From NCBI GenBank assembly GCA_964016885.1, contig OZ024745.1:96782001-96846000 (forward strand): 64,000 nucleotides of DNA, in the 5' to 3' direction. Within the stretch, counting starts at the first letter, position 1. Every line of letters begins with the position of its first letter. The position numbers and the translations under genes are program-made. Shown here one piece after another: positions 1 through 64,000 of this stretch. The notes under the pieces are model-generated. The model saw nothing but the letters and a program-made list of their open reading frames with translations, was not told the origin of the DNA and did not search any database. The DNA comes from Eledone cirrhosa (Eukaryota).

Positions 1-397
1 TTCGTTTTGGCCAGTTTTTAGATTTGCTTAGTGGTGCAGGTGCCTATGGATTAGATCTCTCTTCCTCGCTGATTCCAAGGTGAAACATAGCTTTATTGCC
101 ATTAAGGAATTAAAGTACTGTTTGAATTTTTTGCTAAACTATCTATACTGTTTCATTTTCAGTTGATATGGTCTTACATTTTTTGCAAATTGTCTTCTGT
201 ATTGTTTGATGTATTTCTATATGTCATACTCTCTTGAATGAATATATATATATATACGTTAGAAAGTGGGGTTATTTTATCAAAATGAAAAATAACCGAG
301 GTGTCCTACACGAGTGAAAGTATAAAGAAAAAGAGATGAAATCGAAAATGCAACTGGAGTCTTATTTAAAAAAATATATATATATATTTATTTGGTT

Positions 398-435
398 CCT
401 TTACCGGTTTCGCTGTTCTTCTGCTTTTCAAAAGG
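398..435 (-). ncRNA. Hammerhead ribozyme (inverted copy of 506-543)
   Basis: Reverse complement of 506-543 with one mismatch in stem II. Confidence 0.7.
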
Positions 436-505
436 TGAGTTGATCAAAAGGTGAGTAGATCTGTGGTTTTTCTCACAAAAACCACAGACCCTCCATCTCA
501 ACTCA

Positions 506-543
506 CCTTTTGAAAAGCAGAAGAACTGCGAAACCGGTAAAGG
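506..543 (+). ncRNA. Minimal type I hammerhead ribozyme, U3-A8 core variant
   Basis: cctt-TTGAAAA-gcag aagaa ctgc-GAAA-ccgg-TA-aagg: stem I cctt/aagg, 4-bp stem II, palindromic stem III ACCGGT. Confidence 0.75.
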
Positions 544-612
544 AACCAAATAAATATATATATATTTTTTAAAAATAAGACTCCAGTTGCATTTTCGATT
601 TCATCGCTTTTT

Positions 613-689
<77 letters not shown>

Positions 690-729
690 CAATAACAAAG
701 AACGCCTATAGCATATGCATATCTTTACT

Positions 730-775
730 TGCTAACATTGTTTCATCCGCACTATAAGTGGGACTCATCAGAGCA
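730..775 (-). ncRNA. Type I hammerhead ribozyme at PLE 3' end
   Basis: Reverse complement of 7771-7816. Confidence 0.8.
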
Positions 776-2846
776 TAAAGGTTAATTACATACCACACAA
801 GCAATAACAAATCCAAGACATTGAAGAAATAAAGAATGAAAAATAATAAAAGATAAAAGATATTGAGGAAGTAAAAATAAAAATAAAGATAAAAATAAAA
901 ATAAAAATAAAAATAAAAATAAAAATAAAAATAAAAATAAACATTGAAAAATAAACAATGGAAAATAATTGAAAAATAATTGAAAAATAAGGGGTGCTAT
1001 CAGTCACAGTTGGGCGGGGTGCTATCAACATATAGTTACATACAAGCATACACATGGATAAGAGAACAGACAAGAATAGATAAGATAGATAGGATTAGGT
1101 AAGAGTAGATAAAAAATAGGTGAAAAATAGGTAAAAAATAGACTTATAATATATATAAGAAAATATTTAAAAAAAACATACATATAGAATATAAAATATA
1201 CAGATAATAGTGATACAGGGTAAGGAATGAAATAAAATAGAATAAAATAATATAAAATTAAAATTAAAATTATATAAAATAGAATATAATATAATATAAT
1301 AATAAAATAAGATAAAATAAAATAAAATAAAATAAACTAAAATAAAATAAAATAAACTAAAATAAAATAATATAATATAAGATATAATTAAATAAATAAA
1401 ATTAAATAAATAAAATTAAATAAAATGAAATGAAATGAAATCAAATAAAATAAAATAAAGTAAATTGAGATAAGATATATATTTTTTTAGAATATATTTC
1501 TTGAATATATCAGGGGCCCACGAAGGCACTAAGTGTCACAGTTATCAGTATCACTTGACCATTGCAATGCAATGGAGACGTCCCAGGTTGGGCAGTCTCA
1601 AAAGTTCACTCGAAAGTCACGGGTGTGCATTCACACAGTTGAGCGGTGGGGTAATCACAAACCGGTTCACACCCGGGCAGGAGTCCAATGGTCAACAGAG
1701 GTACATCGAAGGAAGGTAGGAGAATTCACGTGCAGCAGCAAGAGGCAGACAGGTGGGCCGAAAGCAAGCAGGTGCAGGCGGGCTAGCCGAAAGCAAGCAG
1801 ACACAGTTGGGTCAGGCGGGTTAATATGCATACTCAACAGCGCATACAAAAGATATATAAAAAATAGCTTCAAGAGCCAATATCATGAAGTCCCCGCATT
1901 GGGACATCTCAAGATTATACACACCACTATGTTCAGCACGTATATGCACATATACACACCACATGCATATGCAGAGACGGTATACATATATATATATTTT
2001 TATATACAGACATATACAACCACCTACACCCATACACATATAAATGTATACACAGACACACACGCACACACACACAGCGTAGGACACCCGGGTCAAAGCT
2101 GATATTAAACACAGAAATACCACATTAGGCAAGACCCACCACCACGGATAATACATTCAAAATAAATACATACGATGAGATGCAGTAAAATAAATCAAAT
2201 TGAAATCCTACGGAGATAATCATGTCCGCACGTGCCATTGCCCGATTCAAGTGTACACAGACCGTTAGTAACTACGGAGGGCTATCGGGGCCAAAACGTT
2301 ACTTTCGGGATAATAACAACGACCGTCAATATATGGAAGGCCAATCGTGCTAGAAAGACTACAACCCCGGGCAAGAGCTCCCAGAAGTCGGCCTGTAGAT
2401 CTTAAACCACAGAATAGGAGGGCAACACGTACATGTGCCACGTATCTACTGCTTACGGCGAGATGGCACAGGTCCGCCCACAGTTACAGGCTAAATTTCT
2501 ATTTGTGCAGCCTATATCACAGTACACGCTCTACATAGATACATTACATCATAACTCATGCGCACACAGAGGTACAGATCCGCAAGATACACGTCGGGAT
2601 AGACCCACCAATGCACCAATGGTGGGTAGGCGAACGTGGATGGGCTACATCCGCTGTGCCAAACAGGGGTGCTTATTAACATACACACCCACTCACCTGT
2701 ACACCGCAATATCCAGATCAATATTCTCCCGCAGGCATACGTATACACTCACTGACTCATATACATAGAAGACAAACAATAGGAGACAGTTACACACAAT
2801 AAGAGACAGTTACACAAGATAGCCCAACTGGAGAATTAAGGAAGTG

Positions 2847-4919
2847 CTAGCTAATAGGTTTAAAGTAGAAGAAAGAGCTTAATATTCGGTGGGGGCAAGA
2901 GGAAAATATTTCTGACTTTCTGTTTAGTAGAGGGCATTTAGCAAATATAATAGAGTGGGATTCGGCAAGGCATAGGTTACATACTCTATTATGAGGAGTA
3001 TATGGATGGGATTTAGCAACCTGCCGCCAAGTAAGTGTGTAATGTGTTCGTGCATTTTTTAAATTGTGGACGTACGCTGCCAAGGAGGTGGAGTTCCTCA
3101 GTTTATTGTGTCTAAAAGTGCACTGGTGAGAGTTAAACCTGGTCTTAAAGGGGGTGGAGGTTGATCCTATATAGGTTTTAGTGGACGCCGTAGTTACCAC
3201 ATCACACGCGTAAACTATGTTTCTAATAAGGCAGAAACCATTCAGGGGGCAGCCTGAAGCCCTTCTACAGTTACAATTTCTGGTGATGCTATTCTCAGAA
3301 TGATCACCACTTGTGTTCCGGCCCCCTCTGTCCACTACCGTGTTTTCCCCTAGGCTTAGGTTGTCCAGGCCTTCCTTTATTTTCCTATTATTAGTAATGG
3401 CCAGATGAGAGGCCAGATTTTGGGTTGTAGAATACGAAAGTTTAACAACATTCTTATTGAGGATAGAGTGGTACCTATTACCAGGAGGGAAGTTCCTTTC
3501 TAACACAGAGAAGAAGGCCCTAGGAATATTTATAGCCACTTCAGAGTTAAAAGGGGGGTTGAAGTATGTATTCAATCTTCTTCTATTCTTTTTATTCTTT
3601 TTATTTCCATCACTATTATTAGCATTATTATTTCTACGGTTACTATGCTCACCTAGTTTATGCGGGGAGCTGCGAGGCCTACCATTGCTATTACTTAGAC
3701 TAATGGTGCCCTGCTGGTTCATTCCACCGGCATTTAGAACCCTCCCATTCGCGACACCTCTATTACCAATGGACATATTATGTGTTATAACAACACTGGT
3801 AGAGCTACTATTAGGACTATTATTTCCCTGGGTATAATACAATTTGTCCCTAAAGCCGGATCTACCTAAGGCATCATTATAGTAATCAGCCTGCGAGTCA
3901 AACGCCGCTTCACTATGTGAGAGTGAACTTATTCTGTTAGATACGCCCTTCAGTATGCCGCTGATGACCGACCTAGTGTGGTTAGAGTTGGTATTCACGT
4001 AAGTCAGCAATTCATTAGGCTTATGGTACGGTGTGTACGTATGGTTATCCAAGTCCAATGTAACATCCAGGAAGTTCACAGTTCTATCATTTATATCCAT
4101 AGTAATGGATAGGTTAAAGGTTTTAAAAAAGCTATGCAGCTTTTTCCTAATGCGCACTATATTATACTTACTAGTATCTATGGAGAGTAGGGCGTCATCC
4201 CGGTACAACCCGCCCCTAAGGAATGGGAAGTTACTATGCAGTTCATTGAGGAGGTATAGCCCAACTAAGTCGGTGACCTGAGCAGAATCACTCGACCCCA
4301 TAGTAATGTCAAAATTATCAGGTGTGTTTTTTCTCGTCCATAGATTATCCTCAAACATGATAATGGTTTTACGTGCAGCGAGAACAATATCTATCTGTGG
4401 CCTTGTAATTGCCCCCCTCTGCATGGCTAGGATAAGGGCCTTATTGAGGATAATAGGAGATATAGATGTATAATAAGCATCAATATCAAATTGGATGAAT
4501 CTGAGTGAGTCACGACCACAATACGTAGAGAACCACCTAATGACTTCACTAGTGTTACCCCAAAGCTCAAGGAAAGTTTTTTCTCTAACCAGGGGAATAA
4601 CGCTATCCAAGATTCCCTTACTAATAATCCCCAGGTCAGACCTGGAGGGGCAGATAAGCCTAACTGAGGGTCTGCTAATAAAATTTTCCTTGTGGTCCTT
4701 GAGGGTGAATCTAGGCTGCTTGGGGTAATAAGGCTGAGTGTGTTTATCCAGACCTAATTTTACCACTATGTTATACCCCTCCAGATTAATATGGTACGGT
4801 GTGTACGTATGGTTATCCAAGTCCAATGTAACATCCAGGAAGTTCACAGTTCTATCATTTATATCCATAGTAATGGATAGGTTAAAGGTTTTAAAAAAGC
4901 TATGCAGCTTTAACCGCAT
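2847..4919 (-). CDS. 5'-truncated Penelope-like element (Naiad-like) RT + GIY-YIG ORF
   Basis: 690-aa open frame with LKDHK, FIQFDIDAYYTSI, MGSSDSAQVTDLVG, GLYRDDAL, CNCR..CPLNGFC linker, IVY..YIGST, CNLCLAE and LNRKSEIFSSCPH. The first ~43 aa are a duplicated internal piece, so the true N-terminus is missing. Confidence 0.92.
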   Translation of the reverse strand: MRLKLHSFFKTFNLSITMDINDRTVNFLDVTLDLDNHTYTPYHINLEGYNIVVKLGLDKHTQPYYPKQPRFTLKDHKENFISRPSVRLICPSRSDLGIISKGILDSVIPLVREKTFLELWGNTSEVIRWFSTYCGRDSLRFIQFDIDAYYTSISPIILNKALILAMQRGAITRPQIDIVLAARKTIIMFEDNLWTRKNTPDNFDITMGSSDSAQVTDLVGLYLLNELHSNFPFLRGGLYRDDALLSIDTSKYNIVRIRKKLHSFFKTFNLSITMDINDRTVNFLDVTLDLDNHTYTPYHKPNELLTYVNTNSNHTRSVISGILKGVSNRISSLSHSEAAFDSQADYYNDALGRSGFRDKLYYTQGNNSPNSSSTSVVITHNMSIGNRGVANGRVLNAGGMNQQGTISLSNSNGRPRSSPHKLGEHSNRRNNNANNSDGNKKNKKNRRRLNTYFNPPFNSEVAINIPRAFFSVLERNFPPGNRYHSILNKNVVKLSYSTTQNLASHLAITNNRKIKEGLDNLSLGENTVVDRGGRNTSGDHSENSITRNCNCRRASGCPLNGFCLIRNIVYACDVVTTASTKTYIGSTSTPFKTRFNSHQCTFRHNKLRNSTSLAAYVHNLKNARTHYTLTWRQVAKSHPYTPHNRVCNLCLAESHSIIFAKCPLLNRKSEIFSSCPHRILSSFFYFKPIS

Positions 4920-5717
4920 AGTAACCGTAGAAATAATAATGCTAATAATAGTGATGGAAATAAAAAGAATAAAAAGAATAGAAGAAGATTGAATACATAC
5001 TTCAACCCCCCTTTTAACTCTGAAGTGGCTATAAATATTCCTAGGGCCTTCTTCTCTGTGTTAGAAAGGAACTTCCCTCCTGGTAATAGGTACCACTCTA
5101 TCCTCAATAAGAATGTTGTTAAACTTTCGTATTCTACAACCCAAAATCTGGCCTCTCATCTGGCCATTACTAATAATAGGAAAATAAAGGAAGGCCTGGA
5201 CAACCTAAGCCTAGGGGAAAACACGGTAGTGGACAGAGGGGGCCGGAACACAAGTGGTGATCATTCTGAGAATAGCATCACCAGAAATTGTAACTGTAGA
5301 AGGGCTTCAGGCTGCCCCCTGAATGGTTTCTGCCTTATTAGAAACATAGTTTACGCGTGTGATGTGGTAACTACGGCGTCCACTAAAACCTATATAGGAT
5401 CAACCTCCACCCCCTTTAAGACCAGGTTTAACTCTCACCAGTGCACTTTTAGACACAATAAACTGAGGAACTCCACCTCCTTGGCAGCGTACGTCCACAA
5501 TTTAAAAAATGCACGAACACATTACACACTTACTTGGCGGCAGGTTGCTAAATCCCATCCATATACTCCTCATAATAGAGTATGTAACCTATGCCTTGCC
5601 GAATCCCACTCTATTATATTTGCTAAATGCCCTCTACTAAACAGAAAGTCAGAAATATTTTCCTCTTGCCCCCACCGAATATTAAGCTCTTTCTTCTACT
5701 TTAAACCTATTAGCTAG
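4916..5717 (+). pseudogene. Inverted duplicate of the PLE linker + GIY-YIG region
   Basis: Translation identical to the C-terminal part of the 2847-4919 ORF. Confidence 0.9.
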
Positions 5718-7770
5718 CACTTCCTTAATTCTCCAGTTGGGCTATCTTGTGTAACTGTCTCTTATTGTGTGTAACTGTCTCCTATTGTTTGTCTTCTATG
5801 TATATGAGTCAGTGAGTGTATACGTATGCCTGCGGGAGAATATTGATCTGGATATTGCGGTGTACAGGTGAGTGGGTGTGTATGTTAATAAGCACCCCTG
5901 TTTGGCACAGCGGATGTAGCCCATCCACGTTCGCCTACCCACCATTGGTGCATTGGTGGGTCTATCCCGACGTGTATCTTGCGGATCTGTACCTCTGTGT
6001 GCGCATGAGTTATGATGTAATGTATCTATGTAGAGCGTGTACTGTGATATAGGCTGCACAAATAGAAATTTAGCCTGTAACTGTGGGCGGACCTGTGCCA
6101 TCTCGCCGTAAGCAGTAGATACGTGGCACATGTACGTGTTGCCCTCCTATTCTGTGGTTTAAGATCTACAGGCCGACTTCTGGGAGCTCTTGCCCGGGGT
6201 TGTAGTCTTTCTAGCACGATTGGCCTTCCATATATTGACGGTCGTTGTTATTATCCCGAAAGTAACGTTTTGGCCCCGATAGCCCTCCGTAGTTACTAAC
6301 GGTCTGTGTACACTTGAATCGGGCAATGGCACGTGCGGACATGATTATCTCCGTAGGATTTCAATTTGATTTATTTTACTGCATCTCATCGTATGTATTT
6401 ATTTTGAATGTATTATCCGTGGTGGTGGGTCTTGCCTAATGTGGTATTTCTGTGTTTAATATCAGCTTTGACCCGGGTGTCCTACGCTGTGTGTGTGTGC
6501 GTGTGTGTCTGTGTATACATTTATATGTGTATGGGTGTAGGTGGTTGTATATGTCTGTATATAAAAATATATATATATGTATACCGTCTCTGCATATGCA
6601 TGTGGTGTGTATATGTGCATATACGTGCTGAACATAGTGGTGTGTATAATCTTGAGATGTCCCAATGCGGGGACTTCATGATATTGGCTCTTGAAGCTAT
6701 TTTTTATATATCTTTTGTATGCGCTGTTGAGTATGCATATTAACCCGCCTGACCCAACTGTGTCTGCTTGCTTTCGGCTAGCCCGCCTGCACCTGCTTGC
6801 TTTCGGCCCACCTGTCTGCCTCTTGCTGCTGCACGTGAATTCTCCAACCTTCCTTCGATGTACCTCTGTTGACCATTGGACTCCTGCCCGGGTGTGAACC
6901 GGTTTGTGATTACCCCACCGCTCAACTGTGTGAATGCACACCCGTGACTTTCGAGTGAACTTTTGAGACTGCCCAACCTGGGACGTCTCCATTGCATTGC
7001 AATGGTCAAGTGATACTGATAACTGTGACACTTAGTGCCTTCGTGGGCCCCTGATATATTCAAGAAATATATTCTAAAAAAATATATATCTTATCTCAAT
7101 TTACTTTATTTTATTTTATTTGATTTCATTTCATTTCATTTTATTTAATTTTATTTATTTAATTTTATTTATTTAATTATATCTTATATTATATTATTTT
7201 ATTTTAGTTTATTTTATTTTATTTTAGTTTATTTTATTTTATTTTATTTTATCTTATTTTATTATTATATTATATTATATTCTATTTTATATAATTTTAA
7301 TTTTAATTTTATATTATTTTATTCTATTTTATTTCATTCCTTACCCTGTATCACTATTATCTGTATATTTTATATTCTATATGTATGTTTTTTTTAAATA
7401 TTTTCTTATATATATTATAAGTCTATTTTTTACCTATTTTTCACCTATTTTTTATCTACTCTTACCTAATCCTATCTATCTTATCTATTCTTGTCTGTTC
7501 TCTTATCCATGTGTATGCTTGTATGTAACTATATGTTGATAGCACCCCGCCCAACTGTGACTGATAGCACCCCTTATTTTTCAATTATTTTTCAATTATT
7601 TTCCATTGTTTATTTTTCAATGTTTATTTTTATTTTTATTTTTATTTTTATTTTTATTTTTATTTTTATTTTTACTTCCTCAATATCTTTTATCTTTTAT
7701 TATTTTTCATTCTTTATTTCTTCAATGTCTTGGATTTGTTATTGCTTGTGTGGTATGTAATTAACCTTTA

Positions 7771-7816
7771 TGCTCTGATGAGTCCCACTTATAGTGCGGA
7801 TGAAACAATGTTAGCA
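7771..7816 (+). ncRNA. Type I hammerhead ribozyme at PLE 3' end
   Basis: tgct-CTGATGA-gtcccac ttata gtgcggat-GAAA-c aat g-TT-agca. Confidence 0.8.
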
Positions 7817-7948
7817 AGTAAAGATATGCATATGCTATAGGCGTTCTTTGTTATTGATTATATCACGGCTCTGTCCTCAGACATCGAGCTAACCTTATAC
7901 TGCCTGTTGGATAAGTGGAGTATTATACACCCCTGATCCTCTCCCTAG

Positions 7949-8031
<83 letters not shown>

Positions 8032-8230
8032 TATGTATACGTACATACATATATGTGTACAGACGTACAGTAGTATGTCCTTATATACATACATGCACAT
8101 ATATATATGTACATATGGGTTTACTGAACATTTATTATAATGTTCGTTTTGTTTGTAAACAAACAGCCCGAATTACGCCGTACAGTGTTCGGCAATCATC
8201 GTCGCCCTTTTGTTCAACACTGACACAGGA

Positions 8231-8270
8231 ACGATGTACTAGTTTCAAGCTTATTAGTCATCGTCAGCAT
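8231..8270 (-). ncRNA. Hammerhead ribozyme (inverted arm, stem I shortened)
   Basis: atg-CTGACGA-tgactaataagctt-GAAA-ctag-TA-catcgt on the minus strand. Confidence 0.72.
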
Positions 8271-8356
8271 GGATATGCAAATTAGTCTGCTCAGGCGTTA
8301 ATATGCACAAGGAAAGTATATACTTTGAAACCTTCAATCATCTGACAGGAAGGTAT

Positions 8357-8399
8357 ACGATGCTGACGATAGCTAATAAGCTTGAAACTAGTACATCGT
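8357..8399 (+). ncRNA. Type I hammerhead ribozyme
   Basis: acgatg-CTGACGA-t agct aata agct t-GAAA-ctag-TA-catcgt: perfect 6-bp stem I, palindromic stem III ACTAGT. Confidence 0.88.
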
Positions 8400-8799
8400 T
8401 CCTGTGTCAGTGTTGAACAAAAGGGCGACGATGGTTGCCGAACAGTGTACGGCGCAACTCGGGCTGTTTGTTTACAAACAAACCGAACATTATAATAAAT
8501 GTTCGGTAAACCCAAACGTACATATATATATGTGTGCATATATATATATATATACATACTACTGTACGTCTGTATACATATATGTATGTACGTATACATA
8601 CTTATATTTAGGTATCAGCCGTACTAAGAGTGAGAAATGAAATTTTGTTTCCTTCTTTTCCATTTATATATATATATAACAAATAAAGAGTGGTAAGGAA
8701 GCAGGTTAACCATAGAGTACTCGATATTTAGGGTAGTAAAGTGGGTAATAGGAAAAGAGTTAGAACTCCGACGGCTGAATTCCGGCCGTTTCGACAGCT

Positions 8800-8971
<172 letters not shown>

Positions 8972-9564
8972 ATTTCTATATTATATATATATATATAAAG
9001 TTACTCTGTGAATGTATCCAGGAACGTAATGTATGTATGTATGGTTGAAAGGATTCTTAACTGAATGGCTGGATGTCAAAAAGTTGAGCTTTGTACGTGG
9101 TATTCATAATGGAAATAACTACTACCAGTTAGAGAGGGCGGCGAACACCTCCTCATGAACTTTTAACCTTGTTTTTAAAGACGTTGCTCTGGCTTTTCCT
9201 TGACTTCTATTCTCTCCCAACCCCACCTGTGTTCTCTTTTTTCATAAAATCTTTTTGTTATCATTTCCTCTTGTTTGATATTTGTCGTACTAAATCATCA
9301 TGGCTATAGCTCTCTGTTAAGGATGATCGTCTGCCTGTGTACTGTGCTATATATAGACTGACCGAAATAGTGAGAGGAACTCTAAAAATAAAACAAGAAT
9401 AATATAATAAATACAATAAATGAATAAATACCAAGAAGACCGCAATATATAACACTTAGCCTTAATAAAAGATGCTGATGATGATATATATATATATATA
9501 TATGTATAAGATGGTGATGGTGATGATGATATTCATGATATGTATATATATACATATATATACA

Positions 9565-10260
<696 letters not shown>

Positions 10261-10455
10261 TAACAAAGAGGGTGTGGTAAGATACCAGGTGGACCAGAAC
10301 GCACCAGAGTACTCAATATTTAGGGTAGTAGAGGGTAATAGGAAAAGAGTCAGGACCCCGACGGCTGAGCTCTGGCCCTTTCGACAGCTCAATCCGACCA
10401 GTTCAGATATGTTGAAACGGTCAGAGCCCACCCGTTGGGGCCCCGAATCCTTTAT
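10261..10455. repeat. Short dispersed (TA)n-embedded repeat family (also ~8677-8800, 34686-34790, 47243-47382, 47893-48037)
   Basis: Shared core tattgagtactctggtgcgtt..ggtccacctggttccttacca. Some copies carry an HHR 3' half (gtcGAAAcgg..), and this copy has a small inner fold-back. Confidence 0.75.
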
Positions 10456-10685
10456 ATATCTATATCTATATAGAAATGTAAGGGAAACACAAACATAAGA
10501 CAATTCCTCTTTTCAGTTGTCTGCTGTGGGTCTCATTTGTTCGACGCATTAAAGACAATACATCTATCCATAGTATATATATTATAATTAAAAGGATGAG
10601 ATGGTAGGTCTTCATTACATTTATTGAGGTAAGCAATCTCTGGTTCTACTCTAAAGCGGGATCATCTGAAACTGAGAAATATCAC

Positions 10686-10740
<55 letters not shown>

Positions 10741-10741
<1 letters not shown>

Positions 10742-11580
10742 CAAGCGCTACTAGTAGCAGACGACGAAATAGAAATAGATCTAGAAACGTAACATGGTTT
10801 AATGCACCATACTCGAAGCATGTACGCACTAACATGGCAGACTACATGGCCAGAGCCAACGCGTTGAAATTGAGGACAGCCCAACTGCGCAACGATCAGG
10901 CACCAGACTCGCCGGGGTGGGGTGGGTGGGCTGCGGGGAGAGCACGCGGTAGTGGCTGATGATTCTGTGGATGTGCCTGGGGGAAGAGCCGCGGGTGCGG
11001 AGGGTCCCATACCTGCCAGCAGAGACCAGCTGGTTGTGAACATTGAGTCCACCACTCGAGGAGCACCCCTCGAGGACCGGTGAGTACACAAATAAGACGT
11101 CAGGACCACGTAACGGGTTGCAAAAATCATGCACGGACATGTAACTGCCGTGTCCGTGAGGAGTGCCCCCTGCAGCGAATGTGCCTGACTAAGGGCGTTG
11201 TATACAGATGTGTGGTTACCACGCACAACGATAGGCACACATACATCGGAACTACATCCACGACTTTTAAGACGAGGATATACAACCACAAGAGCTCGTT
11301 CAAGGACAGGAACAAGAGACACTCCACCAGATTGGCGGACTTAGTATAGAGATTCAAAGACAGTGGCATAGAATATGACCTCAGCTGGAGTATTGTACAG
11401 CATGCGAATGAGTAATCGGCCGGAGACAGGAAGTGCAAGTTATGCCTCTCCGAGGCTATGGAGATAGTCAAACTTAAGGGCGACGCAGTCAACCTCAAGT
11501 CTGAAATAATCATGGCATGCTGACACCAACATAAATGCACACTCTCCGCCCTAGTGATACCGGATGGATCTACATAGCGC
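10741..11580 (+). pseudogene. Decayed Naiad-like PLE GIY-YIG fragment (3' UTR probably extends to ~13060)
   Basis: CNCRVREECPLQRMC, VVY..YIGTTSTTFKTR, CKLCLSE, NLKSEI; three in-frame stops. Confidence 0.85.
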
Positions 11581-13541
11581 ACCACCGGCACCGCAACACC
11601 AGGTGGAGCGCATGCAGCGAACCACCATAGAACACTGTATAACTATGAATGCATGACAGCACAAGCTGATAGCAATGACAGATCCAACGTTGCCTACCTC
11701 GTAGAACACCTTTATAGCACCACCACACCAATTTGCGGACGCCGACTCATTACACGTAGGATTGGGTCTACAAACATATGTGTGGATTTTAAATTTTCAA
11801 ATTTCTAAATTTTAAAACTTTTAAATTTTTAAATTGTTGATTTCCGATATTCGATTCGTGGTGTTTAATTCGCTACTTGGATGATGGACATGAAGCTGGT
11901 CTTAAGGTTAATGTCACAGTTAATTGTAATGTCGATGTTAATCTTAATTTTAATTTTAATTTCAAGTTTTAATTTTGTCGTTCCATGCCGCTGATATGCA
12001 CACGCACACAACGCATGCCGCTGGCACGTTACAATCATACATACACTCCACGTGCATTCCATATATATTTATATAACTTTATATTCCATATACACATCAA
12101 ACACATGCACACCTCATATATACTTTTATGAAATGGATGTTACACATAACCTTGTGCACGCACGCACGGCCCACATCTATCCACAAGGAACGAGACCTGC
12201 ATCATGCGCAGGCTCCCACCCAGTGCCTTAGACCGCCAGCCCCCATGTATATCATATAAACATTTGCACCACAGCCCCAACTATTGTATACAACTTTACG
12301 CACACCTCGATAATGCCCGGTCCCCCTCTGCATCCTTGTTATGTATGTATTCTCTTTTTCCAACATTTTATTTTATTATTGTATATTATTTCATTATTTT
12401 ATGTTAGTACGTAAAGGTTTTTTTTTATATATGTGCCCCCACGCTATATGCGATTAGTGCAGGGATATTGTACTGCCGTAACATTTAGGCATATTGTGCA
12501 GGCACCTTCGGATTCACACCGCCACGTGATCGGGTTGGGTCAAGGCCTCAAATGCGTTGTCTCATACAATACTGTGTGCACCATCTGCGCAGCGGTGCGT
12601 GGGAAGACGGATGATGGTGTACTCATCAAGTATATGCCTCCGCTGTGGGAGCACGCGGGTGCATGTATGTATGTGTGTCCACACAGACATCCATGAGCAC
12701 GGGTGTGCGTATGCCTGGGTCGATGTATTTGTCTGAGCGTGTCTGCGTGGGGGTACGGATGAATTTCCATGGATTTTTCTTTTCTCATCTGTCTATATAT
12801 GTGCGGCGTCTTGGCTATGCGCGCTCCCCTGAGTCCAGTGTGTGAGTGTAGAATTGGGTGTATTTGTTGAAAACTCCTTTGATATATCCCTTCTGTTTGA
12901 AAGGCTGTTGAAAGCTTTCTTTTAAAAACGTTCTTAATACAGGTTTTTCCTTTTTCTTATTCTTTTTGAAATATGTATGGTGGAGGGTATTCTAAGGCTG
13001 TGTCCTACAAATGTTATGCTAAATATCCCTATGATTTGTTTGTTTTTTTAAATTCCCGCAAAACATTATTTATAATGACTGCCGCATACAGCATAATTGC
13101 GGGTGTGTACCTGACCGATGTTGACTAAAGCACCTAGGGGCAATGAAGACGTCGAAGTGATGCCAGCCGTTCAAGATTACAGCCCCTCTCAAACCATAGT
13201 AGTAATTCTGATACATGAAGAAATTTTGATTGACAGGTGGAGAACGAGAAGAATCAAGAAGTGGGCAACGATGAGTGGCTAGAAATACCGGTGACGTGTG
13301 CAATTCTTGACCACTCATGGAATGACAACAACAGGATCTAAATCAACAAACGAAGAAATTCGATGTTAAAGGACAATAGGTAAATCTGCTTCGTAGAGTC
13401 GAGACATATCCGAGGACCGCGCGATTTCAGAGTCAGGTTTGATTACCATATCGATCGTGCCTCGAGCTGGTCGCCCGAGAAACAATTGCAATACGTTCAA
13501 TAAATTCCTTTCGTCGCAACACTGATTCTCTTTTTTCTGTG

Positions 13542-13606
<65 letters not shown>

Positions 13607-13724
13607 TGTGTGTGTGTGTGTGTGTTTATGACACACGCTAGGTTCTGATGCCATGTGCGTTATTTTATATTCGCATACTATTCAGTCTTCTGAGATACTT
13701 AGAAGTCAAGGGATTACTAATTTT

Positions 13725-13801
13725 ACACCCACTGACGAGCAAAGAATTGGTAATTTCCTTCGATAAAAATTGCGAAACAGCCACCAAATCTGTCTGGATG
13801 T
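13725..13801 (+). ncRNA. Type I hammerhead ribozyme
   Basis: acaccca-CTGACGA-gcaa...ttgc-GAAA-cag ccaccaaat ctg-TC-tggatgt; GUC cleavage triplet. Confidence 0.8.
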
Positions 13802-13909
13802 TCAGGCAGTTGCCATATATAGGTTTGTTTTTCTTTTCCTTGAGTTATTACTTTAAATTGAGTCTGGCAAACCATATTGTTATAGTGTGTATGATTGTGT
13901 AAAGAAGAT

Positions 13910-14241
13910 TATATTAATAAAAGGAATTCCAGCTTTGTCTGATTTACTCGTTTTATTTACAATCCTTTAAAATTTATAATGGTATTAGAATGAAATAGTA
14001 TGGTAGAATATTAAATGTTAAGTGTTAATTGAACAAATACTTTCATGCTTTCGCAATCTTCAGGTTCATATTCTGTGGTGACAGTCAAGTTTGCAATTTT
14101 CAACTGTTGAACACTTGTTCAATTAACACTTAACATTTAATATTCTACCATACTATTTCATTCTAATACCATTATAAATTTTAAAGGATTGTAAATAAAA
14201 CGAGTAAATCAGACAAAGCTGGAATTCCTTTTATTAATATA
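13910..14241. mobile_element. Short fold-back HHR element (arms 13910-14036 / 14115-14241)
   Basis: ~127-bp apparently perfect inverted arms, with a hammerhead at the inner edge. Confidence 0.82.
14031..14067 (-). ncRNA. Minimal type I hammerhead ribozyme
   Basis: gaac-CTGAAGA-t tgc gaaa gca t-GAAA-gtat-TT-gttc. Confidence 0.8.
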
Positions 14242-14266
14242 TATATATATATATATGTAAAATAAA

Positions 14267-14342
<76 letters not shown>

Positions 14343-15133
14343 GTATATATATATATAATGATCATAGTATAATAAACCTTTCAAGGATTTACACAAGACC
14401 AGCCACCTGTCATTTTATTATAATATTTAACTCCGTACTAGCACCACCAACTACAAAAACGAAGACGGTTGAACTACTTTACGTCGAGTACTCTCCATAT
14501 TATTACATTAAGATTGACCATACGGAATTGACCAGCTCTATCCAGTGGTGAACCTTCAAACCTGAATAAATAATGCACCTGAAATGTTGAGCACTTCCAA
14601 ATGTAATAATGAACAGCGGCATGGGACTGAATAGATCTAACCACCATTCGGATTTTGGCTACTCTGCGCTTTGTCTACCGCGCACGTGGCCCAATGCTAC
14701 TCCCCTCTCGGAATATTCAGACTTCGACAAAATTCTACGGATTATACCATAACCTGTATTGTACTGTACTGTATTGACTAAATTCTCTACCCTATACTTC
14801 AGGGCCTGTGTAACTCACACTGAATTCTCAGACTCGAACACACACTGATTCCATTTCCATATCTATATGCATTATCTGACTGCAGCTTGAACTATATTGT
14901 ACTTCTCCTGTGTCTTGATTTCTCCATTTTACTCCACCACCACTCTTGTTTGTTTATTTATATCTTTCTACCTTTGTTCTATTAATGTGCTTTTTCCACG
15001 TATTCTACTTCTATATATCCATGTATTTATTACTCCTCTTATTGGGACTTTTACTCGCGTGTACCCATTAGCACACGACACTAGAATGTCTCCCCCTGAG
15101 AACAAAAATACCTATTACCCGGACTCTCCTGTA

Positions 15134-16240
15134 TAAATTAATAGTACTCGTTTGGCATAACGACGGCATAACGACGATGGATGACTCCCCACTAGCACAC
15201 CCGAAGCCTGGAATACATTCCTTGAGTGCTTGGAATAATTGATTTCCATATCTTTCGCTAGGCGATCTCACTCGGAATGGCTGACATGTGATTAGGATGG
15301 GCTGGCCGGGGTCTGCAGTCGCCACATGCTGTCTGACTGCTAAACAAGGACATATCCTTTACTCTACATCACACTAGGATAACTTATAGAGGATCTCTAT
15401 AATACAATTAAAAGTTTCTTCATAAAAGACTCTCTCTTTAACTAAACCTCACAACCCAAAATCTTAAAAAAGTTTTAAACTGTTTAATTCTCAATTTTCT
15501 AACTCTTTAATTTTTTTAACTTCATCCTATAAATCTAAACAATAATTTAACGTTCCAATTTTCTGTCGGACTGTTGGGTTGGTTTTCCTGGCTGCGGAAC
15601 CGGCCTCCTGGCGCATAGGCCTACCTTGAGTGCTTGGAAAAGTAAATTTCCCCTTCTTTCGGTATATGAAACTACTCGGAGAGGATTGATTCGCTCCAGG
15701 GGCCCGGCGCGCATCCCGTTTTTTGACCGCCATATAGTACCTTTAAATTATAGACCTAATCATAACTATTAGATGTATCACGCCTCCCTCTACTTAAACA
15801 AATCCCCCTCCTGGGTAAATTAATAGTACTGGTTTGGTACAAGGATGACCTAACGATGAGGGCTGACTTCCCACTGGCGCACCTGAAGCCTGTTATACAT
15901 TCCTAGAGTGCTTGGAAAAATTGATTTCCATATCTTTCGCTAGGCGATCTCACTCGGAATGGCTGACACGCAGTTAGGATGGGCTGGCCGGAGCCTGCAG
16001 TCGCCGCATGCTGTTTGACTGCTAAATAAAGACATAATCTTTACTCTGTAATACAATTTAAGTTTCTTCATAAAAGACTCTTTCTTTACTTAAACCTCGC
16101 AACCAAAACCTTTAAAAATTTAAACTGTTTAATTTTCAATTTTCTAATTTCTTTAATTTTATAATGTTAATATTAAATATTAAATATTTGTAACTTCAAC
16201 CTATAAATCTAAAGAAAAATTCAACGTTCCAATCTTCTGC
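15134..16240. repeat. Diverged direct duplication (~430-bp copies at ~15134-15570 and ~15816-16240)
   Basis: Shared blocks such as ttgatttccatatctttcgctaggcgatctcactcggaatggctgaca; origin unknown. Confidence 0.75.
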
Positions 16241-16769
16241 TCACACATTATAACATGCAGACCCCCACTATATTTACCTCTATTATAATATATACCTCTG
16301 TTAAGATACGGGTCCTTTAGAATAAATTATTTTCGCGCCACTCCTGGCCTGACTAGCTTGACATCAATACGGACTTTTCTTCCTCTTTCTTTCTGTCTTT
16401 CTTCTTGTAGCTCGACAGTAACGCTGACTTTTCTTCTTCTTCCTTTTCTTCCCCCTTCTTTCTTTCATTTTTTTTGAAGCATGATATTAACGCTGACATA
16501 TCTTCCTCTCCCTTTCTATTTTTCTTCTATTTGACCGGGAGGGTAGTAGCACACTATAGGCTTTACCCCCCTCACCAAATAGCCTCAAGTAGACCGAATA
16601 GCCAGCACTTGAGGGCGACCGGCTAAAGTGGAAGATGCTAGATGGTCGGTCGTCCTCCGGTCTTTGATTTTCAGCCCCATGGATTTTGTCTATTACATTC
16701 ATTTATTATATTTCGAATACCTGATGATATCACCGGATTCATACGGAACCCGGTCAAGCTGAAAGGTTA

Positions 16770-19700
16770 TTGAAAGACACTGTTTTCTGTTATATAAAAA
16801 CTACAATAACACCAGAACAAATCCGCTTCTTAAAACACTGTGTTTCCTCCAAAACATACACAACAAACATATCAAAACAAGTAAATAATTTATTATTGAA
16901 CAAAACACAAGCCGAACGACTAAAACACACAATAACAGTTAATATGAAAAGAACAACATGCACAAAAGTCAACGCACTCTACAGACAGAAACGCATTAAC
17001 GGTAAGGAAATCCGAAATCTCATCACAGCAAACGAGAGAGATAACTTCGTGAGCGCCATCCGGCGTGAAACGAAATACGCTCGAAACGAATGCAATAGGC
17101 ATTTCAAGAAGAAATTAGAATGGATGAATAAGAAAAAACTACAAGAAAGGAAAATCGAATATTCTCAAAAATACCCAGATAACATCGACAATATCCGTAT
17201 GACTGATGTAAAACTACCGGAAGAATTTACCAATGACCACACAGTAAATATCTATGGGAACACTTTAATCAGTGAACAAGAACAACAAATCCTGCGGTTA
17301 CCACCAAAATTTGCCATCTACAAAAAGATTAACCCTATGGAGTGCAAAACGGAGATGGAAAAGTGTTTCACAAAAATACGTTGGAATGCAAAGGTAAACA
17401 ACAACAACAATAATAACGGTAGTAGTAATATAAACAATAACTCTGAGTACAGAAATAACAGCCATAACCATAACAATAGCAGGAAAGTGAGAAATAGTGA
17501 TAATGGTATAATACTAGCGATAGACAGAACAACAACAACCAAAATAATAATAATAATAGAAACATTAACCACAGACACAGCGACCACAGTAGTAATAACG
17601 GTAACAATACGAACAACAACAACAATAACCACAGTGGTAATAATGGAAATAGTACATGTAGCAACATCAGTGATAGACACAACAAAAACAAGAAACATAA
17701 TAAAAGTAACAACCACAATGGTAGAAATAACAGTAACAACAATAACAATAACGGTGAAGTAAACAACAATACATCTAGCAATCATAACAATAATAATAAT
17801 GCTAATGATAGAAACAACAACAACCACCCTGATAACAACAATAGCAACACACACAACTATGACGATAGATATAATGACAACCCCTTAGAGAAACTATTTT
17901 TCAACCCAGCTGACAAAACATATAAGATGGGTAATATCTATCCTACGAGGTTACCCTTTAATAAAAGAGTTTGCATACCACAACAAATAGATGAAGAGAC
18001 AGAGGCACAGTTCACCATAGCTAGAAATAAGATTAGACAAATAGTAGACAGGTATACTAAGAGACAGAGCAGACCAGAGGCCCAACAACTTGGGAGGAAA
18101 CATGTAGAAGGCTTGGTTAGCCTCAAGCAGCGCACAAGGGATGGTGAGGTAGTGTCTCTACCCACAGATAAGTCTGGTAGGATGTCAATAGATAGCATGC
18201 CGAACTACATCGAGCCTATGCAACCCCACATCACCAACACGAGCGAAGTTGCACAACAAACACACGATGGAGAGAAAAAATCCTCAACGCTCACATGATG
18301 ATGTGGACTGACATCCTAAAGCCAAGCAGACGCACTGCCAACAACTTCCAGGCGTCTAACAATGGCATACCACCCTTGTATGGGCTCCGCAAAGACCACA
18401 AGACAGTCGACGACCCGACAACAGGACCACCAACAAGACCCGTATGCGGAGCTAATATAGCTAGCAACTACAGGATCTCTTACTTCCTCTCAGTGGTTAT
18501 ACGCCCCATAATCAAGATGTCCCCAGATGTATGTGACAGTACAGAGGACCTCCTCAGCAGAATCAGTGAGTGCAACAAAAACAGAAGCCTATCCAACTGC
18601 ATAATAGGCAGCATGGATGTGGTGTCACTGTACCCATCCATTAACATTGATTTTGCTGTGAAAAGATGTGTGGAGATGATCATTGAGAGTGAGGTGGAGT
18701 TCTGCGACGTCGACACAGACGAACTGGGCCTCCTACTTAGACTTACCTACGACACTGACTACCTAGACAGCCATGACCTTAGATGTTTCTGCCCTAGTAG
18801 ACCTATAAGAGGTAAACCCCCCACCATAACCTCAATGGCAAAAAAGACTCCCATGGGAAGGTGGATTGGGTGGACCAAAGCTATACGGACCCCCAAAACA
18901 ACGATCAGGTAAGAAAAATGGTCGCACATGCAATAGGGGCTAGTATCAAAACTACCCTAAAGGGCCACATATTTAAGTTCAATGAGAAAATCTACACCCA
19001 AAATGAGGGAGCAGCCATCGGCGTCAGCATAGCTGGTGATGTTACCAACCTTTTCATGGTATGGTGGGAAAGGAGACTTAAAGATCTCCTTAATGAAAGC
19101 TCCATAGACCTCATCATGTACTCTCGTTATGGAGACGATATCAATATAGTTATAAGAACACCCCCACTAGAGAGCACTAACAAGTTTGATTTAGAACGTA
19201 GCACGATGGAAAGCATCCAGCAGATAGCTAATTCCATACACCAGAGTATAACTGTAACTATCGACTTCCCTTCCAAACACCCTAACAATAGACTACCTGT
19301 ATTAGACACATAACTCTGGATTAACACTATAGACGAGAGAGCCCAAATTCTCCACTCACACTATGCTAAACCCATGGCCTCCAAATACCTGATACTCAAA
19401 AACTCAGCAATGTCCAGTAGTGCTAAGTTTAATATTCTGATCGCAGATTTGGTACGAGTGATGAAGAATGTGTCCCGCATGTGCGACCCAACAGAAATGG
19501 AAAGACACATCCAACACTTCATCAACCGCATGCAGTTCTCTGGCTACAACCAAAGAGACAGAGTCAGAGTATACGAAGGAGCCATGGAAAAGTATAAGAC
19601 CCTCATAGAACTGGACATGAAAGGAATTTGCCCATTATACAGGAGCAAATCATGGAATAGCTTAGATAGGGCTAGACATAAGATAGGGAAAGCCACATCA

Positions 19701-20285
19701 TGGTACGACAACCAGAGATACCAGAGTGTCATGTTTGTGGACGCCACCCCTGGAGGGAAATTAGCTAACCAGTGTAGAAAGGCCCTGAGAAAGACCCACT
19801 TAAAAATAAAGGTGGTAGAAAAGCCAGGAACCACCATAAAATCCCTGATCAGCAAAACCTACCCTTTTAAGAAAACCCACTGTACCAATAGGAAATGTAT
19901 CATATGTAAGGTGAACCCCCGGATAAACTGTAAAACTAGAAACGTAGTCTATAGCATAAGATGTACAGAGGGTACTTGCAGAAACATGACAACAACATAC
20001 ATAGGTGAGACAGCTCGTAGCATAGGTGAAAGGATAGACCAACACTGGGGGGAACTAAAAGGACGAAAAAACGGTTCAGTACTATACGAACATGCTAGAC
20101 AACAATATGACGGTAACATAGACAACATAGAAATTAGAATAATATCTAAACATAGAAATGACCCAGCAGATAGGCAAATCAGAGAGGCCAGTGAAATAGA
20201 AATTAGAAGACCAAAGCTAAACAGAAAGAATGAATGGAATAACAACAACACCCAAACAAACAACACTGACCTAAGAGAAGTATAA
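16770..20285 (+). pseudogene. Near full-length decayed PLE of a non-Naiad clade (Neptune/Nematis-like, tentative)
   Basis: Frameshifted ORFs with LPPKFAI, PTDKSG, LYGLRKDHK, RPVCGA, SMDVVSLYPSI, GAAIG, YSRYGDD, RMQFSGY, C-x4-C-x2-C, VVYSIRC and YIGETARS; stop codon at 19311. Confidence 0.88.
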
Positions 20286-20515
20286 ATAAGTAAATAAAAT
20301 AAGATAAATAAATACATACACAAGCACAATAACAACAAGCACATAAACACACACTAGTCACCCATCACACAGCAAACATAACACTAATCACACACGCAAA
20401 CGCATGCGCAAAGAAGACAAAATAAAATAAACAAACAAGCAAATAAATAAATAAATATATAGACAGACTGAATAAAAAATGGCGTAGACATACAACACAA
20501 CAGGAGGAAAATATA

Positions 20516-20560
20516 ACACCACTGACGATGTTGCAGATGTGCAACGAAAGATTTATGATA
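20516..20560 (+). ncRNA. Hammerhead-like motif downstream of PLE ORF (stem I decayed)
   Basis: ca-CTGACGA-t gttgca gatg tgcaac-GAAA-gatt-TA-tg. Confidence 0.65.
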
Positions 20561-20832
20561 AACTATATATATGTGTTTGTGTCTATATTGTATCTGTATT
20601 ATTTTTGACCGTCGGTCAGTCAATGGCAACATTGAGGACCGAGTAAGTTAGATTACCGATATAAAAGACACAGAAGCGAGAAGCGAAAACCAACCAAACA
20701 GTGAGTGTGTTCTGTTATTAATTCTGGCAATATTACACAAATATGACCCTCCCCAAGTATAACTATATATATATATATATATATGTATACATATATATAT
20801 ATATATGTATACATATATATATATATGTATAC

Positions 20833-21584
20833 ATGAAATGCCTGGGACGGTTGGAGGGTCACTGATGAAGGACTTACTTTTTCATATGCACCACCATTTG
20901 CAACGCGCAGCCATCATTATTATCATATTTACACATAATTTTTCTTCTGCTGCTACCCGTCTGTTCGTTCTTTGTACCTTTACCCTTTCTCGTTCTTTGT
21001 ACCTTTTACCCTTTCTAGCAGTCTCTCTCTCTGTTAGCCTCCTCCTCAACTTTCACTCACTCATTCTCTGTCACTACCTCTCCTCCTCCTCTTTCCTCCT
21101 CCTCCTTCAAGTTTGACCTGTGTGTAATTCTTTTCTCGCGCGTTCCTGGTCAAGCTGGTATGGATTATTTTTCTCTCTCTCTTTCGTCTGCGACTTCACA
21201 AAACTTATGTTTACCGAATTCGTAGACCAGACCCCTTCCTTTTCTTCCCCCCGTCAGACCTGTGCGAAATTCCTTCCTTGCTCACATTTCAACCAGGTTT
21301 GATGGTCTTTTGTCTCTTGTTCACGATTTCACCGAGTTTATATTCATAGAGATCTGGGACTTGTCTATTTCTTCTCACTATCCGTTGCTTAAACCATTTT
21401 GTTTGTTACCCTAACGTCCACTTTATTTACGTGTCCCAACGACTTTTTTTAGCCGTTGTTCGCACCAACCTGAGGCATATGGCCCTTAAAGCGATGAAAT
21501 GCCTGGGACGGTTGGAGGGTCACTGATGAAGGACTTACTTTTTCATATGCACCACCATTTGCAACGCGCAGCCATCATTATTAT
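20833..21584. mobile_element. Non-coding tandem element, ~1.14 units of 661 bp
   Basis: ~90-bp direct terminal redundancy (starts at 20833 and 21494). Homologous to the reverse complement of 44552-46192. (TA)n flanks. Confidence 0.85.
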
Positions 21585-21670
<86 letters not shown>

Positions 21671-21672
21671 TA

Positions 21673-21977
21673 TAAAATAAAGTTAAATAAAAGTCAAATG
21701 ATTAAAATTTAGCTTCGTTTATTACTGCTATATATATTTCAGTGACAGCCATCTTTGGCTGTGACCTCTTCAGGCAGTTTGAAGAGGTCACAGCCAAAGA
21801 TGGCTGTCACTGAAATATATATAGCAGTAATAAACGAAGCTAAATTTTAATCATTTGACTTTTATTTAACTTTATTTTACACTACTCCGGAGTAACCAAA
21901 CCAACCTGCGCACTTCGTCGAGTGCTCCAGCCTGCATACTGAGGTGTTGGTATACAACCAACATAAACTCTAAATCT
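21673..21977. mobile_element. Short fold-back HHR element (arms 21673-21772 / 21780-21879, tail to ~21977)
   Basis: 100-bp perfect inverted arms separated by ~7 nt. Confidence 0.85.
21724..21778 (-). ncRNA. Type I hammerhead ribozyme (truncated mirror copy at 21779-21828 +)
   Basis: actgc-CTGAAGA-ggtcacagcc aaagat ggctgtcact-GAAA-tatata-TA-gcagt. Confidence 0.85.
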
Positions 21978-22020
21978 ATATGTATATATATATATATATA
22001 TGTATACATATATATATATT

Positions 22021-22774
<754 letters not shown>

Positions 22775-23072
22775 TGTGTGTGTGTCTGTTTACTTACCAG
22801 TGCAATTAATTCTTCCCTCTTCCCTTCTTAAGTATCTCCTGCTCTACTTGTCTTCAATTTCCGGCCCCTTATATTCCGTCTTACGTTACCTGGCTTCAAA
22901 AGACATGTTTTTCTATTCTCCTCCACATTTACCTTTTTAACAAAAGTCTATTTATATTTCCCTCTTTCCTACTTTATAATCTTCGCAACTTGTCTGCACT
23001 ATATCCTGTTTTTTTTTTGTTTTTTGTTTTTTTTTTCGTTTTTTTTATAGTCATAAGACTTATTATTATTAA

Positions 23073-23378
23073 TACGTTCTGAGTTCAAATCCCGCCGAGT
23101 CTAACTTTGCCTTTCCTCCTTACGGGGTCGATAAAATAAAGCACCAGTAACTTACTGGGTTCGATTTAATCGACTTTCCCCTCCCCCAAATTACTGGCCT
23201 TGTGCCTATACTAGAAATCATTATTGATACAGTCAGAGTTCAAATCCTTCCGAGGTTAACTTTGCCTTTCATCCTTACGGCGTCGATAAATTAAAGTACC
23301 AGTAATGTACTGGAGTTGATTTAATTGACTTTCCCCTCCCGTTCAAATTGCAGGCCTTGTGCCTAAAGTAGAAAGAAT
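23073..23378 (+). mobile_element. Two tandem partial tRNA-derived SINEs (Meta-domain-like)
   Basis: B-box-like gagttcaaatccc plus gcctttcatccttacggggtcgataaaataaagtaccag core. Confidence 0.8.
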
Positions 23379-23505
23379 TATTAATACGGTCTGAGTTAAG
23401 TTTCCCACATTTCCAAATTTCAAATCAGTTAAGCACGGGGATAATTCATAAGATTTATGTCTATATACATTTATGCATACGCGACCCCACCCCCCCCACA
23501 CACAC

Positions 23506-23553
<48 letters not shown>

Positions 23554-23556
<3 letters not shown>

Positions 23557-23856
23557 ATTGAATATAAAAGAGAGATAAACACAGATATATACATATACGT
23601 GTTCAAATCTGACAGTTGTTACAATTTCGGTTTATATTTTTTTTCTTAATTTATTCTTTTAAATTGAGTCTGGCAAACCCTATTGTTCATAGTTTGTATT
23701 TTTTTCACCCTAGCGAATCTGGTCCCTTACGATTTGAACACATATATGTATATATCTGTGTTTATCTCTCTTTTATATTTAATTATATTACACGGCCCGG
23801 AAAAATTTCTTTCCTTGAGCTATTTAATTGTAAGAGACTATTTTGAGTTTCTAACT

Positions 23857-23860
<4 letters not shown>
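23554..23860. mobile_element. Fold-back element (arms ~23554-23609 / 23732-23787) with one-sided tail
   Basis: 56-bp inverted arms. The spacer shares tttaaattgagtctggcaaacc with ~13852-13873. No intact HHR seen. Confidence 0.65.
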
Positions 23861-23890
<30 letters not shown>

Positions 23891-23901
23891 GAAAAGTATA
23901 G

Positions 23902-23956
<55 letters not shown>

Positions 23957-23967
23957 GAAAAGTATAG

Positions 23968-24244
<277 letters not shown>

Positions 24245-24316
24245 TATGTGTGTGTGTGTAAGTGAGTTTGTACTATTTATATTATATTGTTGTTGTTGTT
24301 GTTGTTGTTATTGTAG

Positions 24317-24478
24317 CTATGTTTGGTGTTAAAAAGACTGCTGAGCCATTGCAGCCGAGACCATTTTCAAATGATATCAACGCTACTTCAGCCAGTGCAA
24401 CATCGAAACTTCACATATGGAGCCTGTTCTGGGACTATACTCCAGTCTAAGGATGGGGTTACTGACAGAAATGACCAG
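24317..24478 (+). CDS. Candidate host-gene exon (unidentified)
   Basis: tgtag acceptor, 54 open codons (LCLVLKRLLSHCSRDHFQMISTLLQPVQHRNFTYGACSGTILQSKDGVTDRNDQ), donor cag|gtttgt (or gtgagt at 24483). Unique sequence between microsatellites; no homologue recognised. Confidence 0.4.
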
Positions 24479-24496
24479 GTTTGTGAGTTTATTCTA

Positions 24497-25110
24497 TAAC
24501 AACATTATAACCATCAACAACATCAACAACAACAACAATAACAACATAAACATCAACAACAACAATAACAACAATAACAACAGTAATAACAACAGCAACA
24601 ACAATAACAACATCAGCAACAACAACAACAACAGTAACAACATCAACAACAACGGTAACAACATCAACAACAACAACAATAACAACATCAACAACAACAG
24701 TAACATCAAAAACAATAACAACGGCAACAACAACAACAACAACATCAACAACATCAACAACAACACCAATAACAACAACAACACCAACAATAACAACAAC
24801 AACGTCAACAACACTAACAACATTAACAACAACATCAACATCAGCAAACGAAACAATAACAAGAACAACAACAATAGTAACAACAACAATAGCATGGTCA
24901 ACACTACAACAACATCAACAACAATAACAACATCAACAACAACAACAACAATAACAACATCAACAACAGTAACAACATCAACAACAACAGTAACAACAAC
25001 AATAACATGGTCAACACTACAACATCAACAACATCATCAACAACAATAACAACAACAATAACAACAATAATAACATCAACAGTAACAACAACAATAACAT
25101 GGTCAGCACT

Positions 25111-25141
<31 letters not shown>

Positions 25142-25287
25142 TAATAACAACAACAATAACAACAACAATAACAACAACAATAACAACAATAATAACATCA
25201 ACAGTAACAACAACAATAACATGGTCAACACCACAAAAACATCAACAGACATAACAACAACATCAACAATATCACCATCAACAACAT
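24497..25287 (+). repeat. Degenerate (AAC/AAT)n trinucleotide array
   Basis: Directly visible; contains a recurring catggtca sub-motif. Confidence 0.9.
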
Positions 25288-25289
25288 TT

Positions 25290-25937
25290 AGATTGGCAGT
25301 ATTGGTAGAGCTTTACAGCATAGAGTTATGGCCCTTTACATTCTGAGTTGAAATCCCGTCAAAGTTAACTTTACTTTTCATCCTTACGAGGTCGATAAAA
25401 TAAAGTACCAGTAACACACTGGGGTCGATTTAATCGACTTTTCCCCCCTCCCCCAAAATTGAGTAAATCATGAATCATTATTAAAAACAAAAGCATTAAT
25501 AACATGAACATTAAGAACAACAATAATGATTTCTAGGATAAGCACAAGGCCATTACTGGTACTTTATTTTATCGACCTCCTAAGGATGAAAAGTAAATTT
25601 AACTTTGGCGGGATTTGAACTCAGACCGTAAAGGACCGTAACTCTATGCTGCAAAGTATGGCGTCCGACACTCTACCGATACTGCCATGCCACCGCCCTA
25701 TTAAGAACAATATAATGGTTTCTTATATAGACATAAGGCGAGAAATTTTTTTTTTTGGGGGGGGGGTCGATTAAATCGACCCCAGAGCGTGACTGGTACT
25801 TTATTTTATCGACCCCGCAAGGATGAAAGGCAAAGTTAACCTCGGCGGATTTGAACTCAGACCGTAAAGGAGCGTAACTCTATGCTGCAAAGCATGTTGT
25901 CCGACTCTCTACCGATATTGCCAAGCCACCGCCCTAT
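25290..25937. mobile_element. Cluster of three tRNA-derived SINEs (25290-25460 +, ~25552-25700 -, ~25722-25937 -)
   Basis: Same head and core as 27144-27362. Confidence 0.82.
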
Positions 25938-27143
25938 TAAGAACAACAATAATAACAACATCAACAACGCGAGGAACAATAAAGCTACCAACAACAACTA
26001 CACAACAACTATAGCGACGACGACAGCGAAAACACCACCACAATAACAACAACAATGACAACAGAACCACAAAAACACAAAGGGAAATATCTAAAATGAT
26101 TCATAATTTTGATTTCTCATAAATAGTGATGATTTATAATACACAAAATTTTGATATGTTGTTTTTCCCCTACTTTGTACGAATTAATACTAAGATTTCT
26201 CATTTCCTGGGAAAACCTGTAGTAAGTTTTTGTCATAACTCGAGATGTTGACAGCTGTGTATATATATAAAATATTTTCATTTTCCTTCATATCTAAGCG
26301 ATGACGAGAAGAGTATCTCTGTGGGCTGAAAAAAATCTATTGAATATTTTTCAATGACAATGTTTTCATTAAACATTGGTAAATACAAAACATAAATCAT
26401 AACCAAAATCTTTTTAAAGAATTCTTAAAACAATACTTAAAACAACACTTCAAATTTTTAAAAGTAAAATATGATAAATTAGAAGCGATAATCAATACGT
26501 TAGCAGCAACTTAAAATCAGTAGCAGTCTATATTATACTGGATAGAAGCAAACCATATGGTATCTGTTCTCTCAAACAAAAAGGTGTGCAGCTTGGCATT
26601 ATTTTCTTTTCACCGTTAATCGAATTTTAAATCAGCAAGATATGTTCAATATATCTCTTAGAAGTCGTAAACCACCTGGCGTCTAAACATCAGACATTAT
26701 CTAACTCCTCTCGAAACACATGCTCTCCGGGGAAATTGGCTATTTATAATTGTATCATTTCCAAATCTAATTGGGTAAAATTAATTAAACCTACTTGAAA
26801 TATTTTATTTTTATTTTTATTTTTTGCACAATATCATCGATTGCACGCTGTCTGTATGGATTGTTATCACACTAACATCGACATTGCAAGAATAAAACAT
26901 CAAGAAATCCTTAATAAAATCTGTTAACACTAAATTTCAAGTCGAAATCTATACCAGATGTTTACCATTTCAAAAAATGTATGTGTAGCAAATTGTCTAA
27001 CGGAAAGGTTGTACGAAATGGGTCATGAGAAGAATATTATTTGAAGAAATACTGTAAATATTGGAAATTCTCGTATATATATCTTTTCTTGCATTGTATC
27101 CACATTTTCATTTGTTTCATGATATGTATTATTAGTCTACACA

Positions 27144-27362
27144 AGGGCAGCGGATTGGCAGTATCGGTAGGGCGTCGGACACCATGCTCTGCAGCATAGA
27201 GTTACGGCCCTTTATGATCTGAGTTCAAATCCCGCCGAAGTTAATATCGCCTTTCATCTTTACGGGGTCAATAAAATAAAGTACCAGTCACGCACTGGAG
27301 TCGATTTAATCGATTTAATCGACTTTCCCCTCCCCTAAAATTGCTGGCCTTGTTCCTATAGA
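27144..27362 (+). mobile_element. Full-length tRNA-derived SINE (Meta-domain-like)
   Basis: A-box-like tggcagtatcggta, B-box-like gagttcaaatccc, and core gcctttcatc..ggggtcaataaaataaagtaccag. Confidence 0.85.
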
Positions 27363-27919
27363 CTATACACACTCCAACAGCTTCTAAAAGTTACCATAGT
27401 GTCGTAAAATTAATAAGTCGAGTATACGAATGTATATTTAAATATTTAAATCATATTTAGTTTCTGCTAAATAATAATTGTTTTTACTTTTTGGCCAGCA
27501 ATTACCCAGTGCATTACTGGTACTTTAATGCTTTCGGTTAAGGCACTTAACCACTATGTACACTATTTTTTTTATACCTCTCGCCATGCCATATCATACT
27601 AAAATTTTCACTCACGCCTTATTATAACTTTAAAACAATTTATAGTTATCATAACGAAATGTTATAAACGATTTTATTAGTCACGCCATCTTGTTGATTT
27701 TTTTCGGTTTTCTATTGAAATGTAGGGGTAGCATTTGTCACCTTTCCCTGGAGCTTCATGAATTGTAACAGTAAAACTGTGAATAAAATCAATGGAGTAT
27801 GACCCCCATCTCCAAAAAATTTCTTTATAAAATTGGTCTGGTTCCAATTCGATATACCCTTACTACAAAAAGAAAAACATTCACACTTACACACACACAC
27901 ACATACACACACACATACA

Positions 27920-27964
<45 letters not shown>

Positions 27965-29585
27965 CCTCTCTATCTCTCACAGACACACACACACACATAT
28001 CACCTAAACAAATATTCTGTTAAAGCTTGCCAGATTATCACCTTCAACTTAAACGAGGTGAGAATAATGCTAATGATTCATCTTCAACAAATCTATCTGT
28101 CAGTATGATATAGAAATTTGAATGATCGATAGTATTTAGGAAGAACATTCATTCAATCAGTCATCCATATTTAGAAAAATTCTATCACAAATCTACCATC
28201 GGTCAATTTCCAGTAAATTCCGTATTTCATTAGGTCATTCTCTATTATTTCTCCTTAGTTTTTTCTTGTAAATCAGAATGGAGACAATCACCTAATTTAC
28301 TAACCTTCTTAGAAATGCATATTTAATATATGTTATTAGTTGTTATAGTTATTATATTATCAAAATTAATTAATAAGATTAATTTATGGAAATAATTTTG
28401 ATAGAATCTTGAGGCATTTTATAGCATTTTCAAATTTTATAACTCAATTTCGGTCCATCAGCATTAGCATTATTGAAACTGCTCTGCTTTCACATAACTG
28501 ACTGTATTGAAATGTATTAGACATTATTAGGAAGTGATTAAAACCTAAGTTCTTGATAAAAATTCTTTATTCTAATTTGATTTCAAAAGATAACCATTTC
28601 TTATTATCAAGGGCGATTCGAATGCGATGAAAGTAGAAAATACCTATTTTACGATATTTTAAAATGGAAGGTGATTGTGGGCAGTTAAACGAGCAATATA
28701 TTTCTATCCCTTCACAGTTACAAGGGAAAATGAATAAAACCAGATTACTAGAAACCTTACAAGTTATTTAAGGTAACTCAACTCAAGTCGGTCAGCTGCA
28801 ATTCGGATAAAAAGGAAATTTTATTATGGTGATCGTGTCTCGAAAGGATCCAGGGATTACTTCATAGTTCCGGTAACCAATAGTTGTACGTTTAGAGGAA
28901 TGCTAAATAAGATCAAAAGTATAAAATGAAACTTAGTAGCTTAAAGTGACAAGTTCAGTTTATATCAGTTTGAGTTATTTACCAGCTATACATTCTGCAA
29001 CAGTCGATACATATATTATAAAATGTTGGAGGGACTATGCTACTCGTACAAATCTTGGATTACGCTAAAAATGTGCTTAAGGTTGATGTGCTTTAAGGTT
29101 GATGCACCTCGTCAGTTAGAGAAAAGCCCTACAAATTCTTCATCGAAAATACCCTAACGATCTAACATGTATAAGAAGAAAAATAATCACCATCGATTGG
29201 CACTAATCTGAGTAACACAATTGATTTTCTCGATATAGATTCTTCTTTGAAGATTACGGATTATAGTTTGTTTGTTCTAGTCTTTTCTTTGATACTATTA
29301 TTAGATCATGTTTTGCGAAAGTAAAATCGTATATATTTATTCTACTTTCATGTTTTGATGGCTTTTCTCATGATAAAGCAATATCACACGCAGAATCAAG
29401 TACAGAGTGACGGCTACATGCCTTCACTGATTGAACAATTCTGATAAATTCTGGAGCTGTTTGTTGCCGAAAATTGTCATTGGAAGGTATTTGGTTATTT
29501 CAGAATAGTAATCGGAAATTATAACAGGATTTAGCGTTCAGATTGAGGGGAGAGAAAACCTGTAGTAATAAAGGAAGAAAATAAG

Positions 29586-29641
<56 letters not shown>

Positions 29642-29932
29642 CAAAAAAAGACAGTCAGTTCTAATCCTCTTAAATGCTATTCAGAATATTCCAAAAATTG
29701 GTCAATTTTATGACATAAATGTTCTCAATATTATTCCTATGATTTTATAAGAATTATCGGGACTATTATTGAAATTAAACAATGTATTGGTCTGGTTTTG
29801 AAATCAAGTAATAAGCGATCTCTCTTAATATGATCGAATACAATATTCGATCATCTCTAGAAAAAGAGACAGCTTTGCAGATATTATATATAAATATATA
29901 CACACACACACATACACACATACACACACACG

Positions 29933-29993
<61 letters not shown>

Positions 29994-30020
29994 AATACAT
30001 ATATAGTTTTAATATAGATG

Positions 30021-30071
30021 AGATTCTACAGGACTAGAACTGTTTCATTCTTTAGAAATCATCAGGAATCT
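30021..30071 (-). ncRNA. Type I hammerhead ribozyme
   Basis: agattc-CTGATGA-tttc taaa gaat-GAAA-cag ttctagtc ctg-TA-gaatct. Confidence 0.85.
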
Positions 30072-30136
30072 TTTATACTCTGCTATGTATTGAGTACCTT
30101 ACTTACTGTCGTTACCTCCGATTCAACCCGGAATAA

Positions 30137-30199
<63 letters not shown>

Positions 30200-30255
30200 G
30201 AGATTTATCACTTCACTGCTCGCAAGTGGTTTTTCAACTTCATATCATGTCTCCC

Positions 30256-30321
30256 TATTTTATCTAATGAGAACGCAAGTATCATCCCATGATGATATTT
30301 TGAAATGCGCATAATAAAATA
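30256..30321 (+). ncRNA. Hammerhead with G5->A core mutation (probably inactive)
   Basis: tattttat-CTAATGA-gaa..tatcatc ccat gatgata tttt-GAAA-tgcgca-TA-ataaaata: 8-bp stem I, palindromic stem III. Confidence 0.7.
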
Positions 30322-30380
30322 CATGGAACTCTTTTAACCATCTTTTGATCTTATATTATATACATATATATATATGTATG

Positions 30381-30470
<90 letters not shown>

Positions 30471-30473
<3 letters not shown>

Positions 30474-33400
30474 TCACATTCAAAGTGCCCATTTTGATGG
30501 CTCTTCTGCAGGACAAAACTGCATTCTTTATATTTGTCTCAGAGACAGCTGATCCATCATCCACTGGCCCTCTCTGTGGCTCTAAGCCACCAGAGTCATA
30601 ACGACCAGGCTGCTCCTTGACAGTGTAATTAGGGGCTCTAACCCTAGTGCTGTTAGATCGACTCTCCATATTTCTTTTCAATGGCTGACAATACCTTACC
30701 GGCGCCACTCGAATAAGGTAGTTATTTAACCCATAAATGGAGCCCTAACAGGTACTACCATCCCGGGCCAGGGCAGACCTGGGAGTCATGACAACTAAGG
30801 GGTAACTCCACATTCCCCACATCTCTAGAACTCCCGAAATGGAGTCTTGCCACTGGATGTAGTTTAATGTCATACCCAGGACGCTGGAGAAGAGAGAGGA
30901 GTTGGGACATCTGTTCGAGGAGAGTGGTATACAGATACTTGCGATCCAAGAACACAGGATTCTACACGATGAGCCCGTGAGGAGTGTGATGATTGGGAAG
31001 AAGAGCCAGCTCATCACTACATCGGCAGTGAAGAACACAACAAATGCTGCAGTAGGAGGAGTGGGTTTTGTGTTCAGTGCAAAAACCAATCTGTTGGTGA
31101 GGGAAATAATGCCTATCTCCCCGCGAGTGTTGAGGGTGACCTTCAATGGAAACCCAAGACTGACAGTCATCTCAGCCTATAGTCCAACCGAGGGGGACAG
31201 CGATGTGAATGCGGAAGAGTTCCATGAGGAGGTGTGTAGAGCTGTCAACACCACTCAGGCACACAATATCCTGCTTGTTTTGGGGGACTTCAATGCACAT
31301 CTGAGTAAGGAGGGCAGTGAAGATCCTTGCTGGTACTTCCATAACAACACCAACCGAAATGGAAGACTACTGAGAGACACCCTGCTGGAGGCGAACTTGA
31401 TGGCGACCAACCTAAGGTTTAGGAAGAATCTGGGGAAGATGTGGACCTACATCTCAGATATGCACCTGTCCAAGTCCCAGATTGATTTCATTCTGGTGAG
31501 GAAAATGTGGCGGAATAGTGTTCTGAACACGGAACCATACAGCTATTTCAGTACACTGGGTAGTGACCACCGGCTTGTTATGAGTGAGGTCCGCGTGAGC
31601 TTAAGAAAGAGCAAGGCTCAGCCCCGGAGAACAATCTATGACTGGGGAGCTTTCAAGGAAGATGATAAGCTACAGGAGAGGTTCACAGTGGAAGTGAGAA
31701 ACAGGTTTAGTGCTCTGTGTGGAGAGTCAGAGGAGAGAGAGATTGGATGGACTGAGGAGAGTGTGACGAGGAGGTACGGGCACTTCGCCAATGCAGTGGC
31801 GGAAGCAAGTGAAACCCTGGTGCCGAGGAAAAAGAATAAAGGGAAGCACGTCAGCTCTGCAAACCCCAAAGTGTGTGCAGCCAGAGAACACCTGAAAGCT
31901 GCCAGGGACCAATTCTATGCTGATCCTACGGAGGAGAGGATGGAGACTGTGGAGGTGATGAGGGAAGAGCTCTGTACCACTTACACTGAGGTCAGAGAGG
32001 AGGCACTGATAGAGAAGATCAGAAGTGTGGAGAGAGCGGTGGACAGATCTGGGTGTAAGGAGAGCTGGATGATCATCAACGAGATCACAGGGAGAAAGAG
32101 GTGTTCGAGTCAGATCCAGGGAACGGGGCCCAAGGATAGGAAGAGGAAATGACTAGACCATTTTAGGACCCTACTAGGAGAGCCACCCTCCACAGCCCAG
32201 AGCACTGGGGAGATCAGGCGGCTGTTTGAGGAACTGGATGTTGAGACAGAGCCCTTCACCAGAGAGGAGCTTCAGAGAGCCAAGAAGAGGATCAAGGAGG
32301 GCAAGGCTCATGGAGAAGATGGAGTGGCATCAGAGGTGATGAAGAGGTGTGATTTTGATGATATCATCCTGGGGGTCTGTAACGGGGCACTGGAGAAGGG
32401 AGTTGCCCCGAATCAGTGGAGGATCAGTAACATTGTCCCAGTGCCAAAGAAGGGAGATCTCTCTGACACCAACAACTACCGGGGGATCTCACTGACGTCA
32501 CTTGTGGCAAAGACCCACAACAGGATGATTCTTAACAGGATCCAGGGACAACCAGAACGGCTTCAGAGAGGGTAGATCAACCACCAGTCACATCCTGATG
32601 CTGAGGAGGATATTAGAGGGAGCTAGAGCAAAGTGCCTTCCTGCGGTCATGGTTTTCATTGACTTTAGGAAGGCCTTTGATTCTGTGGACCGTTACTGCC
32701 TGATGAAGATCTTACAGGCTTATGGAATCCCCAAGAGGATAGTGGACCTGATATCACTGCTCTACACCAACACCAAAGCCCAAGTCATTACACCTGATGG
32801 GATGACAGAGTTCTTTGAGATACTGGCTGGAGTGCTCCAGGGAGATACATTGGCTCCCTACCTTTTTATCATCGTAGTGGACTATTGTATGCGCCTTGCA
32901 CTGGAGAAACACCAGGACTCTGGCTTTACTATAGCACCGGCTCAGAGCAGGAGAGTTAGGGCGAAAAAGGTATCGGATGCTGAGTTTGCCGACGACATAG
33001 TTTTGGTGACAAATACAGTGAAGGAGGCAGAGGATTTGATGCGGGAGGTTGAGACTGTGTCGATGAGTGTGGGGCTGAGAATGAATGAGACTAAAACAAA
33101 ATATCTGGTAGAGAATGTTGAGAGGCCAGAGGGGATCACTAATGTAGGCGGGAAGCCGCTGGAATTGGTTGAGGACTTCCTGTATTTTGGAGCAAAGATT
33201 GGGAATACGGAAGATGATGTGGTTGAGAGGAAGAGCAAGGCCTGGGCGGCGTGCCACAGCTTGAGATCGGTGTGGAAGTCGGACCTTCGTAGAGACCTGA
33301 AAATCCGCCTCTTCATTGCTGTAGTGGAGTCTGTGCTGCTGTATGGGTCTGAGACTTGGACACTGACCAAGAAACTCACTCAGATGGTGGATAGGTGCTA

Positions 33401-33741
33401 CACGAGAATGCTGAGGATGGCTCTGAACATTAATCAGTATACACTGAGGATGAAAAACTCAGAGCTGTATGGGAGCATCCCAAAAGTCAGCTCAAAAGTG
33501 ACACAGAGGAGACTGAGGTTAGCTGGACATGCTCACCGACATCCAGAGTTGACATTGCACTCAGTACTCCTTTGGGAGCCCCTACATGGACACACTAGAA
33601 GAGGAAGACCAAGGTTAACGTATGTTGATGCCCTAAGGACAGACACTGGTCTGTTGGAAATGCAGGACATGGCAGCGATAATGAGGGACAGAGACCGCTG
33701 GAGAGAACTCGTCCATGGATCTCGGGAATTTTACCCGCCTT

Positions 33742-33743
<2 letters not shown>
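30471..33743 (+). mobile_element. RTE-type LINE (APE + RT), apparently complete, with inverted 5' segment 30471-30881
   Basis: APE motifs IQEHR, SAYSPT, LGDFNA, QIDF, GSDHR; RT motifs NNYRGISL, FIDFRKAFDSV, GVLQGDTLAP, FADD, LLYGSETW. Stop at 32150 and a frameshift near 32550. The N-terminal MGTLNVR lies on the minus strand. Confidence 0.92.
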
Positions 33744-33838
<95 letters not shown>

Positions 33839-34047
33839 TATGTATACGTACATACATATATGTATAAAGACGTACAGTAGTATGCATATATATATATACA
33901 TACATGCACACATATATATATATATGTACGTATGGATTCACCGAACATTTATTATAATGATCGGTGTGTTTGTAAACAAACATCCCGAATTAAGCCGTAC
34001 AGTGTCTACCAGCCATCGTTGCTCATTTGTTCAACACTGACAAAGGA

Positions 34048-34090
34048 ACGTTGTACTAGTTTCAAGCTTATTAGTTATCGTCAGCAATGT
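34048..34090 (-). ncRNA. Type I hammerhead ribozyme
   Basis: acattg-CTGACGA-taact aata agctt-GAAA-ctag-TA-caacgt. Confidence 0.78.
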
Positions 34091-34479
34091 ATACCTTCCT
34101 GACAGATGACTGAACGTCTGAAAGTATATACTTTCCTTATGCATATTAACGGTGAGCAGCCTAATTTGCATATCGAGTGAGTTAATCGGCCGGGCGCACC
34201 GAAAACGATAAACGGGAAAAAATGAAACAAAATTTCATTTCTCACTCTTAGTACGGTTGTTACTTAAATATAAGTATATATACGTACATACATATATGTA
34301 TACAGACGTACAGTATTATGAATATATATATACATACATGCACACATATATATATATGTACATATGGATTCACCGAACATTTATTATAATGCTCGGTGTA
34401 TTTGTAAACAAACATCCCGAATTAAGCCGCACAGTGTCTAGCAACCATCGTTACTCATTTGTTCAACACTGACAAAGGA

Positions 34480-34522
34480 ACGCTGTACTAGTTTCAAGCT
34501 TATTAGCTATCGTCAACAACGT
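34480..34522 (-). ncRNA. Type I hammerhead ribozyme (C3->T)
   Basis: acgttg-TTGACGA-tagct aata agctt-GAAA-ctag-TA-cagcgt. Confidence 0.72.
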
Positions 34523-34622
34523 ATACCTTCCTGCCAGATGACTGAACGTCTGAAAGTATATACTTTCCTTATGCATATTAACGGCTGAGCAGCCCAATTT
34601 GCATATCGAGTGAGTTAATCGG

Positions 34623-34687
<65 letters not shown>

Positions 34688-34910
34688 TGTCGGGGTCTTA
34701 CTGGTTCCTATTACCCACTCTACTACCTCAAGTATTGAGTACTTTGGTGCGTTATGGTCCACCTGGTTCCTTACCACATTTCCTTCGTTATATATATATA
34801 TATATAAGTATTGAAATTTCAGTTAGGAACAGAAAAGGTCATAGAAATGAAGAGTGCTCTATATCAGTATCAGAGCAAAATTTAATGTATAAAATCAATA
34901 CAATATTATT

Positions 34911-34982
34911 ACCTCATTACCAGAGGTTTCCCGAATGAGGCGAATACGAAATAAACGACTTCATTCGTTCGTCAGACGAGGC
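34911..34982 (-). ncRNA. Type I hammerhead ribozyme
   Basis: Reverse complement of 39228-39299. Confidence 0.82.
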
Positions 34983-35882
34983 AATATAAAACATGGGCAA
35001 ATACTTAGAAAAACACATCAAGAAAATCAAAAAAATATATAGATAAGTGAAATAGAAATTGAAATATATAAAAATCTATCAAGAAAAATAGTTAGGTGTG
35101 TGTATGTGTATGTATATACGCTCATAGATGTGCATATATGTATATGTACACGTGTAAATGTATGGTTAGAAAGTGTGCGTAATTATAAAAATTTAGGGCA
35201 AATGTATCTATATGTCTGTATTATGCAGACGGAAATGGTTACTTCGTAAAAATAAGAAAATAAAGTCGCGCGCATAAAAACGCCTGGACACTCGTACATT
35301 TAGATACGGAAAGTAAGGAGATGAAGAGAGTATAATAAATAAAAGAAAAGTATCTATTACGATATATTTATAAAAATATAGTAACGATAAATTAGAAAGA
35401 CAAGATAGAAAGAAAAAATTAAAGAAAACAAAAAAAGCGGGGGTACATACATATACAGACACGCGTGTCTCACAAAAGAAATGTAAAAATAATTATGCTT
35501 ATATACACACGCGCGCTTACACTTCCATACGTTCGATACGTACATACACACACACACATACTTATACTCGCGCATATAAACCTGTTTGCATGCCCATGTA
35601 TGAAACTGGGTAAGTAACAAAAGAGGGAAGGGGGGGGGGGGAGAAGAAAAAAGAAACAAAAAAATATAAAACCGAAATGTCAAAAACACGGATATAAAGA
35701 CACTTACACATAGAGCACTCTTCATTTCTATGACCTTTTCTGTTTCTAACTGAAATTTCAATACTTATAAACCTCCCAAGGGAATGATCGTAGCATATTC
35801 TACATCGTTATGAGATTGGCACCTTCCAGCCCTTTTTAAGTCGAGCACTCTCCAGTCATAGGATTTTAAACCAATACCGAAT

Positions 35883-38021
35883 ATGGACAAATACCCTTTG
35901 GACTACTCTGTAAAGAATATCCCAACACCTTCTAATACTCTCTACACGAAAATACGGATAGACAAAGTAGAGAAGGTTGTTAAAAGAATGAGATGGAAAG
36001 CTTTGATTCTCGATGGTCAATTTAACACGGATTCTACGGAACATTTTGACATCAAAACTCACAAATACCCGCAAAGAGTAAAAGATATGACCGCCTTTGA
36101 ATTAGATCTAGTTAACCTTATCAACAACATCAATTTTCGTAAGTACTCTAACCCCTTTCAATCCAAATTATCTAATGATATTTCTACTTTCAAATCTTCT
36201 AATAATAAGTTCATCTTCTTAGATAAAACTAAAAACCTATATGAAGTTAATAATAATTTACACGACCAACTATTAATAGATAATATCACCTCTAAATACC
36301 AAATAACTAATATAAATACGTACCATAATATAAATAAGGAAGCTAAAGAATTAGCTTTTTCTTTAAAAATAGATAATAGGACAGAAAAACTTGCTAAACG
36401 TTCTGCGTATATCACCCTTAAAGATCATAAACCCGACTTTATTAATCGCCCTAGTTGTAGATTAATCAACCCTGCTAAGACTGATATTGGTCTTGCCAGT
36501 AAAAAAATTTTAAATAAATTAAATACACACATTAGAAGTAAGTCTAAATTACTCCAATGGATAAATACCTCTTCCGTAGTACATTGGTTTAATAATATTA
36601 AAAACAAAATCAGTTCTAGATTCACCCAATTCGATATCGTAGATTTCTACCCATCTATTACTCAGACCCTTTTAGTGAAAGCTTTAAATTTCGCTAGAGG
36701 GTTCACTAATATCTCCGATATTGAAGAGGACGTAATCTTGCATGCTAGGAACACTCTACTTTTTAATGATAATGACACTTGGGTAAAAATATCTAACCCA
36801 GAGAACCCATTCGATGTCTCAATGGGCTCTTATGACAGTGCCGAGGTTTGTGATCTGGTCGGCCTATTCCTCTTACATACACTTAAAGAAAAATTTCCTA
36901 ACCATATTTTTGGGCTTTATCGCGATGATGGTCTAATACTTTCCCATACCACCATAGGCCATAACTTAGATAGATTAAGGAAAGACTTAATAAAAACCTT
37001 TGCTAGTTTTAATCTTAAAATTACTATTGATACTAACCTTTCCAACGTAGATTTCCTAGATATTAACTTAGATTTGCCTACTGCTTCTTATAAACCATAC
37101 CATAAACCTAATGAAAACTTAAAATATATAAATAAAGGATCTTGCCATCCACCTATAGTTTTTAAAAACCTTATCCCTAATATTAGGCGTAGGATCTCCA
37201 CCCTCTCTTCATCAGAAGCTATTTTCAATAAGGCATCCCCCTACTATAATAAAGCCCTCCAAAATAGCGGCTTTAGCGAACCGATTAAATACATACCTAA
37301 CTACACTAACTCTATTAAACATAAAAATAGGAAAAGAAAAATAATCTGGTTCACACCCCCCTACTCTCTAGCAGTTAAAACTAATGTAGGCAAAAAATTC
37401 CTAGAACTCCTAGATAAACATTTCCCTAGAACGCATAGATACTATAAGATCTTTAACAGAAACTGTGTTAAAATTAGCTATTCCTGCGGTCCCCCTATTA
37501 AGTCCTATATCCTCAACAAAACATCACCTAGAGAAAATCAAACTTGCTCCTGTAGAATCAAAAGTGAATGCCCATTACAAGGTAAATGCAACACCAAAGC
37601 CATTGTATATGCGGCTAATGTGACAACTATCAGCAACAACCATCCAGTCACCAGTGAACGATATGTGGGTATGACGCAAGACAAATTCAAAACGCGTTAT
37701 TACTCACATGTCGCATCCTTTCGACATCCAGAAAAAAGATTTACAACAGCTCTGGCTAGCAGAATCTGGGATTTGAAAGACCAAGGCATCCAATATAAAC
37801 TAGATTGGTCAATTTTGAACCAATCTAAAAAATATGCTAGAGGAACAAGAAAATGCACGCTCTGCATAAATGAAAAATGTTGGATATTGCAAAATCTCAA
37901 ATCACCAAAGACCTGCCTGAACACAAAGACGGAAATTTTTACCAGTTGTCCACACATGAAATCACACCTGCTTTCCAGCTCATATAAACTTAACACACTT
38001 TCAGACACTTATCCTCCATAA
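35883..38021 (+). CDS. Intact PLE protein: reverse transcriptase + C-terminal GIY-YIG endonuclease (712 aa)
   Basis: ATG start; YSVKNIP, KRMRWKA, LDKTKNLY, LKDHK, CRLINP, FDIVDFYPSI, MGSYDSAEVC, GLYRDDGL, CSCR..CPLQGKC, IVY..YVGMT, CTLCINEK, SCPH. Confidence 0.95.
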   Translation: MDKYPLDYSVKNIPTPSNTLYTKIRIDKVEKVVKRMRWKALILDGQFNTDSTEHFDIKTHKYPQRVKDMTAFELDLVNLINNINFRKYSNPFQSKLSNDISTFKSSNNKFIFLDKTKNLYEVNNNLHDQLLIDNITSKYQITNINTYHNINKEAKELAFSLKIDNRTEKLAKRSAYITLKDHKPDFINRPSCRLINPAKTDIGLASKKILNKLNTHIRSKSKLLQWINTSSVVHWFNNIKNKISSRFTQFDIVDFYPSITQTLLVKALNFARGFTNISDIEEDVILHARNTLLFNDNDTWVKISNPENPFDVSMGSYDSAEVCDLVGLFLLHTLKEKFPNHIFGLYRDDGLILSHTTIGHNLDRLRKDLIKTFASFNLKITIDTNLSNVDFLDINLDLPTASYKPYHKPNENLKYINKGSCHPPIVFKNLIPNIRRRISTLSSSEAIFNKASPYYNKALQNSGFSEPIKYIPNYTNSIKHKNRKRKIIWFTPPYSLAVKTNVGKKFLELLDKHFPRTHRYYKIFNRNCVKISYSCGPPIKSYILNKTSPRENQTCSCRIKSECPLQGKCNTKAIVYAANVTTISNNHPVTSERYVGMTQDKFKTRYYSHVASFRHPEKRFTTALASRIWDLKDQGIQYKLDWSILNQSKKYARGTRKCTLCINEKCWILQNLKSPKTCLNTKTEIFTSCPHMKSHLLSSSYKLNTLSDTYPP

Positions 38022-39227
38022 ACTCTGATTATTCTCTTTTTAATTACCCTTTCTGACTTACTTTCATTCTTATCCTTGTCGATAATTTCATTTATTTTCA
38101 CTTTTATTTTTTTATTTTTTTATTTTTACTTCACCCCCCCCCCCCTTTATTCTCCGATCAACTTCCTATTTTCTATTTTTTACTTCCCCTTCTTTTACTT
38201 CCCTTTTTCCTCTACTAACTGATTACACTTGTCTTTTGTGTTTTTCAATCCAGATATATTTTTCATTTTTATTTTTATTTTATTTTTGCGCAGCCTATCT
38301 TACAATTTTATATTTGTATTTATTTATCCACATTTCAATATGGCTGAACGCCTTAATGTGTGTATACTTTTTTTATATATATACATGAGTGACTACGTAT
38401 GTGCGCGCGCGTGCGTGCATGTATGTGTATATATATATATATATATATGTACGTGTATGTACTGGTGTTTGTGTGTGTGCGCGTGTGTATATTTTGCGTA
38501 TGTGTAAGTGTCTTTATATCCGTGTTTTTGATATTTCGGTTTTATATTTTTTTGTTTCTTTTTTCTTCTCCTCCCCCCCCTTCCCTCATTTGTTACTTAC
38601 CCAGTTTCATACATGGGCATGCAGACAGGTTTATATGCGCGAGTATAAGTATGTGTGTGTGTGTATGTACGTATCGAACGTATGGAAGTGTAAGCGCGCG
38701 TGTGTATATAAGCATAATTATTTTTACATTTCTTTTGTGAGACACGCGTGTCTGTGTATGTATGTACCCCCGCTTTTTTTGTTTTCTTTAATTTTTTCTT
38801 TCTATCTTGTCTTTCTAATTTATCGTTACTATATTTTTATAAATATATCGTAATAGATACTTTTCTTTTATTTATTATACTCTCTTCATCTCCTTACTTT
38901 CCGTATCTAAATGTACGAGTGTCCAGGCGTTTTTATGCGCGCGACTTTATTTTCTTATTTTTACGAAGTAACCATTTCCGTCTGCATAATACAGACATAT
39001 AGATACATTTGCCCTAAATTTTTATAATTACGCACACTTTCTAACCATACATTTACACGTGCACATATACATATATGCACATCTATGAGCGTATATACAT
39101 ACACATACACACACCTAACTATTTTTCTTGATAGATTTTTATATATTTCAATTTCTATTTCATTTATCTATATATTTTTTTGATTTTCTTGATGTGTTTT
39201 TCTAAGTATTTGCCCATGTTTTATATT

Positions 39228-39299
39228 GCCTCGTCTGACGAACGAATGAAGTCGTTTATTTCGTATTCGCCTCATTCGGGAAACCTCTGGTAATGAGGT
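39228..39299 (+). ncRNA. Type I hammerhead ribozyme at PLE 3' end
   Basis: gcctcgt-CTGACGA-a cgaatga...tcattcg g-GAAA-cc tct gg-TA-atgaggt. Confidence 0.82.
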
Positions 39300-39323
39300 A
39301 ATAATATTGTATTGATTTTATAC

Positions 39324-39487
<164 letters not shown>

Positions 39488-39494
39488 CATATAT

Positions 39495-39910
39495 ATATAT
39501 GAATGTATATATAGTGTATTTTGCAATACACTGTATGCTTAATTAAAAGCATTTCGAAGACATTAGGCTATTGTTTTAGAGTAGTGACAGACTCACTTAC
39601 TTTAATTTTCAGCAAACAGGGGAGATAAAGGTGACCGGCAACCGCTCTGTATAATCAGTTCTATAAGAACCAAACATCCATGATATCAACAAACAGGAGG
39701 AGTAGTTGGCTTTGATATGCATCAATAAATGCGAAACAAGACCTTGTCAGCTTTATCTTCCCTGTTTGCTGAAAATTAAAGTAAGTATGTCACTACTCTA
39801 AAACAATAGCATAAGGTCTTCGAAATGCTTTTAATTAAGCATACAGTGTATTGCAAAATACACTATATATACATTCATATATATATAGCTATTTCAGAGC
39901 ACCTATTCTA

Positions 39911-39912
<2 letters not shown>
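39495..39912. mobile_element. Fold-back copy of the ~316-nt HHR family (arms ~39495-39635 / 39746-39883)
   Basis: Inverted arms; homologous to the tandem at 60961-61378. Confidence 0.82.
39708..39752 (+). ncRNA. Hammerhead with variant core
   Basis: ggct-TTGATAT-gcat caataa atgc-GAAA-caa gacc ttg-TC-agct. Stems covary with 61218-61265. Confidence 0.7.
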
Positions 39913-39964
<52 letters not shown>

Positions 39965-40006
39965 GATATTAAATAAATGGAAACTATATTTATAAAACCA
40001 TATTTA

Positions 40007-40068
40007 TTTCATTATATATATTTCAGGGATATCATATTAACAATATGCTATGCCTTCCTCAGACAAAA
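40007..40068 (-). ncRNA. Type I hammerhead at the 3' end of the 41-42 kb PLE fragment
   Basis: ttttgt-CTGAGGA-aggcatagcatatt gtt aatatgatatccct-GAAA-tatata-TA-atgaaa. Confidence 0.75.
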
Positions 40069-41388
40069 TACAATATAGACAGTTTTATAGATAAATATAT
40101 TTGACATACCGTTCAACATCGACTGGTATTTGAAAAGTTGATTTGGCAGTGAAAAATTGTAAACAGAAAGAAAGAAAGAGAGAAAGAAGGAAAGAAAGAA
40201 AAGAAAGAAAGAAAGCGAAGAAAAAGAAGAAAAAGAAGAAATGCATGTAACAAAATAGAGAGATGGAAAGATAGATAAAGAGAAGAACTTCATGTAAAGA
40301 AACAGAGAGAGATATATATAGAGAGGAAATAGATAGAGATAGATATATATAGAGAAAAGTGGGTAGTTGGACATCCGTTGAATAAACGTATCAATGATAC
40401 ATTTATTTATTTATTTATTTATTTAGCTCTAGTATTAATGTAAGGGAGATATATGTGGTTAGGAGAGAAACCAGCTGTTATATAGAGAGAAAAATGAAAA
40501 GTAACCAGACATAGGCGAGGCATAAAAACCCTATGTTTTAATGTAGAAGTATTAGTATGTATAAAAACCAGGCACTATAATGTAAATATCAGTATTCCTG
40601 AATGAGACACGTATCCATAATGTGTGAAAAGTAATGATCTTATGTTTAGTTTTAAAAATTCATATGTTTATATGATAACTACAAACATCGATGTGAATTT
40701 ACGTGAACAACTCTGCAAACCCCAATTTCACACGGAGAACATTCTCATTGTGCTATAAAAATTTAAGTATACATATATGTGTATATATATACACATATAT
40801 ATAGAGTCTATATTAATTTTAACAATACTATTCTTGTCTTTACTCTACATGATTATCTATCAAGCAGAAATAGAGAACAGATTTCAATATATTAATAAAA
40901 AATATCAGAAACAAAAACAAAAAAATAATAACAATAATAATAATAAATAATAATAAAATAGAAAACTAAAAAATATTACGAAAAAATATTACATATTAAA
41001 AATAAAAATATTAGAAAATACTACAATAATAAAAATAAACCACAAAGATCAACCCTTCAAAATTAATTGACAATATATTGCCAAGTTCATTATAAGCATC
41101 AGAGTCGAAAACAGATAAAGCTAAAAATTATTTATCAAATCGCGTCTAGCAAAAATCATTTCAAAAAGTTTAGGATGCCCATTTGGTCTACATGTGTTCT
41201 TATATTTAATATAGAAGTTTATCTAGTGTAACGTTTATTCGAAATATTTGGAGCATCAACTTTTAGGGTAGTTTAATTTTTCATGAAGAATGTTTAAATA
41301 AAAATAAAAATAAAAAGAAGAATAAAAAGAAGAAATCGAAAGATTTATCGGCTAGTTTCCCAAATAATTATAAATCAAACTAAATATA

Positions 41389-42118
41389 CTACATTTTAAA
41401 TTTAAATTTATATTTAAAAGTTGAGTTTAATCTATGTTTGCAGCAACTGAATAAATTTGTCCGTAGATTAAGGGAATTTTTAGATTTTAGTATAAAGAAT
41501 ATCTCCTCTGCGCAGAGGTCACATGTCTCAGAGGATGAATTAAAAGGAATCCCTCTTGAGACTATATTCCAAGCCGTCGAATATCTAACGTTATCTAGCT
41601 TAAGTTGCCAGAGTACGCCTGATAGTGCTGTTGAAGATGTTTTGCTTGGATCTGTGAAAGAATTCTTGTGGTTATTATAGCGAAGTTTAAATTCCGTCGA
41701 TGTGGAACCGACGTAGTTAAAAGAATTAGAGTCAGTTTTAACATTACAATTGTATATTATATTTTTAACTAAGCAGTTGTTATTTAACGGACATTTAGAT
41801 CTATCTCTACAGTTACATTTGTTAACTTGTATATTATTTATGCTATTACCACTAGGTTTTAAGTTCCTATTATTTATTCTATTAATATTTTGTGCTAAAT
41901 TTTTGGTGGATGAGTAGGTTAATTTTATAGTATGTCTATTGAAAATTGAGTGATACCTATGTGTTCTAGGGAAGCGATTATCAAGAGCTTTAAAAAATAG
42001 TTTAGCGATGTGGGTTTTAATGTTTAGTGAGAAAGGGGGGCAAACCAAATTATGTTCCTAGTTCTATTTCTTTTTTGGCTTTTGGAATTATTGTAATGCT
42101 TTCTATTATAGTTGTTAA
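41389..42118 (-). pseudogene. 5'-truncated Naiad-like PLE (linker + GIY-YIG); 3' UTR runs to ~39965
   Basis: PPFS, IFNRHTIKLTYS, CNCR..CPLNNNC, IIY..YVGST, CDLCAEE. Confidence 0.88.
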
Positions 42119-42120
42119 GG

Positions 42121-42200
<80 letters not shown>

Positions 42201-42213
<13 letters not shown>

Positions 42214-42348
42214 CATTGCCAAAATGAAAGTTTTCTGATATTACAGATGATAAAGTAAGTCCGTCAAAACAGTGAGTTTGTCTTGCCAGACGTACACAAC
42301 TTTTATGTAGACTGCCTAATATAAACTTTGGCAATATCTTCAGATATC
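42201..42348 (-). ncRNA. Hammerhead with long stem II insertion
   Basis: atat-CTGAAGA-t attgccaaag..(~100 nt)..ttttggcaat-GAAA-tata-TA, running into (TA)n. Confidence 0.6.
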
Positions 42349-42581
42349 ATTATTGATCTAAGCGTGTAATTTCCTGGCACAGATTTAGATGTTTTCTTTC
42401 GAACACATAATACGAAGGACATCAATCGAACATTATATTAGTTTATCTATCAATCATGAATCCATCAATCCATCCCATCCATTCTCACACCATCATCTCT
42501 CTAACAAGCTTACTAACTGCTTCTCTGTCTTTAACTCGATTTTTCAAACTCATATATATATATATATATATATATTTATGG

Positions 42582-42652
<71 letters not shown>

Positions 42653-42823
42653 AATAAAAATAAATGTGAAGTCTAAAATCGTAAGTTGGCTCGATAAGGA
42701 TAACATATATATAAATATAGTTTCAGAAGATACCGTTAAGGGTGAAAGTTTAAGCAAAGAATCGTTGTTTTACATATATATAGGTATGTATGTATATTGG
42801 TTGGCTCCATTCAACTATATATA

Positions 42824-42867
<44 letters not shown>

Positions 42868-42977
42868 AATTAAAATACTAGAGTGTGTTGGAGTTAAACA
42901 CCCTCTTCGTATTATAGAAATGACAGTAAAGGTATAGCTCAATGTAATTAAACAGAGCCGAATGTATAGCTTTACTT

Positions 42978-43015
42978 GCCCTGATGAGTCCTTAACAGGA
43001 CGAAACATTGTTGGC
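42978..43015 (+). ncRNA. Minimal type I hammerhead ribozyme
   Basis: gcc-CTGATGA-gtcc ttaaca ggac-GAAA-c att g-TT-ggc, followed by aataaa. Confidence 0.85.
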
Positions 43016-43060
43016 TAATAAAGACTTTTTATGTATTGAAGGCTTCTTTGGTTTATTTTC

Positions 43061-43179
<119 letters not shown>

Positions 43180-43387
43180 CTCATTTGCATATGAAGCTCT
43201 ATAAGTTGGCTCAACTTTTAGAACAGAATTAGAATTTAGCTCCGAACATGGCTGTATATGGATATGTATTGCAATTTCCTATTCTAAAGAAATATGGTAT
43301 GTTAAGATTATTGACCTCATTTACACAGACGAGAAAACTATATATTCTCGCCTGTTTTCAAAGTCCACCAGTTGCAAGAGAGGGAGG

Positions 43388-43433
43388 AATCATCCTGATG
43401 AGAACCAGTTCAGTTTGAAATGCATCGACGATT
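43388..43433 (+). ncRNA. Minimal type I hammerhead ribozyme
   Basis: aatcatc-CTGATGA-gaac cagttca gttt-GAAA-tgca-TC-gacgatt; palindromic stem III ATGCAT. Confidence 0.82.
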
Positions 43434-43602
43434 ATTCACCTGACTTCTGCTGGACACCGCCATGTGGCGATAGCTGCCGATGTCTTTGCATAACTATGGC
43501 TTTCTAGATATTTATTTATAAACATACCGCATTTCTTTAGAAATACGAAATTCCAATACATATCTGTATCCAGCTCTGCTCGAAGCTAAATTTTAATTCT
43601 AT

Positions 43603-43914
<312 letters not shown>

Positions 43915-43916
43915 TA

Positions 43917-44044
<128 letters not shown>

Positions 44045-44103
44045 CGGTATATTGCCAAATAGACTATACTATAATTTTAATTCTATTATATATATATATA
44101 CAT

Positions 44104-44214
<111 letters not shown>

Positions 44215-44220
44215 TATATT

Positions 44221-44491
44221 TAAGAGTTAAACAAGATTCAATGAATACATCAAAGAATGAGTTTTACAATAGATTGGAAGAACTCTACAAGAAAATATTT
44301 TCCAGAGTTATTAAAATTAATTCAAAATATTAACAAAATAGATATTCTTGTGATCAATTATATTTTATTATACATATTTCAGAGGTACTGAATTAAGTTC
44401 AACAGTACATCCTCATCAGAGAAAATAAAATATGTATAATAAAATATAATTGATCACAAGAATATCTATTTTGTTAATATTTTGAATTAAT
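44221..44491. mobile_element. Short fold-back HHR element (arms 44316-44379 / 44428-44491, tail 44221-44315)
   Basis: 64-bp inverted arms. Minus strand 44368-44425 reads CTGATGA-gga t gtactg..cagtac c tct-GAAA-tatg-TA. Confidence 0.8.
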
Positions 44492-44498
44492 ATATATA

Positions 44499-44551
<53 letters not shown>

Positions 44552-44557
<6 letters not shown>

Positions 44558-46192
44558 AAGTGAGTCCTTCATCAGTGACCCTCCAACCGTCCTCGGCATT
44601 TCATCGCTTTAAGGGCCATATGCCTCAGGTTGGTGCGAACAACGGCTAAAAAAAGTCGTTGGGACACGTAAATAAAGGGGGACGCTAGAGTAACAACAAA
44701 AAGGGTTTAAGCAACGGAAAGTGAGTAGAAATAGACAAGTCCCAGATCTCTATGAATATAAACTCTGTGAAATCGTGAACAAGAGACGAAAGACCATCGA
44801 ACCTGGTAGAAATGTGAGCAAGGAAAGAATTTCGCCCAAGTTTGACGGGGGGAAAAAAGAGAGAGAGAGAGAAAAAGAGAGAAAGAGAAAGGAGAGAAGA
44901 GGAAGAATAAGAAGAAGAAGAAGAAGAAGAAGATAAGGTGGTCTGGTCTGCGAATTCGGTAAACGCAAGTTTTGTGAAGTCACAGACGAAGGAGAGAGAG
45001 AAAAAAATTCCATACCAGCTCGGTCAAGACTGCGCGAGAAAAGAATTACACACAGGTCAAACTTGAAGGAGGAGGAGGAAAGAGGAGGAGGAGAGGTAGT
45101 GACAGAGAATGAGTGAGTGAAAGTTGAGGAGGAGGCTAACAGAGAGAGAGACTGCTAGAAAGGGTAAAAGGTACAAAGAACGAAACAGACAGGCAGCATG
45201 GAAAAGTAATATGTGTAAATATGATGATAATAATGGAGCTGCGGCGTTGCAAATGGGATACATATGAAAAAGTGAGTCCTTCATCAGTGACCCTCCAACC
45301 GTCCTCGGCATTTCATCGCTTTAAGGGCCATATGCCTCAGGTTGGTGCGAACAACGGCTAAAAAAAGTTGTTGGGACACGTAAATAAAGGGGGACGCTAG
45401 AGTAACAACAAAAAGGGTTTAAGCAACGGAAAGTGAGTAGAAATAGACAAGTCCCAGATCTCTATGAATATAAACTCTGTGAAATCGTGAACAAGAGACG
45501 AAAGACCATCGAACCTGGTAGAAATGTGAGCAAGGAAAGAATTTCGCCCAAGTTTGACGGGGGGAAAAAAGAGAGAGAGAGAGAAAAAGAGAGAAAGAGA
45601 AAGGAGAGAAGAGGAAGAAGAAGAAGAAGAAGAAGAAGAAGAAGAAGAAGAAGAAGAAGAAGAAGAAGAAGAAGAAGATAAGGTGGTCTGGTCTGCGAAT
45701 TCGGTAAACGCAAGTTTTGTGAAGTCACAGACGAAGGAAAGAGAGAAAAAAATTCCATACCAGCTCGGTCAAGACTGCGCGAGAAAAGAATTACACACAG
45801 GTCAAACTTGAAGGAGGAGGAGGAAAGAGGAGGAGGAGAGGTAGTGACAGAGAATGAGTGAGTGAAAGTTGAGGAGGAGGCTAACAGAGAGAGAGACTGC
45901 TTGAAAGGGTAAAAGGTACAAAGAACGAAACAGACAGGCAGCATGGAAAAGTAATATGTGTAAATATGATGATAATAATGGAGCTGCGGCGTTGCAAATG
46001 GGATACATATGAAAAAGTGAGTCCTTCATCAGTGACCCTCCAACCGTCCTCGGCATTTCATCGCTTTAAGGGCCATATGCCTCAGGTTGGTGCGAACAAC
46101 GGCTAAAAAAAGTCGTTGGGACACGTAAATAAAGGGGGACGCTAGAGTAACAACAAAAAGGGTTTAAGCAACGGAAAGTGAGTAGAAATAGA
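44552..46192. mobile_element. Non-coding tandem element, ~2.25 near-identical units (712 and 745 bp)
   Basis: Unit starts at 44552, 45264 and 46009; the length difference is a (GAA)n expansion. Confidence 0.9.
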
Positions 46193-46205
46193 TACATATA
46201 TATAG

Positions 46206-46236
<31 letters not shown>

Positions 46237-46250
46237 TGTATGTATGTATG

Positions 46251-46575
46251 TTTTCTCTTTCTCTTAATTTTGAGTATATTTTTTGACCGGCCACTTTCCT
46301 GGTGGCAAGGTTGTAAAAGAAAAGAAATTGTCATCCCTTGAATCGCAAGAATGTTTTGCAAATTTTGAAGGTGCCAGCTATCGCAGCCATTTGTAGACTA
46401 TGAATTAGGGAGCTGCGCTTTTTGTCCGCAAATCCAAGTTCAGTCATACTTTGGTCCAAGCGGGTTGGTATATAACCCGTAGCACCAATAATGATGGGTA
46501 TGAAGCTAAAGGTGTATCTTGGATACTGGATTTGTAAACTCCTCATCAATGGTCCGTAGATGTCCTCCTTCTCCT
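46251..46575 (-). mobile_element. 3' fragment of R4/Dong-like non-LTR retrotransposon within (CATA)n
   Basis: KEDIYGPL..FIPIIIGATGYIP..LGF..LQMAAIAGTFKICKTFL resembles the C-terminus of a restriction-like endonuclease domain. (TATG)n on both sides. Confidence 0.7.
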
Positions 46576-47025
46576 GTATGTATGTATGTATGTATGTATG
46601 TATGTATGTATGTATGTATGTATGTATGTATGTATGCATGTATGTATGTATGTATGTATGTATGTATGTATGTATGTATGTATATACGGTATATTGCCAA
46701 ATAGACTATACATACATTCATATATATATATATATATATATAGTTTTGTTCTTTTAGTGATTTTTACTTGTATGCGACCATGCTGGGGCATCATCTTCAA
46801 GTGTTTTAGTAACTAATATATTTTTGACGTAATTTGAATTTTCTTTTCTTTTCTTTCTGACTCATATGTTTTAAAAATAGATCACGATTCTGCAAAATAG
46901 AATAACATCAATAAAACGTAATTTCCATTTGTTAGTTCCTACTAGACATGAAACACCACCAAATACGTCACCACCTTCCAGTGTTTATAAAAGTAATAAA
47001 GTATACACAGACACATACACACGAA

Positions 47026-47058
<33 letters not shown>

Positions 47059-47183
47059 TCATTTTAACCAGAGTAACAAGAAGCACTATTTAGCCTTAAT
47101 AGAATGAGTATTAAATCTCTACTTGTGAAATTGAGTACTCTTTTCTCTCAGCCGTCAACCACATACGGATATATATATAAATA

Positions 47184-47245
<62 letters not shown>

Positions 47246-47378
47246 AAAAATATAACCCCGACGGCAGAGCTCAAGCCGTTTCGACGGCTATTTCAGGACT
47301 ATTACCCACTCTACTATCCTAAGTATTGAGTACTCTGGTGCGTTACGGTCCATCTGGTTCCTTACCATAACTCCTTCG

Positions 47379-47414
<36 letters not shown>

Positions 47415-47447
47415 CTCTGCTATGGAAGCATCTTAGCTACCATCAGT

Positions 47448-47479
<32 letters not shown>

Positions 47480-47801
47480 AAATAAACTAAAATAATATAT
47501 ATTGCTGCAAGCTATTGTTTTGTCTTGTCTTTTATTCCTGGGACAGCGCTTTGGCTTGTTTGTCAGACACTGCGACTCGGGTGGACCAGTAGTACCGGTA
47601 GTAGGGGTCGAAACTGGTGTTTCGTTTGCCTTTTCTTCCATTGATATTTTTTAATCTAAAACAATATTTTTTTATGGTTTCCCCTTTAAAAAAATTATTT
47701 TTCGTTCTGCCTTATTTTCGTTCATCTTACTTTCCTTTGCCTTCTCTTTATCAATTATCCTAATTTTATTATTATTATATTTTTGTGTGTTGGTATATAT
47801 G

Positions 47802-47896
<95 letters not shown>

Positions 47897-48034
47897 AAAA
47901 AGTATAACCCAGACGGCAGAGCTCAAGCCGTTTCGACGGGGTCATACTTTTTCCCTATTTCCCACTCTACTACTCTAAGTATTGAGTACTCTGGTGCGTT
48001 ATGGTCAATCTGGTTCCTTACCACAATTCCTTTG

Positions 48035-48164
<130 letters not shown>

Positions 48165-48935
48165 TTGAGTGAGTGTGTGTTGGTATATATATTTATATAT
48201 ATATATATATATACATGTGTGCGTGTGTGTGTTGGTTTATATATATGTATATATATATTTATATATATATATGTATGTATGTATATACAGAAATACTTAT
48301 AAATTGTATAATACATACATAATTCAGTTTACGCCATAAAGAATAATGACTGCATTACTGGGATAGTATTATATCATTGGATAATCTCCTCGGAGATTTT
48401 TACAGTGCCAAGATTCTTAATTGGTTATTTTCCTTTCTTTCATTTCTTAATACCTCTTCCTCGCTTTCTTCTTTTTTCTTTATTTCATCCCACTTTTTAT
48501 CTCGCATTATTTATCGTTCCATATATATTTTTACCTATATCTTTTAGCTTTCAAAGCTTTAACTAATCTATCGTTGTACATAGTTGTATATATATATATA
48601 TATCAGCATAGATCGTATATCTCTTCTTACATATCATCAGCGTCATCCAATACTACACGTTATCTAGTTATGAATATAAATGGACACAGCAAATTCTAAC
48701 AAAATATTCATAAATTTCTGTAGTTCAGCTATCAATTATCAATGACCAATTTAGCGAGACTTCGATCAGGAAATTTACTATTATTTATAGATTATGTGTG
48801 AAGTTGTAGTTGTTATTGAAGCTGGAACCAGCTTTAATTATGTAAGCCTGCAATCAAAGAGACTCCACTCATGATGTCCCTATCTTTATTTCAGACCTTA
48901 TATATATTTCAATTTTGTTTTAGAAATAATTGTTT

Positions 48936-49058
48936 CTACTTTAGACACAAGGTCAGCAATAACCCAGTACATTACTGGTACTTTATTTTATCGACCCCAT
49001 AAGGATGAAAGGCAAAGTTAACCTCGGCGGGATTTGAACTCAGACTGTAAAGGGACGT
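48936..49058 (-). mobile_element. Partial tRNA-derived SINE
   Basis: ctggtactttattttatcgacccc..ggatgaaaggc..gggatttgaactc. Confidence 0.8.
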
Positions 49059-52000
49059 ATTAGAAATAATATGTTTAGGACAACACTACCCAATAACTCG
49101 TCTGGGTTTGTAAGATGGTAATGAATTACTTGAGGGAAATTTTGTTGCTATTTCTAATATAATCTGAACAAGTAGATACTCCTTCATTAGCTGGTGGTAT
49201 CAAGTATCATAATGAGGTGGTAAGCCACACTCATCGACAGTTTTCGATTTTCAGTGCAACCTTTTCACTTCACTTAAGTTCTTGTTATTTAGCTCTTATT
49301 GCACAAACCTACACATTTCAGTTATGACCATGCCGTTTTTTTCATTGCATTACATACCACGGGATACGCTAGCCAATGTTTTCATTTGTAAAATTGTAGA
49401 GTATAATTTGAGAGATTTAGCTGACATTTCTAGTAAATATGTGTTGTCTGAGGGCCACACATGACAACTAATTGTGCACATTACAACTAATTTTACGGAG
49501 ATAAAACATGCTCGCGCTGTAAAAAAAAACCTTTGTGCGAGCCGCAGGTGTGCTTGTAAAGGGCCGCATGCGGGCGGCGGGCCGCATGTTTGATATGCCT
49601 GATGTAGAGGCTCTCTCATCGTAGCAACAGGTAGATATTGTAATGTACATTTAGAACTATAGAGATATATAAACAAAATAAAACAAAACAATGTGACTGC
49701 AGAAGAGAATTTTTTTATATATCAAGTGCCCTTACTAAGAGTATAGCCTATTGCAGTAAATACAGCACAGAAGAGGGGCTTTTACAGACTAGTGGTTTTC
49801 TATATCTGTATCTAAACTTCAGCTTAATAGAAGTAAAAGAATGTCATTTTGGCAGTTTAGAGGAGTCTTTCAAATGAACATGAAGGGAAAGCGCCAGCTA
49901 TTGAAGAGAAATGTTTATTTTCATAATGATAGAAATATGAAAGAGAACGAGTGAGAAAGAGAGAATGAGAGCGAAGAGAGGGAGAAAGAGAGGCTGAAAT
50001 ATTAAGATGGGGGAAATGGTGAGAACACAATGATTAAATATTTTCATTTAAGGATTGTTGTGTAATTTCCAAAAACTAAAAAACTATAAGGAAAACTTTA
50101 GTAGAGATTGGTTAATTCTTGTAATTGAAGCGATCACGTAGTGGATTGTTTGTATGCTCGTTTAAAGGTTTGTTTAAAGCTCAAAGATATATCTGAAATA
50201 TAGGATGTCCATGATGAGAAAATGTGATAAGATACAAGAACATCACTGATAAATGAGGCGTATGTCTTAACATTCAAAATTTACTTCGTTCTGATTATAT
50301 TTGTTCTTAAGATCAGAGTTTCTGTCGTGCAGTTTAAGCTTCTATAGAAATATGAAGGAATTTTCCAAAAGACGCTAGATATGGTAAATCCTAGTATGTT
50401 TATTACGGAGAACTTAAAATAAGGATTTATTTAATAAATCTGATATATGATGTGGCTATATTTATTTTAAGTATGCAACATTTACAAATTGTCAAATCCA
50501 TATTGATGAAAAATGTAGATATCTTGCAAGAGAAACTACAAAACCAACACATTAAATGAATTCGTTTTGAAAATGCAGAACATTTCTCATATACAATAGA
50601 GTTGGTGTCTTGTAATGAAATCTATCAAATAATCCAAGAGCAAACCTTGTCTATGCAGTTGTTTAATGTTAATAATGATTGAGTTAAAAATAACAATCGT
50701 GAGATATATAAAGATCGACAAGTATGACGTTTTAGATTTTTTATAGTCTATTTATTATCAACTAATTTTAGAATTCTTTGATTTAATTTTAGATTTTTCA
50801 ATAAACTATCACGCTCTATTTCGCTTGTGAAGTAGAAATAAAAGCTTGGAGATATTTCTGAATACGATTAGTTTGTATGCAGGAGTGAGAACATTTTTTT
50901 AAATTGTTGATATCAGCTTAATTTAAGACGGCAAATAATCTCAAATATTTGTTTTCAATAATTTAATATTAATAGCTGGAGAGAAATGAAATTTGAATTA
51001 CTTTTGATACGTTGTCGTATTTCACAACCTGTGGCAAGTCGCCAGCTTTGGTAGAAGTACCTAAAATCTCTTTAAGTACTTAATTTCGTCTTTCTAGAGT
51101 CTTAATTCAAATCTCACCTACATTTGCATTTAATCCTTTTGATTTTAATAAAATAAGCCCGAACAGTAAACTGGAATTTATTAAATCAACAATACTTCTT
51201 TAATATAAAAGTGCTCCCAGTTCGCCTAAAGACCTTCCCTAATACTGAGTTCAGTTAATATGAGCTCCATACACAGATTCGAAAAACAGTTTGCTTTTAA
51301 CATTTTGTTTTAGAACTGATTCTATATTTTAAAAAAAACCTTTCAGATACATTATTTATTGATATATTATTTGAAATAGTTTGTTCAGAAAAAAACAACA
51401 ACAAAAAAAAAATCAGAAACTAGCATATAAACATCCATGCTCCCGTTTTAAAGTTTGTACATTGGATTCTAAGTCCATTAAACAAACTAATCAACCTGTA
51501 AGTTTCTACACAATTACTTCTAACATTTACATTATTGTGAGCTATAAAGGCAGTGAAGAGGGGCTTCAAAGCCGAGTGCCAGACTTTGAAAAATGTTTTT
51601 CTTGCCTCTCAATTTTTGGATTCATATAAAGAGCCGTCTTTGCTTTCATCTTTCCGAGATCGATATTGCCTTTCATTCGTCTGGAATCTATAAATTACAT
51701 ACCTGTAGGGTATCAAAATAAATTCAATCAACTGTAGTATCCAAACGAATAGTCTGTATCCCTTTATAACCCCCCCCCCCCCCCCAAAAAAAAAATGGAA
51801 AAATAAAACAAATAATCATACTATTGTTAGCTCGAAATTGGTTCCTAAACTTAACAAAAGCAAGATTTTGATCCTAACATTAGGCATTTGTAATGTTGCT
51901 AATGAAATTCGAATGTAACTATTGATAACACATTTGTATAGTTCTGTTAATTACGAAATGTAATTCTATCTAGTTATGGCTCTTACGTCAGAATAATACT

Positions 52001-52113
52001 ATGCTATGAATTAAATTGAGAAAGATGCAGCTCTATTACTAATAGTATCAGCAATCATCATCTGTTACTAATGCTAATCAAGTTATGTTACTTAAAAGTC
52101 AGACACAGTTTGG

Positions 52114-52400
52114 TAGTAACACTTTCACCAACAGCAATTTGGTACATTCAGTAACATATCCAGTTTTCGTTGCCTGACAGGCTGAAGATTGCAAGCTGTT
52201 GAAGTATCGGCTGCTTTCCGATAGGTTTGGCATTGAACCTGTAACGGTGGAGACTTCCAGCGTTCTTGGTCCCAAGACCACTCCCTTACTCACTGCTATT
52301 GGAGTAAAGTTGGCTTCCTGCATGAAGTAGAATGGCTATTTCAATAAGTCTCACTCATTTTTCTCCGATGCAATGCCTTCACCATTTTATCGGCTGGGAC
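52114..52400 (+). pseudogene. Decayed CRE-like non-LTR endonuclease fragment (second partial copy 53449-53608)
   Basis: Manual translation: NTF..AEDCKLLKYRLLSDRFGIEPVTVETSSVLGP..IG, then in a shifted frame EWLFQ*VSLIFLRCNAFTI. Confidence 0.65.
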
Positions 52401-53854
52401 GATGAGGTGGCTTGCGCCTGAGGTTCTGTAAAAGAGCACTTTTTCACCCATTTCGTGCTCGTATCATAGGAGAATTCTTTCTTAAAAAACAACAACAATA
52501 ATAATAACAGAATCAACAACCAAATATTTACTAGCTAACATGAAAGTAGTACAGTAATGTTTTCAAATATATATATGCTATTAAGGAAGATGAGTGATAA
52601 GTCAGTTGCTCACGGCAGTATTAGATATATATCTGCTATCAAAGAAAATGAACGATAAGTCGGTTGCTTGCACCATTGTTTTAAAAAGAATTTCAGTGTC
52701 AATCTCTCTCCAGTCTTCATCGCAAAATTTCTTTATGTTTTTGACATGTTTCTCTTTTCTCTCTTGCGTATAATTTTATATATAATTAATTTCGTCGCTT
52801 CAGCAACGAATTTCGTATTTATTTTATTCAAATTTTAAACATTCTAAAAATACTTCTATTTTATGTATACCAAGTTAGTAAACAAGTTAAAAATTTGAAT
52901 ATATGATAGCCACAGGACAGATAATGATATATAATAGTTAATAACTATAAACAACAGTTAAATAAATAGAGTAAAGTACCTCTGAAGACGGAGAAGTGCG
53001 TGGAAATGCCTTTGTGAATCGAACCACACATCTCGCTATGTCATACGTTCTTATTTAATCATTCCACTAAAACACTCATGGTCACTAATTGCTGTCGTAG
53101 AAACTTTAACTGTCCAGCAGGAAGTGTAAAGAACAGTTAGTAAAATTTTGAAATTTGAAAGTACATTAACCACTCTACAGATAACTACAAATAATTGTGT
53201 AATATGTGGGGGAAAGTACCCATGGAGACGGGAAAAGTGGACAAAGAAGGTTGTGAGAATCGAGCCACTCATTTATCATATGCTGGGCGAAAACTTTTAA
53301 CCACTAAACTCATGCGCTCATGATCACATAGAATTAGATTCTTAGAAGTAACATTTTCTTATTGTGTATATTGTGTATATAAGAAATAAGTGAGAAGCAA
53401 TATCTTTATACACTTTTATATCTTCTTGAGATTTAGTTTTTCTTGGCCCGTTTTCGTTGCCTGACAAGCTCAAGATCACAAGCTGTTGAAGTTTCGGCTG
53501 CTTTCCGATAGTTTTGACGTTGAACCTGTAACGGTGAAGATCCGGCGTTCTTGGTCCCAAGACTACCCCCTTACTCAGTCATCGGAGCAGAGTTGGCTTC
53601 CTGCATGAGTGCCATAATCTTTAATATACGTTACAACGTTTCTAACTTGGTTACTCTCAGTTTCCTTCTCACTTTTCATAAGTAACGTGTCACCTGATCG
53701 CAAATTCCGATGAGTCCTAATTTTTTCACTTTATTTTAGAAATCAACTACTTATTTCTCCACACTCTCATTACTCTAGCGAGAGTTTATTTGGGTACTTC
53801 AACAAACATAGTGCGTCTCAATCTACAAGCCAAAATTGTTGATCAATCTACAAG

Positions 53855-54024
53855 CGAAAAATGTCGATTATATCGACTCTAGTATTTAACTGACATTTTA
53901 GTGTATCGACCCCAAAAGGCAAAGTTAAGCGAGGTGGGGTTTGAACTCAGACCATAGAAATTCATAACTAAATGCCAGAAAGCATTTTGTCCGATGCTCT
54001 ACCAATTCTGCCAATCCATCACCA
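53855..54024 (-). mobile_element. Diverged tRNA-derived SINE
   Basis: tatcgacccc..aaaggcaaagtt..tttgaactcaga..ctctaccaattctgccaatcc. Confidence 0.7.
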
Positions 54025-56073
54025 GGTGAACAAAAACAATATATGTATATTTAATGCGTCACATACTCTGGAATTAAGGTATGTTTTATATAATGAAGTG
54101 GGTTTTATATAGCGTTACAATGTGACGCTACACGAAGTACTTTCAAGTTTTTACCAATCAGTTAAATGTTTAATTGAAAAGGTTTGAAGCGATGGGTGTA
54201 TATGAATATTCGTAGAATTGGAGTATTCTCAGCGCGAAAGGTAGCTGGATACTAGTTACATAGTAAATTTGGGGGGAGGGGCTAAGATATAACCACAAAT
54301 CGAACGGAGAGTGGGAGAGAGAGGGAGAAAGAGAGTCAAAACGTGAGATGAGAAATGAGAGGGTTATAGAGAGAGAAGGGAAGAGAAGGAGAGGAGAAAA
54401 ATTATGTTTTTAAAATGATATAAGCGGAATTTGTAAGCCTAACTTATATCAGGTATAAACTGGCTGACTTTAGTATTTGAACTACAACCCTGGTTATGTC
54501 TCCAGTACCAAATCAAAATGCGGAGGTCACCAGAATAGATTGAGCAGAATACCACTTGAAGAAAATGGTACAGTCTAACAATAGAATGTCAGAAAAACTG
54601 AGCTAGGATCCATGCTGCTTGATACAAATAAGAGTGGTAGGCTGAAATACAGTAAATATATATAATTGTAATAGAATGTTGTGGTTTGCTTGAAGCATTG
54701 TGTATAGTGTATAATGTAGAAAATTATTTGTTTTAAGAAAGCTAAGACAAAGTGAAATGGACTGTAAAATTTAGTTTAAATGAAGGCAACGAAGATATTT
54801 TGTTTTTGTTAAATACCAGGTAACACAAACATCGTTACTTTCATTTAAACTAAACTTTACAGTCTATTTCGCAAATCAATAGCTACATCATATGTATTTG
54901 TGGTTCTAGTTCTGAAAAGTAGTTAAATTGGTAGGATGATGTAACGTTATTGTTCAATAGAATTCGTTTGGTCTTGCCATTTGTAAGGCTATGATACTAG
55001 TAGGTCATCCGATCTCCCTTAAAATGTTATATTAAATGTAAGAAACATCTGCTACTTTAACATTTGTAAACCATATGTAGAGAAACATATTCTTTAAATT
55101 TCCAACTCCATTGTCATTAAAAGTAATAGGAGCTTACTAACCACTTTAATGGCAAATTCTTTTAAGTAAAGAAACAATCAAATCATTTAGTCTTCCTACA
55201 CCATTCACTTTTCATTCACCTCCACCTCCTTCATACTGATTTCATTCCCCCCCCCCCCCCCAATAATTTCATCCACCCTCCAGGTAACTATTCACAACCT
55301 TTAAAAGCACAGGCTTACACGAAGTAAGGATCGGATTAGTTTGGATGTATTTTGTAGTAGGTTATTTTCATGACAGCAACCCCAGCATACAACTGGCTCT
55401 CTACTATCTCCTCTTCAATTCTTTATACATCAATCTACCACTTTTCATAACATCCATGATGTCATAACAAGCAGAAAAAGAATTAGTTTGATTTATTTTG
55501 TTGTTCAACATTAACTCAAGATTCTTATTTCAGCTTTAAGACTGTAAGCAACTCATCTTTATTGTTTTCAAGAATGTTCATCGTCAAACTGCTAACGTTT
55601 ACGCTTGCTGCTTACAGATACAACAACATATCTCAATTAAAGAAATTATCTTTCTGCTTCTTATTTTGGCTTTTATTCAAACCATTCTTGTTACTATTTT
55701 TGCGTTTTGCAGTTTTTCCCGATAATCCTTCTTCCAAATATAATCCATTGTAAGGAGGCTTAATGTCAAATATATTTAACGATGTTATACTTTTATTTTG
55801 AATAGGTGAATGCTAGGATTAGGTTAACATTCAAATGCTTAATTTCTGATGTAGTCTGAAATATTCCCAACTATTCCCTTATAAAACATTTCTTTCGACG
55901 ACTATCTCTAAAGATAGTGAATTATAAATAATGGGCTAAGGGAAAATACCTCAGTGTTAAGATATCTTGCATATTAAATACACGGCAAAGTGTCACACAT
56001 ATAATATAGCGAGTCGAAAAAGTTCGACTAAGAATATCTATGCAATTAACAGAAAAAATATTTTGTACACACA

Positions 56074-56238
56074 TCTATCTAAGGTGGGTAAAATTCACGA
56101 GATCCATGGACGAGTTCTCTCCAGCGGTCTCTGTCCCTCATTATCGCTGCCATGTCCTGCGTCTCCAACAGACCAGTGTCTGTCCTTAGGGCATCAACAT
56201 ACGTTAACCTTGGTCTTCCTCTTCTAGTGTGTCCATGT
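56074..56238 (-). mobile_element. 3'-terminal fragment of the same RTE family as 30471-33743
   Basis: Near-identical to the reverse complement of ~33584-33745. Confidence 0.9.
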
Positions 56239-56529
56239 ACACACATAAAGGGAGTTAATCGCTAAATTGTATATGTGAGATTCTGCTGTGTGTGTACTAA
56301 TATATACATATATACATACACAACGAAAGTATCCTCGTTTCACTCTAAAATAGAGATCATCATTAATTACATATTTTTAAATGTTTGTTTCAGTAAGTGT
56401 TCTCTCTATTCCTTAATTTCTCAAATCAAAACATTGAAAGGCTGTTTATTACCGTAGTGCTAATAACGGGAATTTCGTGGGTACAACTTTCATTATTCAC
56501 TAGCATTTGTTTCTCTTCATTTTTTGTCT

Positions 56530-56895
56530 TTTATCCTTACAGGGTCGATAAAATAAAGTACCAGTCACGCACGGGGGGTGCGCTTTAATCGACTTTCCTC
56601 TACCCCGGAATTGCTGGCCTTGTGCTTATATAAGAAGCCATTATTGACTAGCATTTGTTTCTCTCCATCCTTCTTAATAGGGCGGTGGATTGTCAGTATC
56701 GGTAGAACGTCGAACACCATGCTTCGTAACATAGAGTTACGGCCCTTTACTTCTGAATTCAAATCCAGCCGAGGTTACATTTGCCTTTCATCATTACGGG
56801 GTCGATAAAATAAAGTACCAGTAAAGTACTGGGATCGATTTAATCGACTTTCACCTTCCCTTCAAATTGTTGACCTTGTGCCTAAAATAGAAACA
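56530..56895 (+). mobile_element. Partial plus full-length tRNA-derived SINE
   Basis: Same head and core as 27144-27362. Confidence 0.82.
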
Positions 56896-58604
56896 ATTAT
56901 TATGTATGTGTACACATTTAAATTAAACTCAAACCGAACTCGACTTTACCTTTATTATGTAAACATATAAAGTCACATTCTTTGTTTAAGAGCCCACATT
57001 TTCGTCATTAGTTGAAATTTCTCCTCGTTCGAATTTATCTTTATTATGTGAATATAACGTATGCTTTAATCTTTCCTTAGTAAACTAAATATATATTGTA
57101 GTAAACCTTTGCTTGACTGTTTTTCTTTTATTCATTTATTTTAAATATATTAAGAACTCATTGAAAACAGGGTTGTAATTCATAAAAAGGATTCTAACTG
57201 TCTGTATGTCTCCCGTAATGCTTTAAGCATCTAACCCTACTCCTTATAACATTTTTATCTCTGTCTATTTAGTGTGTAGTAATCACCCTCTTTCTTTTGT
57301 AAATCACTATCAATTGTTTTTCCGCTACCCCCATATTATCGAATAGCTGTTTTTTTACTACACACACACAGACACAGACACACACACACACATTTTTCCT
57401 TTCATATTATTATCATTTTTTACTTCTACTCATTCTACTTCTCACATCTTTCATTTTTTTGTCCCTCATTTTTACTTGCCTTCTATCTCTCCCAAGCTAT
57501 CTCTTTATTTTTTCAGTTTCTTCTTGTATGATATGTGTCTCTTTAACTAAAAATTGCATTTATCTTACTTTTTACATAGATATAAGTAAATACATTTAGG
57601 CTAAAAAAAAAACTAGTCTGTTATATTGTACTATATTATCGACTTCAGAAGGCTGAAAGATGTCAATAATGACAAAAATGCCGTCTCACTGTATCCATCC
57701 TACCAGAGTCACTTGTGCCTATCTTCAGCATCATTTTAACTTCTTTTACTGACACCCTCTCTTTCATATTACTACAAAACATTTTACTTTCACGTCTTTA
57801 CTGCTCCTTTTCGCTTTCATTCTTTGTCTTTCATTTCTCTCACGCTTTCTACTTCTTCTACTCTATAATCTCCTATTCTTTCCGGTAACCGTAACTGTTA
57901 ATGTACATGATGTGTTTATATGGATGCCTTCTATAACTTAAGTTACAAAAGGTATTGCTTCTGGTCAGTTCCAATGTCGGCCACCTCGGGAAACTTCAGT
58001 TTCCACGTTATACGAGTTACAGACCAGTCAACTTGCCCCGTATGACGGGGAGATCTCCCACCCACTTTAGGGTGGGTTAGCGATGTCTTCTCTTGTGAAA
58101 ATGGGTATAGCCTTCATTGTGTAAAATCTTCCCATTTCTAATTTTTCCCTGTTTTGGAGGCACCTTTTTCCAAGGTACTCCCCGTTTCAGTTTTTAGAGT
58201 TTGGCAGGTTTAGAATTATCATATTTTCATTAGTGGTTTATCTCTTGACACTCTTTTTTCAACTAATTTTTTTAAATTCTTTTATGAATTAAAATATTTC
58301 AAGAAAACGGATAACATTATGTTCAATAATGGTTTCAAACTAATTAAATACGTTTTCATTTTCACTTAATCTTGTGTTCTATTTAACGCACATCAATTAG
58401 CAACATGGCATTTAGACAATAGAATTCTGGAGTATACTATTCTTATTAAGCACGTATCTTTAACACGGTGCGTTGAACACCGAAGAGCTATAAAACGATT
58501 TGAAAAATACATTTAATTTCTTACATGAACGCCAACTTTTCAAGAGGAACCTAACAGTTTTCTGTTAAACTGAAATATGTATAGCTTATTTTTAACTTGC
58601 TGGC

Positions 58605-58670
<66 letters not shown>

Positions 58671-59101
58671 AGATAAGCAGAACAAGCAAAATTCAAACAA
58701 TTTCTTAAAATAAATTAAAAAATATAATTTAAATATTTACTTACTCTATATATATATATATAAAAATAATATACATATGTGTGTGTGCGTGTATACATGT
58801 AATTAAATAAACGCATATAAAATACACACATAAATACGTATATAACGCATGCACACACATACCTACAGGTAAATACACATATGTTCGCTAAATGTGCGTC
58901 AACCAAAACGCAAAGTTCACATATACACACCCTACATACGAGCAAATCCGCATACGCACACAAACGCAAAATACACGTATACACATATACACATGCACCA
59001 GTATATATAATATAATATATACACCTATAACAAATACAAGCAAATATACGCACGAGAAAGTATACGTACCTTCACAAAACATACGGGTAATATATACTTA
59101 C

Positions 59102-60960
59102 CTATACAAATAAGTATAAACATAAAATATACTTAGCTACCACATCAAGACGTAAATTATCCGCGTATTGTTTGTACCATCCGTTAGGGTGTAATGTGGG
59201 GCTGTAATACAGGAAAGTTTTATGCAATTTATGTTTACAAGCCGATTCAGATTTTTTGTTCAAAATGTGGTCATTGGCGTAGAGTATTTCCAGGGCTTCA
59301 GCGGCGCAGAGGTCGCATGGTCTTTTATTTCCATTATACGATCTAGCCCTAGCTAGGATCTCCCAGTGTAACTTATATTGGGTGTGGTTGTCTTTTAGAC
59401 TCCAGATATAAGCTGAAAGTGACGTCATATTCCTTTTTAAAGGGTTAAGAAAAGAATGGGTGTGCATGTAAAGACGCTGCTTGAATCTATTGGCGGTTAA
59501 CCCAATGTAGGCCCTACGGGACGTGGGTGTTTCAACCTTACATTTGTTGACAATGTTACTGGAGAGGCATTTCCCGGATTGGAGGCAGTCAACCCGATTC
59601 CTACAATTACAGTTAGTACTAGCTACAGGGTTGCACGTGTTCCTACGGCTATGTAATTTAGTTAAATTTGAAGCAGTGATGTTATGTGCAAGGTTAGGAG
59701 TCGTAGAGTAAGAAATTTTAATGGTATTTGTATTGAAAATTTTATTATATTTATATGCTGGGGGAAAATGCCACCTCCATATTATATGGTGGGTTATACC
59801 TTATAATGCGTCGGGATCTATTTTTCCTGGGTCTATGCTCATACTCAGTATATGCTACCTTATCGACAAATCCACTTCGAGCAAGAGCTTCATTGTAATA
59901 TGTGGAATGGTCGGTGAAAATATGCTCGTTTGTAGATAGACGGGAAAGCCTCAAAGAAACGTTTCTTACCAGGTTCTTTGTTATGCTGGCAGTATGGTTA
60001 GAATGCTTACTTATGTAATTAAGCGTATCATTGGGCTTTCTATACGGGTAGTGCAAGCCATTCGACAAATTGAGGGTAACGTCGAGGTAATTAACGACCG
60101 AGAGGTTGACCTCAACCTGTATGGAGAGGTTGAAGCCTTTAAAGAAGGCTGTGAGTTTTTCTGAACCTGTCGCAAGCGTGTGGGCCGCACTTTGTCATAG
60201 TCAAAAGACCGTCATCACGGTACAAACCACCGCCCACATTGGGGAATTCTTCCTTGATAGAGAAGAGAAGGAAAAGGCCGATAAGATCAGTAACCTCCGC
60301 AGAATCGTTGGCGCCCATACTCACGTCGAATGGGGTACTATTAAATGTTTTAATCCAAATAGAGTCGTCGAAACTAATCACCGACTTACGGGCATTGTGG
60401 ATGACATCAACTTCGAAATCCTTAACCACCGTGAGCGTTTTAGCGAAATTGATAGCTCTAAGAAGAAGTGGTAAAGTGATGAAAAAGTAGTAATTATTGA
60501 TGTCGAATTGGATAAAACGGCAATGTTCCTTGTTGTATATGCCATTGAACCAATCAATCACCGCGAAAGAATTGTTCCACAGCGCAAGAGGGACCAAGCT
60601 TCTAATTTCAGGTAAAATTCTATCTAAAATCCTTTTACTAAGTCTACCTAAATCGGACTTCGTAGGGTTAATAAGCCGAATAGAAGGGTTGTTGGGGGAA
60701 ATTGGGTTTGTGATCCTTTAGGGTAAAGTGGGGAGAAATAGGATCCAGAGGTTCAGTCCTGTTCTGGATGTTGAGTTCAGAGATGATTTTAATCCCAGCA
60801 TCGTTGATTTCATTAATGACACTCCGGTTAGTTTTACGGTAATCCTTAGTTACAGGATTGTGTAGCAGCTGATGGTAAGTACTGCGCTCCACTTGATATA
60901 GATTGCCATCAGAGTGAACGTGCACGGCATTAGAATCCTTCTGTTGAAAATTATGAATGC
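59102..60960 (-). pseudogene. Decayed Naiad-like PLE (RT + GIY-YIG, multiple frameshifts)
   Basis: LKDHK, FIQFDI, MGANDSAEVTDLIG, GLYRDDGL, YNPPY and CDLCAAE spread over several frames. Confidence 0.88.
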
Positions 60961-61377
60961 TTGTTGAAAAAAGAAGTGACATATTCACTACTTTAAAACA
61001 ATAGCGTAAGGTCTTCAAAATGCTTTTAATTAAGCATACAGTGTATTACCAAATACACTATATATATACGTTCATATATACATCGCTATTTCAGAGCACC
61101 AATTCTAATTTTAAATGTTTACTGGACCGGCAACCGCTCTGTATAATCAGTTCCTGATTATTCCTGGGATTCTATAAGAATCCAACATTCATAATTTTCA
61201 ACACACAAGGGGAGTGCTAAGCTCTGAGGAATACCAACAGTATGAAATAGAGATCTGTCAGCTTATCTCCCTTTGTTTGTTGAAAAAAGAAGTGACATAG
61301 TCACTACTTTAAAACAATAGTGTAAGGTCTTCAAAATGCTTTTAATTAAGCATACAGTGTATTACCAAATACACTAT

Positions 61378-61378
<1 letters not shown>
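60961..61378 (+). mobile_element. Retrozyme-like tandem, ~1.3 units of ~316 bp
   Basis: ~100-bp direct repeat at 60961 and 61277, one HHR, non-coding. Confidence 0.8.
61218..61265 (+). ncRNA. Canonical type I hammerhead ribozyme
   Basis: taagct-CTGAGGA-atac caaca gtat-GAAA-tag agat ctg-TC-agctta; stem I extends further (caaggggag/ctccctttg). Confidence 0.9.
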
Positions 61379-61411
<33 letters not shown>

Positions 61412-61605
61412 GAAAACAGGGAGAAAGAGACGATTATGAGGAAGAAAAATTTTTTTTTTTCCTTTTTTGTTTCTCTCTCTTTTTTCTGGGTTAGAAAATG
61501 ATTAAAACGAGATGTTTTATTTTGTGTGAAGTGTTAAGGCATTAGTTGATTTATTTATTATTTAACAATGGCATTTATTTATCTATTTATATATTTAATT
61601 ATTGT

Positions 61606-61647
61606 CTATTACCGGTTTCAGCATTTATATGCATTATCAAATGATAG
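61606..61647 (-). ncRNA. Hammerhead, U3-A8 variant, in the 3' UTR of the 62-63 kb PLE
   Basis: at-TTGATAA-t gcat ataa atgc t-GAAA-ccgg-TA-atag; stem I is imperfect. Confidence 0.62.
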
Positions 61648-62046
61648 TGAAATGTATTACTGTGGTGTCGCACATGTTAAACAGAAGGTGCAGAAAGAAT
61701 AATGTTATTTACAAACAAGGTTTAAGAAGTGAAAAGAAAAAAGAAAAGGGGAAAAACGTGCATAATGTGGAACGTAAAAAGTCAATGTGGAAGAAAAAGT
61801 AATGTTATTTACAAGCACAGTCATTGAAGTTAAGCAGATCAAAATGTGTTAATATAGCAAGAGTGCTTAGTTGAACCATGATGGAGGAAAATGGTGGACT
61901 GAGGTTTGATATGATTTCCCTTTTTAGAGAGTTAATATGCAGAGGGAAGCAATTCTTGTTGGGTGATATTTAATTTATTTAAAAAAAGGATTAGGTAGGG
62001 TGTGAGGGAGGTAACTCTTGTAAATGTTTGATGGTTTGTTGCAGTT

Positions 62047-63238
62047 TTAGATTGGTCCAAATTTTAGAGCATTGAGTAGTGGTTGAAATTTATTAATGAA
62101 ATGTGTTTCCTTATTGGTACGTTGGATGAAAGTAGCGTTGTCTATGAATTTGTAAATGGGGAAAATTTTATAGTTTGGATGTTGGTTGAGAGCACAATTG
62201 GCGATATGTTCACTAAATGCAATCTTTCTGTATTTCTGTATTTTAATTTGTGATTTATGGACGGTCATACGTTGACGGAGGCTGTTTTTTGTCTGTCCTA
62301 TGTAGTGCTCTTGACAACCTGAGCAGGTCAAAACATAGATAAGGTTTTCAGATGCACATGTAAAGTTGTGTTTAACTGTGAAACGTTGTCCTTGTTTAAA
62401 ATGGAATGTTGAACCTTCTATTAGATTTATGCATATGCCACAGTTGGGCCTTCCGCATTTTGTTACTGTAGGGTTCATTGTGAGGGTTTGTTGGATTTTG
62501 GCTTGTGTGAGGATGTTTTTTATGGATTTGGGTTGTCTTTTGCTCTTTATGATGTTGTGTGTTTGAAGGATATTGTTCATTCTTGGGTCTCTTTTTCGTA
62601 AAGGAATGTTCTGGAGGATGGTGTGGAATGCCTCATTGTTGAGGGTGTTGTGTGTGGAGATGTATGGTAGAGTTTTTTGTTGCGGTTCATTCCTGGGTTT
62701 GGGGTGTCTGAGTTCCTGGATGTCTAGTTTTAGGGCACGTTGGAATCCATTGGTGATTAGGGATGGTGGGTAGTTTCTGCTGATAAGTGTGTTTTTTAAT
62801 TCTTCTAGTCGTGTGTAGCATGTGTATTTATCTGAAACTATTGTGCAGATCCTTCTGGTTAGATTATAAGGAATTGCCATTTTGGTGTGTCTAGGGTGGC
62901 ACGAGTTGAATGGAAGGTATTGTTTGGAGTCTGTGGGTTTGTAGTATATGTCTGTTTCTATTTTGTTGCTTGTTTTCTTGATGAGGATATCGAGGAAAGG
63001 GAGTTGTTCATGGCTGTAATCCATTGTGAATTGTAAGTTAGTGTTGCGTCCATTCAGAAGGGTTTTGAACTCAAACAGTCTATCTATACTTTCATGCCAG
63101 AAGATGAAGCAGTCATCCAGATATCTCTTCCAGTTCGTTTCTATGTGTTGGTAGAAGTGATTGCCGTATTTGTCTAAAACTTTGCGGTAGAGAATGGTTT
63201 ACAAATATCCCATGACAAGGTTGGCGTATGAGGGGTTG
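62047..63238 (-). pseudogene. 5'-truncated PLE of a non-Naiad clade (Neptune/Nematis-like, tentative)
   Basis: PSYANLVMGY, WKRYLDDCF, LPFLDI, YYKPTD..YL..SCHP, CGRPNCGIC, LIYVLTC..C..YIGQT. Confidence 0.88.
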
Positions 63239-64000
63239 GCGTTGATGTGGCTCCTACGTAAAGGGGTTCAGAGTTGGGGGTTTTTACTCTACATCCGTAT
63301 ATTAAGTTCTTCCTTAGCCATTCATTACTAAGGGGGCATAATGTGGGGCTCTGCAGTTGCAGGAAGTGGTCGACCACCGAGTGCCTAATGTGGGGTTCCC
63401 GTTGCGTATTATAGGTTGGTCATCTCCCGGACGCTGTGGGGGGGTCCCTGGGCCTGTTTCGGTTCCCAGGGTGGGTACTGGGTCCACCCTTCCTTCCCTC
63501 CACATGGCTCTGTGGATGCTTATATTGCCAGCTTCTGGTTGTGTGTAGTTTTTAAGTCTACCACTATTGATGCTAGGTATGTGCTGGGCTACATTTCGCG
63601 TGGTAGAATACGAGAGCTTCACAGTGTGACTGTTGAAGATCTTGTGGTATCTATGGTCCCTCGGGAAGCATTTATCTAGTGCTCTAAAGAATGACCGGGC
63701 CAGGCTGCTCTTTAGGGCCGCTGAGTAGGGTGGGTTGTACCACGTGATTTTTCTACGTCTATTCATATGTGGGTGGGTTGAGCGTGCTGTGGGCTGTTGG
63801 GGAGCTGTTGGGTTGCTAGTGGTTCCCGCATTGTTGCTTCCCCTTTGGGCGTTATGTGTTTTGCTAGCTTCCCGGCTCGTACCTGTGGGATGGTTGTTGC
63901 CCACGCTGGGTGTTTTGCAATGGGATGATCCTCCATCCGTCCCGCTTCGTCTCTTGCAGTTGGGGGCGTCGGGCCCGGGGTGGTTAGTATCACCCCTGGG
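63239..64000 (-). pseudogene. Decayed Naiad-like PLE fragment (linker to start of GIY-YIG), cut by the window edge
   Basis: RRRKITWYNPPYS, IFNSHTVKLSYS, CNCR, CPL, LIY..YVGATST. Confidence 0.85.

Follow-up and report, generated by a model that had tools for sequence, protein, structure and literature searches.

The tandem repeat of Eledone cirrhosa described here probably encodes a ribozyme of unusual build: for the minus strand of its unit, the predicted fold is a hammerhead with multiple pseudoknots in which a four-way junction takes the place of stem II. This RNA likely cleaves itself once per unit, and the repeat is likely a non-autonomous retrozyme derived from Naiad Penelope-like retrotransposons. 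It was analyzed in a stretch of 64,000 nucleotides, referred to below as the window (contig OZ024745.1 of assembly GCA_964016885.1, positions 96,782,001 to 96,846,000). An earlier note on this DNA had proposed a retrozyme-like mobile tandem family with a conserved structured core as a candidate unconventional ribozyme, and this proposal is upheld; the further idea that a new motif replaces the hammerhead is abandoned, since a complete hammerhead core is present on the minus strand in a non-circular order.

The repeat is a non-coding tandem mobile family. The sequence agrees with the earlier description of two insertions of about 2.25 and 1.14 units, placed in opposite orientation and flanked by (TA)n:

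44552..46192, minus strand: tandem array of subfamily A, 2.25 units, with the minus strand as RNA sense
44490..44551, no strand: (TA)n target sequence bordering the fixed 3' end of the subfamily A array
44678..45217, minus strand: non-coding body of the unit, rich in pyrimidines and containing (CUU)n and (CU)n tracts, varying by substitutions and indels
45218..45262, minus strand: tail of about 40 nt between the short and long fixed 3' ends, internal copy
20833..21584, plus strand: second insertion, subfamily B, 1.14 units, with the long 3' end at 21584

The subfamily A array (units of 712 and 745 bp) lies between (TA)n and (TATG)n; its fixed short 3' end at 44552 runs into (TA)n and lacks the tail of about 40 nt, and its 5' end at 46192 is truncated. 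The reverse copy of subfamily B, with a unit of 661 bp, begins at its 5' end 14 nt past a predicted cut. The ends of the two insertions do differ, but what had been read as different start points are really two fixed 3' ends 40 nt apart. The only long frame of the unit (187 aa, 45462-46025) has no Pfam match. In the host genome of 3.0 Gb, a pattern of 34 positions that describes the catalytic half in subfamilies A-E has 5,642 exact matches, and the reversed control has none. Units of 510-850 bp form head-to-tail arrays across the families; nine units of 721-806 bp with near-identical cores are found at locus L264 (G000:C1:43917500-43925500), an array that terminates at the short fixed 3' end.

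The minus strand carries all core nucleotides of the hammerhead, namely CUGAUGA, GAAA, and U16.1-H17, in the order cleavage site, GAAA, CUGAUGA. This is the non-circular block order S-G-C, or type SGC. A clue is provided by subfamily C, in which a double compensatory change falls in the helix whose strand stops directly before CTGATGA on the minus strand. The features of the predicted ribozymes are as follows:

44564..44665, minus strand: permuted hammerhead copy 1, 102 nt, S-G-C, four-way junction replacing stem II
44640..44665, minus strand: helix b 5' strand (44662-44665, pairing with 44564-44567) and hairpin c (44640-44661)
44635..44638, minus strand: helix d 5' strand, the displaced stem II partner, pairing with 44604-44607 directly before GAAA
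44628..44633, minus strand: helix e 5' strand, pairing with 44583-44588 and connecting the stem II arm with the distal end of stem I
44612..44625, minus strand: block S, with stem III 3' strand (44620-44625), H17 = A at 44619 (AUA triplet), and stem I strand (44612-44618)
44594..44607, minus strand: block G, with helix d 3' strand, position 11.1 (44603), GAAA (44599-44602), and stem III 5' strand
44564..44582, minus strand: block C, with stem I strand (44576-44582), CUGAUGA (44569-44575), position 10.1 (44568), and helix b 3' strand
45276..45377, minus strand: permuted hammerhead copy 2, predicted cut 45331/45330
46021..46122, minus strand: permuted hammerhead copy 3, predicted cut 46076/46075
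21433..21534, plus strand: permuted hammerhead of the second insertion, predicted cut 21479/21480

By analogy with known hammerheads, copy 1 would be cut between 44619 and 44618. The first half of the RNA comprises, in this order, the helix b strand, hairpin c, the d strand, the e strand, the stem III strand ending in U16.1, H17, and the stem I strand; in the second half, a 4-nt linker is followed by the d partner, 11.1, GAAA, the stem III partner, a short linker, the e partner, the stem I partner, CUGAUGA, 10.1, and the b partner. Helix b, hairpin c, and helix d are consecutive, with b formed between the 5' end and the strand that follows CUGAUGA. Stem II is split, its partner strand being located some 70 nt upstream, and the core is therefore placed on a four-way junction. 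A single stem II pair precedes this junction in subfamilies A-E (10.1-11.1 is A-U) and in families I and J (U-A); in families F and H these positions cannot pair (A/C and U/C), so that the junction sits directly on the core, and both states are possible in family G.

Several details that had been noted before take on another meaning in this fold. The CTGATGA and GAAA motifs, thought to be orphans, complete the permuted hammerhead of the minus strand. The nested helices ccaacc/ggttgg, ggcat/atgcc, and caacggct/agtcgttg are in the sequence, but the plus-strand fold built on them is not the relevant one: its helices are mirror images of the minus-strand stems and junction helices. TGCGAA is likewise present, not as a linker but as the complement of one split stem II strand, and the downstream AATAAA exists but lies on the antisense strand and is missing from subfamily E.

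A descriptor that asks only for the S-G-C block order and for stems I and III of at least 4 bp recovered the four complete cores in the window and nothing else, and found nothing in 30 first-order Markov controls of 64 kb. The earlier statement that the cores of the two insertions differ at about three positions, and the rest of the unit at many more, is borne out: the 125-nt cores show exactly 3 differences versus 41/511 substitutions and 10 gaps elsewhere. Between subfamilies A-E, the 102-nt core has 3-20 substitutions and no gaps in any of the 10 comparisons, whereas the rest of the unit has 10-29 gaps. Thus, the claim that the core is conserved above its flanks holds for indels, which never occur, and mostly for substitutions, which are usually fewer; it fails for A versus C, where core substitutions (12/102) are as frequent as in the rest of the unit (11.3%).

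Families beyond A-C were obtained with looser patterns (D, E, F, F2, and G) and by descriptor scans (H, I, and J). The F and G patterns demanded GAAA before CTGATGAAG, and the descriptor for H, I, and J demanded stems I and III, with all other helices left free; part of the conservation in F, G, H, I, and J is therefore built in by selection on the motif or the stems. The S-G-C order and the core are invariant in all 11 families of the host genome, and the helices change pair by pair. In every one of the 11 families, CUGANGA directly follows stem I, and GAAA runs into stem III with A15.1-U16.1. The cleavage triplets are AUA, AUC, GUU, GUC, and GUA, with G never found at position 17. With one natural copy taken per family, pairing holds in 64/66 cells of stem I and in 43/44 of stem III; when strands are crossed between families, pairing drops to 458/660 and 329/440, respectively, and among the three deepest families (A, F, and G) to 21/36 and 10/24. 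Most stem I positions show 3-5 pair types across families.

Among 12 copies of subfamilies A-E, the 36-pair model has 94.9% of cells paired versus 27-52% for slid partners, and 19 double changes were observed versus 7.1 in shuffles; further pair types (15 versus 17.1 in shuffles) are not above the shuffled level. Helices b and d are invariant in these copies, one hairpin c pair is A.C on the minus strand in 8 of the 12, and the outer stem III pair fails in 7. Outside this group, helices b, c, d, and e have other sequences in F, G, H, and J and are still paired; helix b, in particular, is changed at one pair in J and is entirely different in F and G. At the level of sequence comparison, the compensatory changes support the six helices. 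Nested-only folding of subfamily A yields an alternative fold at -26.5 kcal/mol versus -20.9 for the nested part of the model, and the z-scores of nested single-strand folding (-0.75 to -1.98) are not significant, a measure that is uninformative for a knotted fold; with a better nested alternative and no significant z-score, misfolding is possible.

We compared the motif with known ribozyme classes. No Rfam model matched the window at its gathering score, and the 13 weak matches up to E=10 included no ribozyme; the repeat core is not matched by the Rfam models of type I-III hammerheads. The earlier note was right that the repeat has no canonical hammerhead: CTGATGA on the minus strand is not trailed by GAAA, so that type I, II, and III parses fail. 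Inspection by eye against consensus structures gave a partial HDV look-alike on the plus strand without the class-specific nucleotides, twister and pistol readings of the minus strand that also miss theirs, and, on either strand, no match to the core nucleotides of HDV-like, twister, pistol, or hatchet ribozymes. The repeat does contain CUGANGA, GAAA, an NUH triplet between stems III and I, and covarying stems I and III; it lacks a continuous stem II between CUGANGA and GAAA, where 1 bp or none is followed by the four-way junction. Judging from these sequence features, the motif likely works like a hammerhead, yet it lies outside types I-III and is not strictly of type SGC.

The type-SGC order was named by Eckert et al. 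(2023; PMC10085705), who demonstrated in vitro cleavage; in the available text of that paper, these ribozymes come from metatranscriptomes only and from no genome of a known organism. The repeat shares with their HRIMA-1 the S-G-C order, the full core, and a short linker of 2-5 nt between stem I and the strand of stem II (typically 3 nt in HRIMA-1, and 2-4 nt ahead of helix d across the families compared here). Helix e connects stems I and II at their distal ends, in the manner of the I-II helix of HRIMA-1, an equivalence suggested by topology. In contrast, HRIMA-1 has a normal continuous stem II, whereas in the repeat the stem II strand lies 5' of block S, block C is interrupted, and the junction is formed by b, c, and d; HRIMA-1 is known from metatranscriptomes, whereas the repeat motif is genome-encoded in thousands of copies. 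If a type-SGC ribozyme were opened at the point where CUGAUGA meets its stem II strand and then held together by helix b and hairpin c, the modeled topology would result. Eckert et al. allowed six permutations on the assumption that block C cannot be interrupted, and the split-stem-II arrangement falls outside these six as they are defined in the available text. Their type CSG comprised only two sequences, both metagenomic. Our literature search found no tested hammerhead with such a four-way junction.

A likely source of the repeat is the Naiad clade. Naiads show 5' truncation, inverted 5' copies, a tail of 30-40 bp at one end, and a (TA)n insertion bias (Craig et al. 2021; PMC8557442); the accessible parts of that study report no canonical hammerheads in them and describe eight "half cores" with the second half 35-50 nt away to either side. 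The repeat displays (TA)n insertion, 5' truncation or inversion, and a 30-40-bp tail, traits that are common to other Penelope clades as well. Having no ORF, and hence neither the N-terminal GIY-YIG domain nor the reverse transcriptase, the unit would be non-autonomous.

The Naiad consensus sequences (File S5 of the PMC8557442 supplement) provided an independent test of the fold; in them, candidate sites were located by CTGANGA alone and folds were parsed by eye; the sites covered in the parts of the file amount to 55/62, 21/23, 23/25, and 39/43, and motifs broken across lines may be missed. Within these passages, 10 of the 54 published Naiads have the S-G-C order and the same six helices near the 3' end, on the sense strand after the ORF. 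They include octopus, coral, and other elements: Naiad_Obim, _Ovul, _Amil, _Aacu, and _Anas, and five further entries (file parts 9, 12 twice, 19, and 25) that by file order belong to a hydrozoan, a cubozoan or acanthocephalan, a crustacean, and a squid, the squid entry being decayed. Position 10.1 varies in them (U, A, or C) together with its partner in b, whereas 11.1 is mostly C, which places the junction directly on the core; in most of these elements as parsed, 10.1 and 11.1 are unable to pair and stem II is absent. Six other entries (Naiad-1, -2, and -3_Nbra, Naiad_Hcon, and one each in parts 13 and 16) have, as judged by eye, type C-S-G with a normal stem II and an I-II helix, so that the nematode Naiads appear to terminate in complete type-CSG hammerheads. 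No clear motif was seen in the examined passages of the remaining 38, including Naiad_Bfor, which fits only in part. Type SGC and type CSG are circular permutations of each other.

The likeness between Naiads and the repeat is one of fold and not of aligned 3' end sequences, and Naiads are ORF-bearing elements, whereas the repeat consists of head-to-tail units of 510-850 bp. A pattern derived from the octopus Naiad ribozyme has no match in the host genome. A motif search for reverse transcriptases revealed five decayed Naiad-type copies there, and a protein search gave 80 decayed Naiad matches with a longest open frame of 223 aa and no intact Naiad among them. The permuted motif occurs in none of 25 stretches (5 + 20) around these decayed genes. 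Loci L213-L217 and L223-L262 are decayed Naiad-type reverse transcriptase remnants, and a first look listed 1107 candidates. As only decayed Naiads were found and the motif is not nearby, the current mobilizer may be an unassembled Naiad or a member of another Penelope clade. On the published consensus sequences and the present families, we consider it probable that Naiads across animal phyla, along with numerous non-autonomous retrozymes derived from them, carry reversed-order self-cleaving hammerheads, of a previously undescribed split-stem-II form with a four-way junction in cephalopods, cnidarians, and an arthropod and of type CSG in nematodes. These hammerheads would supply the ribozyme apparently missing from Naiads, and they would be the first non-circularly permuted ribozymes known to be encoded in animal genomes.

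The ends of the insertions bear on how the repeat may move. Among 179 distinct 3' contexts of subfamilies A-E, 125 reach (TA)n within 120 nt of the core, 36 of them at +10/11 and 51 at +50/51 after it; as the loci were picked by similarity, these counts do not reflect frequencies in the genome. In two-sided inverted insertions, one flank frequently carries the short end and the opposite flank the long end (e.g., L002, L005, L034, L066, L111, and L118). In one (TA)n tract (L263:1200-1740, minus strand), an F-like copy adjoins a J copy that is itself an inverted pair. The 5' ends are variable or inverted and are scattered over the unit with no pile-up at the predicted cut (2/138, in a list that includes some false ends from low-complexity matches). 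Many or most copies run through an intact predicted cut site, as is expected from a circular or uncleaved template.

In the cycle that we propose, read-through transcripts of arrays would be cut after each AUA (GUU, GUC, GUA, or AUC in sister families), and cleavage after H17 would release unit-length monomers of 510-850 nt (712 and 745 nt in the present array). The monomers may then be ligated into circles, as in type I animal retrozymes, for which such ligation has been demonstrated (Cervera and de la Pena 2020; PMC7229834). A Penelope-like reverse transcriptase with a GIY-YIG endonuclease would prime at a (TA)n nick, starting at a fixed position 60 or 100 nt beyond the cut, and would continue around the circle, producing head-to-tail arrays that stop or invert at random. 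With priming 60 or 100 nt past the cut, a full unit crosses the cut site, so that a circle or an uncleaved multimer would be needed. Sequencing runs were assessed by contigs only: X20 behaves as DNA, and X24 covers the repeats while leaving a unique stretch uncovered, a pattern consistent with RNA as well as with shallow DNA. The contigs of run X23 (organism K) contain related unit copies at low depth and none of a unique stretch of the window.

Two described groups of elements resemble the repeat in organization. Animal non-LTR retrozymes, as far as the accessible sources describe them (PMC7229834; bioRxiv 10.64898/2026.07.22.740005), are likewise non-coding tandem units with one hammerhead core each, thousands of copies, and a proposed Penelope origin; they differ in having type I hammerheads and units of 150-450 bp, whereas the motif of the repeat escapes type I descriptors. 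Of the features that define a retrozyme, the repeat has one ribozyme core per non-coding tandem unit and does not have the type I hammerhead. Chlamys elements such as MRC1 (PMC8557442) are also non-autonomous and head-to-tail, and belong to a Penelope clade with an N-terminal endonuclease; MRC1-type elements have a 3' end in common with autonomous families. In contrast to the repeat, Chlamys elements are found in green algae and target (CA)n or (C)n, and such a ribozyme is neither described nor evident in the accessible part of that paper.

Other explanations of the motif were weighed against the self-cleaving permuted hammerhead. It is unlikely, though the least improbable of the alternatives, that the fold is right and barely or no longer catalytic, a hammerhead-derived binding or priming signal for a Penelope-like reverse transcriptase. 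The fixed distance to the 3' end where priming starts, a stem II cut down to 0-1 bp, and the prevalence of copies that run through the cut site all agree with such a signal, as does the slowness of the published SGC ribozymes (PMC10085705); what it does not account for is that exactly the catalytic nucleotides and U16.1-H17 are kept in the 11 families and, in the Naiad entries covered, in several phyla, with all else changing. Minimal Penelope hammerheads are thought to act as dimers, and an ordinary circular-order hammerhead might form by pairing between neighboring units or between two molecules, given that tandem units supply every block order at long range and that stem II is minimal. We regard this as improbable: the local helices b, c, d, and e covary and bind the three blocks of a single unit to one another, and autonomous Naiads, in the parts of the supplement covered, have the same local helix set at their 3' ends.

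Still less credible is a new plus-strand ribozyme of a non-hammerhead kind, the idea put forward in the earlier note, here with an HDV-like double pseudoknot. The mirrored helices pair equally on both strands (34/36), and the hairpin c wobble even favors the plus strand in A-D, but that strand has neither the catalytic motif of a known class nor the J4/2 cytosine, and the pseudoknot pairing proposed for it is absent from subfamily C. Changes bridged by G.U in stems I and III, together with the polarity of the Naiad ORF, indicate the minus strand. The least plausible explanation, which we give almost no weight, is an ordinary satellite or minisatellite with chance helices and a core kept by recent amplification. 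Young subfamilies are indeed near-identical, but the short arrays are dispersed and have fixed ends and inversions, base pairs change in a compensatory manner from family to family, and the descriptor found nothing in any of the 30 controls; these results already contradict a satellite origin.

The permuted hammerhead reading bears on a point left open in the accessible text of Craig et al. (PMC8557442), namely that Naiads have no canonical hammerhead and contain unexplained "half cores". It would take non-circularly permuted hammerheads from unassigned metatranscriptome RNAs to animal genomes in thousands of copies, and by implication type I-III descriptors and Rfam overlook a class of retrozymes and circular RNAs. 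The predicted architecture, with a four-way junction for stem II and an interrupted block C, is barred by current rules and thus bears on how the core folds. In a literature search whose coverage did not extend to subscription journals and preprint supplements, type SGC appeared only in the 2023 paper (PMC10085705), and no permuted hammerhead was reported in Naiads or retrozymes. As far as their available text goes, the 2026 retrozyme preprint (Li et al., bioRxiv 10.64898/2026.07.22.740005) uses type I models only, and PMC13725137 cites hammerhead permutations with no genomic case.

The window also contains several Penelope-like ORFs. One element lies in a 3-kb inverted repeat (683-7863) and has an ORF at 2847-5060 with an internal 122-bp duplication; others are found at 16728-20760 (plus strand, frameshifted) and 62047-63198 (minus strand, with a Pfam GIY-YIG match). 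Penelope ORFs close to copies of the repeat were considered as its autonomous partner, but as far as checked in the window they inserted independently into the (TA)n tracts that the repeat also occupies; the subfamily B copy lies in a (TA)n tract just beyond the element at 16728-20760. CTGANGA..GAAA motifs of ordinary order occur at 771 (-), 7775 (+), 8267 (-), 8363 (+), 8927 (+), 20522 (+), 30065 (-), 34084 (-), 34975 (-), 39235 (+), and 42981 (+); these 11 resemble type I hammerheads of other Penelope-like elements or retrozymes, with none at the Rfam gathering score. Finally, a near-perfect inverted repeat at 21659-21866, centered at about 21763 and carrying CTGAAGAGG on one strand, is located between (TA)n tracts.
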